The position numbers and the translations under genes were made by a program. From NCBI RefSeq assembly GCF_964204645.1, contig NC_134036.1:8484030-8548029 (forward strand): a stretch of 64,000 bases of DNA, in the 5' to 3' direction. This DNA is from Tubulanus polymorphus. Its lineage: Eukaryota > Animalia > Nemertea. Within the stretch, counting starts at the first letter, position 1. Every line of letters begins with the position of its first letter. Below, piece after piece: positions 1-64,000 of this stretch. The notes under the pieces were generated by a model. The model was not told the origin of the DNA, made no database searches, and was given only the letters and a program-made list of their open reading frames with translations.

Positions 1-258
1 AATCAAGATTTAACGATATTTGAAAGTATTATATTTTTGGGAAAATGACTGTTAATTAATAGGGAAGTTATTTGTATAGAATAAGAACAAGAAATTCAGA
101 ATAAAGCTAAACAATAATAATAGGGGAAAAAACGAACGCTCGCAACGTAAGCCGTTTTCATAGAAAAATGTATTCGTGAAAATTGTCGTGCAATATAGTT
201 TTAGGTCAGAAGCTCCTTCGTTGATGGTGATTTCAGGAGATTTTGACCCAAAACTGGT

Positions 259-616
259 GGAGACCCCGTCCTCCCAAGTTATTCGAACATGATGGCATCG
301 CTACACTCAGCCACGATATGAGCCTCTGCCACAATAGACCGGGTGCGCAGGTACATGCGCAGCTTTGTCGAACGAAAACTTGCTGCACCAATCAGATTGC
401 TCGTTGTATAATCGCTGTGGTAAATTTCACGGAAGGAATATGTATACAAGGGAAAACTCTGGCTAAAAATAAAACGGGATATCTGATTGGCTTATTATGA
501 CATCATCTAAGCTGCGCGTGTAGCTGCGCACTCGGTCTAGTATGGCAGGGCTACGTACCGTGGCAATCTCGATACCATCGGGTTCGAATCCCTGCCGGGG
601 GAGGATGGGAGACCCC
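259..616. mobile_element. Palindromic MITE-like element with roughly 100-bp imperfect arms containing a tRNA B-box-like motif
   Basis: Left arm ...tgccacaatagaccgggtgcgcaggtacatgcgcagctt is the imperfect reverse complement of aagctgcgcgtgtagctgcgcactcggtctagtatggca. gggttcgaatccc lies at ~581-593. A related copy is at ~5450-5700. Confidence 0.7.
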
Positions 617-2818
617 GAGCACGAGCGTAAGTTTCGAATATTCTTAATAGATAATGCATTTCGAAACTATGAAGTATAATCTGCGTAACAAAACAATACT
701 AAGTGAGACAAAGGTGATTAAGGTAAAATTTTGACGGAGAAGTACGCCCCCGATCGTCAGTGGTAAACTCCTTATCTTAGTGGTAAACTCCTTAACCTAG
801 AACCGTTCAAGCTGCCCAATCAGCGGCCCGTATTTGATGGTACGGCGGTACACACAGCTGACCTAGTTTTTTGTGCACAAGGCTATTATTAGTTAATTAT
901 CTGAAACGTTTGTTAAATGTATTAAACAAAAAAGTCATATCAATTCTTGCTTAATGTAATTGTTGTCGTTGAATTAACAACCTGTCTTATTAAGTATTTT
1001 ACTTCAATTGGGCTTAATTGACTTCAATTCACTAATCGATAAAATCGATAACGGTATCGATTTAACTGGGTGGTATAACGTTTGATTTTAATCGTGATCC
1101 ATTATTCACAAAGAAATTGAACACTGGACAAATATGAATACCAATCTGATATGTTAAACGAAGAATGACCACACTCAAACGTGGAGAAAAGATGACACGA
1201 TAAATTAACCAACGATGACGATCTCTGAGTCGAGGTAGAACGTTGCGTCATTTTATTTTTTAAATGAATCAATTCTGTGTTTTTCACAACTTTTGATATC
1301 TTTATATTGTGGGGTTGTTGCGACGCATCCAATTAACCACTTGAGAACCATAAACAACAAAGCCGGTCATTGATTTATTACGCAGTTTTATTGAATCTCG
1401 TTATATTCCGACATTTGACGACTGAGTGACGAATGTAGATTTGAAATTCGAGATTGTTTCTCAACAATCTGACCGTGGTTCAGATTCACAATCGGATATT
1501 TTCCAAAACCACCACAATTTTATCCGATTATAAACCCTTATCAGGGACGATTATGAACAAGTTCCGATTTTACAATTGCGGTTGCAACACTCCACACTAT
1601 AGCCGCAAATATTGCCATTTCTTGTGCAACCTATATCAAAAAGGCGTGGAATTTGAAAATAGAATTTTACACTTTTAAACGATTTTTTTTTACTAACATT
1701 TAGAAACAAAAACAAAAGCAGAACATCAACGGAAATATAGGACCGATGAAGAACCGAACGATGAGACTGAAAGTAATTCGTGCATACGAGGTCAATAGCG
1801 AACAATTATGATAATTACTTTTTCAGAATAATATGATGATATAGGCCTACTGTCTCGGAACAAAATTCGATTGATTAAAAAAAAACTATAAGTTTACTGC
1901 TAATCGCGACTCCAATTTATGTTTTTCATGATATCCAATGAAATAATGAAAAACATGTCTACGGTGACGGAAGTCTGTACTATATATGCGTACGCGCAGG
2001 CGTTTGGGTATAGAGTTTGGGTTAGGTGAGGCATTAAAGATTAACTTTCGTCACAGGTCTGTGCTATGTGCTTCAGTGAATAAAGCACTGGGATATTGCT
2101 AGACATTGTTGCTTTGGTTTCGAATACCAATATTGCAAGTCAGAATTATACTGTATCACGGACTCCCGTAACCGAGGCCACGGCGAATTTCAATTTCTTT
2201 TCACGAGAAAGCAAATAAAATGAAATAAAATAAAATAAAAGCAAATAAAAGACCAAGAAAAATAATGCGGATGAGATAAGCGAGGTGAATGATTTAGGAA
2301 CAATAATAATAGTTGCGTTTATCGCAGAGATGGGAGTTAGAGTAGCTGGATCAGGTGAGAATGTATTTTTCGTTTTGCGTCCGAGGGAATATTTACTTGT
2401 TGCAAACGAATTGCTTGGAAGTTGTAGATTTTGCCAAATAATGGCGAGTAATGTGGAGTAGACTTGGAAATTCCGTTTTGTGATCCCTGCACAAACGCCC
2501 ATGCGCAAATCCATCCTGTGCTCCGGCTAACTTGATTAATAGAGGAAGCCATTACGTATAAACGGACAATCCGTCGAGCTCCTTCTACGGCTGTTTCGAT
2601 GGAAATATTTTCCTATTCACTTTTGAATGGGCCAGTACCGGCAAACGATCATGCTTGTGTATTTAATGTTACATGGACTTAAGTGATGACGTAAAGATCC
2701 TAAAGTTTCCCGATCTCTAAGTCTCGGTAATCGGTCAACCTGTTGAAAAATTATGGTCCGAATAGAACCGAGAGACTAGGTCGGAGTCTATAGTATTATA
2801 TTCATTACCGTTACTTAC

Positions 2819-2891
2819 CTTCTGCTAATGATGCAGCACTGGCCAAAATCACAACAATAGTAAATACGCGGGTCATTAAATGAATGATCAT
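2819..2891 (-). CDS. First coding exon of gene A (secreted or membrane protein): signal peptide MIIHLMTRVFTIVVILASAASLAE; no further exons identified in the window
   Basis: Exon 2900-2819 is bounded by tttctag| and |gtaagt. ATG at 2891, hydrophobic core followed by ASAASLA, phase-1 intron typical of signal-peptide exons. Confidence 0.7.
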
Positions 2892-3003
2892 TTTCGATGC
2901 CTAGAAATACGATAAACGTATAAGCAATTTTGCATTTCGAGGATCTCAAATTCACATCGTTGAACGGTTTTCAATGTGCCCTCGATGATCAACCTCAAAT
3001 AAC

Positions 3004-3139
3004 CAGGGGCGAGTTGCAAAGTCGCCCAAAAGTGGCCATAAATCTTAAGACAGGTATTAAGTTGTTAGTTTGGCTCTGAAACGAAGTTGGACTTAGACTT
3101 GTCTGGAAGTTTAAGCCATGACTAAGCAACCAGCCCCAG
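3004..3139. mobile_element. Short PIF/Harbinger-like MITE, copy 1
   Basis: gggg...ttgca / agcaaccagcccc termini with CAG flanks and internal cttaagac motifs; similar to 23101-23244. Confidence 0.6.
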
Positions 3140-5449
3140 GTCTAAAGTAATACGTGAGTTATAGATTAGTTTCATTTCAATTAGATAAAATTCCCATTTT
3201 AGTCTTAGGATTCGGTTGAGTGGAATAGGTTACTTAGCACAGTTAGAGCTTATTTAGCACAGTTAGGCCATATAAGTTAGAAATTTTGAATTAAACGACA
3301 CGCGACGAAGCCAAAATTCATATTTTCATCTGGAAGTAATTACAATATATTACTAAACTAGACGGTATGATCACTGACACATCATTTAAGATTAAATGTC
3401 ACGTTAAATTCAAATGAAGTGACGTTTTAGCCAGGAACTAAATGGCATAATATGCATATGAAGGTGCCGGGCCCGCAGAACCATCAAATCTAACATTTAA
3501 AAAATTCACCGACTACCACAACAAAGACATTCCTCGTGTATGTACCATTTCCAGAGTCCAGTTCCACAGTTCCGAGTTTAGACTTAACTCCGGGTCAACT
3601 TACTTTAATTCAGAGTTAACTCCAACTCAAAAGTGTGGAACTAATGCACAATTCACGTGGAAATTAAATGGAATATATCCCAGCAGAATTGAATCCACTA
3701 CAAGGACTACACATTTCTAGCCCCCCTGATCCTCATTTTTTTAATCTTAACCCAGACACTATCTTCAGATTAGCGATAACAAATCATGATTTCTACTTAA
3801 GTTTAAACGAGTGTTTGCGGGCATTTCATTAATAACATTTGTAGAAACTAATGAATCATTTAATATACACGTTACTCGTTTATATATTTATTTCATGCTA
3901 GACTGCGTGTTGTTCATCGTTAGATCTTGTAATTTATTTTGCCGAAACTTACTTTATCTGTGCGACGTCTACCACGCTGCTGCTCTAAACGTAATGGTAT
4001 AATGTGATATAGAAGCGCAGAGAGTCAAGACGCAGTTTACGATATTTGCCTTTCCATTCGTGATAATATTGATTTTTCACTAGAAATGTCAGTAATTCGA
4101 ACCTTATCTGCAACAGGTGTTCAATCATGTGCTCTTCGTTGAAATTTCTACACGTGTCATGGGTGCTATTGCCACTGACAGCTTCAATATTGAATGATTT
4201 ACTGTAATGAGTGTTAAAGATGATAATGTCCAGAGGAATTGATTGGCGTGTAATATGCTCCTTTAAATCTTAGAGTATTCATGGAAATCATACGATTTGG
4301 ATAATTCTGTCATGAAATCTCGTTTTTTTTCAATCAAGCTTTGCTTTTTAATCCTACACGAGAAGTAAATTTGATATCGATGTCGACTATTGATATCGAG
4401 ATGCTGGTCTACGATAAGAAGCTATGCATGCCGATTTATACTTTTGAATGTAAAATTATTTTGTATCGAGATCTATTTATGCTAAATGAATGTCACCTAC
4501 GAAATATTTACATGAGAAAAATAATTCCACAATATGAAATACATTTTCGGATATTCGGCTTTCGGGAATTACGTTGCTGCTAAGATGACTACATGATATA
4601 ATATTCTTTTCAAAATGTTTATTGGGTTGGAGAAATGACCCGAGTGAAAAAACATGTCCTACCACTGGGGTACCGGCACAAACCAGGTGGCGCACCAATA
4701 CACTCAGATGCACTCAAACTGGATTTCTAGGTTCCCAAATGGAAATTTTGTAAAATAAGCCCTCCAATAGATTTAAGATCGTTGTTCAAAATAAATGTAC
4801 GGTATATAGCTTTATAAAAAATTGATTTACTAATGAGAAAACTTGACTCGAATTCAATTAGAATGTAGAAGAAATTCGACGAACCGAGTAACCACTAGCG
4901 AACCTGGCGGATCCTCGCCTGCCATACGTGGAATCCTCGATTGTCACGATAGCGGTGCCGGTACCCCATTTATGAGCTTTATTCCAAAACTGTTTTCTTT
5001 GTAATCGAGGGTTTTTATACCAGTTGAAATTGACAGTCACCTGTCTAAGGAACGTGGGTCGTGAACAACATGGACAGGGGTCGTCCGAGTTTGAACCCAG
5101 GAAATCGTGAGGCTGATTCTAACAATCGGAATAGGGGACAAACAGTCGTACTTCAAATTCGAAGCCAGTATTACTGTCAGTAATTTCCAGTGATCTCGGT
5201 GCTAAATATATTACAAACTAGAGTTACAATATATTACAAACTACGACCAAAGCACGGAATGGTAATTCCCAGCGATCCTCGTTCAGAGATATTTCTCGCC
5301 GTCCATAGGAATTGCCAGAACACAGCACGTTGTGGACCCTTGGGAAAAGTCGCGGACTATTCCTGACCAGCACAAAAAAAAAATTCAACCATGAAAACTT
5401 GAACCACAACTGAAAGACTGACTAATTGGATTCAAACCTTTAAATACCT

Positions 5450-5700
5450 TTTTCCCCTTGTCGGGGATTAGAACCTGATGGCATCACTACACCCAGCAGC
5501 GGCACGAAATCCTTCCGCACCTGTTCGCGCACGTTCATGCGCAGCTTTGCCGCGCGAAAATTGCGGCATTATCGTTCAACAATCGGCCAGCCAGTTTTCA
5601 CGGAAAATTATCAATGAAAATAACCCGCCTAAAAAAAAGAACCGAATATCTGATTGGCAAACGATGACATCATCTAAGCTACGCATAACAAGAATCGACA
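5450..5700. mobile_element. Degenerate second copy of the 259-616 element
   Basis: Shares tgatggcatc.ctacac.cagc, catgcgcagcttt and atatctgattggc...atgacatcatctaagct with 290-515. Confidence 0.6.
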
Positions 5701-8622
5701 CAGGCCTAAATAAATCCCTACAGGTGGTGAAATGAAAACAAAATTTCTTGAGATTGCGGGGGTTATTTTGCATTTGAAAAACAAAGATTTAACAAGAAAA
5801 TCCCACCACCTATCAGTGTTTTGGGATTTTAACGACTGTAAGACAACTTTTCTGCTTGCCATTCACTTTGAGCAGCCACCTTCGACTAGTTCGCCATCTA
5901 GCGGACAATAAGGTAAGAAGCAGTCACGCCTGAGATGACACGGCCCATACCTTAAGGTTTACATCGCCACGCCCCACAAGACATTGCCGGTTGATTGGTT
6001 TTAATTCATTGTGCATTTTGCATTATGAACTTAAAAAACACATAAGGGAAATCATTAGAAGACAGTTCATTCATTGGTTTTTCAAGTCTACATATTACTG
6101 TTTGATATATATTGATACGTATATCAGACAAAGTCAGTATTGTGGATGACATTATGGACGCAGGACGGATTGATGTCACATGATAACCATTCACTTCATA
6201 GACTTGAATATTTCACGCGATATCCATGGAAAAAATATATTCCCTTTGAGAGATCGACTTTTGATATATGAATAATTCAAATGAGATAAAAAGAGATTTT
6301 TGCTAATTCAATAGGGTATTATTACTTAATCAAATATCTGAAACAAGGAAGTATGAACATATATTTTGGTAATAAATTCCCCCTATTCAATTCATCTTTT
6401 CAAAACGACCAAAAAACAGGTTATATATTGTGCATGGTCGCGAAAATGACAGCAAATACACATGATACAAAAACATAATTTTGCTTGACGTGAAATTGCC
6501 TTGAAACTAGCTTTATAATCAGAATGTTTAAAGCTGATGGAAAATATATGCTTTCTGAAATATATATAGCTGTAAGACATACGGTTATCAGGTGTCGTGG
6601 GATTTATTTGTCATCATAACTTCAAGATTTCCCGAGCGATTTCAATGAATGAGAGATATAGCGTGTAGATACAGATATAGACTCCGCTATTTCATAATAT
6701 GAACATTGGTTTCATAATTGGTTTCCCACAACGTATTTTCATTTTCGAAAAGTAACTTTGGTTTGCAATGTGTATGAAGAAACTTCGTCCTCGCGCTTGT
6801 GGCCACGGAAGGAGTAGAGTGGTCTTTTGACAAGATGCAAGGTGAGTCGAAATATCTTTCCGGGTACATGCATAGAATAGAAATATAGTTAATTAAGTGG
6901 GAACGCCCACTCGTAGATTCACTTGTAGTTTATTTTGTTGTTATTTGGTACCAGTGGCAATATGTTATTTGAAAGAATTAATATGCAGGCGTGCAGTAGG
7001 TCTCGGGTCTCCCCTTGCCCCTAAAAATCCATATTTGGAAATTTCATTCTTCTATAATTAAAAAAGTACATAAATTTGTTTTTTAATTATAAAACTTAAT
7101 CCTGCCTGCTTGGTGCGGAGTTTCCACAAATCTGTGTTTTTGTTTAACAAATGAAAAAAAAACACCTGCCTGGTCACTTTGTTGTTTAGAGAAGGTTGAG
7201 AAACAAGGTATCATTTTTGTAGCCTAATACATTGTGGTTTCCCATGCATTTACTTCATTCAGATAAATGCTTATCATAAAAATTGTGTTTCCAAAAGAAA
7301 ATATATATGTCGATAAATGGAAATCGAATGATGGAATTAAGAATTGTTTGAATGCTCATATGTATAGACAAAAACGTTAATGAAATTCCTATTCGATTCG
7401 TTGGCGGTGAACCACGATCAATGAGTTTGCCCGCGTATATCGGCGATTTGTTCGATGAGACGAAGTCAAAACATCGGCTACTTTCCATGTATTAAAAACA
7501 GAGACTTCTCACATCCGATTAATTACCAGTTCATCAGCTGCATTAATATCAATATCAACGATAACTTTATTTTCCCTCGAATTACAACACGATTATACAT
7601 ACAAAATCATATAAAAGAATACAAGGGTAGTGTTATAGATAAGTGTCATCGTGGACTAGGGTTACGTTCCAGTCCATACGTCCATGGTGATATTCACGTT
7701 GTAATAAACGTCATGTTGCATGCAAATGTCGTATGAAAATCTAATAACTTTAAAGCTGTTTTGTTTTTCTGTTTCTGTACTTTACTGCTGTAATTGTAAA
7801 AATTATTATCAGTGTTTATTGTATATGTATACGTGGAGCAATAGATATTTCAAACAAAATAAAATAAAAGGGCAGTGTCTTGCAGCCTTCTTTTTCCTAT
7901 AATTTCCTCCCTTGAACTACGGATATATCCATTGAACATCGCGATGAGAAACAAATAGTTCCTACAAAATAGAAATTGTCTGCACCTTATAAGCTAAATT
8001 GTCGATTACATGTATGCGAAAAACTGGAAATTGTCGTAACATTCTTTACAGTGAAAAGGATTCAAGATCGATCCGCAAGTATTGAACTGTTATATGCCGT
8101 CAGCCAATCTAATTTATCACCATCGATATAACTGCTTCTGCGCCATCCCGATGTATGTATTAACTCTATTCGTTGAATCTACCCTACCATCGCGCAAAGA
8201 TCACGAGTCGATCGGGCACGTAGATCACACACTGTTATTACGGCTCTCTGTGAAATATAAACCAACAGTGAACTTGCGATAAAAGATGTAAACTGGGGTT
8301 CAACGGGTGTATTCTGGGGTTCAACGGTCAAACGAAGTAATTGAACTGAAACCGCTCCTGGACCGGTACGCGACTTAGAAAGCGATACATTGGCTTATCA
8401 CGGCATTTCAATAATCCATCCTCGAGCAAACATCGCGCGGGCAACACCTAAAAGTCCGTCCCTTCGGGAGGTGAAACGAAAAATACAATAGGGCTCGTCT
8501 TCATAAGGAGAGCATAATCAAATCGACGCAAAGCAAAAAACAAAACAAAATAAAATATCAAAAATAGATTTTCATAGCTTACGATAGCTAAGGCACATCT
8601 AGCGTATCATATTTATATTTAC

Positions 8623-8743
8623 CTTTGCGACTTTGGCGTCGTTCCGGCCCAGTCCGATTAATGAAATCTTTCAAGTTATCCCCGGAAAGTTTATCCTTGT
8701 CGACTAGTTTACGTAATTCGCCGTACGGGTCGGATCGAGTCGC
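8623..8743 (-). other. Probable 121-nt 5'-UTR exon of gene A
   Basis: tttctgatgcag| acceptor and AAG|gtaaat donor on the minus strand; CpG-rich exon-like composition; no in-frame ATG. Confidence 0.5.
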
Positions 8744-9200
8744 CTGCATCAGAAAGTTAAATTCGACTTAGATCTCGATATAGGAATATCATTGAAATAA
8801 AACTGTATCAGAAAATCAGCATTTCAAAATTCGAATACGATTCATGTAATCGCGTGATGGAGATGACGATGCTTATAGCTTTACCAAACATAGATTACTC
8901 TTTTAAAATCGAAACATAAAGTTAATCGGTAAGCCCTACATAAGCAAGTCAAAAGCCGTTATGATAAGTGCCTTTTTCTTATAACGTTAAAACGTAATAC
9001 TGAATCTATTTAAACGTCTATATTCGAAATAATACCAGTTAGTAACGACCCTCCCGTCTACAGCATAATGACGTATTTCATGCAGTCGTCTAAGACCTGG
9101 ACCGGTGAAAAAAAAGAACTTGCGTTCAAGTGCACACTAGCAAATTCATTTTGAAAACTGTAAATTATCATCACAACATTACTCGATTAACCTGATCCTT

Positions 9201-9770
9201 TAAGGTGGGCGTAGGTCGGCCTCGCGACTCTTTCAAATTCACTGCAATTCACTGCAACCGCCAGCATCGATCGCGTCGTATCGACCCACCGACCGACGCT
9301 ACCTTGCGACGGGTTGTGACTGCCAGTGACGCGACCTTTTGCCTGTAATACGGGAATCGAACCTAATATGGTAATGAGACGCGTTTTGAAATTATTATTT
9401 TGAGGGCTTCGTGAAATAAGGAATCGAGTGTTTATTCTCCACCATTTATAATCATGTTGCTTCGACCATAAAGACCAGTATATCAGCTTTTAAGTCAAGA
9501 CTATTAAAAATAGCTATCAATTATGAAACGGAATCGGCCGCGGGGGTAGAAATTGCATAAGAAAGCAAGAAGCGAGTTGTTTAGTTCGTTCCAAGTGTTA
9601 GAGACCAACATTTCCCTTGTAATAGCCGGGGATTCGAAACGTCCTATCATCGCGTGGTTTTGTGCAATTTTTAGATACGGCGTCGCAACGATCTTCGCGC
9701 TCTTGTGACTGGCAGTTACTAGTCGCACATAGCCGCTGATAATCGCGTCGCAACCGACTTACGACCGGCG
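9201..9770. mobile_element. Degenerate TIR element (Harbinger-like); related terminus at ~12741-12840
   Basis: gcgtaggtcg...gcgacgggttgtgactgccag at ~9210-9330 recurs in direct orientation at 12750-12840 and inverted at ~9705-9770. Confidence 0.4.
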
Positions 9771-9846
9771 GTTCAACTCCAGAATAGGTCAATAAAGTTC
9801 CCTCCTGGGTAGTTTTCTTTAATGAAGTGAGTGGTTCGGTTCCTCA

Positions 9847-10143
9847 TTGTCGACCGATTCTACTCATCGACAATGTCTACAATCTGATTGTCGGCCGATT
9901 GTACTCGTCGACAATGTCTACAATCCTGATTTTCGACCGATTTTACTCGTCGACAATGTCTACAACCCTGATTGTCGACCGATTGTACTCGTCGACAATG
10001 TCTACAATCCTGATTTTCGACCGATTTTACTCGTCGACAATGTCTACAACCCTGGTTGTCGACCGATTGTACTCGTCGACAATGTCTACAACGCTGATTG
10101 TTGACCGATTGTACTCGTCGACAATGTCTACAATCCTGATTGT
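9847..10143. repeat. 42-bp minisatellite, about 7 copies
   Basis: Unit ctgattgtcgaccgattgtactcgtcgacaatgtctacaa(t/c)c, repeated in tandem. Confidence 0.95.
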
Positions 10144-10661
10144 GAAAAGCAACTGATGGAAGTATTTAGCAACAGTAATTTTCCTATAAGTATTACTGTT
10201 ACTGTATATCTCCATACGACGTAGATGATCAGCACTTCAAGATCTGTCAGCAAAACACAAACTCTTCTTCCGTTACGAATATAGCTTTATTTCGTTAAGC
10301 AAACAAATGTTTTTTTTTCGGCTAGCTGGTTTATCCCTGTCACGCAGGTTCCAAGGCTAGATCTCAAATCAATCCGTCTTTATCAAAGATTCCAATATAT
10401 TTATACACAATGTTATAGTCACTGTAATTACAATTGGTAACAAAGCAAAACAAAGCAAAAAAGATAACAAAGCAAAACACGGATTGTTATATAGTGCCAG
10501 CTCAGGGAGTTTGTTGCCTGTAAGTCTTATGATTTTGAGACAATGTTTCTGAATAAATAATTAGATCACGATTGGTAGAACACTATATCCGTGTTGACGC
10601 GATGAGGAGAGAATCCCACAATGATAATAAAAAGTCCGAAAATGAAACTTCGAGATTGTAG

Positions 10662-10747
10662 TTTATTTCAACGTTTCGACTATATCCTAATAGTCATCTT
10701 CAGGAATAATGAGTGGCATTCATTATTCCTGAAGATGACTATTAGGA
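10662..10747 (-). ncRNA. Minimal hammerhead-ribozyme motif of Penelope-like type within a perfect 28-bp hairpin
   Basis: Minus strand reads CUGAAGA-U-GACUAU-uaggau-AUAGUC-GAAAC-GUU followed by gaaauaaa. Stem arms 10685-10712 and 10720-10747 are perfect reverse complements. Confidence 0.6.
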
Positions 10748-12842
10748 AACCGAAGACAAAAAAAACTAGATTTAGACAACGAACTGAAAATGATTTTAAA
10801 GGCTCAAATGTTTAAGATAAAGCAAATTTATCATGGCATTTGACAATTTATCCTATTCTTACTAGTCCTACTTGTCCTTTCCTGTAAGCAATTACAGGAG
10901 CACTTCGTTATACCGACCTCGAATATAACTATTCATAGGTTTAATTACGAAACACGAATTTTATCCAAAATAGATTAAGTGAAAGGACGATTTAAATCAT
11001 AGCGGATAACAACAACTTCAAGGGTTGAAACGAATATATCTTTCCTAGTCTCCTGAAGTTCGTAGTAACGAAGTGCGACTGTAGTTTTAGTTCCGAGAAT
11101 CCCATAATGAGCGCGCAACGAACGACTTTCGAGAGCAAAATAATGCAGATAGCTCACCTTGATTTTTCTTGTTGATTCTACTTTACGACGAATATATCCT
11201 TCTTTAGAGAATATCTTACGGCTACTCACACCTCGTAATGCTTGAGAATTCTCCCATAATTCCTGAATCAGGTTTGAACGTTAGTTCTATCTAATCGAAG
11301 CGCATACGCGGCCTTCGATACGTAAGTTATCTGTCTTATTCTGAAAGATAGTTTCATCGAAGGTAACGTTAGTATGCCTCTGCATCGGGCGTCCAGCCTC
11401 ATTACTCGTGATCGCGGTCGTGTATTTGATAGGGCGGCGTACAACAGTTCTTCTATACGGTTCCCACTCGACGTCGAACTCGATTCGATCAAACGCGCAC
11501 AAAAGCTTTCTGGTCACACTGAACTCGCGATATGCTACGCGCCAGTGCAAATCAGCGCAAAGCCGATCAGTCTTGTCGCGTTTCCGCGGAAAATCTACGG
11601 AAATCAACGGATTCCGACGTTCGAATTTGAAATATAACGAGCCGTTGCGAGAATATCACGATTTTTGTGGTTGGTATAATTATTTTAGTAGAAATAGTTT
11701 AAATAATAATCATTCATTTCTTCCATACATTAACGATATTACATACCATATTCAATATTTGTTAGTACGGTATCTCACACGCGTAATGGTCACCGGAAAA
11801 GCCTAGTGGACGAAAGCAGGTGCCAATAAATAAGAAAGAAAACAATTTAACAATAATGATACTAAATACATGCATGGATGAATCATATATGAGGATATAA
11901 TATAATAATAATCGGCTTGTAATTGAACAGGAAAAACTTATGCAATATTTGTTTATGGTAAATAAATCAACAACCATAATAATAGAAAATGACAATGTAT
12001 TACAATAGCGATAACGAATAGTAATGTTAGCGAATGAATGATCAAAGCTGTGAATAACTAGAGGTCCAGTAACATATAGAAACCAGTGACTTTGAAAGTC
12101 ACCACCGTCAATCATAAAGCATGTAATGAGCAAAATATTTATTGCGGTAAGGAAATACGTCTAGCTACCGATATGATATGGAATGGAAGTTATTCTCTTA
12201 ATCAACGCCCAATAGTGACCGTACACGATTAAACCGATGACGTCGAAACTGTAAACAATCATAGAACATGTAATGAGCTATGATTTTGCAAATGATTTTG
12301 CGGTTACAAATTACCTACAGGTAACAACGAATTACCGAACTGAACAGTTCTATATGGTTCATCATTTGACCTCCCTGGTGGCAAAAAAATTGGGTATTGG
12401 CAAGAATTGGGTATTTCCAATTGCAAGCGAGGAAATGTATCCAATGACTAAGATAGCCGACGATTACGTGACAATTGACTGATAAAAACCCGTCTGATAC
12501 GTTAAAGATCCCTTCACAAAGTAGCCCATCATGAATTTCAATGAAAAAAGGACAAACCACCATGAAGCTACAGGTCCTCCGAATTCAGGGTAAAATAAAA
12601 TTGTTGGGCAAGATAAATCACAGGACGACCATGTTGAGTCCGATCGACTCAATTTTTCCAAAACCGACGGGCGATGAGGGATGTAAACATATGCGAAAGA
12701 TCAAGATTAATTTAAAATTTACCTTGAAACACTTGTAAACCTTAAGCCGAGCGTAGGTCGTTGCGACGATCACGTCGGAACGACCAACCGACCAACGCTA
12801 TATTGCGACTGCTAGCGACGGGTTGCGACTGCCAGCGACTCA

Positions 12843-13608
12843 AGGAGAGATGACTGAGGGTACAGTACAATCAGTCTGTAAGGAGAGATGACTGAGGGTA
12901 CAGTACAATCAGTCTGCAAGGGGAGATGACTGAGGGTACAGTACAATCAGTCTGTGAGGGGAGATGACTGAGGGTACAGTACAACCAGTCTGCAAGGGGA
13001 GATGACTGAGGGTACAGCACAATCAGTCTGTGAGGGGAGATGACTGAGGGTACAGTACAACCAGTCTGTAAGGGGAGATGACTGAGGGTACAGCACAATC
13101 AGTGTGTAAGGAGAGATGACTGAGGGTACAGTACAATCAGTCTGTAAAGAGAGATGACTGAGGGTACAGTACAATCAGTCTGCAAGGAGAGATGACTGAG
13201 GGTACAGCACAATCAGTGTGTAAGGAGAGATGACTGAAAGTACAGCACAATCAGTGTGTAAGGAGAGATGACTGAAAGTACAGTACAATCAGTCTGTAAA
13301 GAGAGATGACTGATTGTACAGTACAATCAGTCTGTAAGGGGAGGTGACTGAGGTACAGTACAATCAGTGTGTAAGGAGAGATGACTGAAAGTACAGTACA
13401 ATCAGTCTGTAAAGGGAGATGACTGAGGGTACAGTACAATCAGTATGTAAGGGGAGATGACTGAGAGTACAATACAATCAGTCTGTAAGGGGAGATGACT
13501 GAGGGTACAGTACAATCAGTCTGTAAGGAGAGATGACTGAGGGTACAGTACAGTCAGTCTGTAAGGGGGATGACTGAGGGTACAGTACAATCAGTCTGTA
13601 AGGAGAGA
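12843..13608. repeat. 38-bp minisatellite, about 20 copies
   Basis: Unit aggagagatgactgagggtacagtacaatcagtctgta. It explains the spurious repetitive ORFs at 12871-13439. Confidence 0.97.
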
Positions 13609-16600
13609 CTGGCTAGGGACTTATCTTCATGGGTCAGCCTATGGTATATGTCTGTTGTTACGTTAAAAGAAAACCGAACCTGGGGGAATTTTTACCAGCA
13701 TTCATAATTTTTAGCCAGTATTAGACATTCCGAAGTAATTGTCAGTCCTATTTTTTGTAGAATCCTTCACCAAGGGTAAAAGGATTAAGGTACTAAGGGC
13801 AGCGCATTCCGGGCGATACCCATATCACCGGGCACATGATACATAACTCACAAGCCTAGGTGACAAGGCGGTTTTTACTGGTCAGGCAAATAAAAAAAAC
13901 AAAAAAAAAAACTCGCCTCCCACTATACACAAATAGGATATATATTCAAATAGATTCTTTCTATTCCCATGGGATATGGAGTTAAATGACCATGCAATAA
14001 CGCGTTTATACTGTTTATTCCTGGTAATATGACAATGGCATCGTGCGCAAAATGAAAACGTCATTGTATGCTTGTGTATTGGTGTGCGGGAAAATGTCCC
14101 CCGGTAAAAAAGAACGATTATTATTCAAATGTATTAGGTATTATCTATCCCGAAAAAGATTCCTGTTTTATTGGCCTAATCGAATATGTATATGAATATC
14201 GGCAAAGTTTTTTTATTTGGATCCAACTCTACCGGATGTCCAGTAAAAACTGTCACTCAGCTCGTGGTTCTAATCAATTAACTCCGAGCGCTAGAGGTTT
14301 CCGGACACGAGTAATTCGTCCGAAAACGGATATTTTCTGCCACATAAACCATTTTCATATACATTACAGAAGCTTCCCGGGGACATGTGATGAGGAAACT
14401 TAGGAAATAGTTCTGGCATAACGTCTCGGAATGAAATCGCGAAACTTTTTAATACAAATTATTTCAGAATCAATACAGTTTTGTTCGATTGAAATTCCAA
14501 CTACCCGCGGTTGTGAGAACATTTCCATCAAATAAAACGTGTTCTGAATTTACTTTGAGATTGATATCTCGGAATCTTACACTTAAAACCGTGATACTAT
14601 CTCGGAATTACTACGGGAATAATTTCATGTCGATGTAAAAATGGTTTATTCCTAGATATTATGTCAAATTAATTCGGGAAAATATCGTTCCTCGACATTA
14701 CCTCGGAATTAAATCTTTAAACCTATTTCAATGTTCAATTTTATTTTCGATATGTTATCTCGGGATTTAATCTGAAACGTTTTTTTCTTCGTAAAATTCG
14801 TTTTCAATCTTGAATTCTATATATACTCAGTTTTTAACTTATAGTCTTCTCTACCTGTAAAGTATTTACTAACCTCACCTCACTAACCTCAGTGGGCTCA
14901 TTCATTTCTAACGTTTTCTGTAGACGGGTTTGGATTGCTCTTGTTTCCGTATCCCCTACTTTTCGTTGTACTGTCAGCAGAAATCGTTTAGGCGCCACTC
15001 ATTTCAAAAATAACCTCGTCCACGGCTAGGGTAACCATACGTTTGATAGCGAAATGCTCCTCGGTCACTCTTTGTAATGCTGAGGTACGAACCGTGCAAG
15101 AAGAAAATTAATCCTTTCACTTTTTCGATATAGCAATTCTCCATGCCTTTTGTACATGCCTTACGTTGTCCAAAAAGGAAACTTAATAAGTAATCTAATA
15201 TAGGATGATCGATATTGCAAAGTTTGTGTATGAAGGCTGTATAAGATCTGCTGCTTTTATGCTATCGGATGGTAGGTTACCTGAAATGGCTGTTTAAATT
15301 TTGTTAACTGAAAAAGTTGTTTCTATTTTTTTCTTTCTGTAGACCGAACCGCGTTTCATGCCTGCAGAACAATTTAACCGCTATCATTCCAGTCATGAGC
15401 CCCTACCAAAAACAAAATTGATCAACGTCTACCCAAAGAGTTGAAAAATGTTTCAGTAGTGAGTAATGTCCGCGCTGTACTAGTATAAACTATGGGACGT
15501 GAAATGAAAAATAAAACAAGTATGAGCGCTGAACCTAGTCACACACACTTTTTTACCGAATAGTTTAACATGACAACGTTATCACATCGCAAGGTGAATT
15601 CGTGACGAAAAGAGGGTTTGCAAAAAAAGTTAAAATATTACCAAATTTAGATTGATAATTCATAAGTAATATTCATAAGTGATGAAAATATCAAATTTAC
15701 ATCATCTTATCGATAGAGATCAAGAAAACATGAAATCAATGATATTACACGGGATTATTTCCATTTTCAAGCTGATTACCTAAAAGTTAATTCCACATGA
15801 AAAGTCTATATCAATACACATAACGTGTCATTTACTTGAATCCATAATTTTATAGCCATCCTGCGTGTTGTATTTGGGTTTCAAAAGTGTATGATTTCCG
15901 ATAAGATTATGGAAAGTTTACGCACTCGCGAAAGGCTGCCGTCAGAGGATGGTTCTTATCGATTCTAACGATCATTTACCACGCAGGCGTTCACGCACTG
16001 TTTTGTTGAAAATTAGTTCATACAAAACCGCACAGTTCGTGGTTTTAGATTGAGTGCGTGATCACACTGAGCGCCCATGTGCGCTGGTAAGATTTCCCAT
16101 CGGTCGAACCGATTTTTATATTCTCAAAAAAGAGGAGTCATTTAAGGAGATACTATCAAATACCTTCAGTTATGACGCTAGCAGTCATAGTTACCGGTAC
16201 GTCATAAACTGAATTGATTTTCTTTTCCATACGAGCGTGGGATTGCTGTCGTAGATGACTTAGATCCTCGTCCAATACTAGCCAATATTAAACATATTGT
16301 CCTCCACCACAATGACCTTACAGTGCATTTGGTTTACTCGTATATAGAAAGAGATATATCTTTTTATCTTGAATTAATCATATATGAATCATGTGCTAGC
16401 AATCCACTATATATATGCAAGATTGCATCATTATCATGCTGATAATTATGATTTAAAAACTGCATCCGTCATATATCCTTTATTACATTTCTGACATCTT
16501 CTAATATCATTTATTACATCTCCGATAAAGTATCTAGGTTCCATTCAAATGCGATATATTCGATTGAACACGCATTATAGAGATCAAATGATTGTTTTAC

Positions 16601-18390
16601 GGTATGAACTGAAAAGGAGAAAACCCTGTAAAATAATCAGTAATCAAATGTTTTCTTAATTGCAGAAAATAAGTTTGAGAACATTTATTATTTCATCACT
16701 TATTGATAAAACAATAAGATTATGAATCTAAATATCTTGATATTCCAACATTTAGAGAAGTAGAATGAAAATTTTAAACAGATAGTAATTATGTAATGAA
16801 ATCTGCTTCTACTCAGTATTATCAATATCTTTAAAAAATGATAAAGTGTCTTAAGTATTCGAAATATAAGTTTGATATTATTCATTAATCTTTCATTAAT
16901 TTTCCATCAAAATATGTAATCTCTGTTTCAAATTTTGTAATATGAACTGTATTTAATTATTCACCTTTAACATACTTATTTATCTATTCAAATCTATATC
17001 AGCGTATAATTACTAAAACCATTAATTCTTATATCACAACAATTGATGTATTAATTGCTCAAGATTTCATACCTCTTAAGGCTAACTAAGTCACTCCTTG
17101 TCTTCGCAGGTCCCTTCGTAAATCAGTAGAATTCGATCGAAAAGTAGAATCCGGCCTTCCTTGATAAAAAAATAAAACTCAATTTGAGCTGATACGAACT
17201 ATATACTTCACGTAAATCGGGAGGAAATTCAGCGAAGTGATACGCGCACTTTTAATCAGTCCAATGAATCCGCGGTAGAAATGAACACTTTTAGTGATAG
17301 TGACCCTGTTGAAGTTTCATAGCCGTTGATGTCAATGGTGATTCAATTGAACACGTTGCTTGTTCTGGTGGAGATAATCAAGTGAAATCATGTTCGAAAT
17401 TGGTTTTCCGTTTTGTGTTTCCTTTTAGTTCGTGGAGTTCGTCTGACGACAATGTAGATGGCGCTGATGATGGTACAATAGGGGCTACATGCTAAATTCG
17501 AGCCACCGCGAATTTGTAGTTTCATGCTGATATACATGGTATTGAAGTTTTAGTTATTCCCGGTTATCTTATGGCCGGCATAGTACATTCATCAGTATGT
17601 GGTTTATGTATCTTTGAGACGCGGGAGCGCACATTGTACTGGTATCAGGCAGCATGACGTCAAATGCTTAGCAAGTAGTCAGTGCGCATACAGAACATTC
17701 GCGCGCCTGTTATTCAGTTTTTAGAACAATATATTTATTCAAGCTCAGTGTTTATCGAAAAGATAACATTTATGAGTGGTATATGGGTAAGTTATCTATC
17801 TATTGAAGGAGATCATTATTAGAATTTTGATGAAGAGGCTACACTTGACGTTTAAGAACTTTGTTATCGCGCGTAAGGGCCCTGGAAGAAGGTTAGTGTC
17901 TGGTCCGCCTTTTGACAAAGAGGTCGAACCATTTTTCCTGGTATTCGCATAGACGGTGTATAAACAATCCGTGACTGTTCGCCGGTTTTTTTTATTTTTC
18001 TTTGTTTTTTTTTTGGATAGTATAGCAATATGTCACTTGAAGACATTTATATGCAGTCAGTAGGCCATAGCACTATCTTGATCTGCCATTTCATATCCGG
18101 AAAAGGCCATATCTTTTAAATTAAATCTCATATAGATTTGTTGTTAATGAAAATACAATCCTACCTATCTGAGAGTAGGTATTGTTGTTGTTATATTTTC
18201 GCATTTAGAATTTGGTTAGGTTGCGTGGTGTCACTTGAATTTTGGTAGGACCTGGCAATTCGGGATCGAATTCAGTTTAGAATTTGCTATTGAATTTCAT
18301 GATAATTCACAATACATCATTCACATACTTTTCTACACACGACGCGCGTTGGCCAATAACTTCCTAGCAAATGCGCTATATCACAATCTT

Positions 18391-18835
18391 TGAATGAATG
18401 AATAAATGAACACTTTATTTTTCAAATATAATTTACAGCATAGTGTACAAAAGCATAATACAAAATCCAGTAAATTAGACTCGGAGGGGCCTGTAGAAAC
18501 TAAGGAATAGTTAATATGAAACAGATCCCTAAAAAGTGAAAAATGAAGAAGAAAAAAGAGAAATGCAATAAAGAAAAAAATACGCCCACAGTCAACCCTT
18601 AACACACAAAATGCACACATAATGATAACAGCTTGATCAAGATGCTGTAGTCATTTAATAAGCCAGTTGTTTTGTGTAATATTTCAATAACTATAATTTT
18701 AGTTTGAATTAGAGGGTAACTTTAAAATGTAATCGAGCACTAGTTGCTTTCTATAATTTCTCAAGAACATTTAAGAATATTCCAGGTTTTTTAGATTTTC
18801 ACTGATGTAATTCCAAAGTAAAGGGCCGGATACTT
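18391..18835 (-). mobile_element. 3' fragment of a CR1/L2-group LINE
   Basis: Minus strand encodes VSGPLLWNYISENLKNL (the GPxLWN C-terminal motif), then aataaa and a (CATT)n-like tail at ~18390-18420. Confidence 0.55.
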
Positions 18836-19766
18836 TTACTTAATTTCAGTTTTTCGATTTCTTACTTAATTTCATATTCTCATTTATCACATTCTTTGAA
18901 ATATTATCATTTGATTTATTTTTTTAGGTACGTCAAAATCGTTCAAATATTCAACGAGAAAACGAAGTTCTATTTTCATACATTTCACTACTATTACTAC
19001 ATTGAAAAGATATTGTTTAATCGTGTAATTTAAAAAAATGGCGTGATTTTTTTCGAATCTACCGCAAATACAAAAACTTTTTCGTCAGGATTATATTTTT
19101 CATTTGAATAAGTAAGGTAACTTATTGCTTTATTTAAGTTATTATCTTCAATCTTCAATTTTTACCTGTTTCTCAACGCGTAGAAATTGTAGCTTACAAT
19201 GATTTTTTTCTTTATAACTAGCAAACTATAATTACAAATATCGATTTATTTTAAATGATAATTTACATACATTATGTACCGTTACTAGAAAATGAAAAGG
19301 AACGAAATGTTTTATCAGAAATATCTTTAATCAAAGCATACTTATTAAAATGCAAGATTTCCCTTGATCCATTTAAGCTAATACTTTTAATTATAATTCT
19401 GTTCCTTTACATCAAATTATTATCAAATAATTAATTACAATTACGTCCATGGGTACGCTAAATGTACGTTTGCATGTTAATGCTTGAAGCCGAAAGTAAA
19501 AAAAATAAATTCATATTTTAAGTTTTCGTACGCGGAAAGCAAAACAATATTGTGGTTGTGAAACCACGAAGTGAATTCTCGAATACAATTCAATTCTTCC
19601 ATTTGTGAAATCCAACAAATGAAACAGGGAATATCGTTCATTTGTACGTTTGATGTTTCGACCCCGCTTCAAATCCAGCCCTTTCATCAGTTCAAACGCA
19701 CTAAAAATCAAAATTCTGGATATTTTTAAAATTACAAAACAAGTCTTTAGGATTATTTGTACTCAC

Positions 19767-20090
19767 CCGGAGACGGCTCTACTTCGTCCAGATTATCCTC
19801 TCGAATGATTCAGAGTTTCGTACCCGCCGCAGTCATATTTTGCTCCTACTCCTCAAGTCGAGCTGGAGCCTCAAGCAATGTTTATATCGCGAAATGAATT
19901 CTATCCGTCTCGTTTGAGACAGACCGGGAAATGAATGGACCAATGGATTTCTGTAGGAATTCTGAGTCGAATATAGAGATTGCGTTTTGAGAATCTGGAA
20001 TCGAAATATTTTCGGTTTTACGCCGAATACAGCCGAGATATTCGTAGAACAGTTGCGTAATAAATTCACCACTGCAATGACAATGACAGA
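19767..20090 (-). other. Probable first (non-coding) exon of gene A with short uORF MTAAGTKL* (19836-19810); 5' limit approximate
   Basis: Strong donor CGG|gtgagt at 19766; CpG-rich; E-box gtcacgtg nearby at ~20286. Confidence 0.45.
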
Positions 20091-23000
20091 TTTGCGAAGT
20101 GGAGGCCTACTATGCTTATTTGTGCGATACCTAGTGCGATAAGGAAGCGTTTATCAGATGTTATGAATAAATAGGCATTACTAATATCTAACGACGTAGA
20201 TAATGTATGGTATTTCTAGGCGGGCTCCATAGCAATCTGTACAGTAAAATAAGCGTATCATCATCACACACCTTCTCCTGCGCGGTCACGTGTTGACTGA
20301 GCACTGCGTACGTAGCCTAGGTTACGTCTCTCATTCGCTGTGTACGTTGATTGAGTTGTGGGCTTGCAAGAAATTTTAATCAGTCGGGTCTTGCCTTAAA
20401 CATATCATTTGTTCTATCGGGCTGACGGCAGATATGACGTATGTATATCGATATATCAGCAAAAACCATCGACCCAGACATGCTTCCTTTATATGATAAG
20501 TACGCATAGGAGACGTCGCAATTTCACGGCTTAGACATCAAGCCCAGGCTGGAATATTGCAAACATCATTCACAATGAAATACCACAAAAGTCATTAGAA
20601 ACGACTACTACAGACGTGTTTCAAAATCATGGTCATATTTCTAACAGTATCTAGTTCCAACTGAAACCATTATCGAAATTCTACAAAAAAAAACTACGTT
20701 TGCCAACCCAAAAATTAGGCTCAACGAGAAAAGCGATTTCACAGAATACATACATCATGTTATATCAATCTACGATATCTATTCGATAGTCATGGCAACT
20801 ACAAAGCATTTAACGAAACTCCATTAACAAATAGATTAAAACACACATCTATATACAATGCTATACCACAACGTAGGAAACTAATTCTATCTGACCAAAA
20901 TTAAGACCCTGATGAATTACCAAAAATCTATATACAATTTGGTAATATAGATTGTACTATAGGAAAACTTTTATCATCTCAAATTTATAGAATTCTATTA
21001 ACGAATGACCATGTAGTATACTCATGCACAGCACTTAAAGTATACGACCAATCTTTCAACGCATAAACACACCTAAAAATCATTCAGGACATCGTCTACA
21101 CGCGAATTACCAAAACAATAGAAAGATACTTCATCAAACGCACACTCGCAAACTGTCTTTTACTTCTCGCACAATCCATTTCGTACAAAAATCATTACAA
21201 TCTAGAATGAGGCTCCGGACGCATCAACACTATAATTTATTTCAAAAACTCACTAATAGATCGCCTAAACCAAGAAATCATGCTTCAACAAAACCTTCGT
21301 ATTTGAAGTCTTAACAATAATATACTTATACACCTGGACACAAGAGGACTGAACGTAGTAAACAGAATCACAATCGACACCATTAGCGTAGTCTATTAAT
21401 TAAACCCAACGCCATTTTTTATTACTTACACCTAGATATCCCGACTTTGACACTTGAGGTATGTTCTGATTTAGATCGAACAGGGATGACGGTCTATCAA
21501 TACGCATAGAACTGCCTGACCACTTTTGCTCTACATCATCACATACGCACTAGTTTACTGTTTTTGATGTGTTGACCGTAAACTCAGTCTCATTGCCGCG
21601 ATAGCTGGAATGCTGCCTCCGTTTCTTGGCCTCAGGGTAGCAAATAGAACCCGATCAAGACTGTATTTATCTAAACGTACAAACATGTATTCAATATTCA
21701 CGTGTCTGTGCCGCTTTCTTAAAATCTGACGGTCTATCAAAATGCGCATAGCACTGTCCGTTTAATTGCGATACATTCACGGACCTAACATGCACTGTAT
21801 ATTAGAAACACAAAACTGCTCCCAATATGAAACTTTTACTTTTAGGCAAATTCAGACCAGATGTGATGTACCGATTGCGCACCCCTTGACGAAGAAACCC
21901 ATCCTAATCGGAGCTGCACCGTCGATGTCGTACAACTACACTTCGGATACCTCAGGGCCATTCTCTCATCTGGAAAATTTCCGTTTCGAAATGCGCTCCC
22001 TTCCTACGTATCTAGTCAACACGCGGGATCATCAACTTAGAGGACTTCTACATCAACACCTACCCGGAAAAATTAACTACGATACACTCTCGGACTATTA
22101 ACACGTAGAAACCGACCAAAAATATAGAAATGGACGAAATGATCTTCAACCTTGTAATATTGCTATTTCCATAATCTCGATGTCTTAAATTAGGCAGCCA
22201 AGAAAATTCACCCCAATCAGTTGCTTGCCAGTTCAGACTGAATGGAAGATTGTTTGAATGAACCGGAACCGAATTTCCAATTATGTACCTCGATTTAAAA
22301 AGAAAAAATTATGTTTTACTCGACCGCCGATCACACAACTATATTTGTACTTCGATTTCCGATTTCAAAATCAAACCCCCTGTTTCGCTCCCGGCAGGTG
22401 TGGTGGGTCTGTAAGGGATACTCAATCGAAATATCAAACGAAATTTACCAGCCAAATAAATAACAGGGAAAATCCCTATTTTAATATAAAAAAAAGACAT
22501 CACCTCATCATTGTTGAAATCGATTGATATATGTTAGCATTCATGCTGGATGTGTTGGCGCTCGTCCTGTTCACACATAGCTATTTCGGAAACTGCCTCC
22601 AGGATTATTAGTCTCATGCACCCACAAATGATACCATCAGAAGACAACGAAAGTGTTGTCGAGGGGAATTGATGCATTTCAGAAATTCTACAATTCTTTT
22701 TTGCCGAAATATACAAGGGATCCAGCATCGGACTCGTACCGGTAGGTTTTCCAAAACATATCAACATCAAAAATATACGCGTAAAATCAGCTAATTTATC
22801 AATAGAATATTTCTATCAAATATAGCATAAACCAAGGGTCCCAATTAATGAGGGAGGGTCCAATTCAAACCTATTACCAGTAATTGTTAGTTAATGTCGC
22901 TCGTATTTTGTAAGAAGAAGATCACCCGCAAACAATACTAGGAAAAGAGACTATCCGAGAGTTGCTGCCTATTCATAAAGTTTATATAATAGATCTTTTC

Positions 23001-23100
23001 TTGGAAAATACCAATTATCTGGCAAACTAAAAATCAATCATCGATCAAAAATGCCTCCAACAGTCCTCACTGTAATCACGACTTGCTAACAAGTCCAATT

Positions 23101-23244
23101 CTGGGGCCCGCTGCACAGTCGAGACTTAAGTCCAAAAGTAGTCTTAGATCTTAAGACTGGTCTTAAGTCATTAGATTGGCCATCGAACTGAGTTAGTCTT
23201 AGACTGGTCTTAAGTCTAAGCCACGACTATGCAACCGGCCCCTG
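23101..23244. mobile_element. Short PIF/Harbinger-like MITE, copy 2
   Basis: ctg-gggcccgctgca ... tgcaaccggccc-ctg; CTG duplicated at both ends. Confidence 0.7.
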
Positions 23245-23849
23245 GTCTTAAGTCATTTCAAACACAATTCTTTGGAGTAAATGGATCAAACTGGTGTATC
23301 TAAAACTTCTACAGCCGACAGATTACTCCCATTTCGCGTTTCCATTTCACCCTCATTCTACCTAATTTCATAAAATTTTGATCTTTTTTCAGGGTGCTTG
23401 GATCCCTACGGGACACAGCCTCCATTGGCTTTCCAAGCATCCAGCCGCGTATGTATTTGAATTGTTTATAATCTATACATCATTTATACTGCATATGTAC
23501 ATGGCGCAATAAATATTATCGTCATTATTATAAACATTTTCAATCGAGTTTTTAATCGAATTGGAAATGAATGCATCTACATATTTTATTTATTAATTTT
23601 GAATAAAAGAAGCCAATTGAAATTACAATTTTATTCAAGTTGTATTACCACAATTTATGTGTATACTAAACAACAGAATTGACTAATCGAAACTGTGATG
23701 ATCTCGTATTATCAGCTGTTACCAGGTGAACTAGAAACGCATAGAAGTGCAAAAGATTGCTCGACGACCTATCAGAAATTGCCGGTCAATGATATTATTG
23801 AAGATGCTTCTGCGTGAATTGAGCGAATTCTGAAATTCGTTTCCAGTTG

Positions 23850-24009
23850 AAAGTGACGATTAGTTCCCAGTGAATGGAGTTTCATGCGTCAGCTTTCGAA
23901 GTTGTCACTGGTAGGCAGCTTTGGAGGTAGTCACTGGTAGGCGCCCAAATTTGTTGCTTCGAGATTTATTTCATCTTCAGTATATCGATTTGTTAAGATC
24001 GGGTTCAAG
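23850..24009 (+). other. Candidate non-coding first exon of gene B (5' limit approximate)
   Basis: Strong donor AAG|gtaagc at 24010. The ATG exon at 28201 is preceded directly by an acceptor, so an upstream exon is implied. Confidence 0.35.
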
Positions 24010-25079
24010 GTAAGCTCTATCGGTCTATGATTGAAGTTACATGGTCACATTTCGCTTGATGTTAATAATATTGATAATAATATGATGAAAAAGTGTTATT
24101 TAACTTCAACGATTAATTGTTTTGTGGCGCAAGGAGCTTATTATACAGTTCATAGGCGCAGATAGTCGCAGAACAAGGTGCTTTTGAGATTTCTTTTAGG
24201 CCACACCAAAAAAATCATGTTTTTCAACTCCATGAAGGTAGAATTTTTGCTATTTATAGAAAAATGGGCAGGAAACCGTAAATTTTTTTCCCAGGACCAA
24301 ATTTCCATTGAAAATATGATTACCAGCTGAAGACCACATGAATGGTTGAGGTTTTTTTTGTTTTTAAGACATAAGATACTACATTCTGAACATATTTCAC
24401 ACTTGGAAACTGTTTATGAAAATAAAATCATCAAACTCTTGAATAGGCTTTTAATAAATTTCGCACGGAATTCCTGGAATTTTTCAATCCAAGGTCTCAT
24501 TAGCAACGCGGTCTGAGCACAGCTGTACCATTTTCAGTGTCAAATTGTTAAATCCGATGTAATAAAACAGCTGGTAGCACTGTTATCATTGCTATTATTG
24601 CCGCATCGACTATCCGCAAACTGTGCTAGATATTTCACTAACCCAGTTCAAAACTTTAATAAAAAAACAAATCGTTTTAACCATTCATCCGGAGAAGCGC
24701 CATTCGAAATTTTACATAGAAAACTGCGCTATGCAAATGAATATAATCCTTTTCATTATTTAATGTTACTCCAATTCAACCCTTATTTCATAGAATAGCA
24801 CAAATAATATTAGGGGCGCGGAAAATAGTGTTTTTCACGTGGACCTTGAAGAGCTTTATAGGCCGCAAACTTGGAAACACGATGCAAGTCGTAGGTCAAA
24901 CGAAGATAGGTGAATGAAAATTGCATAGCCGTTGTGGATGATTTAGATTGGGGTAGGGAATATTAATGAATGCTACAATGAAGAGATACTCTGGTAATAA
25001 TATTGGCCGTTGGCAGCAATTAAGACAGGTTAAGTTGTTGCAAATGGTGTTACGATTAAGAGAAGTGACAGTGAACTAC

Positions 25080-25140
25080 TCCCACTCATCGGGGGTCGAA
25101 CCCGGGTCTCGTACATAGAAAGCGAGCGTGTATAATAACG
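25080..25140 (-). mobile_element. tRNA-derived SINE-like head fragment; similar fragment at ~33745-33810
   Basis: Minus strand gctttctatgtacgagacccgggttcgacccccgatgagtg versus gctttctacgttcaagacacttggttcgatccccggtgagtg; both contain the B-box GGTTCGANCC. Confidence 0.45.
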
Positions 25141-28100
25141 CTTTAAAATTCATAACGACGCTTTAGGACTTAGACGGGGAATCCAGGAAGAAAGCTACTA
25201 AATATTTTGATGGATATATGAAAGCTGTGGGTACTGGAGTGTGTAATGGGTAGTGTAGTGTGATCTGCGTGCATTTTGGTGGCCAGCACACAGATCACAT
25301 TGTTCATTGGGGTTTAGTCCAGGACTCGCGAGATTTTCAACAACACGGAAGTAATGTGTAATAAATGATGACTTGAATTGCATGACTACCTACCACCCCT
25401 CATTATTGTTGGAAAACTAAACGTGATCCGCACTGACTAAAAATTAGTAATAATAATCAATAACATTTTAGAAATGGCCAGAATTTTAACTTAGGTTCTA
25501 TCTCACTTTTATTTTACAATTGCGATTGGTATAATTTTTTTTTTAAACGGCCGTTAAGGCTTCATGTTTCGTCTGCAATTCACTGCAAATAGTTACGCAA
25601 CTACGCACATTTCAGTGTTTTTGGCAGCTGTACACTCAATCGGCACCGTTCGTGACTAGATTCACTGCGGAATTATCATTAATTAACATCGCCATATCAC
25701 ATCATCAACTTATATTGTGCCTTAAAACCCTAACAGCCGAAATAATTGAAATACACACACGATTTCTATCATTGAAAATTGAGAGAATGGCCGTGTTTGT
25801 GTTCTGCTGCTTCGCGTAAATCCCGCGGGGTGGCGCCACCGCGCGGAGTGGGGCCGATACGTCTAGTCGGATGGTAGTCGCACAGCCTGGGACCCTGGTT
25901 TTGTCCTCCTTTTACCTGCAACGTCCTGTAATGTCCAAGAAGACCAAAAACACGATGATATATAATAGTCGTTCTTTATTATTGAGAGTCCGAAACCAGA
26001 ATGATTATTATAGTCTTATTATGTCGATTACTAATATTATTTATAAGATAATTAGGCCTACATGATATAGGTTTCAATACAAAAAGTAATCTGCCTAAAA
26101 GATATACACTGTACTACTAGTTTAGTACAAATATTGCTTAAGTTACTCAAGTTACACGGTTTGCTTACCTGTAATGTCCAAGAAGACCAAAAACACGATG
26201 ATATATATATATAATAGTCGTTCTTTATCATCAAGAGTCCAAAATCAGAATGTTCCAGAACGGTCTATGCTGGACCTTCTTGGTTTTGGCTCCGCCTTCT
26301 TGGACCAGGCAACCGATTGGTGGGTAGAAACCAAGCTACAGTGGTGTTTACACAGGTGAAAGTTTGCCTAATAGTTGGTCCACTAATGGACTGATTTTTG
26401 GTTGAAGTAGTTTCCTTAAACTCTAATAAAAACACACTCGAGTCAGATGTCACTTTATATCGGAGTTGTATTGTAAACAAAGACGTGTCAGCTCTGCTTG
26501 AGTATGACTGATTTGATTTACTAAATAATTGATATTCAAAAAGTCAGATAATATGAAATTGAATATGATGTATGAATGGGTTATTTCATACTGATAAAAA
26601 TGATGCCCAATATGTGATATAAATCTTCCATAAAAAAGGAGAAATCGTAAATAATAATTTAGTGTTGTTACATGGTCACAAGGGGCGAATATCGTTGAGC
26701 ATTTGAAACCACTTTCATAGTGGGCATGGTGTCCCTGGACCCCTAGTGTACTAATGCCTGCTTGGCCGGTGTTACTCGAAATTATACTGAAAGCAACTGT
26801 CGATACAAGGTTATCGATATAACCTATGAATATATATGGTGATCTCGATAACATTGAACTTTCATTGTTGGCTTCGTCATAACGGTGATCTGTCTCGTAG
26901 AAATTAGTTAGTCTGATGGGTATGGAAACTAAAGCGATATATGTCCCGTATATCTCAGTCTTACCTCGGAGATGTGTCTCGTAAACATTGAGTCTGATAT
27001 TCGGAATAGATAGATATCATTAAATATGTCGTCAATATAAGTCTAATATATCGGGGATACAGGGAGAAACACACTAACTAGCTAATAGGATGGTTATATC
27101 AAAGCTGTGGGTAGTTGAGTGTTGAAGTGGGTAGTGTAGTGTGATCACAGATCACAACGATCATACTTAGGGCAGTAATATACGTCCAGGGAGAGGCAAC
27201 ATGTCAAATAAGTAGAAAAGTGTCAATATTTCAAATTTTTTATAAAAATTGATTTCACACACCCCTCCAGCCGACACACAGCAGGCAACAGGACCCACTG
27301 TCCTGCAAGGCACACAGCCTCTTGTCCACACACAGTGGCCTCAAAATTTTGTCCAAGCACATAGGATCCGACCACCGAGGTGGGCAATTAAAATATACGT
27401 AATATTATAAATTTAGTCCAATCATTGATACCGCGTTAATTCTTGAATTGTTGATAATTGAAGTGTTAATTAGTAATGCTTTTCTAGTCAAATGTCTCTC
27501 ATAACATTCGAAAGAATAGTGATAGATCCTCGGAAGAAAGTTACAATCATCGAAAATCCATAGAAGATTTGAAAAAATGATTTTTATGGGTTTTTTTGTT
27601 TTCGAAAATACAGTATTTGTGATCATATTTTATTGTGTTCGTAAGTTTCGACAAGAGATTTTTTGCACAATCATTTATGCGATGTGATCATAATTTGATG
27701 CGTGAATTTCAGGGTTGGCTCACCCCACATTTGACTAAGGCTATCCGGTCTTAGCCGGTGTTATTCGAAATTATGCTCAACGCAACTGTCGATACACGGT
27801 GTCGATTATCTTAATTAAAACGTTCATCGTCGGCTTAAATTAAAACGGTGCTCTGATGCGTTATTTTTGTCTGATGTTGGGGATGTAGAAACTTATGTGG
27901 TTTGTCTCCTAGATATCAGTCTGACTTAGCGGATCTAGAAACTTCAGAGATTTGTCTCGTAAACATTAAGTCCGATATTCGGAATGAATAGATATCGGAA
28001 AATATGGCGTAAATATAAGCGGTATATATTTCGGGGATCTAGAAACCAATAATATCTATCTCATGACTATTAGTTCGATATCTAGAAATCTAGAAACTGC

Positions 28101-28200
28101 AACGATCTGTTAGGGATGGATCTATAACTGTTGACCTGTCTCGATACAATGTTTAATTTAACACCTCACAAATGTACGTATAATGCATATCTAATTCTAG

Positions 28201-28255
28201 ATGACTAAGATGAGAGATTCGTTCGTTTTGTTGCTGGTTTATTTCCTGAGTGCCG
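28201..28255 (+). CDS. Gene B signal-peptide exon MTKMRDSFVLLLVYFLSA(G)
   Basis: ttctag|ATG ... GCCG|gtaaga; hydrophobic core; phase 1. Confidence 0.75.
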
Positions 28256-28412
28256 GTAAGAATGATTCACCTAACGTTTAACAGATATTTTGATAATATT
28301 TGGTGTTTTGATAAAAATCGATGTTTTCGATGAATTTCATTAATCATCCTTAAAATATCCCTGAGACGTTGCAGTCCGTAGAGTATATAAAAAAATGTTT
28401 CATTTTATTTAG

Positions 28413-28688
28413 GATGTAGTATCCCGGGAATTGGCGATGATTACAGAGGAACTTTGAATCGAACGCCGTCCGGTAAAACGTGTCAGGCCTGGAATTCACA
28501 ATCACCCCACAATCATCAGTTTTACAATATGCTGGCGGACAAGGAAACCGCATCGAACTATTGCAGGAACCCTAGCAAATCACCGCTCGGAGCCTGGTGC
28601 TATACCACTGATCCGGCGACACGTTTTGAATATTGCTTCGTTTGTAATTGGGTAACAGGTAACAATCCCACAAAGTCAAATTCCCCCG
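28413..28688 (+). CDS. Gene B kringle domain 1 (alternative phase-1 donors after 28658 or 28688)
   Basis: CSIPGIGDDYRGTLNRTPSGKTCQAWNSQSPH...NYCRNP...AWCYTTDPATRFEYC, canonical kringle motifs; tttag| acceptor. Confidence 0.93.
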
Positions 28689-29629
28689 GTAAATACTCCC
28701 CTTTCAGAACACGATCGATTTCACTGAATTTAGCCTCACCATGTAGGATTAAATGTACTCCTGTTGTTATTGCGATTCTGCTGTCGTTTCATAGCTTATT
28801 CGGCTCGCTATCGAATGTAACAAAACAATGGTCACACGTGTCAATGAACTTATTCGAAGTAATGAGCGTATTGTGAAAGGTGTTTCTCAAGCATTTCTAA
28901 TTTCCCATTGTTTAAACGCCAAATTTGCATTCGAAATATTAAGCCGATCTATTCTACTTCCGACCTGGTCGTGTCAAAAGCAATTCAAGCGTTTAGTTTG
29001 TACTTGAAAATAAAATGAAATAGATTGATTGATGAAATACAAAACAAACAAACTCAACTAACTGACTACTGCTATGATACATCTTCATTATCTCATATTT
29101 TGAACCATATTTGTATTTCTCAGTCTAAGTTATTAGTATTTGATGAAAGAACATATTCTAGTTACTGACATTAGCTCGAACCTTGATTATTGTCTAAGTT
29201 GTACTATAACTATAACATGCCAATGGATGTGTACATGCGCCTCTCTCTGATTGGCTAGAATCCTCGCATTCGAAAGAAACTGACGACATCAGTGAACTAA
29301 CGGGGAAATTAGAATTGTATGTTTGACCACTGATTCTTCGTTTTTGAGTCCATGGTTTTGGCTCTGGTTTTATCGTGAGTTTGATTAACGTACATAGAGA
29401 ACAATGGTGGGGATTCGAATAACGTGCATCTTTTATTCATTCAGAAAAGAGTAGTATCATTACGTATATACATGTAGAAATTGATATAATAATTCTAATC
29501 AGGATTATCTCGTCACGCGGCACCAGTTTAAAGAGCCCTTATAAAGCCGCAAAGTACATTGAATGAAATTGACATAATGTCAACCTCTTACGGTCAACAA
29601 ATGAAACATATCGTACAATGATAACGAAT

Positions 29630-30110
29630 CAATGAGAAGTGCTCATGCGTTTGTTTCCATTTTTATAAGAATCAATTCCAAACAGATGAATCAGATTCGA
29701 ATATTCACTTCTTCGTTATACGAAAAACGATTTAGATTCCATGGTTATATGAATATCTTATGATTTCTCAACTTTCATCAAATACTTAGGAATGCCATTG
29801 AAAGATTTTCAAACCATTAAACGTTTGGGTAAAAAGTTATGCTAAAATTGATTACGATCGGCTTTTTAGATAATCTCCAAGAAGGTCACAATTTTAATGA
29901 TTTTACCTTGGCAGGTTTAAACCTCCCAAATCCAATTTGCGAAATATCGGTCCTCTTTGTCGGCGGTAATGAAAGAATACATAGCGCAAAGTTTCTATTC
30001 TGCGCCGGCCACATTTTGTTCACGAATCGCTTACGTAATCATAATTGAAAGTCGAGATCAGAGGCGGATATAGCGCTCTATGGCCCACGCTCAATTCATA
30101 AACTGTTCCG
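29630..30110 (-). repeat. Dispersed ~480-bp repeat; inverted copy at 50812-51322
   Basis: Long reverse-complement match, e.g. ggcggatatagcgctctatggcccacgctcaattcataaactg versus cagtttatgaattgagcgtgggccatagagcgctatatccgcc. Confidence 0.85.
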
Positions 30111-30512
30111 TATATTTGTTTTTTTTTTGTTGAAAATATGAGCCTTCTTTGTGTAATTTATGACATATCCTTTTTTCCCAACTCGTATTCCGTTTTCTTC
30201 AGTAGAGTATAGTCTGGTAAATAGCAGTGAATTAAAATTTCCTGACCAGTTTGTCCAACTGCGATGAGTAATAGATAAATACAATACTACTGTAACTAAA
30301 CTATACATAATAATAACTTATTAAGATGCAGTATTATTAAAAGAAAACTTAACACAATCATTATTGACACAGTCAACGTCCGTAATATAACCGCGACCAT
30401 ATTGACCGACGTGATTTTGGACGTCATAACGTGTTGAGCATTTATAACGGATTTCCCGGTATGTGTAGATTCCTGTTATATGTTATAAAACTGCTCAATT
30501 GTTCAATCGCCT

Positions 30513-30737
30513 GAGGCCGGTTTCAAAGACTGTGGTATTAACTTTGGCACCGGGGACTAAATCTGATAACCTAAGCGTCAAAAGTTAGCCCCGGGTTAAT
30601 TTGGTTTTATAGTTCGATGATAAATGTAACCCTATATACGGCTAGATTTATGTACTGATATTAACTTTAGCCGGGGGTTAACACAATTCATTTTCAATCG
30701 GGGTAAAGTTAATACCAGACTATAAAACCGGGCCCTC
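30513..30737. mobile_element. Harbinger-like MITE
   Basis: Imperfect TIRs gaggccggtttcaaagactgtggtattaacttt / aaagttaataccagactataaaaccgggccctc. Confidence 0.7.
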
Positions 30738-30871
30738 CGGTTTTGGAAGCATCTTTAAAGATATTGTTTCCTTTGGTTATCTTAGTGCAAAATCTATATA
30801 AAACTTCTGATCTGATCATTACCTCAACAGCGGCAGGGAAGTGTCAGTTGATTCGAAACTTATTTATTTAG

Positions 30872-31108
30872 AATGTAGCATCGGCGAAATGGCTGGCGAC
30901 TACATAGGAACTGTGAGTCGAACTTATTCCGGTAAAATGTGTCAGGCTTGGAATTCACAATCACCCCACGTACATAGCCTCTACAACAGGCTGGCCGACA
31001 AGGAAACGGCGTCGAACTATTGCAGGAATCCAACAGATGATCCGTTCGGAGCCTAGTGTTATACCACTGATCCTGAGACACGTTGGGAATATTGCTCGGA
31101 ATGTGTAG
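30872..31108 (+). CDS. Gene B kringle domain 2 with in-frame TAG (31054-31056) in place of the conserved Trp
   Basis: CSIGEMAGDYIGTVSRTYSGKMCQAWNSQSPH...[29 protein letters not shown]; 237-nt phase 1-1 exon. Confidence 0.9.
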
Positions 31109-31376
31109 GTAAAGGACGCTTAGTTTTTTCTCAGGTAGAATGAAATCAACGCATTTTTCTAATATACAAATAAAAGTATAATTATTCTAACAGATATGAT
31201 CACGATCAATTATTAATATGTCCCCAATCAGCCACGATACTCGATTAATGCTTGATGGCCGTAACATTAAGAAATAAAGCGCTTTTATCTATATCTGCGC
31301 TTTTATCTGAAAGGGAAGGGAAGCAGCGTATGTTGTTATCACATATACTATAAACTATAACTTGCATTACATCCAG

Positions 31377-31642
31377 CCTTGCACTGCAATACTGGCGAAT
31401 CGCCGTGTTTGAGATATAAAAGAGACAATTCTGTAAACTACGACGGCACCTACTTGGTGAAGTTGCAACACGACGGCCGCGAAAAAAGCACCCACGTTTA
31501 CTGCAAAGATATGAACACGGAAAGCCCGAAAGAATATTTGAACGTCCAACCGGAGCAAAATTTCGTTAAAGTCGGCTGCGATGCGCCGAACAATTACGAA
31601 GCCGAATGGCGCAAACTTCGAGTTTTCCTACCGGACAGCGAG
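31377..31642 (+). CDS. Gene B GON domain 1, N-terminal exon
   Basis: DGTYLVKL...HVYCKDMNTESPKEYLNV...QNF...WRKLRV resembles the ADAMTS9/20/GON-1 GON domain (DGEY...IFCxGMxSxxPKEYVTL...ENF...FxKIRI); cag| and GAG|gtaagc boundaries. Confidence 0.85.
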
Positions 31643-31967
31643 GTAAGCTGCATGGATCCTTCATAACCATACAATTCACTTTTTATATTCACTCATTCAA
31701 CCAAAATTGATCGTTGATGAGATCAACGGTGAAATTAAAACCGACATTGAAATATCTATGCGTACGATCAAATAGAACACTATATAGAAGATACTAATGA
31801 AAGCAACCATTTAGTAGACAAATGTAATCTTTCTCTTGTATTCACTTAAATGTAATTTTAGCCTTTCTTTTTTACGACACTCCGTATAGTGCGCAATGCA
31901 GAAAACTCGCGTGAACCAGTCATAGTCTCGCCGGCGATACATTTACAACGAGGCTCGATCAGCAAAC

Positions 31968-33730
31968 ATTAGACTTTGAAATAAGTTAGTTTTATTTCGA
32001 ACAACTTAAGAGCAGTCTCGATTCGATGTGCAACGAGCGACGCACCAAACACTCCGAATAGACAAGCCATAAAACTCAAAAAATAACATCGATAAACCCA
32101 AACCCAAACAATAAAAGGGAAGTTAAACATTAGATCAAAACGGCAATCGCATAGAAGCATTGTTGCGATCAAATGTAAAAGCCTTACGGGACTGAACCTC
32201 CCTAGTCGCTCAAATGTACACGTACAATGGTTTGTAAGCATCATCAACCGCGGTAACATAACCAGAGGGAAGGAAAAGCAACCCCTCAATAGTTACCCAA
32301 CGGTAACCACAATCGTCGAGAATAGCATCCACACCTTCAAAGCAGATCGTACCGTATCCCAAGGCAACTAAAAGGAGTATACTAAACCAACCTCCCAGCC
32401 AACATGACCGAAGCCTAACAACGGACACTAAGAGGCCCGCGGCTAGAGAATTGAAAACAGGACGCAATATGAACAACACATTGAAACTGATCGACGACCT
32501 AACTTTATTACCAGCGTAAACAATCGACAGGTTTCAGACGCCAAATCTTTTGCAATTTCATTTCCACCTCGGAAAACGGTAAAAGACAAATTGACCAACA
32601 AGCAAAACCCGTGGAATACAAGGGCAAACGCAACACGAAGCTGCGTAAACAATAAATATGAAAATGCTAAGATCTGAGTGCTCGCGTAAAACTGCAAAAT
32701 GTAAGGTATTTGTCACACGTCAAACGGAGCAAACTAAATCAGGCGTTGAGCGCGACTAAACTCCCCACGGAAACGAAAATGCGTTAAATAAAATCACCAA
32801 AACGGATCAGAAAACCGAAATAAGAGGCGAACTCCCTGACCGATAAATCTCACATAAATCCAACAACCCTGACCGCTCGAGCTTTCCCTGCCCTAAAAAT
32901 TCATTCATTAATTATCACTCTTTATTCGTAAACGTATCGATTCTTGCATTCTTTTCTCTCACACTCCGGGGCAGACCTCCATCCCGCATCCAGCAGGCAA
33001 AGAGACGCACAGTACTTGACGCACACAGCTTCATATCCACACCCAGTGGCTACAGCAAGTTTGTCCAAACACATTGGACGCCCGCACACAGTGGGCTTCA
33101 AATTCCCTCCAAACACATTGGATCGCAAAAAATTTGGTCCAAACACATTGGACGCCGGGGCACAGTGGGCTTTCAAAATCTATCAAAACACATTGGATCG
33201 CTCAGAAATTGGTCCAAACACATTGGACGCCCGCACAAAGTGGGCTTCAAAAATCTATCCAAACACATTGGATCGCTAAAAATTTGGTCCAAACACATTG
33301 GACGCCCGCGCACAGTGGGCTTTCAAAATCTATCAAAACACATTGGATCGCTCAGAAATTGGTCCAAACACATTGGACGCCCGCACAAAGTGGGCTTCAA
33401 AAATCTATCCAAACACATTGGATCGCTAGAAATTTGGTCCAAACACATTGGACGCCCGCGCACAGTGGGCTTCAAAAATCTATCCAAACACATTGGATCC
33501 GACCACACACAGTGGACTACCCCCTATTCCACACACAGTGGAATACCCCGGACGACTGACTCCAAACTGCACAAAAGAGGACACACAGATCAACAAAAGT
33601 ACATGGTCACAGCTCAAGGCCAAGTTGTGAACCAACACAACCGCACAAGCACGCCCGACAGCGAGGAAAACCAAAGCCAAACTGATTTCTTACCGTCTGT
33701 CCGCAGCGACACGTAGTGAGAATAGAAGTG
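31968..33730 (-). mobile_element. Degenerate insertion with strong strand bias and an internal tandem array; possibly a DIRS/Ngaro-derived non-autonomous element
   Basis: A/C-rich plus strand; minus strand ends aaataaaactaacttatttcaaagtct; weak DAYKPLYVYI* similarity to tyrosine-recombinase C-termini. Family and boundaries are tentative. Confidence 0.3.
33061..33500. repeat. 75-bp tandem repeat (45+30 subunits, 150-bp higher order), about 6 copies
   Basis: ccaaacacattggacgcc at 33139, 33214, 33289 and onward; the two variants alternate. Confidence 0.95.
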
Positions 33731-34619
33731 ACAACGAAATTACGCGCACTCACCGGGGATCGAACCAAGTGTCTTGAACGTAGAAAGCAACCAGACGACC
33801 AATGGAACTTGTCCATTTGGCCGCCAGTGTTATACAGCTTGCCTTTAAGCGTAATATCCGATCAAATCGAAATATTTAGGGTTTTCTGTTTCTTCACAGA
33901 AAACCCTATTGAAATTCGCGTGATTATTATTTTTTTTTTCCCTTTTCCACATAGTTTTTGTTAAAAGTGTAAAGGCTTCCTTACCTTACCGCTGTCGCCG
34001 ATACAATCCGTATGATGTCCTTCAGCTCACTTCAATCTCCAGATACTGCATGGGAATTTTGATAAATCCACGTTATAAAGGCACTGTCGAGCCGTAAACA
34101 TCGGAAATTTGGCTCCATTCAATTAGTAGCCATGTTGTGTTTTCTTACAGATATTTCTCTCTTCTTTTCGAGGAAGAGCTATCGAATTATTCCCTCGAGT
34201 CCGGCGTTCGCGTGTCTGACAGGTTTACGGGCATTTGTTTGTTACCTCTTTAATATTTTTGATTTCTTGTTATTCCGGTTATTTTATTTAAGTATATTGC
34301 TGATCAGTTCATGTAACCAAAAGCGTCAATAAACAGACTTTGAATTGATCAAGTTTAAATCAAGGTCGTTGAGTCGCGGAAGGCTACTAGAATTACGTTC
34401 GTCTTCGTCTCAGAGAGAAAACAAACGACAGAAAAGTATCAGGTGATTATCGATAGCCTACAACGGTACACACAGTTGACAAACAGTGTTAGGCCTGTGC
34501 CGGTTGGTGCGTACTGGGACTAAATATACTGGTTGGTCAGTTGGTTCGGTTGTGAAGTGTGGAAGCTAAGATTATAAGAAAGCCTACCGGTATTTATTTG
34601 TCCATAGGCCTATTATATA

Positions 34620-35200
34620 GAAGCCAATACCATTTTTAGTACGTAGTTGTTAACCGCACGTGACTGTACGGTGATCTCCACAGGTTAACCGCGTACGTGA
34701 GGTCCCTACTAAGTCTATAATGCCAATCGTGAGTTCCTAGTAGCCAATACCATTTTAAGTACGAAACTGTAACGCGTACGTGACTGTACGGTGATATCCA
34801 CAGGTTAACCGTATGTGAGTTCTCTACTTACGCCGTACGTGAGTTCCTAGTAGCCGATACCATTTTAAGTACAAAATTGTAACGCGTACGTGACTGTACG
34901 GTGATATCCACAGGTTAACCGTACGTAAGTTCCCTAAAAACGCTGTACGTGAGTTCCTATAATCTGCAAACGCGCATGCGTAAAAGAATAGAGTTTGGGT
35001 TAGGTGAGGCTAGGCTATTTGTAAATCAAATTTCATCCACCCACCAGTTACGTTCTGTGGCACAGTGGGTAAATCACTGGACTATTACTGGATTTTTTTT
35101 TCGTTTGGTTTCGAATCCCAATATTGCAAGTCTGAGCGTCAACGTACTCACATATGACTAACCTGTAGAAATCACCGTACAGTCACGTACAGGTAACAAC
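34620..35200. mobile_element. Composite repeat: about 3 tandem 110-120-bp units, a tRNA-like segment and an inverted copy of the unit
   Basis: cgtgactgtacggtgat.tccacaggttaacc three times; inverted aacctgtagaaatcaccgtacagtcacgtac at ~35160-35190; central part is shared with ~1990-2140. Confidence 0.6.
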
Positions 35201-36250
35201 AGCGTTTTAAGTATTAAGTGAGTACGACAAGCCTACCATGCCTATGTACAACAAACACAACTTTTTCCCTCTCGTCGGCCCTACAGTGATGTTACTATAA
35301 CTGGTGCCATTATAATATGGATAGGATTTGGTCAGGACTAGCCTAAAGTCTAATTCAGTCTATGTACTAATTCACTCGATAGGCCTATTTTTAAAACAAT
35401 ACAGTGAAATATTCACACGCAGAAAGGCTAATTGATTTGAGCCATGTGATTAAGTTTGGCCAGGCTTTCTCTGACCTGCTGACATTAATAGTCAAACCAA
35501 AACGTTCATGAGGTCACGGCTTGTATTACCAGAAATCATTGTAGGCCTGTACATTTTGCTGTTCGTAGGTTTGGTATACCGATTTCTCCATTCTTGACTG
35601 ATAAGTGTACGGTACAGCTGTACGCATTATATGATTGTTCCAATGGGAATAGGGCCTATTGATTGGGCTTATTATTTCCTGCTTTAGAGTACTGAAATAA
35701 ACCTAATGTTCATTCAAATATCCAACATCGGTGAAAGTTTGATTAATACTGTATACATGTACTGTAGGTTTTCATGTTGTATGAATATTTTGCAGTTCAA
35801 ATGGGTATGATGCTAAATTCCAATGTCAAACGCATGAAGTTAGATGGTCAAGGACAGTCAACACCAAGATATCTCTCTTCGACCGATGTTGTACCATAGA
35901 AGATCTGATTCTTTCAACTCAAGGAAAGTGATTCAACACGATCGACATAACACTGGAATAGGTTTGCAGTTACTAACCGTTCATTTCATTTAGTCCTATG
36001 TACTTTTTAGCCAATTTGGATTTGATTGTAATTGAAACTCTGGAACTGTTAACAAAAGACAAGTAAGACAAGTTGAAAAAACACAAGTTATGCTTGATTC
36101 TCATGTTCAAATTTAATTCAAATTTATTTTATTACATCATATTTACAAAGCATATCATTGGTTCATACAGTAATAAAAATTAGGGCAGAACAAATATTAT
36201 TACAGAAACTCCAAAAAGGCAATGAATTTCTATGACTAAATGAACATTAT

Positions 36251-36809
36251 TTTTAGCCCACTTGGGACTTTAGTCCCAGCGGGCTATTGCGTTCACTTTT
36301 CGTCCGTCGTCCGTCCGTAGACGGAAATCAGTTATTTTAGGAAGTTTTGAAGACGCTTCAATGTAATGTCTTGATATTTGGGTTTCACATGTATCTACCC
36401 TAGACACATCTTCAGCTCAAAAACTGGCCCTGTCAGAATCAAGATGGCCGACTGGCAGCCATTGTTGTTCGCCAAAATCAACACTTTTTACACATTTTTG
36501 AACTTTTTGAGGGAAATTTTGAAGATGCTTTGATCAATTACCTTGATCTTTCCGATATATGTGAATGCCCCTGGGCCCATCAGCATAACAAAAATTGGGA
36601 TACGGACTCAAGATGGCCGTCCTATGACCTTTTTTAGTGCCCAAAAATGTCAATTTTGGCCCGAATTCTGAGTTTGCCATTTCTCATTGCAATTTGTGAT
36701 GGGTATTCTTTGAAAAGGGATGTTTTATACCTTTGATACCTGAATTGTTAGATTGTTGAGCATTTGGAACCACTTCCCAAGTGGGCATGGTGTCCCTGGA
36801 CCCCTAGTT
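36251..36809 (+). mobile_element. Non-autonomous Helentron-type (HINE/DINE-1-like) element, internally deleted copy
   Basis: 5' ttttagcccacttggga, (GTCC)n-like microsatellite, 3' inverted tcccaagtgggc then ggtgtccctggacccctagtt; inserted in a T run. Confidence 0.8.
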
Positions 36810-37791
36810 CTAATAACTCAGATCAAGAGTGACTCTCCCGTTTATTAGGAAACACACGCAACTAGTGGAATAGGTTTGATTTACACACATGTTGCAGGTA
36901 TCAATTGTTTATCACTGTAGAATTTGTAATCCATAAAAGCCAAAATCAACATCAGCCGGAAACCCAGACCAAATAAATTCATAATTTATTGATTGAATCT
37001 ACACTACAATATATGTATTTATTCAAATATTTCAATAAAAACATTAACTTCTTAAATCTAATCTATTCTAAATCATAATACGTTCTTATCTGTGCATTCA
37101 CTCAATCTATCGGCTCAGCAGGTGCTTAAGATGAGTTCTTAATAGGACAGATCCATTTTTAAGGATGGTGATAATACAGTATCATGATGTTTGAATGCCA
37201 AAATAAGTGCCTGGTCAAATATATTAATATTTGTGATTGTACGTCCACGTATGTTCGGTTTCAAAGCTGAATCATATTTGACGTTTACACAGTGGTTGCA
37301 TATTAGGTTCGAATCTGTCAATGCATTTTATTCTATGTATCGATATTTCAATTTACTACAATTCCCATCATTCTGAATGGCTTTACAGAAAACCCGTCAT
37401 CGCTGCTTTGCAGCTATATTTATATCTGTAGTTTCTCAAATGATGCGAAATGAAAAATCTTGCATGGACGGTTTGGATCAACTTCTTAGTCGTTGAATAT
37501 TGAATTGAATATATGTTTATTTTGCGCTGCAATAACAAGTATATACTTACAGAATTAATTAACATATATTACATATTTTTAGTAATAAATTTCAAAAGTT
37601 ACAGTGCCGGGATGCGTCCTTAATATAAAGGCTGTGCTCAAAAGGGGCGATGAACCCATGATATGAAAATAGGGAATTACAAATGGAATGTGGTGAAATG
37701 AGGTGAAATGATGATGAACGTGAAATGAGCATTATCAATTAATTGAAATATTAATTCCTTCCAAGTTTTTCAGAAATTATTCATATGATCG

Positions 37792-37974
37792 TTAATATAT
37801 GAACTGTTTTTTAATCAATATAACAAAACTACCTATGTTGTTTGCATTTCTAATAGAGGAGGAGGTGTTTTGCCAAATAATTGGAGCGCTTGCTAGAAAC
37901 GGTTTGTTGAATAAAGCTGCTTTATGTTGAGCGCAGTAGATCGAAGATGAACTGCATTCTGATCGAGTTTTCAT
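37792..37974 (-). mobile_element. C-terminal ORF2 fragment of a CR1/L2-group LINE
   Basis: KTRS...FNKPFLASAPIIWQNTSSSIRNANNIGSFVILIKK fits the F...AP.LWN.LP..IR...F...LK tail pattern. Confidence 0.55.
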
Positions 37975-38932
37975 ATTGATGCGTATTTATGCGTGCGGTT
38001 ACGCTAGTTTGGAAGGCCGGGCAGCACAAAGACCTTGTTCCTTTCGGGATCATATTACAACCATGTCGGGTTCGACTGATACGTATATTCTAATCTTATA
38101 ATGACGATCTCGCAGTTGTGGTATAGCCGATTCGGGCCAAACATCTAGAAAACCATATTCAGCGCAAAACAAAGTATATCCTTCATTTCTGCGTCGATTT
38201 TTGCGCTGCACAAACACGAATATTACCACGCAGAAGCGTGCCAAAATGTTATCTTTGTTTTGCTTTTTTAAACGGACGCAGGAAGCAGGCGATATATCGG
38301 CGCACTGCACTGAACTTGGTTTCTTGTGTGTTTTATACTTGGCCAGAATCTGCCACCAAAGGCAGTCGATGGTATTTTAAGTTTATCGTCTGGGTTTACT
38401 ACGGTACCGTATATCTGAATATAGCTAGAAAAACTTATCTAACTCTTGTTTCATCAATCGTGGGACCGTTCATTGTCCTCTACACTGAATTAGTAACATC
38501 TATATCATTATCCGTCATATCAGCGTATCACCCGGGTATGATGGGTACCTACAACGCTGCTGTGGCAAGCAAGGATCCACCAGGTTCGCTAGTAGTTACT
38601 CCAATTTCTTCTACATTTCAATGAAAACCGAATGAACTTTTCTCTTAAATACATCAAATGTTATGGAAACTACACCTATCTAAGTAGAAAAATGAATTTA
38701 AAGTATATTTGTTGGCTTAAATGGTAATGCGTGGATTCGGGAGCCTAAAAATTCAGTTTGAAGTTCATCGAAAATGAACTGATTTTGACAACGAAAGGCT
38801 GAGTAAACGTCACGCCATCTGGCGGGAAAACTTTGCGTTGTACCTCCCCATTATTTTAACAAATAAATACGAATTAAACGAAATAACGAGCGGAATGAAA
38901 GATGCTTCTTGTTTGTTTGTCTATATGTATAG

Positions 38933-39109
38933 GGCAACTTGGTAATCGACGCCGGGGACGGTACGTACAGAGAAATTACAGCAGGCACGATACCTTATAC
39001 GGAAAAGGACTACGACTACGGCTTAGGCTGGGGTTGCAGAGGAAAGTATATTCTGGCTGGCTCTTTAAACATGGACTTGACCGGCACGGGATTTGAATTC
39101 AAAGACGTA
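38933..39109 (+). CDS. Gene B GON domain 1, middle exon
   Basis: GNLVIDAGDGTY...DYGLGWGC...GSLNMDLTGTGFEF resembles GON GxFSINLxGTGL; phase 0-0 with tag| and |gtaagt. Confidence 0.85.
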
Positions 39110-39741
39110 GTAAGTGTACATAGCAATAGAAACGTTAAACGCCGATCGTTTCAGATCTAATCTAATCTCTTTTGCCTGGTAAACTAGCGATGTGATTGGT
39201 GTGTGTATGCGAGTGTGAGTGGAACGGGGATTAGCACCATTAGTACCATGCCATGCCATATACCATACCGTATACCACACCACAACACGCCACGCCACGC
39301 CACGCAACACCACACCACACACCATACCATTCCATACATAAATTAGTTTTGTGAGGTTACGCATTTATTTGGTTTGGCTTTGGGTACTTTTATCTGGTAG
39401 GATTTATTTAAAGTTCACGTGACTGTTTGTTCGGCAGCCGATTGAGTAATAATATAAATTGTTGCCAAAGCCGAGCCAAATATTGCTGATTAAGAGCGTT
39501 AGAAACTCGCCTCTTTAAACAAAACTCCTTCAAAACTCCTGGGAGATGTGCTGAAAATAGTACATAATTAGTTTGAACGGGTTGTTAACGCAATGGGTCG
39601 GTTCTTCCAATTCTTTGAAACTGTGCCAACAATCTCCGAATGAGAAGTCAATCCATTATCCTGTATATTGTGATGATAAATATGTAAGTTTGAGCCTCAA
39701 TATATTAACGAATGTCTAACGATATGAAATTTTTCAAATAG

Positions 39742-39902
39742 TTTTGGCGTGTTCCTGATGGCGGTAATCCTAACGCGGAAGCGAATAGTTTTTTTCCGAA
39801 ATTCCAAACTGTAACAAAGTCTGATTGGTGGTTATTGAGTGGTGAAACTATTCGTGCATACGTAGGCGGATCGATATCATCTGGTATTTTACCAGTCAGC
39901 AG
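39742..39902 (+). CDS. Gene B GON domain 1, C-terminal exon
   Basis: FWRVPDGG...SGETIRAYVGGSISSGILPVS; phase-0 acceptor continues the previous exon; ends in phase 2. Confidence 0.7.
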
Positions 39903-39919
39903 GTACACAACTTACGTCT

Positions 39920-40390
39920 TCCCCCTGTCCCTGTCTCTGTCCCTGTCACTGTCCCTGCCTCTGTCCCTGTCCCTGTCCCTGTCCATGTCCCTGTCTCTGT
40001 CTCTGTCTCTGTCTCTGTCCCTGTCTCTGCCCATATCTCTGTCCCTTTTCCTGTCCCTGTTCATGTCCATGTCCCTGTCCCTGTCTCTGTCTCTATCCAT
40101 GTCCATGCCCATGTTTATGTCCAAATCCCTGTCCCTGTCTCTGTCTCTGTGTATCTGTCTCTGTCTCGGTCTCCGTCCCCGTCCCCGTCCCCGTCCCCGT
40201 TATTCTCCGTCTCTGTATTCTCTGTCTCTGTGTCCCTGTCCCTGTCTCCGTCTGTGTCTCCGTCTCCGTCCCCGTCTCCGTCTCTGTCTCTGTATTATCT
40301 GTCTTCTCTGTCTCTGTGTCTCTGTCTCTGTCTATGTTTCTGTCTCTGTCCCTGATTATCTCCGTCTCTCTGTATCCGTCCCTGCCCTTT
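39920..40390. repeat. (CTGTCY)n microsatellite / low-complexity tract
   Basis: Visible directly; source of the SLSL and RDRD ORFs. Confidence 0.95.
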
Positions 40391-40509
40391 TTCCATTTCC
40401 AATTATGCCATACGAGAGTTCATTGTTTATCATTGTTTGTAACAGGTACCAGTGCCCGCAATTCACTTCTCCGTCCTAATATATGTACACGCTTCATGAA
40501 TTCCTCTAG

Positions 40510-40668
40510 GATGACAGTATAGATTTGATGGATATGAACTTCGCAAGAACGGAGGGTAAACGACCACCGCCTCTCGGTATTGTCCAATATAATAGTATCA
40601 CCTCTGATAGCCAAAACAAATTCAAAATAGATTTGAATGGTACTGGATTTGTAATCGATGAGTCAAAG
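40510..40668 (+). CDS. Gene B GON domain 2, middle exon (N-terminal half of this domain not found)
   Basis: DDSIDLMDMNFARTEGKRPPPLG...NKFKIDLNGTGFVIDESK resembles GON DLQFARTSEG...FSINLYGTGL; ctag| and AAG|gtattg boundaries. Confidence 0.8.
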
Positions 40669-42100
40669 GTATTGTATATACGTGCAATTTTCATTGATTT
40701 TGTTTGATTTCACGTCACGAGAATCACACTTGGTCCCGGTGGTAGGTCTGGCGCCAATCATAAGCCTCGTCGTTGTCGGCCAGGGGAAAATTCTGGCCCC
40801 GAACAACTGTATTCACACGGATGCCAGATGGTCCGGTGCCTGTTTGGCCTGATCAACACGTCGAACCAGGACGTAGTCAGATTTAGCTTTGCTTTAGCAT
40901 TGTTTAGTTTCGAGTGACTGGTTTGCGTGTGAGCGCGCTCTGTAATAAGGCGCGGACAAAATCGTCTCCGTGTGATCGCATCAGTTCTTAGATAGATCCA
41001 CGATAAACACACACTAACATCGTAACTTTATTCCGGCCATTATTTCCATGTGACTTTTCCATTGTCATTAATCGAGGTCATTCAAATTATCAAAATGATG
41101 ATAATACGCAGAAAACCCGTTATCAGTGCGTTACAAGTTATATTTTAGTTTTCGATAAACCTACGTAAGGGGCGACTGCCGATGAATTGTGGTGATGTGA
41201 TCCTCTGCAACTGCTAGCGACAGTTCCGTCGCAGTGACATTTTGACCTACGTACGCACCCTTTCGAAAGCCCGGCCTAATATCTAGTAACATTGGCTTTT
41301 ATATTTGATTATATTTGATTTTTATGGACTTTCGCATTAGCGAAGTTCACGTTTGCTATCATATATGACACTTGTTTCCAAAGTAAGTTGCGAAAGATGT
41401 ATAGTTTCTCTACGGAACTTTCAAAATATTCAATGCAGTAATACAATCTCTTACCCTTTTGAATTTCGTCGGAAAACATAGCTTATTTGTTGATTTACTC
41501 ATTTATTTAATGTTGGAACTACATGTACAACTCTTTTCGGAAAAAACACATGCTTTGTTACGTATATTCATGCTTCACACACGCGCGCGTTAAAGACTCG
41601 ATGTTTTAAATGTGTGACCGTATTGATCTAGTCACGTACATGTATATGAAAAGCGTGCCTCGCTTGTGGCCTAGTTAAAGTTTCCCAAGAAACTACAAAT
41701 GATTCTGGCAAACTGCGCATCGCCGTGATTAAAGCGTGCGTATTCTAATTCTATACGATAATGAGTAGGTCTAAACTCTTTACGAAAAATCATAAAGAAT
41801 GCTCAGAATCTAGCAGTTGCCATTAAGGTCCACAGTCTGTGAACAGCTTCAAAACAACCGTGTGGAGACGCGGATGCACAGCTGTGCCCCATGGACTGCC
41901 AAGTCAATTAAGTTTGGGTTTGTTATGTGTTTCTCTGGTAAAGGCGCCGAGAACAGACTGGATCCGATGGTCATGGTAAGAAGTATACGTACTGACGTTT
42001 TATTTCGATACTGTTGACATGCACCACCATGTAAATTTAGAAAAGTCCGTATTAAGAATTTCGTTCCTTGTTCAACTTATTTTACCCCGATACATTTTAG

Positions 42101-42242
42101 AACAAATGGCATGAACGGCGTAGTGGAATATCTTGCGTTGACGGACTGGAGTTTCATAACGACAATGCTATTGTTCAGACAAAAAATCTAGAGAGATTCC
42201 CGGAAGGTTGTTTCCCAAATGATGGTCGCATTTATTTGAAAG
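42101..42242 (+). CDS. Gene B GON domain 2, C-terminal exon
   Basis: NKWHERRSGISCVDG...GCFPNDGRIYLK; phase 0 in, phase 1 out; ttttag| and AAG|gtcagt boundaries. Confidence 0.7.
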
Positions 42243-42320
42243 GTCAGTATACGTAATCGTTTATTTAACGTTCATTTCAACTTGAATTGAGTGGACATCC
42301 GCGTGTCATACAATGGACCT

Positions 42321-42548
42321 CGGCTGCGGTCAGAGCCAAAGCAGTAAGCTCTGTGGCACAGTAACCCCTCATATTTCATAAAAATCCACTAAAAACTCTC
42401 GGATCTCATCATGTATGATTTTCTATATGTGACTTGCATGTGTCAATCATGACTTTCATGTTCAATCCTTATGGGGGTATTTTTTTTTTTTTAAATAAGA
42501 GAGGTTACTGTTCCACAGAGCTTAGTGTTTTGGTTCTGACCGCAGCCG
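42321..42548. mobile_element. MITE with ~48-bp TIRs
   Basis: cggctgcggtcagagccaaagcagtaagctctgtggcacagtaacc / ggttactgttccacagagcttagtgttttggttctgaccgcagccg. Confidence 0.8.
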
Positions 42549-42957
42549 TGGCCTTCCTGTAGCCTATGCGAACGATTCACACTGCAATGCATATCTACAT
42601 GATAGATTCAATATGGCGGGTGCTGGTTCTTGAAATTTCTAGTGCTGCTAAAAACTCCGATTCTCGTCTGTCAGCGGTTGGAAATACAGTACCAAACGCG
42701 GTCAGTAGCGAGAACTCATAGGATACTACTGTACAACCGTGTTTCAGCGTCGTGGAAATTGAGTATGTACATTATTTTCGATCGTAAAAGTTGTCGCAAA
42801 TTGCTATAAATTTGAGTACTGGTGATATATAACCTGTGCACGACCGGTGAACCGTCACGCTCGAAGGATTACAACCCGGAGTTTTGTGGTCTAACTGCGT
42901 AGTGTGTATTAACTCGTTGTGTAACACTTATTCGGCTGCTTGACGTGCGACTACAAA

Positions 42958-44274
42958 ATGGAACGAAACAATCGATGCTCTGGTGATAAACCAGAATCAG
43001 ACTTAGTATCAGATTTTGAATCTTTTATGAAAAGCTCAGTCGCTGACATCATGAAGCGCTTGAATGATATTCAACTTGAGCAGAAATAAATGACCGATAG
43101 TTTCGATTCTTTGAAAACCACAGTTCGTGTCCATGATACTGACATAAGTAGTATTAATGAAAAACTACAAAACCAATCAAAAACTATCGACGAGCTCGCT
43201 GACTCGGTTCAATACACCAGCAAATCCTACGACGACCTTCAAAATGAAAATCAAAAGTTGATCTCAGACTTGAACTTCACATCAGGGAAAGTAAACAGCC
43301 TCACCACAAGCCTTAAAGCCGCAAGGGCAGATATAAAAAAATTAGAAAGCCTCTGCATAGAGCTGCAGTGCCAAGTGAACTCAGGCCTCACTGCAAACTG
43401 CCCCGACCCAATAGACTGTGCAGAACTCTGCATTATCGTGAGCGACTTGAAGAAAGAATTCCAATCTGATCTCCAAAAAACATGCGAAGAAATGTTTGAC
43501 TATCTTGGCCATAAACAAGCAATCACAGCTCACAAGCAATTGCCGATTAGAAATGGTCAGAGAAATCCGCTTGTAAAGGTCGCGTTGAAAACAAAAGCCA
43601 TTAAAATCGATGTCTTGCGAAAGAAACATAATCTTAGAAAAAATCCTAAGTTCACTGATGTCTGGTTGAGATCAAGCCAATCACATGCGGAACGTCTCCA
43701 TGACATAAACTTCCGAAGAGTTCTAGATTTTATACCAGAAGCCAAGAAAGAACTTAAAATAGCGAGTAATGGGCGATTGATAAGTCGCTCCGTGCCACAT
43801 AGGCAACCGATAAACCGCAATGCGCCGGCTCAAAGAAACCGAACCCCAGCGACAGAGCCCGATGTAACCCCTGCCCGCGATGAAAGTAATGATGAAAAAA
43901 ACCGAACCCCAGCGACAGAGCCCGATGTAACCCCTTCCCGTGATGAAAGTACTTTTTCTGGTTTTACGTTTCGAGCTTCACCTACCCTGCCACCTCAAGT
44001 TGCTGTTAATAATGACGCAACATCTGGTGCGAACGAAACAACCAGCCGCAAGGAATACGCCACACTGACCAACTCTACGAAATCGCGCACCCGTAAAACC
44101 GCGCCTGCTGGAAATCGTAAACGGGATACCGTTAGACCTCCGGAAAAAAGAGCCAGAGATGCGTCTGAACCTGAACAATCATCAGTAAACGAAGCGCTCC
44201 GAGACGCCAGGTTCGTCTTGGATATGGACAGTGGATTACATCTATCCCAACCACTAGCAACAGCTCCAGAATAG
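42958..44274 (+). CDS. LINE ORF1 (coiled coil, RRM-like segment, disordered tail) with an in-frame TAA at 43087-43089
   Basis: ATG 42958 is in frame with the 43090-44274 ORF; heptad-rich N-terminal half; LVKVAL...VLRKKHNLR...VWL motif. Confidence 0.8.
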
Positions 44275-47200
44275 GATTGCGCCGAGCCAGGAGAAATTAG
44301 TATCCTGTGTCTGAATATTTGTGGTTTGAAATCTAGATCATATACTCTAGAGTTTGATAGTTTATGCAAGTCAGCTGATATTTTAGTTTTTTCTGAAACC
44401 AAACTTGATGATTCCGATGAATTGTGGGTAAAAGAGTATTTTAAAAGTGTCGGTTACGAAGTAGTCATGAATAACAGATCAAATCTAGCTATAAGGAAAT
44501 CTGGGGGAATCCTGGTTGCTTTTAAGCAAAGTCTAAACAGATATATTAAAACTATTCATAAATCAACCAATATCATTCAATGGATTGAAATTGATAAGAG
44601 ATTCCTAGGGTGGAAAAAACATTTGTTAATTGGAGGAGTATATATTCCCCCAGAAACTAGTAGATATGGAAATATTAACTTATTCGATGAACTCGACACT
44701 GACGTTATAAACCGAATGAGTTCTACCGATGCTTATTTTTGTCTATGTGGCGATTTCAATGCCTACACAAAGCAGTTATTAGACTATTTACCCCATGACG
44801 AAATACTCATGGAATTCCTAGGCCTAGACGAAGTTTTTGTGGAAGATCGTCATAACCTTGATGCACTAAAAATACAAGGTCTACTCAATAGGAAAAACAA
44901 AGACTCCTCTATCAATAATTGGGGTTATCGTTTGTTAGACTTTTGTAAAAATCACAACATGTTCATTGCAAATGGCAGATTAGGTAGGGATAAAGGAATC
45001 GGTGAGTACACGTGCATCAAAGGGGAAAATAACCATGTTATTGATTACTTTATTATGTCTCCCTATTTGTTGTCAAAATGCGTGAACTTCAATGTAAACG
45101 ACTATGACCAAATGATTTCAGACGTACACTGTGCTGTTACGTGTTCCTTCTCTATTTCACACACGAGAAGTCCATATTCAAATGTACAAAACATGCCTAA
45201 CATACCAGGTAAAATTAAATGGAACAGTGGTCGAAGCGATGTTTTTAGAGAGGCAATCAACCAAACCGAATTGAATAAAATAAATATCGAACTTCAAAAT
45301 GATATAATAGACAGCGCCTGTGCGAATAAGCGTATATGCGACATTTTAAATAAGGCGGCAGGGGCCACAATGGGCCGAAGCCGGGTTAACTTTGACAAAC
45401 CAAAAACTTTGTTACATGACTATAAAGTGAAACGAGACCGTAGAATTTATAGGAAAGCGAAAAGAAATTATAAAAGATATCGATCCGTCCAAAATAGAAC
45501 TAATCTGAATTCGGCGTATAAAAGGTATAAAACATCGATAAAGATATCAAAACAAAAGAAAGTTAAATTGCACAATGACCAAATAGGAAAGTTAGCAAAA
45601 GACGATCCAAAAGCTTTTTGGAAATATTTCCGAAAGGAAAAACCAAATGAATGTAAAGCGTCGCTAGATGATTTATTTGACCACTTTTCCGTCATTAACC
45701 AAAACCGTAGTGCAGAAAATGATAATCGTAATTTTTTCAATGTGAATGACTTCCTTCATGACCACAATGATGATGCACTTAATAGGCTAATCACTGAGGG
45801 AGAAATATCTAAATGTATAAAATGCCTCAAAAATAATAAAGCCCCTGGAAACGACGAAATTTTAAACGAATTCCTCAAAACTGCAGAAAATGAAATCATG
45901 CCTACCCCCGTTTTGTTGTTTAACAATATTTTGAAAACTGGCTGCATTCCGGAAGAGTGGGCTGTAGGTATTATCACTCCAATCTTTAAGAATAAGGGAG
46001 ACCCTTCCAATCCGGATAACTACAGAGGAATTACTCTATTAAGCTGTATGAGCAAATTGTTTACGAGCCTGATTAATAAACGTTTAGAGGAGTTTTTGAT
46101 GGATAACCAATTACTGAATGAAAATCAAGCTGGATTTCGAAAAAATCGTAGTATCATGGACCATATTTTCACATTGCATTCTCTTATAGATATTCTGACA
46201 GTAATAAGCGGAAGCTTTACTGTATATTTATTGATTACCAAAAAGCATTCGATACAATATGGAGAAAAGCACTGTGGCATGAATTAATTTTAACGGGAAT
46301 TACAGGAAATATCCTCCGAGTGATTCATAACATGTATCAACATATTAAATCTAAGGTCAAGGTAAACGATCGATTATCAGAAAGCATAGATAGTCAAATT
46401 GGGTTACGTCAAGGGGAAAATCTGTCACCAGTGCTTTTCTCCATATTTGTCAATGACCTCGAGTCTTTCTTATACGAGAAAGGGTGTCAAGGATTAGATT
46501 TCCAGCTGGATGATTTCTGGTTTAACATATTAATACTTTTATATGCCGACGATACTTTATTATTATCTGACAATGCTTCCAAACTGCAAAATATACTTGA
46601 CCATGTTGTGGATTACTGCCAAACATGGCAGTTAGTAATCAATGTCGAAAAAACCAAAGCCATAGTTTTCGAAAAAAGACGATCTAACAGACAGTCCATT
46701 TTCTATATCAGGGGGGTAGCCTTGGATACAGTATCTGACTTTAGATATTTGGGAGTACACTTTAATTATACTGGAAATTTCGCTAAATGCAAAAAAGATA
46801 TCTGTGACCAAGCAAAAAAAGCACTATTTTTTGTTCTTAAAAAAGTACAGCAATACTCCCTAACTATAGACATTGCATTTAAAATTTTTGATGCAATGGT
46901 GGGATCGATCCTTACCTTTGGTAGTGAAATATGGGGTTTCTCGAACTTAGATGCAATCGAGAAAATACACCTAATGTTCTGCAAATACTTATTGAAATTG
47001 AAACGTGCAACTCCAAATGCTATGGTTTATGGAGAATTAGGTCGTTTTCCTTTTGAAATACAAATAAAAGTCAGAATGGTTAAGTTTTGGGGACATCTGA
47101 TCACAGAGAGCAACACTCATTCTAGTAAAATGTATCGTATCCTAATAAATAATCATGTAAATGGTAAGACCAGTAAATGGATCACTTGTATTCAGTCTAT

Positions 47201-47712
47201 CTTAGAAAACTGTGGTCTAGGTTACATTTGGTACGAACAATCTTTCCCGAATATCCGGTATTTATCAGAAACTGTTAAATTATGTTTACAAGATCAATTC
47301 AAACAGAAATGGCACCAGACTATCGCAGCTTCAACAAAACTAGATACCTATAGAATTATTAAGCCGAATTGGGGGCGGGAAGTATGTTCATTAGCACTAC
47401 CATTTGACCTCAGGACAAATGTAATACGGTTTCGTTGCTCTAATCATAATCTACCGATTGAAACAAGAAGATATGAAAATATCCCCCCGAAATGAACGAC
47501 TTTGTACCAAATGTAACCTAGGGCAAATCGGCGACGAATACCATTTTATAATGGAGTGTACTTTTTTCGAAAGTTTAAGAAGTCGGTACATACCGCAACA
47601 AATAGTAACGTTTCCTAATATAAGAAAATTTATGAACCTTTCTACGTCAGAAAACCCAAACGTCCTAAGGAATCTTGCAGTTTTTATAAAAAAGGCACAT
47701 AGCCTCATCTAG
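44275..47712 (+). pseudogene. LINE ORF2 (endonuclease + reverse transcriptase + CCHC) with two frameshifts (~46200 and ~47485)
   Basis: ISILCLNICGL, SET, GDFNA, IDY and SDVH endonuclease motifs. After the 46200 shift it reads KRKLYCIFIDYQKAFD; there is an extra C in the run at ~47483-47488. Confidence 0.92.
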
Positions 47713-48094
47713 CCTCACCTCATCGCTGTTCCTGGTATACACGAACTTTTCAAAATAACTTTTCAATTGTAAATATAACTAGTTATTGTATGACTAGCAA
47801 CTGTTATTGTATAACTGCAAACTGTTTATTTTGTATGTATCCTGTGCTCGCAAAAAATGTACAATTTTCTGGAGCAATAAATTTAAATCTAATCTAATCT
47901 AATCTAGCATAGAGAGCAGTGTAGTCTGATCAGCACAACAAAAGAACGAATTAACGAGGGTTTGTTTTAAAATATAAAATAATCAGGAGTGGTCCCGGCT
48001 CATCGTGCGGGGCACTTTGATTCGAGGGATGATGTCCACAAGTGCAATCCTCTATGAATTCCAATAGACTTTCAATCTGTTTTTAACTATTTAG

Positions 48095-48220
48095 TTGACA
48101 GCGTCGATGACTGTGAGGGTAATCCGTGCGGTAATCAAGGTCAATGTACCGATCAGATCAACGATTTTACGTGCACTTCTTGCGATGCGGGATTTATCTT
48201 GGCAAACAGAAAGTGTATCG
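48095..48220 (+). CDS. Gene B calcium-binding EGF-like exon
   Basis: VDSVDDCEGNPCGNQGQCTDQINDFTCTSCDAGFILANRKCI; six Cys; phase 1-1; tttag| and |gtaagt boundaries. Confidence 0.88.
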
Positions 48221-48409
48221 GTAAGTATTATATGAGTGCCAGTTTCAGTCGACCGTTATCAAACGGATATAAACTTTAAAAATAACAAATTGATATAAAC
48301 TATCCGCAGCTGACGAGAGCTGCGTGCTTTGTCTTCGTTTCCTGGTTGAATAGTGCCGAGGTCGTAGGGACAAACTGCTTAATGCGTTTTTTGTCCAATA
48401 TCCGGAGAC

Positions 48410-48600
48410 CTTCCTTCGACAATCAGAAGCATTGTCGAAAAAAATTCCTTCGACAATGCGAAAATCGGAAGCATTGTCGAAAAAAATTCCTTCGACAATG
48501 CGAAAATTGGAAGCATTGTCGAAAAAATCTCCTTCGACAATCCGACAATCAGAAACCAAGCAATGTCGAGAAAATTTCCATCGACAATCCGACAATCCCA
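48410..48600. repeat. ~42-bp tandem repeat of hairpin units
   Basis: gcattgtcgaa-aaaaattcc-ttcgacaatgc repeated about 4 times. Confidence 0.85.
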
Positions 48601-49168
48601 TAAAAAATATTAATTTCTTAATGTGACTATTTGAGTTTATTTACCATAGTTTCCCCAAAAAACCGCAAATGCAGTCCTCGTAATAATAGGTCCCTAATGA
48701 AAATTAAAAAGTGAAATGCGCGTCAATCGTCTTTTGTCACATATCGACATCTCGACATACAGTCTTTAGATCCCAGCCACTTTGAGTAGTTAAAAATAGA
48801 ATTTAATTTTAAGTCGAAAAAAAATTACATATCATATATCGACATTTGTTTTAGCCCTTAAAAAGTGACCCACTACAAAATTTTAAATTGTCTTTCCTTC
48901 TTTTATTTGTTTTCTATTATCATACAGAGCATGACTGTAAGGTATTAAGGGGGGGGGGGTGAGTTTATATGTTGTTATTTGCAAATTAATTGCCAAATTC
49001 ATGGCGTTTATTCTTTGTATTTTCTACGACGTATAGTCGACGAAAACGACTGGAAAGAGTGCAATTCGAAAATCCAACGATCGATAAACCGCAGCAAGTG
49101 AACTAGAAATGATACACAAATCGTTATTCCAACGGTTCATCTCATTTGATGTTTTTGTTTTCAAATAG

Positions 49169-49219
49169 AAATCATTGACTGCGATTCCGGATATGAATTC
49201 GTTGATGGGAAATGTGTCG
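49169..49219 (+). CDS. Gene B 51-nt microexon EIIDCDSGYEFVDGKCV (last EGF loop only)
   Basis: Polypyrimidine tract, tag| acceptor, G|gtaagt donor, phase 1-1; parallels CDAGFILANRKCI. Confidence 0.75.
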
Positions 49220-50811
49220 GTAAGTTGAGAAAGTGCTTTTGATCGTGATGAAAATACAATCTTAGCTTCAAAATTCATATATTCCGATATGCGTTGCCGG
49301 TATGGCATTCCTAAATTGATTCACGGTCAAGGTTAATTGATTCAAGGTCAAGGTCATAACAAATTTCAAATTAAAATTCAAAATGAGGAAATTTTCGTTG
49401 TGTCTTAATATGCGAATCCTTTATTCTGTCCTACCTCGATACTATATTGACTGGATTAGTATATTAATGAATGACCGAATGAATGAATGAGCGAGAGAGC
49501 GAGCAGAAGAACGCTGTCAGAGACTCGCCGTCAGTCTACCCTAAAAACAACATTTACACTTTTGAATTGCCATCATTACAAAAATATATTAATGCAACTT
49601 AGATTACATTTTAATTAGGGGATACATATAAACAAGTCTTATTTTCTAATCTTATCTTCCGTATGTCCAGTTCTACGGGGAGAGGACTCGGTGTAAAACT
49701 GCGACTAATCGGTTCAAATCCAATATAGCGTGGAAGTTACATTGTATAAAAGGTGTAATTTGGCTATGCATTTTGAGTTTTTTTTTCTACGCGCGGACAT
49801 ACCGACACATCGACAAACCGACGTACCTATAGTCCCTCGATCCGGCCACGGGTAATCCACACGAAATCCCATTCCCTCGATCCTAGCCACTTCTTATAGG
49901 GGTAATCCACGCACCACACAGCCACTCGATCCTAGGCACCAGTCACCGGTTTGTCGGTATGTGCGTTCGTGTGTATGTCGTTATGTAGGTGAGATTCATT
50001 TAGTCCAATACTGGCGTATTAATGTCAAATACCTGTCCGATGTGATAATTCTCTGCTGGAACTATTTGATGCTAAAATGGACTTGAGCCGAATAATCGTA
50101 GTTTTGAGTTGTATAAAACAAAAACAGTATAACGATTTAGCAACTAAAATCTGACCGACTTCCCGGAAATATTTCGTCTTTTCATCATCGCAGATTGCTT
50201 CGTCGAGTCTTATTGAAAGGGCTCTCGTCGGTCAGTACAGCCCTAGACAACCCACGGCGTCAACTACGGACCCCTCGTAACTAGCTGGCCACAAATTTGA
50301 GAACTGTCGATCGTAGGTTTCAAAGGTTCTTAATCGTGTCGAATCACCCGCGCTATCTTATAAGCCCAATGTTTCACATACGTACTTGTGGAAAAATTCC
50401 AAAGTTGCTCTCCATTCGAAAGAAATTTACTTCTTCGACCCATGAACATATAGTTCCTTTTCTATCGACACATTGTGGTCACATATGGAACACTGCGATT
50501 CAGTTTGTAAAGTTTCTCTGTAAATACTTGGGTACTCTAAACTAAGAATAAAGCAGCCTAGCCATCACAAAAAAACCTTTTCAATACGTGGATATATTCA
50601 AAACTGATAATACTTTGTTATACGGGATACAAAATAAAAACTAACAACACATAGAAAAAAAACATGAATAACACGTTCCCAAATGTTTTGATACTTTCTC
50701 AGTTTGTATCAAAAATATTGCCAATTTCTGGTCCTTGAGTCCTGAAAAATGATAAATTTACAGCGCAAAATCGTACAAACGTGTCAATTATACTTCTAAA
50801 CACTTTATTTG

Positions 50812-51322
50812 CGGACCAGTTTATGAATTGAGCGTGGGCCATAGAGCGCTATATCCGCCTGTGATCTCGACTTTCAATTTATTACGTAAGCTATTCGTGA
50901 ACAAAATGCGGCCGGCGCACAATAGAAACTTCGCTCTATGTATTCTTTCATAACCGCCGACAAAGAGGACCGATATTTCGCAAATTGGATTCGGGAGGTT
51001 TAAACCTCCCAAGGTCAAATCACTAAAATTGTGACCTTCGTGGAAATTATCTAAAAAGCCGATGGTAATCAAATTTAGCAGAACCTTTTACCCAAACGTT
51101 CAATGGTTTGAAAATCTTTCAATGGCATTCCTAAGTATTTGATGAAAGTTGAGAAATCATAAGATATTCATATAACCATGGACTCTAAAACCTAAATCAT
51201 ATAAGAGTCCCCGATATAAACAAAAAAACTTCGCATAACGAAGAAGCAAAAATTCGAATCTGATTCATCTGTTTGGAATTGATTCTTATGAAATGAAAAC
51301 AAATGCGTGAGCACTACTCATT
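50812..51322 (+). repeat. Dispersed repeat, inverted copy of 29630-30110
   Basis: Reverse-complement match with one extra internal segment. Confidence 0.85.
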
Positions 51323-52045
51323 CATCACCCGATACACATCCCCTTCGTCGATACTTTATCAAAGAAGGGTAAACCTTCATTTGATAGTCTATCGCCTCGT
51401 GTTATAGTATACTATATTATGGTAACCCTTCTTAGATACTCATTGCCAGAAGGGCGCGCGCGTTGGTCGCAAATTTATATTTTGGTACTTAGTTCGGCAT
51501 GACTGTCGGTTGTTATCGACAGATCCATCTTCTCAAGGACGAAGCCTATTTGGGCCATACAAAACTCCTCCGGCTGGCATAACAATCGCGTTTTACAAGG
51601 ATTTTAGGCCTGAATTCGATCAAGACGACAATCTGCATCCAATCCCCGTGTACACTGGTAAGTAAGGTGGCCTAATGTCTATTTCATTTTCATTTTCAAC
51701 CTGACTTGTGACATTTCGTGAGAAGCATACCGGGTGGCCTACTCAATGTCTATTTATTAATGGATGAGACCTGTTTTTCTGGGATATTTTGCTTACTTTT
51801 TGGGGTAAGGTACATACCTCATTTATGTCTTAACAGAATGCCAAAAATCGCGGACAACAACTGAATATCCGATATATTTCCAGTTCTGTACCAATTAGAT
51901 GGATTGGCAAAAAGACTCCTTAAGTCCAATTGAATGAGAGAGAAAATCCTCCATTTTGTGAAATTTCTTGAATTTGAACATTGTCACCATGACTGACGAA
52001 CATATTTTCCACATAGGGTGAATTTTAATGACTTAAAAATGAAAC

Positions 52046-53317
52046 TTTTTTAGCCCACTTGGGACTTTAGTCCCAGCGGGCTATTGCGTTCACTTTTCGT
52101 CCGTCCATCTGTTCGTCTGTCCGTAGACGGAATCCAGTTATTTTGGGAAGTTTTGAAGACGCTTCAAGGTAATGTCTTGATATTTGGTTTATACATGTAT
52201 CTACCCTAGACACATCTTCAGCCCAAAAACTGGCCCTATCAGAATCAACATGGCCGACTGGCAGCCATTGTTGTTTGCCAAAATCAGCACTTTTTACACA
52301 TTTTCGAAGTTTACGAGGGAAATTTTGAAGACGCTTTGATCAATTACCTTGATCTTTCGAATATATTTGAATCTACCAAGGGCCCATCAGCATAAGAAAA
52401 ATTGGGTCGATCGGACTCAAGATGGCCGTCCTATGACCTTTTTAGTGCCCAAAAATGTCAACTTTGGCCAGAATTCTAGGTCCTGTAGCTTCCTACTGGT
52501 TTGCCATTTCTCATTGCAATTTGTGATGGGTATTCTTTGTAAAGGGATGTTTTATACCCGAGATAGGTATTTTTGATCCGCCAATTATGACGCAATTGGC
52601 AGCCATCTTGGTGTCATTAGTACTCATTCGTAGGTGGGAAAAAGTTTTTCGACATTATATTGGTACCTAAGCATATTTTGTTACAACAATGAATTAGAAA
52701 GTTTTAGAGTATAATGTGTTCTATGATTGGGGTGAGTTTCAAGTTCATTGTTTTTTGTATATGGCCACCAGGGGGCGTTGAATAATACAATATCTTAGTA
52801 TTTCTATATTATATTTGTACCAATACATATTTTGTTACCGCAATCAATTGCAAAGTTGTAGCTCATGACATCATCTATGATTGTGGTGAGTTTTAAGGAA
52901 ATTAGTAATTCTACATAGTCACCAGGGGGCGTTGAATAGTAGAATAACCTGGTATTTCCTTATTATATTGGTACCTAGGCATATTTTGTTACCATGATCA
53001 ATTGCGAAGTTGTAGTTCATGACATGTTCTATGAATATGGTGAGTTACAAGGTTATTGGGTTTTGAATATGGTCACCAGGGGGCGTTGAATAGTAGATTA
53101 ACTTAGTATTTCCATATTAAATTAGTAACGTGGCATTTTTTGTTATCACAATCAATTACAAAATCGTAGCTGCTGACATGTTTTATGATTGTATTGGGTT
53201 TCAAGGTCATTGGTTTTTGTATATGGTCACCAGAGGGCGTTGAATATTGAAATTGTTAGATTGTTGAGCATTTGAAACCACTTCCCAAGTGGGCATGGTG
53301 TCCCTGGACCCCTAGTT
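52046..53317 (+). mobile_element. Non-autonomous Helentron-type element, longer copy with an internal 154-bp tandem array
   Basis: Same termini as 36251-36809; cacca(g)ggggcgttgaata-type motif at 52761, 52915, 53069 and 53223. A 3'-end fragment is also at ~26693-26747. Confidence 0.85.
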
Positions 53318-53927
53318 TCGATCACAATAAAAACTTCTTGGGTACTGCCACAGAGACCGTCTGCAGGCTGCTCGGATCCAAATGGGGGCATGCTCATCGA
53401 TTGCGTCCCCTAACCCCTAGTTGATATTTGATTGCATTGTAAAGATTTTGTAATACGACTAAATAGAGTAGATGTGTTAAACTTAAAAATCGTCTTTTAT
53501 ACATGAGTATCACATTTGTAATTACATTTATATTCGATTTCATTTGGACAGAATCAACAAGATGAATGGACCCTTCGATATCAAGTTTCTCACATAACCT
53601 ATGTGCGATTCATACAATCAAATAACAGGCAAGTTGTAATAGCCCCCAACAAATTACCGGTACCTGAATTATGGCACTGAAGGAACTTGGGGATTTGCTC
53701 AGTATTCCATTTCGTTCAGTAATCCATTTGGGCTCTCTTCCAATCACAATATATGTATTGATTTCAGCATTTCTAATATTTTCTTTTCCAGAAAGACTGA
53801 TGTAGACTAAACTATAATTTAATTGTTAAATTCACCAAAGCAAGTGAAGTTTCCTCAACAGCTCTACTCCGATCTCAATGAATGAAAAATGTAAATGAAT
53901 TGGTTTCTTGTACTATAATAAATTCTT

Positions 53928-56900
53928 TTATTCTTTCAATTCAATTGGTTGATGTTTTTCTACAATACTTTGTATCTTTTTATCATACGAGATCACCATA
54001 TCCATAACGGATGTCAGGTTTTCAATCGGCTCCCATGTGTTGTGTTTTGAAGAGAAGTCCAACCACTTAATTTTGTAATATTGTTGACCTCCTTTCGATT
54101 GATGACCAACAATTTTTTCCACCAAGAATATGTCTGGAATTAAAGATTGATATCAAATATACTACCACAGGCTACATATTACAATTGAAATTTTGCGCTT
54201 TAAGATGCTGTTTCTGCATAAATACATACCATCATTTGGTTTCTTTCTGGATTTATTTGCTAAAATGAAAAAAAATCAATCATTTTTTTTTTAAACGAAA
54301 CTACAGTGAACACCTCCCTTAGTGAACTCCTCTATTTAGTGAACGCCTCCCTTAGAGAACACTTTTACCCGGGAACCAAATTTTCCCTACTCATTTTCAA
54401 TTAAACAGAACCACCATTTAGTGAACTTTACCAAATGAGTATTTATAGTGAACAGTGGTCCCATCCCAAAATAACCTTGTCCTCACTAGCGTGTTGTACC
54501 CAGGTTTCAACGTACCTGGGTTCAATGAAAACCCGCGTTCACGGTGAGTAGCGTCTACACTTAACACAGTTTCGGTAGAACAACATCTTTAGTGCAAGTT
54601 CAAGGTCAATTGTGGCGCCTGAACTCTGCATTGAACGCGGGTTCACTGTCTAGACTAGCAAAAAATGCAGAGTTTTACGTGACAGGGGGTTTCAATGTGG
54701 AGTGTTCTTCTTCAAGAAGGGTTTCTAAAACCTGGGTTTTGCGGAAAAATATGTGCTACCTCCAATTAGTGAACACCTCTCTATAGTGAACAATTTCTTA
54801 GGAAGCGAAGTGTTCACTAGAGAGGTTATGCTGTATTCGATTGGTATTAACTGAATTGAAGGCTGCATACCTGATTTCTCCTTTTTCTTTGTGACAACTT
54901 CGGTTTTTCTTTTTGTCATAGGTTCTGTTGAAAAAAAGAAAGGATAATTCAGCCTAGCTATTCAATAATATCTCATTTTATTTATTTTCTAAATATAAAG
55001 AACAATACGTACCTCTGATGATCTCTGCACTATCTGAATCTACAATGAGAAACAAGATAATTTACCCCAATATTACCATAGCTTGTAAGTTTATAAGACA
55101 AAAAGACTTAGTTGTACCTTCAGTGGCTTCTGGAAACAGAAGTTCTTCAGTTGGTGACGCTGCTTCTCCGTGGCTCATAGTATCAACTAATAAGAAATAA
55201 TTCTAATATTATCCATCAGTTTCATTTCCATTTCATTTCCATTAAAACATATCAATTGATTTTGAAATAACAGACCAATGCATTACTTGGAAAAAAGCAT
55301 ATTGTATTTGTGATATAAGGAAAAAAGAATTGATACCATGTTTCTTATTTCTGAGCTTAAAAATTGACGCAGGTGGCCATGTATCTACTCTGTATATTTA
55401 CTTTTTTTGAAACCATGATCAAGCTAACAATAACAGACCTGGCAGTTACAGAAATAAACTGATTAGAAAATGTATTGCCGAGGACAAACAAGGTATCAAT
55501 TTTTTACCTTATAAAACACAATAATGCTGATCTGGCTGCTTTGAAATATTTCTTTAAACGTGCATACCCTACCATTATTTATTTTCCTTTTCTTGATGCC
55601 AGTTTTGATTACTGAAAGAGAACAATTTTTTAATTGATTTTGTGCAATTATATTTTCATCAAAGACTGCATAGCTTAGTGTTAAAAACGTACCTGATTTC
55701 CCTGTTTTCTTTGTGAGGACTTCGGCTTTTCTTTTTGCCATATTAGGTTCTGTTGAAAAAAAGAAAGAATAATTCAGCCTAGCGATACAACAATATCTTT
55801 TTTGCTTAAACGTAAGAATAACATAAGAATACGTACCTCTGATGATCTCTGTAGCATCTGAATCTACAATGAGAAACAAGATAATTTACCCCAATATTAC
55901 CATAGCTTGTAAGTTTATAAGACAAAAAGACTTAGTTGTACCTTCAGTGGCTTCTGGAAACTGAAGTTCTTCAGTTGGTGACGCTGCTTCTTCGTGGCTC
56001 ATAGTATCAACTAATAAGAAATAATTCTAATGTTATCCTTCCATATTCCATTAAGACATATACCAGTACGAGTACATTGTATTTCAATTCATTAAGCCCA
56101 CACAAAGAAATACCCTAGTTCTTCAAGGTCAAATGCCACCCGCATCATAAAAAAAGTAAAAATCGAAATTAATTAAATTAAAATCGAAAATTCAAATGCG
56201 CTAACCCGCATTGGCAAACCATCAATCTGAATCGTCTTTTTTATCATAAAAATTAAATCCTGCTCGCCCGCACCGCTGTATTTGTTATTTACTTACTTAC
56301 CGCATCTCTTATATAAGTCTTTGGTTTCGAGCTTTTTATTTCAACTCTTTTTCAAAGGAGCTATGAAAATATAATTTGCTCACCAGCGTCACTTTCCAGA
56401 AAAAACCTGAGAAACTACGGTATTTCTTTGTGTGGCCTAATAATGACATTCAATATATCAACATCAAGATAAATGTTGATATATTATGTAATAGTGTGTC
56501 TAACTTAGTGTGTTAAATATCTATTACCGGTAAGTTGAAACAGTGTACCTTCGAAGTATATTTTATCTTCCTTTTTCAAAAGTGCTTTCAGCGAGTTTTT
56601 TGCATAAGATGATGGTCTTTTCAAAATTATTCCAGTTGGCAAATTAAATGCCCTGACTTGACCAGCATCAACCGCTTTGTAGCTGCATCTCGTCCCGGAG
56701 ATACCCTTTATTGCTGAAGCTATATAATGGCGCATATGAAATGATTACGATTGTCAAATGCTGAATTTTTCGACTATTTGAATGTATAATCAAATCAAGT
56801 AGCTAAAATATATGCTTACTGTATTTACGATTGAACATATCTGTGACTTTCGATCGCAGTACGTTGACATCTTCTAATTGATTGTCATCATCTGAATGTA

Positions 56901-58110
56901 GCAACAAACGTATAGAAACTGAGACTGCCTGAATTATCTTAGTTAATGATAGTGAAAGTGTGTATGTTTGAATTATCTTTACCTGGCTGATAAAGTGACT
57001 TCAGACTTTGCTGAACCTCTCTCTGTTTTTCAAACCACTTTGTTGGAATTGGTGATCCACATATAAACATTCTATTCCCATCCTTAGTAATAGCAATAGC
57101 AACAACATCCAACTTTTCTGTTGTCGAAGTAAATTTATTTACCTGAAGTATAATTATGTTATTTAGATGACTGCAAATAACATAAACGTTAATGGTTAAA
57201 TGAAACGGCCTACCTTTTTTTCTAGTTCATGCACCAGAAATTCAATGTTATTTTCTTTATTTTCTGGGCCGATAGGCTGGCTGTGGCTTGCAGCCCTCTG
57301 TGCGTATGAAGCCATTGCTTCCTCTGTTTGGTCATTCCAATTTCCCTGGCCTAAAATGATATACAAATTACACACACCTCACTTTAAACAGGCTCAGCAA
57401 CTACATAGAGGTTGACTAAAATCAACATGTATCTAGCTTACATTTTCCTTTTTTTTATCAGAGAGATAAACATCGTACGGTCTGCATGATCGAATGCGCT
57501 GCTTCTTACTCAGATTTTCATAGTTGTAAATCCCAGCTTTCTTTCGACATTGTACCTTGTGGTTCTCTATCCATTTCTTAAACAGAATAAACTAAAACTT
57601 TTAAAATACAGTTTATCAATTTATTATTTTAGTAAAAGTGCTTCATCACAAAGTCTGGAGAAAACACCGTAGGCCCTAGATCATAAGAAAAAGTTATATA
57701 GGCCTACCTTAACTGATTTCTCTGGCATGCCTGTAGCAACACTGGCTTCTCGAACCATTCCTTTGGTAAATTCATTTCCACAATGAGTCATCCCTTTCTC
57801 ATAATAGGACACCAAAGTAGACTGTCTGAATTCAAATTGAAACTAAAGCAGTTAACGACTGTTAAATGTAAGTAGCTTAAAAGATCTTTCATAGTCAAAC
57901 TCGCCAAAGTTCATCAGAGAGGTTGTCATAAGTTATCTCTGATCTTGGAACGACATTAGGCTAAGTCAACAACGTAATGATAGTGCATGTATCAGTTAAT
58001 TATAAGAACTAGGTCTGAATGGTTTGATAGTAGAGACCTGCCCAAGTGCATGCTTACCTTTCCTTGGTGTTTAATAATGGCCCATGGGTATTTTCAAATT
58101 CTTTGTCCAT
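53928..58110 (-). CDS. Gene C: 472-aa protein with homeodomain-like, HMG-box-like, GTF2I (TFII-I) repeat, microexon linker and C-terminal chromodomain
   Basis: 16 coding exons, all GT-AG and phase-consistent: 58110-58058, 57825-57708, 57576-57442, 57345-57214, 57142-56983, 56891-56820, 56719-56549, 56010-55942, 55863-55837, 55749-55693, 55611-55573, 55186-55118, 55039-55013, 54924-54871, 54259-54230, 54133-53928 (1419 nt). Probable UTR exon ends at 58796. Confidence 0.8.
54304..54833. mobile_element. Tc1/mariner-pogo-like MITE in a gene C intron
   Basis: TA|cagtgaacacctcccttagtgaac ... gttcactagagaggttatgctg|TA; repeated tagtgaac subterminal motifs. Confidence 0.7.
56096..56437. mobile_element. 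Harbinger-like MITE in a gene C intron
   Basis: TAA|gcccacacaaagaaatacc ... ggtatttctttgtgtggcc|TAA. Confidence 0.75.
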
Positions 58111-59649
58111 CTAAAAATAAAAAAGAATAATTGTTGACATCTTTTCATTCACTCAATGAAAAATGATGTGGCTGCTAGGCCTATAGTCTAGTCCTACTTC
58201 AAAATGGCCAATTGGTAGATCAAAAATGGTAGTGGATATTTGATCATTTCACCCTTTCGAAGCTAAACCCTAAACAAAGTGATGCATAATAAAGGTAGAT
58301 AAATTGATTACAGTGGCGTTGGAAGTGCAGCGACTGCAGCGACAATAATTTATTGATGACGTTTTTTTTTAATACCAAGTTTTTGAAGAAATTAAGTAAA
58401 TTCGCTGTGGCAATATTTAGAATCTGTCCAAAATCGGCATTTGGCTGCAGCAATAAAAAATTGCTTCCACCGCCCCTGGATTAGTTTGCTTTTTAGTAGG
58501 CCTACTGACTTAATAATTCAATACTCATTCCTCACTGAGTCTGAGCCTGAGGTACTAACAATGCGTCTATTCATCATTGTAGGAGTTAACAGACAATACA
58601 CAATGCCATACACCAAGCCCGCCACACTTATGGCAACAAGCCTTTTCAGTGAGAGTCAATGAGCAGATGAATAGGACCTGTTCTCTCTCGCTCCTCCAGA
58701 CCTAGGCTCTCGAATCCCCTATTTTTGCCCAGTAGTTACGAAATGAGTCGTTTAGGCTAGCTGTTTAAAGGCAACGTGACCAACTTAATTCTTACCTTTA
58801 AGATTTTTTTTTTGAACTGGAAGAAATAGGATCTGAGAGATCTTATGTCGTGAGTTGAACTCTTATCAGTCGCACGGCTGCTGCGGTGGGCAATGCCGGG
58901 TGGTACTGGTACCGGTAGTTTGGATGATGGATGAATCGCAATGTTGCACGCATTAAATGCATGATGGATCGAAACATTTTCACGAGTCAACTTCTGATTT
59001 GAAACTCGCTCTACCGGTACTTGAGTTATATTTCTTTTTACGATAATGTAAACCAAAATGATCCCGAGAAAAAAATTCAACCCAGTCAACAACCAACATT
59101 TAACAGTACACGAAGTTTGGCTGATAAGGATATTTCACTAGATTTCATCTACCTGCCACATTCCAAAACTAAAAAAATAAAATTCAGTTTCGTGTACATT
59201 TAAAAACAGTTTTTATTGAAATAACCTTTTGCAGAGAAAAATTATAATGAAATGCTGTGCAACTTAGATCATAATAATACAATTGCAATTAATCCTCGCA
59301 AAGTTTTTACAGGCCTAATTAATTCTATTATTTAAGATTTATGGATCATAAGTCTGTACGTAGTTATTACAGTCAATAGTACATATAATAAAAAACAACT
59401 TTTAAACAGCATCACCCTTCTAAAAATCATCATTAAGTTATTATAACAAATAAATTCTATCATTTGATATCTATATGGATAATAATCCTGTAGTTATTAC
59501 AGTTGATATGATAGTACACAGACACAATATAATAAAATACAACTTTTAAAAAGCATCAAACTTCAAAAAAGAAAACTAACTTTGAAAGTAACTACAGGCC
59601 ATGAGTATAACCGATTGACCCTGCTACTTATGATTAAAAGCCAAGATTT

Positions 59650-61343
59650 TCAAAACAAATGAGAAGAATAGCGACAAGTACGTGTCCAAATATGTGCTTT
59701 CTTCTCCTCGTGGAATATGCGAGTAAATTTCATAGGACACTCACATAGATAACAATTATGATTGCTGCCAACCCAACGGTATATCCAGATATCATGGTTC
59801 GGACAATGGCAATTTGTGGTGGTACTCGAACTACCTAATTTTTTGTCAATACTTTTTTTAACCGCTTCGTTATAGGCACATATCGTATCTAGTTTATGCA
59901 TTTGTCGAGCATGCTGAAGGAGATCTTTAAATTTTTCACCATACTTTTTGCAGTAAGGCAAAATACATCGATCAGCAATAACAACTTTTTCAGAAGTGTG
60001 ACGCTTTTTATGGTCAGTCAGGTTGCCTCTAGACATAAATCTTAATCCACAAATATTGCAAGCATATTGTCCTTTTGGCACATGTCTTTTAACATGAACG
60101 TTCAAATTGCTCTTATCGGTAAAGCTTTTACCGCATATCTCGCATGAAAATTTCAGTTCTTTGCAATGTATTCTTGAATGACGATTAAAATTTGATTTAT
60201 TGCCAAAAATTCTGCCGCACACCGAACATTCATATCCACTGTCTACTTTTTTACATAATACTGTAGCTGTATCGGGCGCAATAACTGATGACGAGTCCTG
60301 GTTCTTTTCGCTAACGTCACTTTTTAGAACGGAAACAACACGACGTCTATTACTTTTACGCCTGGACAAAGTTGTCGTAACATCAACACGTTTTACAGAT
60401 ACATTTTCTTCGATGTCCTGTTGCTGCTTGAGCTTTTTTAATTGGTCGACATGAATATTCCACTGTTCTTCGAAACTAATCGAATCATACTTCCATGCGA
60501 GGAAATGAAGTCCAATATTTAGGGAGGGCTTAAGTCCAATTGCTTTTTTTTCCATAAACAATGGTATAATCGATTTTGCATGTTCTTTAACTTCCTCCAT
60601 TGGCCATGGCCCAATTGGCAATGCTCCACCATACTTTAACCGCAGAGCTTCCACGCGTCTAATCGTATCAATTTCGCCAATAATTGGGCAGGAGGGAAGA
60701 AATTCTTGAAATTCATGAGTATAAAAGCTGAAAAGAAAGATATTCAATTAGAAGATAGTTTAGTACAGGTAAGATAAGAATTTTGGTTGATAAGAGGATT
60801 TATTGTCCATACTTACAAATAACCATAGCCATTTCCGTGTATTTCAACGACCAGGTCCCCACTTCCATAGGGGCATGTTGGTGGAATATCATGTAGTCCG
60901 CAGATCTGTTTTTGGGCCTGTGTATTTTCCGCTACATTTATCACACCCATACATCTGGGAGGAAACTTACGAACATACGCAAATCCCACTCGTATTCTCT
61001 CTGACTCTGTGCGAAGTAAATAAAGAGGTTTCTTACTTATCATTGACATCAGATCAGCTAATACCAAGTCATACAGCTATGCCTTGACAGTATATAAATT
61101 TAAACAATTACGGTATGTACCTTTTACAGCAGCTCCAGTAAGCTTGTTGGCCGGGTACTGGTTGTTGAGTCGGAGCCCATCTGTTTCAACGGGCGTACCG
61201 AGGATCGGGGTTTCACTGCCGACTTTCTTCTGCCGGCCTTGTTCTTTGTCACTATCGTCTTCGACTTCATCACTTACATTGAATGGTTCTATTCCACTAA
61301 TATCGCTACTTGCATCCAGATCCACGCCTAGACATTCAGCCAT
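59650..61343 (-). CDS. Gene D: 496-aa protein with acidic N-terminus, divergent PWWP-like segment, three canonical plus one atypical C2H2 fingers and a Cys/His-rich tail
   Basis: Exons 61343-61121, 61006-60817 and 60727-59650 are phase-consistent (1491 nt). Fingers: YECSVCGRIF...HSRIH, FSCEICGKSF...HVKRH, YACNICGLRF...HKKRH. The PWWP call is tentative. Confidence 0.82.
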
Positions 61344-61477
61344 CACGATGCAGATGCGTTCAGTTGATATAATTGATATAATTTATAGAAAGAAAAGAAT
61401 TGGATCGTATCGTCGCTTCGAGTATGATAAAAGAGAGCTGATGTTAGATGTTACTCTTGACGCACCCGTGTTGTGCA

Positions 61478-61489
61478 TGCGCATGCGCA
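61478..61489. promoter_or_regulatory. NRF1/EWG-type palindrome TGCGCATGCGCA about 135 bp upstream of the gene D ATG
   Basis: Exact consensus match between the ATG and the tandem array. Confidence 0.5.
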
Positions 61490-61623
61490 TTGCCTGGACC
61501 GTACGATTTTAGATTATAATCAAAATCATTGTATTTCACAAACGTCATCGCTTCAAACACTCGATGAAGTTTAAAACAAAATACGAAGCAAGTACGTCAC
61601 CACGATTATTATAGTAATTATAG

Positions 61624-64000
61624 TGGTCGTTCTTATTTGAACGACGATATCAGAAACGCGCAACTGCTAATATATAACCATATTCGCAATTCACCAGAAA
61701 CATACTGAGACAAGAACGACCAAGCAGGCAGAAAACATTAAACAATCATCAATATCCACATTTTTCGACTATATTTAGCGTGAAATAGAAGTTTCGATCA
61801 ATTTCTCATTGTTGGTCGTTCTTGTTTGAACGACGATATCAGAAACGCGCAACTGCTAATATATAACCACATTCGCAATTCACCAGAAACATACTGAGAC
61901 AAGAACGACCAAGCAGACAGAAAAAATTAAACAATCATCAATATCCACATTTTTCGACTATATTTAGCGTGAAATAGAAGTTTCGATCAATTTCTCATTG
62001 TTGGTCGTTCTTGTTTGAACGACGATATCAGAAACGCGCAACTGCTAATATATAACCATATTCGCAATTCACCAGAAACATACTGAGACAAGAACGACCA
62101 AGCAGGCAGAAAACATTAAACAATCATCAATATCCACATTTTTCGACTATATTTAGCGTGAAATAGAAGTTTCGATCAATTTCTCATTGTTGGTCGTTCT
62201 TGTTTGAACGACGATATCAGAAACGCGCAACTGCTAATATATAACCATATTCGCAATTCACCAGAAACATACTGAGACAAGAACGACCAAGCAGGCAGAA
62301 AACATTAAACAATCATCAATATCCACATTTTTCGACTATATTTAGCGTGAAATAGAAGTTTCGTTCAATTTCTCATTGTTGGTCGTTCTTGTTTGAACGA
62401 CGATATCAGAAACGCGCAACTGCTAATATATAACCATATTCGCAATTCACCAGAAACATACTGAGACAAGAACGACCAAGCAGGCAGAAAACATTAAACA
62501 ATCATCAATATCCACATTTTTCGACTATATTTAGCGTGAAATAGAAGTTTCGATCAATTTCTCATTGTTGGTCGTTCTTGTTTGAACGACGATATCAGAA
62601 ACGCGCAACTGCTAATATATAACCATATTCGCAATTCACCAGAAACATACTGAGACAAGAACGACCAAGCAGGCAGAAAACATTAAACAATCATCAATAT
62701 CCACATTTTTCGACTATATTTAGCGTGAAATAGAAGTTTCGATCAATTTCTCATTGTTGGTCGTTCTTGTTTGAACGACGATATCAGAAACGCGCAACTG
62801 CTAATATATAACCACATTCGCAATTCACCAGAAACATACTGAGACAAGAACGACCAAGCAGGCAGAAAACATTAAACAATCATCAATATCCACATTTTTC
62901 GACTATATTTAGCGTGAAATAGAAGTTTCGATCAATTTCTCATTGTTGGTCGTTCTTGTTTGAACGACGATATCAGAAACGCGCAACTGCTAATATATAA
63001 CCACATTCGCAATTCACCAGAAACATACTGAGACAAGAACGACCAAGCAGACAGAAAACATTAAACAATCATCAATATCCACATTTTTCGACTATATTTA
63101 GCGTGAAATAGAAGTTTCGATCAATTTCTCATTGTTGGTCGTTCTTGTTTGAACGACGATATCAGAAACGCGCAACTGCTAATATATAACCATATTCGCA
63201 ATTCACCAGAAACATACTGAGACAAGAACGACCAAGCAGGCAGAAAACATTAAACAATCATCAATATCCACATTTTTCGACTATATTTAGCGTGAAATAG
63301 AAGTTTCGATCAATTTCTCATTGTTGGTCGTTCTTGTTTGAACGACGATATCAGAAACGCGCAACTGCTAATATATAACCATATTCGCAATTCACCAGAA
63401 ACATACTGAGACAAGAACGACCAAGCAGGCAGAAAACATTAAACAATCATCAATATCCACATTTTTCGACTATATTTAGCGTGAAATAGAAGTTTCGATC
63501 AATTTCTCATTGTTGGTCGTTCTTGTTTGAACGACGATATCAGAAACGCGCAACTGCTAATATATAACCATATTCGCAATTCACCAGAAACATACTGAGA
63601 CAAGAACGACCAAGCAGGCAGAAAACATTAAACAATCATCAATATCCACATTTTTCGACTATATTTAGCGTGAAATAGAAGTTTCGATCAATTTCTCATT
63701 GTTGGTCGTTCTTGTTTGAACGACGATATCAGAAACGCGCAACTGCTAATATATAACCATATTCGCAATTCACCAGAAACATACTGAGACAAGAACGACC
63801 AAGCAGGCAGAAAACATTAAACAATCATCAATATCCACATTTTTCGACTATATTTAGCGTGAAATAGAAGTTTCGATCAATTTCTCATTGCTGGTCGTTC
63901 TTATTTGAACGACGATATCAGAAACGCGCAACTGCTAATATATAACCATATTCGCAATTCACCAGAAACATACTGAGACAAGAACGACCAAGCAGGCAGA
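61624..64000. repeat. Highly homogeneous 189-bp tandem array, at least 12.5 copies, running off the window end
   Basis: atttctcatt at 61801, 61990, 62179 and 62368 (period 189); only scattered substitutions. Confidence 0.98.

What the first reader, a model, noticed from the sequence alone, without database searches (positions are those of the whole stretch)
51340..64000. Compact two-gene chromatin-reader cassette between a hairpin pair and a 189-bp palindromic array: candidate arm of an undescribed large DNA transposon
Seen: two co-oriented, apparently intact genes (C and D) with mostly ~70-250-nt introns, whereas genes A and B have several multi-kb introns. Each pairs DNA-binding modules (homeodomain-like/HMG-like/I-repeat; C2H2) with a putative methyl-lysine reader (chromodomain; PWWP-like). 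A near-identical palindromic tandem array lies directly upstream, and a paired hairpin lies at 51341-51454. Known: several large eukaryotic DNA transposon groups (KDZ/Zisupton, CACTA, Helentrons) carry accessory chromatin proteins or internal tandem arrays. Inference: this is the targeting or anti-silencing module of a mobile element whose catalytic gene lies beyond the window. No transposase is visible here.
Basis: partly seen in the sequence, partly recalled or inferred. Interest (0 to 1): 0.85.

Follow-up and report, generated by a model that had tools for sequence, protein, structure and literature searches.

The report
Giant KDZ transposon with chromatin-reader genes
The stretch is the left half of a 25.8-kb, recently active cut-and-paste DNA transposon of the known KDZ superfamily in the ribbon worm Tubulanus polymorphus. 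Besides its transposase, the element carries two conserved genes of its own, one for an HP1-like chromodomain protein and one for a zinc-finger protein.

Summary
Window 51326-64000 is the left arm of a 25,832-bp DNA transposon that ends 13.2 kb past the window, at window-coordinate 77157.

- **Ends:** 139-bp terminal inverted repeats (94% alike), CA..TG termini and perfect 7-bp target-site duplications in all three copies I could read.
- **Empty site:** found in paralogues of the repeat the element landed in.
- **Transposase:** an intron-split KDZ gene (Pfam PF18758 plus a CxC2 cluster) lies just beyond the 189-bp array, on the same strand as genes C and D.
- **Copies:** six in the genome, four differing from this copy at 0.4-0.8% of non-coding sites, plus one diverged terminal-repeat pair.
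- **Confirmed:** HP1-like chromodomain, GTF2I-like repeat, three C2H2 fingers, the 189-bp array and the two hairpins, which sit inside the left terminal repeat.
- **Not confirmed:** PWWP-like, homeodomain-like and HMG-like modules.

Genes C and D occur only inside this element. They are intact in five copies and vary 2-4 times less than non-coding element DNA. Two decayed relics still show KDZ fragments followed by D-like sequence. A role in targeting or anti-silencing remains an inference, and no RNA data were available.

This is a new variant of a known kind, giant KDZ transposons with accessory genes.

The parts
51319..51325 (.). Left copy of the 7-bp target-site duplication (CATTCAT). The right copy lies at window-coordinates 77158-77164, outside the window.
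   Evidence: Paralogues of the host repeat (e.g. C6:15429552-15430213) are uninterrupted, and the two flank alignments overlap there by 7 bp.
51326..51464 (+). Left terminal inverted repeat, 139 bp, 94% identical to the reverse complement of the right end (window-coordinates 77019-77157). The terminus reads CACCCG...
   Evidence: There are 12 such ends for six copies plus one diverged pair.
51341..51369 (+). First 29-bp hairpin motif (CCCTTC..GATACT..AGAAGGG) in the terminal repeat. Candidate protein-binding site (inferred).
51426..51454 (+). Second copy of the 29-bp hairpin motif in the terminal repeat.
51746..51779 (.). 34 nt peculiar to this copy. In C2 a 1,286-nt non-coding segment was read here; in C4a, C4b, C8 and C6 the alignment coordinates imply a segment of about the same length.
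52047..53317 (.). Nested insertion of an unrelated 1.27-kb high-copy repeat with 154-bp internal tandem units. Absent from the oldest copy (C4a), present in the other five.
53931..57842 (-). Gene C. Exons of the RefSeq-type model lie at 57070-56984, 56892-56821, 56717-56550, 56011-55943, 55034-55014, 54925-54872, 54260-54231 and 54134-53931. Possible further 5' exons up to 57842 are unverified.
   Evidence: The gene occurs only in the six element copies.
53931..54134 (-). Chromodomain exon of gene C. It is HP1/MPP8/Rhino-like, and the aromatic-cage positions are kept as F, W, F.
56550..56892 (-). GTF2I-like repeat of gene C, split by an intron (exons 56892-56821 and 56717-56550).
55031..55856 (.). 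About 824-bp tandem duplication inside gene C that repeats three small exons. Present in C12, C4b, C8 and C6, absent in C2 and C4a.
59653..61343 (-). Gene D. Exons are about 61343-61122, 61008-60817 and 60730-59653. It encodes an orphan N-terminal domain, three C2H2 fingers and a C-terminal Cys/His cluster, 494-497 aa.
61624..64000 (.). 189-bp tandem array, running on to window-coordinate 65954. It lies between the 3' end of the transposase gene and the 5' end of gene D. It is found only inside copies of this element, with 3 to 23 units per copy.

Best explanation
Window 51326-64000 is the left arm of an autonomous, recently active, 25.8-kb cut-and-paste DNA transposon of the KDZ (Kyakuja-Dileera-Zisupton) superfamily in the nemertean Tubulanus polymorphus.

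Shown:
- 139-bp terminal inverted repeats and 7-bp target-site duplications.
- An empty site.
- Six copies.
- An intron-split KDZ/CxC transposase gene at window-coordinates about 74760-68340 on the minus strand.
- On that strand the order is transposase, 189-bp array, gene D, gene C.
- Genes C and D are integral genes of the element. They occur nowhere else in the genome, are intact in five copies and are as constrained as the transposase.
- D-like sequence follows KDZ fragments in two old relics.

Inferred mechanism:
- The transposase cuts and pastes the element.
- The sequence-specific DNA binders (the C2H2 fingers of D and the GTF2I repeat of C) recognise element DNA, most plausibly the repeated hairpin motifs in the terminal repeats or the 189-bp array.
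- The HP1-like chromodomain of C ties the complex to H3K9-methylated chromatin. That would either steer integration into silent DNA or modulate silencing of the element.

My odds: transposon identity and boundaries about 0.97; C and D functional for the element about 0.7; the specific chromatin-tethering role about 0.35.
For: - **Boundaries:** terminal repeat of 139 bp at 94% identity, termini CACCCG..CGGGTG.
- **Target-site duplications:** CATTCAT (C12), ATTTACT (C2) and GCGTAGC (C4a), all perfect and all different.
- **Empty site:** the left flank (window 51000-51325) and the right flank (beyond 77157) are adjacent, with a 7-bp overlap, in many paralogues of a host repeat, e.g. C6:15429552-15430213 and C7:10502887-10503549.
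- **Copies:** terminal-repeat pairs on C12, C8, C6, C4 (two), C2 and a diverged pair on C10. Interiors are collinear at 97-99.7% identity.
- **Transposase:** Pfam KDZ PF18758 on four exon pieces, two of them above the gathering score (40.5 and 31.0 bits), and CxC2 PF18803 at 36.1 bits.
- **Order of events:** C4a lacks both the nested 1.27-kb repeat and the 824-bp duplication, C2 has only the first, and the four youngest copies have both. The element therefore kept moving while it changed.
- **Genes C and D intact:** the 365-aa ORF of gene D is intact in 5 copies. The three gene C exons compared are free of new stops in all six copies. Neither gene has any other genomic paralogue.
- **Constraint:** variant-site density is 0.30% (C), 0.40% (D) and 0.55% (KDZ) against 1.16% in non-coding element DNA, each p<0.01.
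- **D family is old:** a 36%-identical intact homologue has the same intron position and is seen in marine metagenome contigs.
- **Relics:** KDZ fragments are followed by D-like sequence in the same order and strand at C11:10865801-10868074 and C6:12217234-12218288.
- **Chromodomain:** its best solved relatives are the H3K9me3 readers CBX5, MPP8 and Rhino, and the three cage positions stay aromatic.
- **Literature:** giant KDZ elements with nested insertions and accessory genes are known (PMC12477816; PMC12730594).
Against: - No RNA evidence. The only runs holding the stretch are DNA contigs, so transcription and splicing rest on RefSeq models and GT donors.
Joining exons was left out by rule, so 'autonomous' rests on stop-free exon pieces in four copies.
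- Lower variation in exons could partly reflect base composition or alignment quality in AT-rich non-coding DNA. Third codon positions are only mildly enriched among variants (21, 22, 31).
- Insertion sites give no clear support for heterochromatin targeting. One copy sits in a high-copy repeat, one in low-copy DNA and one in unique DNA next to a repeat.
- Gene C is not seen in the two relics.
Confidence: 0.85

Rival explanations
1. The element is a KDZ transposon, but genes C and D are passive cargo. They would be host genes or gene fragments picked up by the element (as in Pack-MULEs or cargo-carrying giant transposons) and play no part in its life cycle.
For: Giant KDZ and EnSpm elements often carry additional genes of unknown relevance (PMC12477816). 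Gene C is missing from the two old relics. There is no expression or functional data.
Against: No host parent copy of either gene exists in the genome. Both genes are intact in five copies and vary less than non-coding element DNA, at least as little as the transposase. D-like sequence accompanies KDZ fragments in two diverged relics. An intact 36% homologue of D exists elsewhere.
Confidence: 0.2
2. C and D act mainly on expression rather than on integration. They would be element-encoded regulators that bind the 189-bp array just upstream of gene D and counteract or exploit host silencing, for instance by displacing HP1 or recruiting activators. In that case there would be no effect on target choice.
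For: The array starts about 280 bp upstream of the gene D start codon and is element-specific. TFII-I family repeats and C2H2 fingers are transcription-factor modules. Fungal KDZ elements carry TET/JBP enzymes thought to counter methylation-based silencing (PMC12730594).
Against: Nothing tested here separates this reading from the targeting reading. The number of array units varies from 3 to 23 between copies without evident consequence.
Confidence: 0.3
3. The repeated block is a segmental duplication of a host locus rather than a mobile element.
For: Copies are long (25-57 kb) and few (six). C8 and C6 are nearly identical to each other.
Against: The block has sharp ends at matching 139-bp inverted repeats, different perfect 7-bp duplications at three sites, unrelated flanks, an empty site in paralogous repeats and a KDZ transposase inside.
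Confidence: 0.01

Closest known systems
Kyakuja elements of the KDZ superfamily (fungal Kyakuja-1_LB and Kyakuja-2_LB; PMC12730594)
   Same: KDZ transposase domain, 7-bp target-site duplications, 5'-CA..TG-3' termini, large size, and carriage of an accessory gene that acts on chromatin or DNA marks.
   Different: The fungal Kyakuja families are reported to lack terminal inverted repeats, whereas this element has 139-bp ones. Their cargo is a TET/JBP dioxygenase, whereas here it is a chromodomain/GTF2I protein and a C2H2 protein. The host is an animal. The phylogenetic position of the transposase was not tested.
Zisupton and Dileera elements (fish, fungi, algae, nematodes; PMC12730594, PMC9297572, bioRxiv 10.1101/2022.05.23.493040)
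   Same: Multi-exon KDZ transposase, terminal inverted repeats, presence in many metazoan phyla, and giant active copies (31.7 kb in Chlamydomonas).
   Different: Zisupton and Dileera make 8-bp duplications, whereas this element makes 7-bp ones. No separate chromodomain or zinc-finger genes are reported for them in the papers I read.
Giant KDZ elements of the brown alga Ectocarpus (PMC12477816)
   Same: Length of 15-30 kb, nested insertions of unrelated transposons that are shared by several copies and so show continued transposition, and additional transcribed genes.
   Different: A different kingdom. The identity of those accessory genes is not the same, and no internal element-specific satellite is described there.
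Chromoviruses (Ty3/gypsy retrotransposons whose integrase carries a chromodomain; Gao et al. 2008, cited in PMC12477816)
   Same: A mobile element that carries an HP1-type chromodomain. In chromoviruses it directs integration to heterochromatin.
   Different: In chromoviruses the chromodomain is fused to the integrase of a retrotransposon. Here it sits in a separate protein of a DNA transposon together with a GTF2I-like DNA-binding repeat. The function here is untested.
PIF/Harbinger two-gene transposons (transposase plus Myb/SANT DNA-binding partner; mentioned in PMC12730594)
   Same: A DNA transposon that encodes a second, DNA-binding protein alongside the transposase.
   Different: Unrelated transposase superfamily and partner. 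For Harbinger the partner's requirement is established knowledge. Here it is only a hypothesis, supported by the KDZ-D linkage in relics.

Membership tests
KDZ (Kyakuja-Dileera-Zisupton) DNA transposon superfamily | KDZ transposase catalytic domain (Pfam PF18758) | tested here: met
   Four exon pieces match successive parts of the profile. Two are above the gathering score of 26.6 bits, at 40.5 and 31.0 bits.
KDZ (Kyakuja-Dileera-Zisupton) DNA transposon superfamily | N-terminal CxC cysteine cluster associated with KDZ transposases | tested here: met
   CxC2 PF18803 at 36.1 bits (cut-off 27) and CxC1 at 27.4 bits (cut-off 26.9), on L021:7958-8188(-).
KDZ (Kyakuja-Dileera-Zisupton) DNA transposon superfamily | Cut-and-paste element structure: defined termini, target-site duplication, multiple copies, empty site | tested here: met
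   139-bp terminal inverted repeats, 7-bp duplications in 3 of 3 readable copies, six copies, and an empty site in paralogous repeats.
Kyakuja subgroup | 7-bp target-site duplication and CA..TG termini | tested here: met
   criterion taken from PMC12730594.
Kyakuja subgroup | Transposase groups with Kyakuja in a phylogeny; no terminal inverted repeats in the described fungal families | tested here: inconclusive
   No phylogeny was made, because the joined transposase model was not built or searched. Terminal inverted repeats are present here, unlike the described families. Subgroup not assigned.
Zisupton / Dileera subgroups | 8-bp target-site duplication | tested here: not met
   7 bp in all three copies read.
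HP1-type chromodomain (methyl-lysine reader) | Chromo domain fold signature (Pfam PF00385) with the three aromatic cage positions | tested here: met
   E 4.8e-15 on the exon and 3.5e-14 on P0010. The alignment to CBX5 keeps F, W, F at the positions of Y, W, F. Binding was not tested.
GTF2I-like (TFII-I) repeat | Pfam PF02946 above the gathering score over most of the profile | tested here: met
   41.3 bits (cut-off 27), profile positions 1-73 of 75, on RefSeq model P0010. PDB relatives are GTF2IRD1 and TFII-I repeats, E about 1e-5.
PWWP domain (gene D) | PWWP profile match or a PWWP/Tudor-like barrel in a confident model | tested here: not met
   No Pfam PWWP hit at E up to 1 on P0001. The AlphaFold model had mean pLDDT 35 and could not be compared. 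No look-alike in the ESM Atlas.
Homeodomain / HMG box (gene C, 5' exons) | Profile or solved-structure sequence match | tested here: inconclusive
   No hit on single exons. The domains would be split by introns, and the joined model was not searched.

The most novel reading that the evidence does not exclude
This KDZ lineage would be a multi-component transposon. The zinc-finger/Cys-cluster protein D would be an obligatory partner of the transposase, kept with it since before the present family arose, much as PIF/Harbinger needs its Myb partner. Protein C would then be a later addition, an HP1-like reader joined to a TFII-I-type DNA-binding repeat, that tethers the transposition complex or the element's 189-bp array to H3K9-methylated chromatin. 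That would make it a DNA-transposon counterpart of chromovirus targeting.
Probability: 0.25. Interest if true: 0.65.

Novelty: new variant of a known kind. Interest (0 to 1): 0.5.

Why it matters
KDZ elements are among the largest eukaryotic DNA transposons. In the invertebrate case I read (Pristionchus pacificus, PMC9297572), terminal inverted repeats were found but no target-site duplication.

Here a whole element is delimited to the base, with repeats, duplications and an empty site, in a phylum (Nemertea) with few genomic studies. Four copies differ from this one at under 0.8% of non-coding sites, so it may still be active.

The cargo differs from the fungal TET/JBP case. It is a separate HP1-type chromodomain protein and a zinc-finger protein, both constrained like the transposase. 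If they work for the element, it would be a tractable example of a DNA transposon that reads host chromatin marks.

It also shows that three RefSeq 'uncharacterized protein' loci of this species (LOC141909803, LOC141907197, LOC141900353) are transposon genes. That matters for gene counts and orthology work.

Tried and rejected
- **Expression:** The look-up of sequencing runs returned only DNA-like contig sets of one study plus one doubtful RNA run without the stretch. Read laying showed contigs across the introns and no splice joints, so there is no transcript evidence either way.
- **Structure of gene D's N-terminal domain:** the single-sequence AlphaFold model was unusable, mean pLDDT 35. 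I ran no fold search on it. The ESM Atlas gave no look-alike. A region-restricted homologue search found only the protein itself.
- **Homologues of gene C:** the full-length search found only itself. The exon search found GTF2I repeats in Capitella, a crinoid and vertebrates, but no GTF2I + chromodomain relative.
- **5' exons of gene C:** comparison with the N-termini of those proteins gave nothing significant.
- **Context of the gene D homologue P0002:** the contigs are 4.8 kb or shorter and hold nothing else from the element.
- **RNA families:** Rfam found no known RNA in the element.
- **MITE-like derivatives:** the terminal repeat occurs only at the seven pairs.
- **Segmental duplication:** rejected on the target-site duplications and flanks.
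- **Not possible:**
  - The RefSeq gene calls around gene D, because records of this genome are withheld.
  - The Iyer et al. 2014 KDZ paper, which is not held.
- All exon searches were by reference, piece by piece.
Full report
**What is there.** The window is G000:C12:8484030-8548029 of a 268-Mb assembly. The 365-aa ORF at 59650-60747(-) is 99-100% identical to RefSeq proteins of Tubulanus polymorphus. The contig lengths recorded for those proteins (16,677,571, 23,044,209 and 31,900,244) are those of contigs C8, C6 and C2 of this genome. The organism is therefore this palaeonemertean.

**The observation.**
- Gene D (61343..59653, minus strand, three exons, introns of about 113 and 86 nt) encodes 494-497 aa with three C2H2 fingers.
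- Gene C (at least 57070..53931, minus strand, eight or more small exons with GT donors) encodes a GTF2I-like repeat. The single exon scores 25.9 bits, and the spliced RefSeq model P0010 from the C2 copy scores 41.3 bits against a cut-off of 27. It also encodes a C-terminal chromodomain (E about 1e-14).
- The chromodomain's nearest solved relatives are the H3K9me3 readers CBX5, MPP8 and Rhino, and the three cage positions stay aromatic.
- The 189-bp array (99% matches) starts at 61624 and runs past the window to coordinate 65954. Each unit holds a 13-14-bp inverted repeat.
- The 'hairpin pair' is two 29-bp CCCTTC..GAAGGG motifs at 51341-51369 and 51426-51454.
- I could not confirm a PWWP-like module in D.
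- I could not confirm the homeodomain-like and HMG-like modules proposed for the 5' exons of C. Those domains would be split by introns.

**It is a transposon, and its limits are exact.**
- A search of the whole genome with 51340-61623 found collinear copies at 97-99.7% identity on C2, C4 (two), C6 and C8.
- DNA fetched beyond the window (L021, L029) showed that the similarity continues through the array to window-coordinate 77157.
- The first 139 bp (51326-51464) are 94% identical to the reverse complement of the last 139 bp. The termini read CACCCG..CGGGTG.
- The element is flanked by CATTCAT on both sides in C12, ATTTACT in C2 and GCGTAGC in C4a.
- The C12 copy landed in another high-copy repeat. 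In many paralogues of that repeat the left and right flanks are contiguous and the two alignments overlap by exactly 7 bp, for example C6:15429552-15430213 and C7:10502887-10503549. That is an empty site.
- The terminal repeat occurs at exactly twelve places for six copies, plus one 86-89% pair 11.3 kb apart on C10.
- Copy lengths are 25.4-25.9 kb (C12, C8, C6, C4b), 41.0 kb (C2, with a large insertion) and 56.7 kb (C4a, decayed, with a 33-kb insertion in gene D).

**The catalytic gene.** An intron-split gene lies on the minus strand at window-coordinates about 74760-68340, just beyond the array.
- Its exon pieces match successive parts of Pfam KDZ PF18758 (40.5, 31.0, 20.7 and 15.6 bits). An N-terminal piece matches the KDZ-associated CxC2 cluster (36.1 bits).
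- The exon pieces carry no stops in C12, C4b, C8 and C6. C2 and C4a have stops or indels.
- A 7-bp duplication and CA..TG termini are the hallmarks reported for Kyakuja, whereas Zisupton and Dileera make 8 bp (PMC12730594). The described fungal Kyakuja families have no terminal inverted repeats, and I made no phylogeny, so I do not assign a subgroup.

**History.** C4a lacks the nested 1.27-kb repeat (52047-53317) and the 824-bp tandem duplication in gene C. C2 has the first only. C12, C4b, C8 and C6 have both. The element therefore went on transposing while it accumulated changes, the pattern described for giant KDZ elements of Ectocarpus (PMC12477816). Against C12, substitutions at non-coding sites are 0.44% (C4b), 0.64% (C8 and C6), 0.84% (C2) and 2.4% (C4a). 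The C12 copy alone has 34 nt where C2 has 1,286 nt, and the alignment coordinates of the other four copies imply the same.

**Are genes C and D part of the machine or baggage?**
- Both genes lie inside the terminal repeats in every copy.
- Neither has any other paralogue in the genome, so there is no host parent gene.
- The main ORF of D is intact in five copies.
- Variant-site density across the five younger copies (C12, C2, C4b, C8, C6; C4a left out) is 0.30% in C exons, 0.40% in D exons and 0.55% in KDZ exons. It is 1.16% in non-coding element DNA (each p<0.01). Pairwise comparisons agree.
- The D family is old. An intact homologue, 36% identical, with the same intron position and the same N-terminal and C-terminal motifs, occurs on short marine metagenome contigs.
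- Two decayed relics in this genome keep KDZ exon fragments directly followed by D-like sequence in the same order and strand: C11:10865801-10868074 and C6:12217234-12218288.
- Gene C is not seen in these relics.
- I read this as good evidence that D is a long-standing companion of this KDZ lineage, and fair evidence that C is a functional, possibly later, addition.
- Caveats: there are no RNA data, the codon-position signal is weak, and a composition effect on the variation contrast is possible.

**Mechanism.** Cut-and-paste transposition by the KDZ enzyme follows from the family and from the observed duplications and empty site. The role of C and D is inferred. The DNA-binding modules of D (C2H2 fingers) and C (GTF2I repeat) probably recognise repeated element DNA, either the two hairpin motifs in each terminal repeat or the element-specific 189-bp array. 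That array begins about 280 bp upstream of the gene D start. The chromodomain of C would link the complex to H3K9-methylated chromatin, for target choice as in chromoviruses or for control of the element's own silencing. The three readable insertion sites do not show a clear preference for repeats.

**Comparison and novelty.** Known already:
- Multi-exon KDZ transposases in many metazoans (PMC9297572).
- Giant KDZ elements with nested insertions and extra genes (PMC12477816).
- A 31.7-kb active Zisupton (bioRxiv 10.1101/2022.05.23.493040).
- KDZ elements carrying TET/JBP (PMC12730594).

A full-text search for KDZ together with chromodomain and transposase returned one paper, and there the chromodomains belong to Gypsy elements. 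The present element is therefore a new family and, through its cargo and internal satellite, a new variant of a known kind. Other notes report further KDZ families in this genome fused to deubiquitinase and PHD modules, which I did not test.

Noticed in passing
window 51000-51325 and beyond window-coordinate 77158 (L029:3158-3500): The repeat that the KDZ element landed in is itself a young high-copy family, with at least 35 copies at 95-100% identity. I did not classify it.
   Followed up: partly
window 52047-53317; second, inverted relative at window-coordinates about 66500-67825 (L021:2500-3825): A 1.27-kb repeat with 154-bp internal tandem units has more than 35 genomic copies at 92-97% identity. 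It is nested in five of the six KDZ copies, and a related copy lies inverted between the array and the transposase gene.
   Followed up: partly
window 51736-52000: This stretch resembles both arms of foldback repeats of about 550 bp elsewhere, e.g. C9:13871660-13872211 and C12:9079038-9079587. Their relation to the KDZ element is unclear.
   Followed up: no
G000:C10:5845514-5856832: A pair of inverted copies of the KDZ terminal repeat at 86-89% identity, 11.3 kb apart. KDZ exon and gene D searches gave no hit there. It may be a non-autonomous or sister element.
   Followed up: no
G000:C11:10865801-10868074 and G000:C6:12217234-12218288: Decayed relics in which KDZ exon fragments (25-71% aa identity) are directly followed by sequence like gene D (38-59%). 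They are internally deleted members of older related families.
   Followed up: partly
proteins P0011 (Capitella teleta ELT88798.1) and P0012 (Anneissia japonica XP_033122800.1): GTF2I-like repeats are not confined to vertebrates. An annelid protein has three repeats, and a crinoid protein has four repeats followed by a long C2H2 array.
   Followed up: partly
window 58300-58600: Contig depth in the public DNA runs jumps about tenfold here, which points to a short high-copy repeat between genes C and D.
   Followed up: no
window 48417-48554: A 42-bp tandem repeat (3.3 units, 90% matches) lies outside the element. Not examined.
   Followed up: no

What the first reader, a model, noticed from the sequence alone, without database searches (positions are those of the whole stretch)
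53928..58110. Unusual four-module protein: homeodomain-like + HMG-like + GTF2I repeat + chromodomain
The ORF track shows only fragments; splicing 16 exons gives one open frame. TLVSYYEKGM...VREASVATGMPEKSVKKWIENHKVQCRKK looks like a divergent homeodomain (WIxN helix 3). RSCRPYDVYLSD...NWNDQTEEAMASYAQRA looks like a shortened HMG box. An I-repeat follows, then a chromodomain whose three cage positions are aromatic (F in IFLVEKI, W and F in IKWLDF). I do not recognise this combination as any named gene.
Basis: partly seen in the sequence, partly recalled or inferred. Interest (0 to 1): 0.8.

Follow-up and report, generated by a model that had tools for sequence, protein, structure and literature searches.

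The report
Transposon gene joining TFII-I repeat to chromodomain
This is a real, spliced gene carried as a passenger by a 25-kb cut-and-paste jumping gene of a ribbon worm; its protein joins a DNA-binding unit otherwise known from vertebrate TFII-I factors to an HP1-type reader of histone marks, so the jumping gene appears to carry its own link to silent chromatin.

Summary
The 16-exon, 472-codon model holds arithmetically: every junction is AG/GT and every exon is open in its phase. Seven junctions match RefSeq model XP_074643312.1 of Tubulanus polymorphus, predicted on a sister copy.

Two of the four modules are confirmed:
- The chromodomain scores Pfam E 5e-15 and has a complete F/W/F cage against human HP1-alpha.
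- There is one GTF2I-type I-repeat, at 41 bits once both of its exons are read together.

The "homeodomain" is supported only as a three-helix HTH-like module that a crinoid I-repeat protein also has. No homeodomain profile or fold match was found. The HMG box is not supported.

The gene exists only as six 97-100% identical copies. Each lies about 10-12 kb downstream of a KDZ transposase gene (about 44 kb in the most diverged copy). In the copies whose ends were read, the whole unit sits inside a ~25-kb element with ~50-bp inverted ends. 7-bp target duplications flank two of the three copies read on both sides.

In this window's copy the open frame needs a weaker acceptor, because an A-run in exon 3 is one base shorter than in four sister copies.

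No RNA data could be laid. The scan has already found this element on other copies (s1-526820, s1-506626, s1-526949).

The parts
53928..58110 (-). Whole coding span of the passenger gene: 16 exons, 472 codons in this copy.
   Evidence: all junctions AG/GT and phases consistent; seven junctions match RefSeq model P0001.
57708..57825 (-). Exon 2: helices 1-2 and the start of helix 3 of the N-terminal HTH-like module. Helix 3 (KWIENHK) continues in exon 3, 57442-57576.
   Evidence: Smith-Waterman against the crinoid P0003 N-terminus gives shuffle P 0.002, collinear with exon 3. A WIDNHK exon lies upstream of an I-repeat exon in metagenome contig L028. No Pfam hit.
57449..57456 (-). A-run in exon 3: 8 A here and in the 97% copy, 9 A in four sister copies and in the read contigs. 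It decides which of two acceptors 5 nt apart (57350 or 57345) keeps the frame.
   Evidence: (table 4, place 57448).
56983..57345 (-). Exons 4 and 5: unassigned region. There is a weak collinear likeness to the conserved N-terminal segment of vertebrate TFII-I/GTF2IRD1.
   Evidence: hhalign P 0.013 (exon 5) and 0.17 (exon 4). HMMER shuffle test: 75 of 2000 shuffles reach the real score. No HMG_box hit.
56549..56891 (-). Exons 6 and 7: a single GTF2I-type I-repeat, split by one intron.
   Evidence: Exon 7 alone: Pfam PF02946, 25.9 bits. Both exons together in P0001: 41.3 bits, profile positions 1-73 of 75. PDB: GTF2IRD1 repeats 2d99 and 2dzr are the only hits.
54230..56010 (-). Linker of eight phase 1-1 mini-exons (acidic, then K/R-rich NLS-like). 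A 350-bp block holding three of them occurs twice, 824 bp apart (54868-55217 and 55690-56041).
   Evidence: The one-block form is seen in the C2 copy and in a read contig that joins 55031 to 55856.
53928..54133 (-). Exon 16: HP1/Polycomb-class chromodomain with an F/W/F aromatic cage, a C-terminal helix and the stop codon. AATAAA overlaps the stop.
   Evidence: Pfam PF00385, 55.6 bits, E 4.8e-15. PDB CBX5, Rhino, MPP8 and CBX2 at E 1e-8 to 3e-7, with the cage residues aligned. Sequence read.
51326..51380 (.). Right terminal inverted repeat of the KDZ element. The element runs from here past the window end to C12:8561189, about 25.8 kb. The 7-bp target duplication ATGAATG lies just outside, at 51319-51325.
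59650..60747 (-). Neighbouring element gene: 365-aa single-exon C2H2 zinc-finger ORF, same strand, 1.5 kb upstream.
   Evidence: Present in all full copies.
61624..64000 (.). 189-bp satellite array inside the element. It continues beyond the window. The KDZ transposase exons follow at C12:8554438-8555619 (L013 6409-7590, minus strand).

Best explanation
The span is an accessory (passenger) gene of a recently active, roughly 25-kb KDZ-superfamily DNA transposon of the ribbon worm Tubulanus polymorphus.

Shown:
- The gene is split into 16 short exons.
- It encodes one protein with an N-terminal three-helix HTH-like module, an unassigned segment, one TFII-I-type I-repeat, a charged linker with K/R-rich stretches, and a C-terminal HP1-class chromodomain with a complete aromatic cage.
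- It occurs only inside this element, always downstream of the KDZ transposase gene, a 189-bp satellite and a C2H2 zinc-finger gene.

Inferred:
- The protein is an adaptor. Its HTH/I-repeat end binds DNA, most plausibly sequences of the element itself such as its ends or the satellite.
- Its chromodomain binds methylated H3 tails (H3K9me or H3K27me).
- It therefore ties the element or its transposition complex to silent chromatin. I favour steering new insertions into heterochromatin, as the chromodomains of chromoviral integrases do. The alternative is setting the element's own chromatin state.

This window's copy may be a slightly damaged member, because its open frame depends on a secondary acceptor.
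For: - Gene model: with the independent RefSeq model P0001 on a sister copy.
- Domains: Chromo 55.6 bits and GTF2I 41.3 bits on one protein. The cage residues align to CBX5 Y20/W41/F44; the residue numbers are from my knowledge and the alignment is.
- Mobile context: six copies at 97-100% identity on five contigs. Identity extends over about 25 kb. The inverted ends are about 50 bp, with 7-bp target duplications ATGAATG (C12) and ACATATC (C6).
- Transposase: KDZ PF18758 lies 9.5-12.3 kb upstream on the same strand in five copies, and about 44 kb away in the sixth.
- Exclusivity: I-repeat, HTH exon and this chromodomain are found nowhere else in the genome.
- Selection: variable sites are fewer in exons than in introns, 18/1219 against 54/2100, Fisher p 0.036.
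- Wider occurrence: the HTH-like module plus I-repeat recurs in a crinoid protein and in a metagenome contig.
- Literature: giant KDZ elements with accessory genes are documented (PMC12477816, PMC12730594).
Against: - No RNA evidence. The three runs that hold the stretch carry its introns and so behave as DNA. The one possible RNA run holds nothing.
- The RefSeq model may be ab initio.
- This copy needs the weaker of two acceptors. Two other copies carry frame-breaking changes, so the gene is not kept intact in every copy.
- Copies are too alike for a dN/dS test. In the 97% copy, 11 of 16 exon changes alter the protein, which looks neutral.
- DNA binding, histone binding and any role in transposition are untested.
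- One of three copies checked on both sides has no target duplication.
Confidence: 0.6

Rival explanations
1. The gene is a functionless hitch-hiker. A host or foreign gene fragment mosaic was picked up by the transposon and is now decaying. It is copied only because it lies between the ends, and the protein does nothing for the element or the host.
For: - The frame in this copy depends on a secondary acceptor.
- The C2 copy has a 7-nt deletion in exon 5.
- The 97% copy has another 1-nt change in exon 3 and mostly amino-acid-changing differences.
- No RNA evidence.
Against: - Three young copies keep all 16 exons and splice sites intact.
- Exons vary less than introns.
- The chromodomain keeps every cage residue.
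- No donor gene exists in the genome: the best chromodomain paralogue is 49% identical and there is no other I-repeat.
- The HTH plus I-repeat arrangement is conserved in another phylum.
Confidence: 0.2
2. There are two separate transcription units. One gene has the HTH-like module and the I-repeat and ends after exon 7. A separate small chromodomain gene lies downstream. The mini-exon linker is a reading artefact.
For: - The linker exons are tiny (27-69 nt).
- 2.4 kb of repeat-rich sequence, including a SINE-like insert, separates exon 7 from exon 16.
- Another element of this genome is reported to carry a stand-alone chromodomain gene (note s1-496673, not checked here).
Against: - Exon 7 ends in phase 1 with no stop. 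Every linker exon is open in phase 1-1 with AG/GT, and the chromodomain exon also starts in phase 1 with no Met of its own before the domain.
- The RefSeq model joins I-repeat and chromodomain in one protein through these same exons.
- The duplicated exon block keeps the frame.
Confidence: 0.08
3. It is a host gene family spread by segmental duplication, not by transposition.
For: Several copies lie on the same contigs: two on C4, and the one on C2 lies near other KDZ hits.
Against: - Identity stops at the same bases in every copy, at inverted ends.
- Flanks are unrelated.
- 7-bp direct duplications flank two copies.
- A KDZ transposase gene is inside.
Confidence: 0.02

Closest known systems
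Vertebrate TFII-I family (GTF2I, GTF2IRD1, GTF2IRD2)
   Same: It has an I-repeat that passes the Pfam GTF2I threshold over nearly the whole profile. The only PDB hits of exon 7 are GTF2IRD1 repeats. There is a weak collinear likeness to the conserved N-terminal segment that precedes the first repeat.
   Different: It has one repeat instead of 2-6. It adds an HTH-like N-terminus and a chromodomain. It is an invertebrate gene carried by a transposon, and identity to the vertebrate repeats is only about 35%. GTF2IRD2 joins I-repeats to a domesticated hAT transposase (PMC10641963). Here the repeat protein is a separate gene inside a live KDZ element.
HP1 / CBX / Rhino / MPP8 chromodomain proteins
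   Same: The chromodomain is of the same class, E about 1e-8, with all three cage residues and the NTWEP motif.
   Different: There is no chromoshadow domain or other HP1 parts. The chromodomain is C-terminal and joined to DNA-binding modules. The closest genomic paralogue is only 49% identical.
Chromodomains of chromoviral (Ty3/gypsy) integrases
   Same: A mobile element carries its own chromodomain. In those elements it directs integration to heterochromatin (Gao et al. 2008, cited in PMC12477816). That is the mechanism proposed here.
   Different: There the domain is fused to the integrase of a retrotransposon. Here it sits on a separate accessory protein of a cut-and-paste DNA transposon. 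The genome's retrotransposon chromodomains are only 39-46% identical.
Giant KDZ transposons with accessory genes (fungal TET/JBP carriers, Ectocarpus and Chlamydomonas KDZ)
   Same: It is a giant KDZ element of more than 20 kb with nested repeats and extra genes beside the transposase (PMC12477816, PMC12730594).
   Different: The host is an animal. The accessory genes are a C2H2 protein and an I-repeat/chromodomain protein rather than a dioxygenase. The target duplication is 7 bp, where Zisupton gives 8 bp (PMC12730594).
PIF/Harbinger second ORF (Myb/SANT DNA-binding protein)
   Same: It is a DNA transposon that encodes, beside its transposase, a separate DNA-binding protein (general knowledge; Nuwa families in PMC12730594).
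   Different: The superfamily and the domains differ. A requirement for transposition is shown for Harbinger and is only conjectured here.
Anneissia japonica XP_033122800.1 'zinc finger protein 665-like' (P0003) and Capitella teleta ELT88798.1 (P0002)
   Same: These are invertebrate I-repeat proteins. P0003 shares the N-terminal HTH-like module. Both are linked to C2H2 arrays: fused in the crinoid, adjacent in Capitella and in Tubulanus.
   Different: They have no chromodomain and several I-repeats. No KDZ similarity was found within 10 kb.

Membership tests
Chromodomain (Pfam PF00385, HP1/Polycomb class) | Profile match above the curated threshold | tested here: met
   55.6 bits against a cut-off of 25.1, E 4.8e-15, profile positions 2-52 of 53. 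52.9 bits in P0001.
Chromodomain (Pfam PF00385, HP1/Polycomb class) | Three aromatic cage residues at the methyl-lysine pocket | tested here: met
   The alignment to CBX5 (8uxq) and Rhino (4quc) puts F, W and F of this protein on the Y/W/F cage positions.
Chromodomain (Pfam PF00385, HP1/Polycomb class) | Binding of methylated H3K9 or H3K27 peptides | not testable with these tools
   Needs a peptide array or ITC.
GTF2I-like repeat (Pfam PF02946) | Profile match above the curated threshold over the whole repeat | tested here: met
   Exon 7 alone gives 25.9 bits, below the cut-off of 27. With exon 6, in the RefSeq sister-copy protein, it gives 41.3 bits over profile positions 1-73 of 75.
TFII-I family proper (GTF2I/GTF2IRD1) | Several I-repeats behind a conserved N-terminal segment with a leucine zipper | tested here: not met
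   Only one repeat. N-terminal likeness is weak: hhalign P 0.013 and 0.17, shuffle P 0.038.
Homeodomain (PF00046) | Profile match | tested here: not met
   No homeodomain or other HTH family listed even at E up to 10 (HMMER's filters drop most matches above about 0.1) for exon 2, exon 3 or the crinoid homologue residues 1-95. No PDB sequence hit. The domain is split between two exons that I could not join.
Homeodomain (PF00046) | Three-helix fold superposing on homeodomains | tested here: inconclusive
   The model of crinoid P0003:1-95 has helices 4-25, 33-44 and 48-60 at pLDDT about 70-80. The best Foldseek E is 1.1, with homeodomains only at E about 3. VIA-align tops out at Z 6.5 on TetR, Rex and DtxR HTH domains, within the tool's stated noise range for helical models.
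HMG box (PF00505) | Profile match and a roughly 70-residue three-helix L-shape | tested here: not met
   No hit for exon 3 or exon 4 listed even at E up to 10. The proposed stretch is about 35 residues.
KDZ-superfamily DNA transposon (accessory gene of) | KDZ transposase domain in the same repeated unit | tested here: met
   PF18758 at 40.5 bits in an L013 ORF. The same two-exon hit pattern lies upstream on the same strand in every copy.
KDZ-superfamily DNA transposon (accessory gene of) | Terminal inverted repeats and target-site duplications bounding the unit | tested here: met
   About 50-bp imperfect inverted ends starting CACCCGATACAC. 7-bp duplications at the C12 and C6 copies, none at C8. 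Zisupton gives 8 bp (PMC12730594), so the length differs.
KDZ-superfamily DNA transposon (accessory gene of) | The gene is found only inside the element | tested here: met
   DNA, HTH exon, I-repeat profile and chromodomain exon each find only the six element copies at high identity.

The most novel reading that the evidence does not exclude
The I-repeat, so far treated as a vertebrate invention of the TFII-I family, is an old module that travels on invertebrate DNA transposons. Here it is caught in its mobile state, coupled to an HP1-type chromodomain, as a transposon-encoded factor that steers a cut-and-paste element into methyl-H3 chromatin. That would be a DNA-transposon counterpart of chromoviral integrase targeting, and a plausible source from which the vertebrate TFII-I genes were domesticated.
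Probability: 0.15. Interest if true: 0.8.

Novelty: new variant of a known kind. Interest (0 to 1): 0.55.

Why it matters
Chromodomain-guided integration is established for LTR retrotransposons, but I found no report of it for a cut-and-paste DNA transposon. An accessory protein that couples sequence-specific DNA binding to histone-mark reading would be a compact, testable model of how a DNA transposon chooses or shapes chromatin.

It also places the I-repeat, known from the Williams-syndrome genes GTF2I and GTF2IRD1, in invertebrates and on a mobile element. That bears on where the vertebrate family came from.

For annotation, these six loci, of which the protein searches here found only one as a database protein (an 'uncharacterized protein', from the C2 copy), are transposon genes, not host chromatin regulators.

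Tried and rejected
- **RNA evidence.** The look-up of sequencing runs gave three runs whose contigs contain the introns, so they behave as DNA, and one possible RNA run from 2015 with nothing on the stretch. The junctions could not be tested.
- **Word search.** The I-repeat exon gave a blank, because of the length window. P0001 found only itself.
- **ESM Atlas** with P0001: no usable hit.
- **The look-up of encoding contigs** for P0001: not on record.
- **BLASTP** of single exons against P0003 and P0002: nothing. Smith-Waterman with shuffles was needed.
- **AlphaFold of P0001 without an alignment:** pLDDT 34, unusable.
- **Fold search of the crinoid N-terminus:** only generic HTH matches.
- **hhalign shuffle script:** timed out and was replaced by HMMER shuffles.
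- **tblastn of all element ORF pieces** against the crinoid and Capitella loci: only generic C2H2 and I-repeat matches, no KDZ.
- **Bacterial promoter/terminator scan:** irrelevant for an animal gene, and below the shuffle mean.
- **Literature searches** for GTF2I with chromodomain, KDZ or invertebrate: nothing relevant.
- **Readings rejected:** HMG box and a true homeodomain (no profile support); host gene family (inverted ends and target duplications).
- All searches used single exons by reference or database proteins.
Full report
**What is in the sequence**

The finding lies on the minus strand of an AT-rich animal genome.
- Every exon is preceded by AG and followed by GT.
- The phases chain (0, 2, 0, 0, 0, then 1 for exons 6 to 16).
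- No exon has a stop in its phase.
- The sum is 1419 nt, which is 472 codons plus the stop at 53928-53930.
- An AATAAA overlaps the stop codon.

Everything below used single exons by reference or proteins returned by the databases.

**Independent support for the splicing**

An exhaustive HMMER search of 1.84 billion representatives with exon 7 (56 aa) gave only 20 hits.

The best hit, P0001, is RefSeq XP_074643312.1, 'uncharacterized protein LOC141900353 [Tubulanus polymorphus]'. It lies on a 31,900,244-bp contig, which is contig C2 of this assembly. That names the organism as a palaeonemertean ribbon worm.

P0001 starts at a Met inside exon 5. It then contains the peptides of exons 6, 7, 8, 14, 15 and 16, each separated by exactly one split-codon residue, plus a shortened exon 13. 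I-repeat and chromodomain are in one predicted protein.

I could not get RNA evidence.
- The only runs that hold the stretch carry its introns and so behave as DNA.
- The one possible RNA run holds nothing (4801 letters laid).

**The four modules**

1. *Chromodomain: confirmed.*
   - Exon 16 scores 55.6 bits (E 4.8e-15) on Pfam Chromo.
   - It matches solved HP1-alpha, Rhino, MPP8 and CBX2 chromodomains at E 1e-8 to 3e-7.
   - In those alignments its F, W and F sit on the three cage positions.
2. *I-repeat: confirmed.*
   - Exon 7 alone is just under the Pfam cut-off, at 25.9 against 27 bits.
   - With exon 6, in P0001, it scores 41.3 bits over positions 1-73 of the 75-position profile.
   - Its only PDB hits are GTF2IRD1 repeats.
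3. *'Homeodomain-like': only loosely supported.*
   - No Pfam family and no PDB sequence matches exon 2, exon 3, or the first 95 residues of the crinoid protein P0003.
   - Exon 2 does align to the P0003 N-terminus (shuffle P 0.002), and exon 3 continues collinearly at the WI motif.
   - A metagenome contig has a WIDNHK exon upstream of an I-repeat exon.
   - An AlphaFold model of P0003:1-95 gives three helices at pLDDT 70-80.
   - Foldseek finds nothing below E 1.
   - VIA-align gives only generic HTH domains at Z about 6, inside the tool's stated noise range for helical models.
   - I call it a conserved three-helix, HTH-like module of unproven family.
4. *HMG box: not supported.*
   - There is no profile hit, and the stretch is about 35 residues.
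   - Exons 4-5 instead align, weakly but collinearly, to the conserved N-terminal segment of vertebrate TFII-I and GTF2IRD1: hhalign P 0.013 and 0.17, and 75 of 2000 shuffles reach the HMMER score.
   - This is a lead, not a result.

**The linker**

Exons 8 to 15 are eight phase 1-1 mini-exons coding acidic and then K/R-rich stretches.
- A 350-bp block with three of them occurs twice, 824 bp apart.
- The C2 copy and one read contig have the one-block form.
- Because every exon is phase 1-1, any of them can be skipped in frame.
- Exon 11 has no outside support.

**A caveat specific to this copy**

The A-run at 57449-57456 in exon 3 has 8 A here and in the most diverged copy. It has 9 A in four sister copies and in the read contigs.
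- With 9 A, the frame is kept by the first acceptor (ttttag, 57350).
- With 8 A, the frame is kept only by the second AG, 5 nt on (57345).

So this copy either uses a weaker acceptor or is frameshifted after exon 3.

Two other copies are damaged.
- The C2 copy has a 7-nt deletion in exon 5. This explains the N-terminally short RefSeq protein.
- The 97% copy has a further 1-nt change in exon 3.

**Context: a transposon passenger**

The 4.2-kb gene has six copies on five contigs at 97-100% identity. Similarity extends on both sides and stops at the same bases in every copy.
- The left end is at C12:8561189 and the right end at window 51326. This copy is therefore about 25.8 kb, and the C8 copy is similar in size.
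- The ends are imperfect inverted repeats of about 50 bp starting CACCCGATACAC.
- 7-bp direct duplications flank the C12 copy (ATGAATG) and the C6 copy (ACATATC). The C8 copy has none.

Inside the element, in gene orientation, the order is:
- a multi-exon KDZ transposase gene (PF18758);
- a 189-bp satellite of variable length;
- a 365-aa C2H2 zinc-finger ORF;
- this gene;
- a nested 1.27-kb high-copy repeat.

The KDZ hits lie 9.5-12.3 kb upstream on the same strand in five copies, and about 44 kb away in the sixth.

The HTH exon, the I-repeat profile and this chromodomain occur nowhere else in the 268-Mb genome. The nearest other chromodomain is 49% identical.

Variable sites among the copies are fewer in exons than in introns: 18/1219 against 54/2100, p 0.036. 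That is a modest sign of constraint.

I took the KDZ lead from earlier notes of this scan (s1-526820, s1-506626) and tested it as above. The scan has thus already found this element on other copies.

**Likely mechanism**

What is shown is the anatomy: one protein with DNA-binding-type modules at one end and a methyl-lysine reader at the other, encoded only by a young, mobile KDZ element.

The rest is inferred. I propose an adaptor that binds DNA through the HTH-like module and the I-repeat, and binds H3K9me- or H3K27me-marked nucleosomes through the chromodomain.
- The reading I favour is target choice. The transposition complex would be tethered to silent chromatin, as chromoviral integrase chromodomains do (Gao et al. 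2008, cited in PMC12477816).
- The alternative is control of the element's own chromatin, with the 189-bp satellite or the ends as binding platform.

Rivals:
- a decaying hitch-hiker (0.2);
- two separate genes (0.08);
- segmental duplication of a host gene (0.02, contradicted by the ends).

**Comparison with what is known**

- Giant KDZ elements that carry accessory genes are known in fungi, brown algae and Chlamydomonas (PMC12730594, PMC12477816).
- Chromatin-related passengers such as TET/JBP or SET genes are also known (PMC12730594).
- Full-text searches found no report that joins an I-repeat with a chromodomain, or puts an I-repeat on a transposon.
- The 'GTF2IRD2-like' misannotations in non-mammals concern the hAT part, not the I-repeat (PMC10641963).
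- Invertebrate I-repeats are sparse. They occur in Capitella, in the crinoid Anneissia and in a dozen short environmental ORFs with the same exon ends.
- In Tubulanus, Capitella and Anneissia the I-repeat gene is adjacent to, or fused with, a C2H2 array. No KDZ similarity lies within 10 kb in the latter two.

**Verdict**

This is a real and unusual architecture. Two modules are confirmed, one is loosely supported and one is rejected. The decisive context is that it is a transposon accessory gene. I class it as a new variant of a known kind and score interest 0.55.

Noticed in passing
window 61624-64000 and on to about C12:8549983 (L013): A 189-bp satellite lies inside the KDZ element: at least 12.6 units at 99% identity, each unit with a 13-nt inverted repeat at its ends. 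The array length differs between element copies, which accounts for the 9.5-12.3 kb spacing between the KDZ gene and this gene.
   Followed up: partly
window 52045-53318 and L013 2500-3825: The same roughly 1.27-kb repeat family (at least 40 genomic copies at 92-97%) is nested twice in the element. This C12 copy lacks a further 1.29-kb segment that the C8 copy has near the right end. I did not check whether the repeat is a non-autonomous relative of the element.
   Followed up: partly
window 54473-54748 (intron 14): A SINE-like dispersed repeat sits in the intron, 73-88% identical to about 25 of the listed matches in the genome. A 16-bp tandem repeat lies beside it at 54305-54362.
   Followed up: no
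window 59650-60747 (-): A 365-aa single-exon C2H2 zinc-finger ORF lies 1.5 kb upstream on the same strand, in every full element copy. I-repeat genes are also adjacent to, or fused with, C2H2 arrays in Capitella (L027 3364-4710) and Anneissia (P0003).
   Followed up: partly
window 43090-47495 (+): A non-LTR retrotransposon lies just outside the element: a coiled-coil ORF1, then Exo_endo_phos and RVT_1 split over two ORFs.
   Followed up: partly
window 28454-28876 (+): An ORF with a Kringle domain (61.8 bits), probably an exon of a host gene.
   Followed up: no
window 32944-33716 (+): Overlapping long ORFs made of a tandem peptide repeat, in a GC-richer and strongly skewed stretch.
   Followed up: no
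L028 (ENA metagenome contig, 2820 bp): An unnamed eukaryote in an environmental assembly has a WIDNHK exon (722-763), an I-repeat first-half exon (2009-2044) and an I-repeat second-half exon (2306-2452) in the same order as here.
   Followed up: partly
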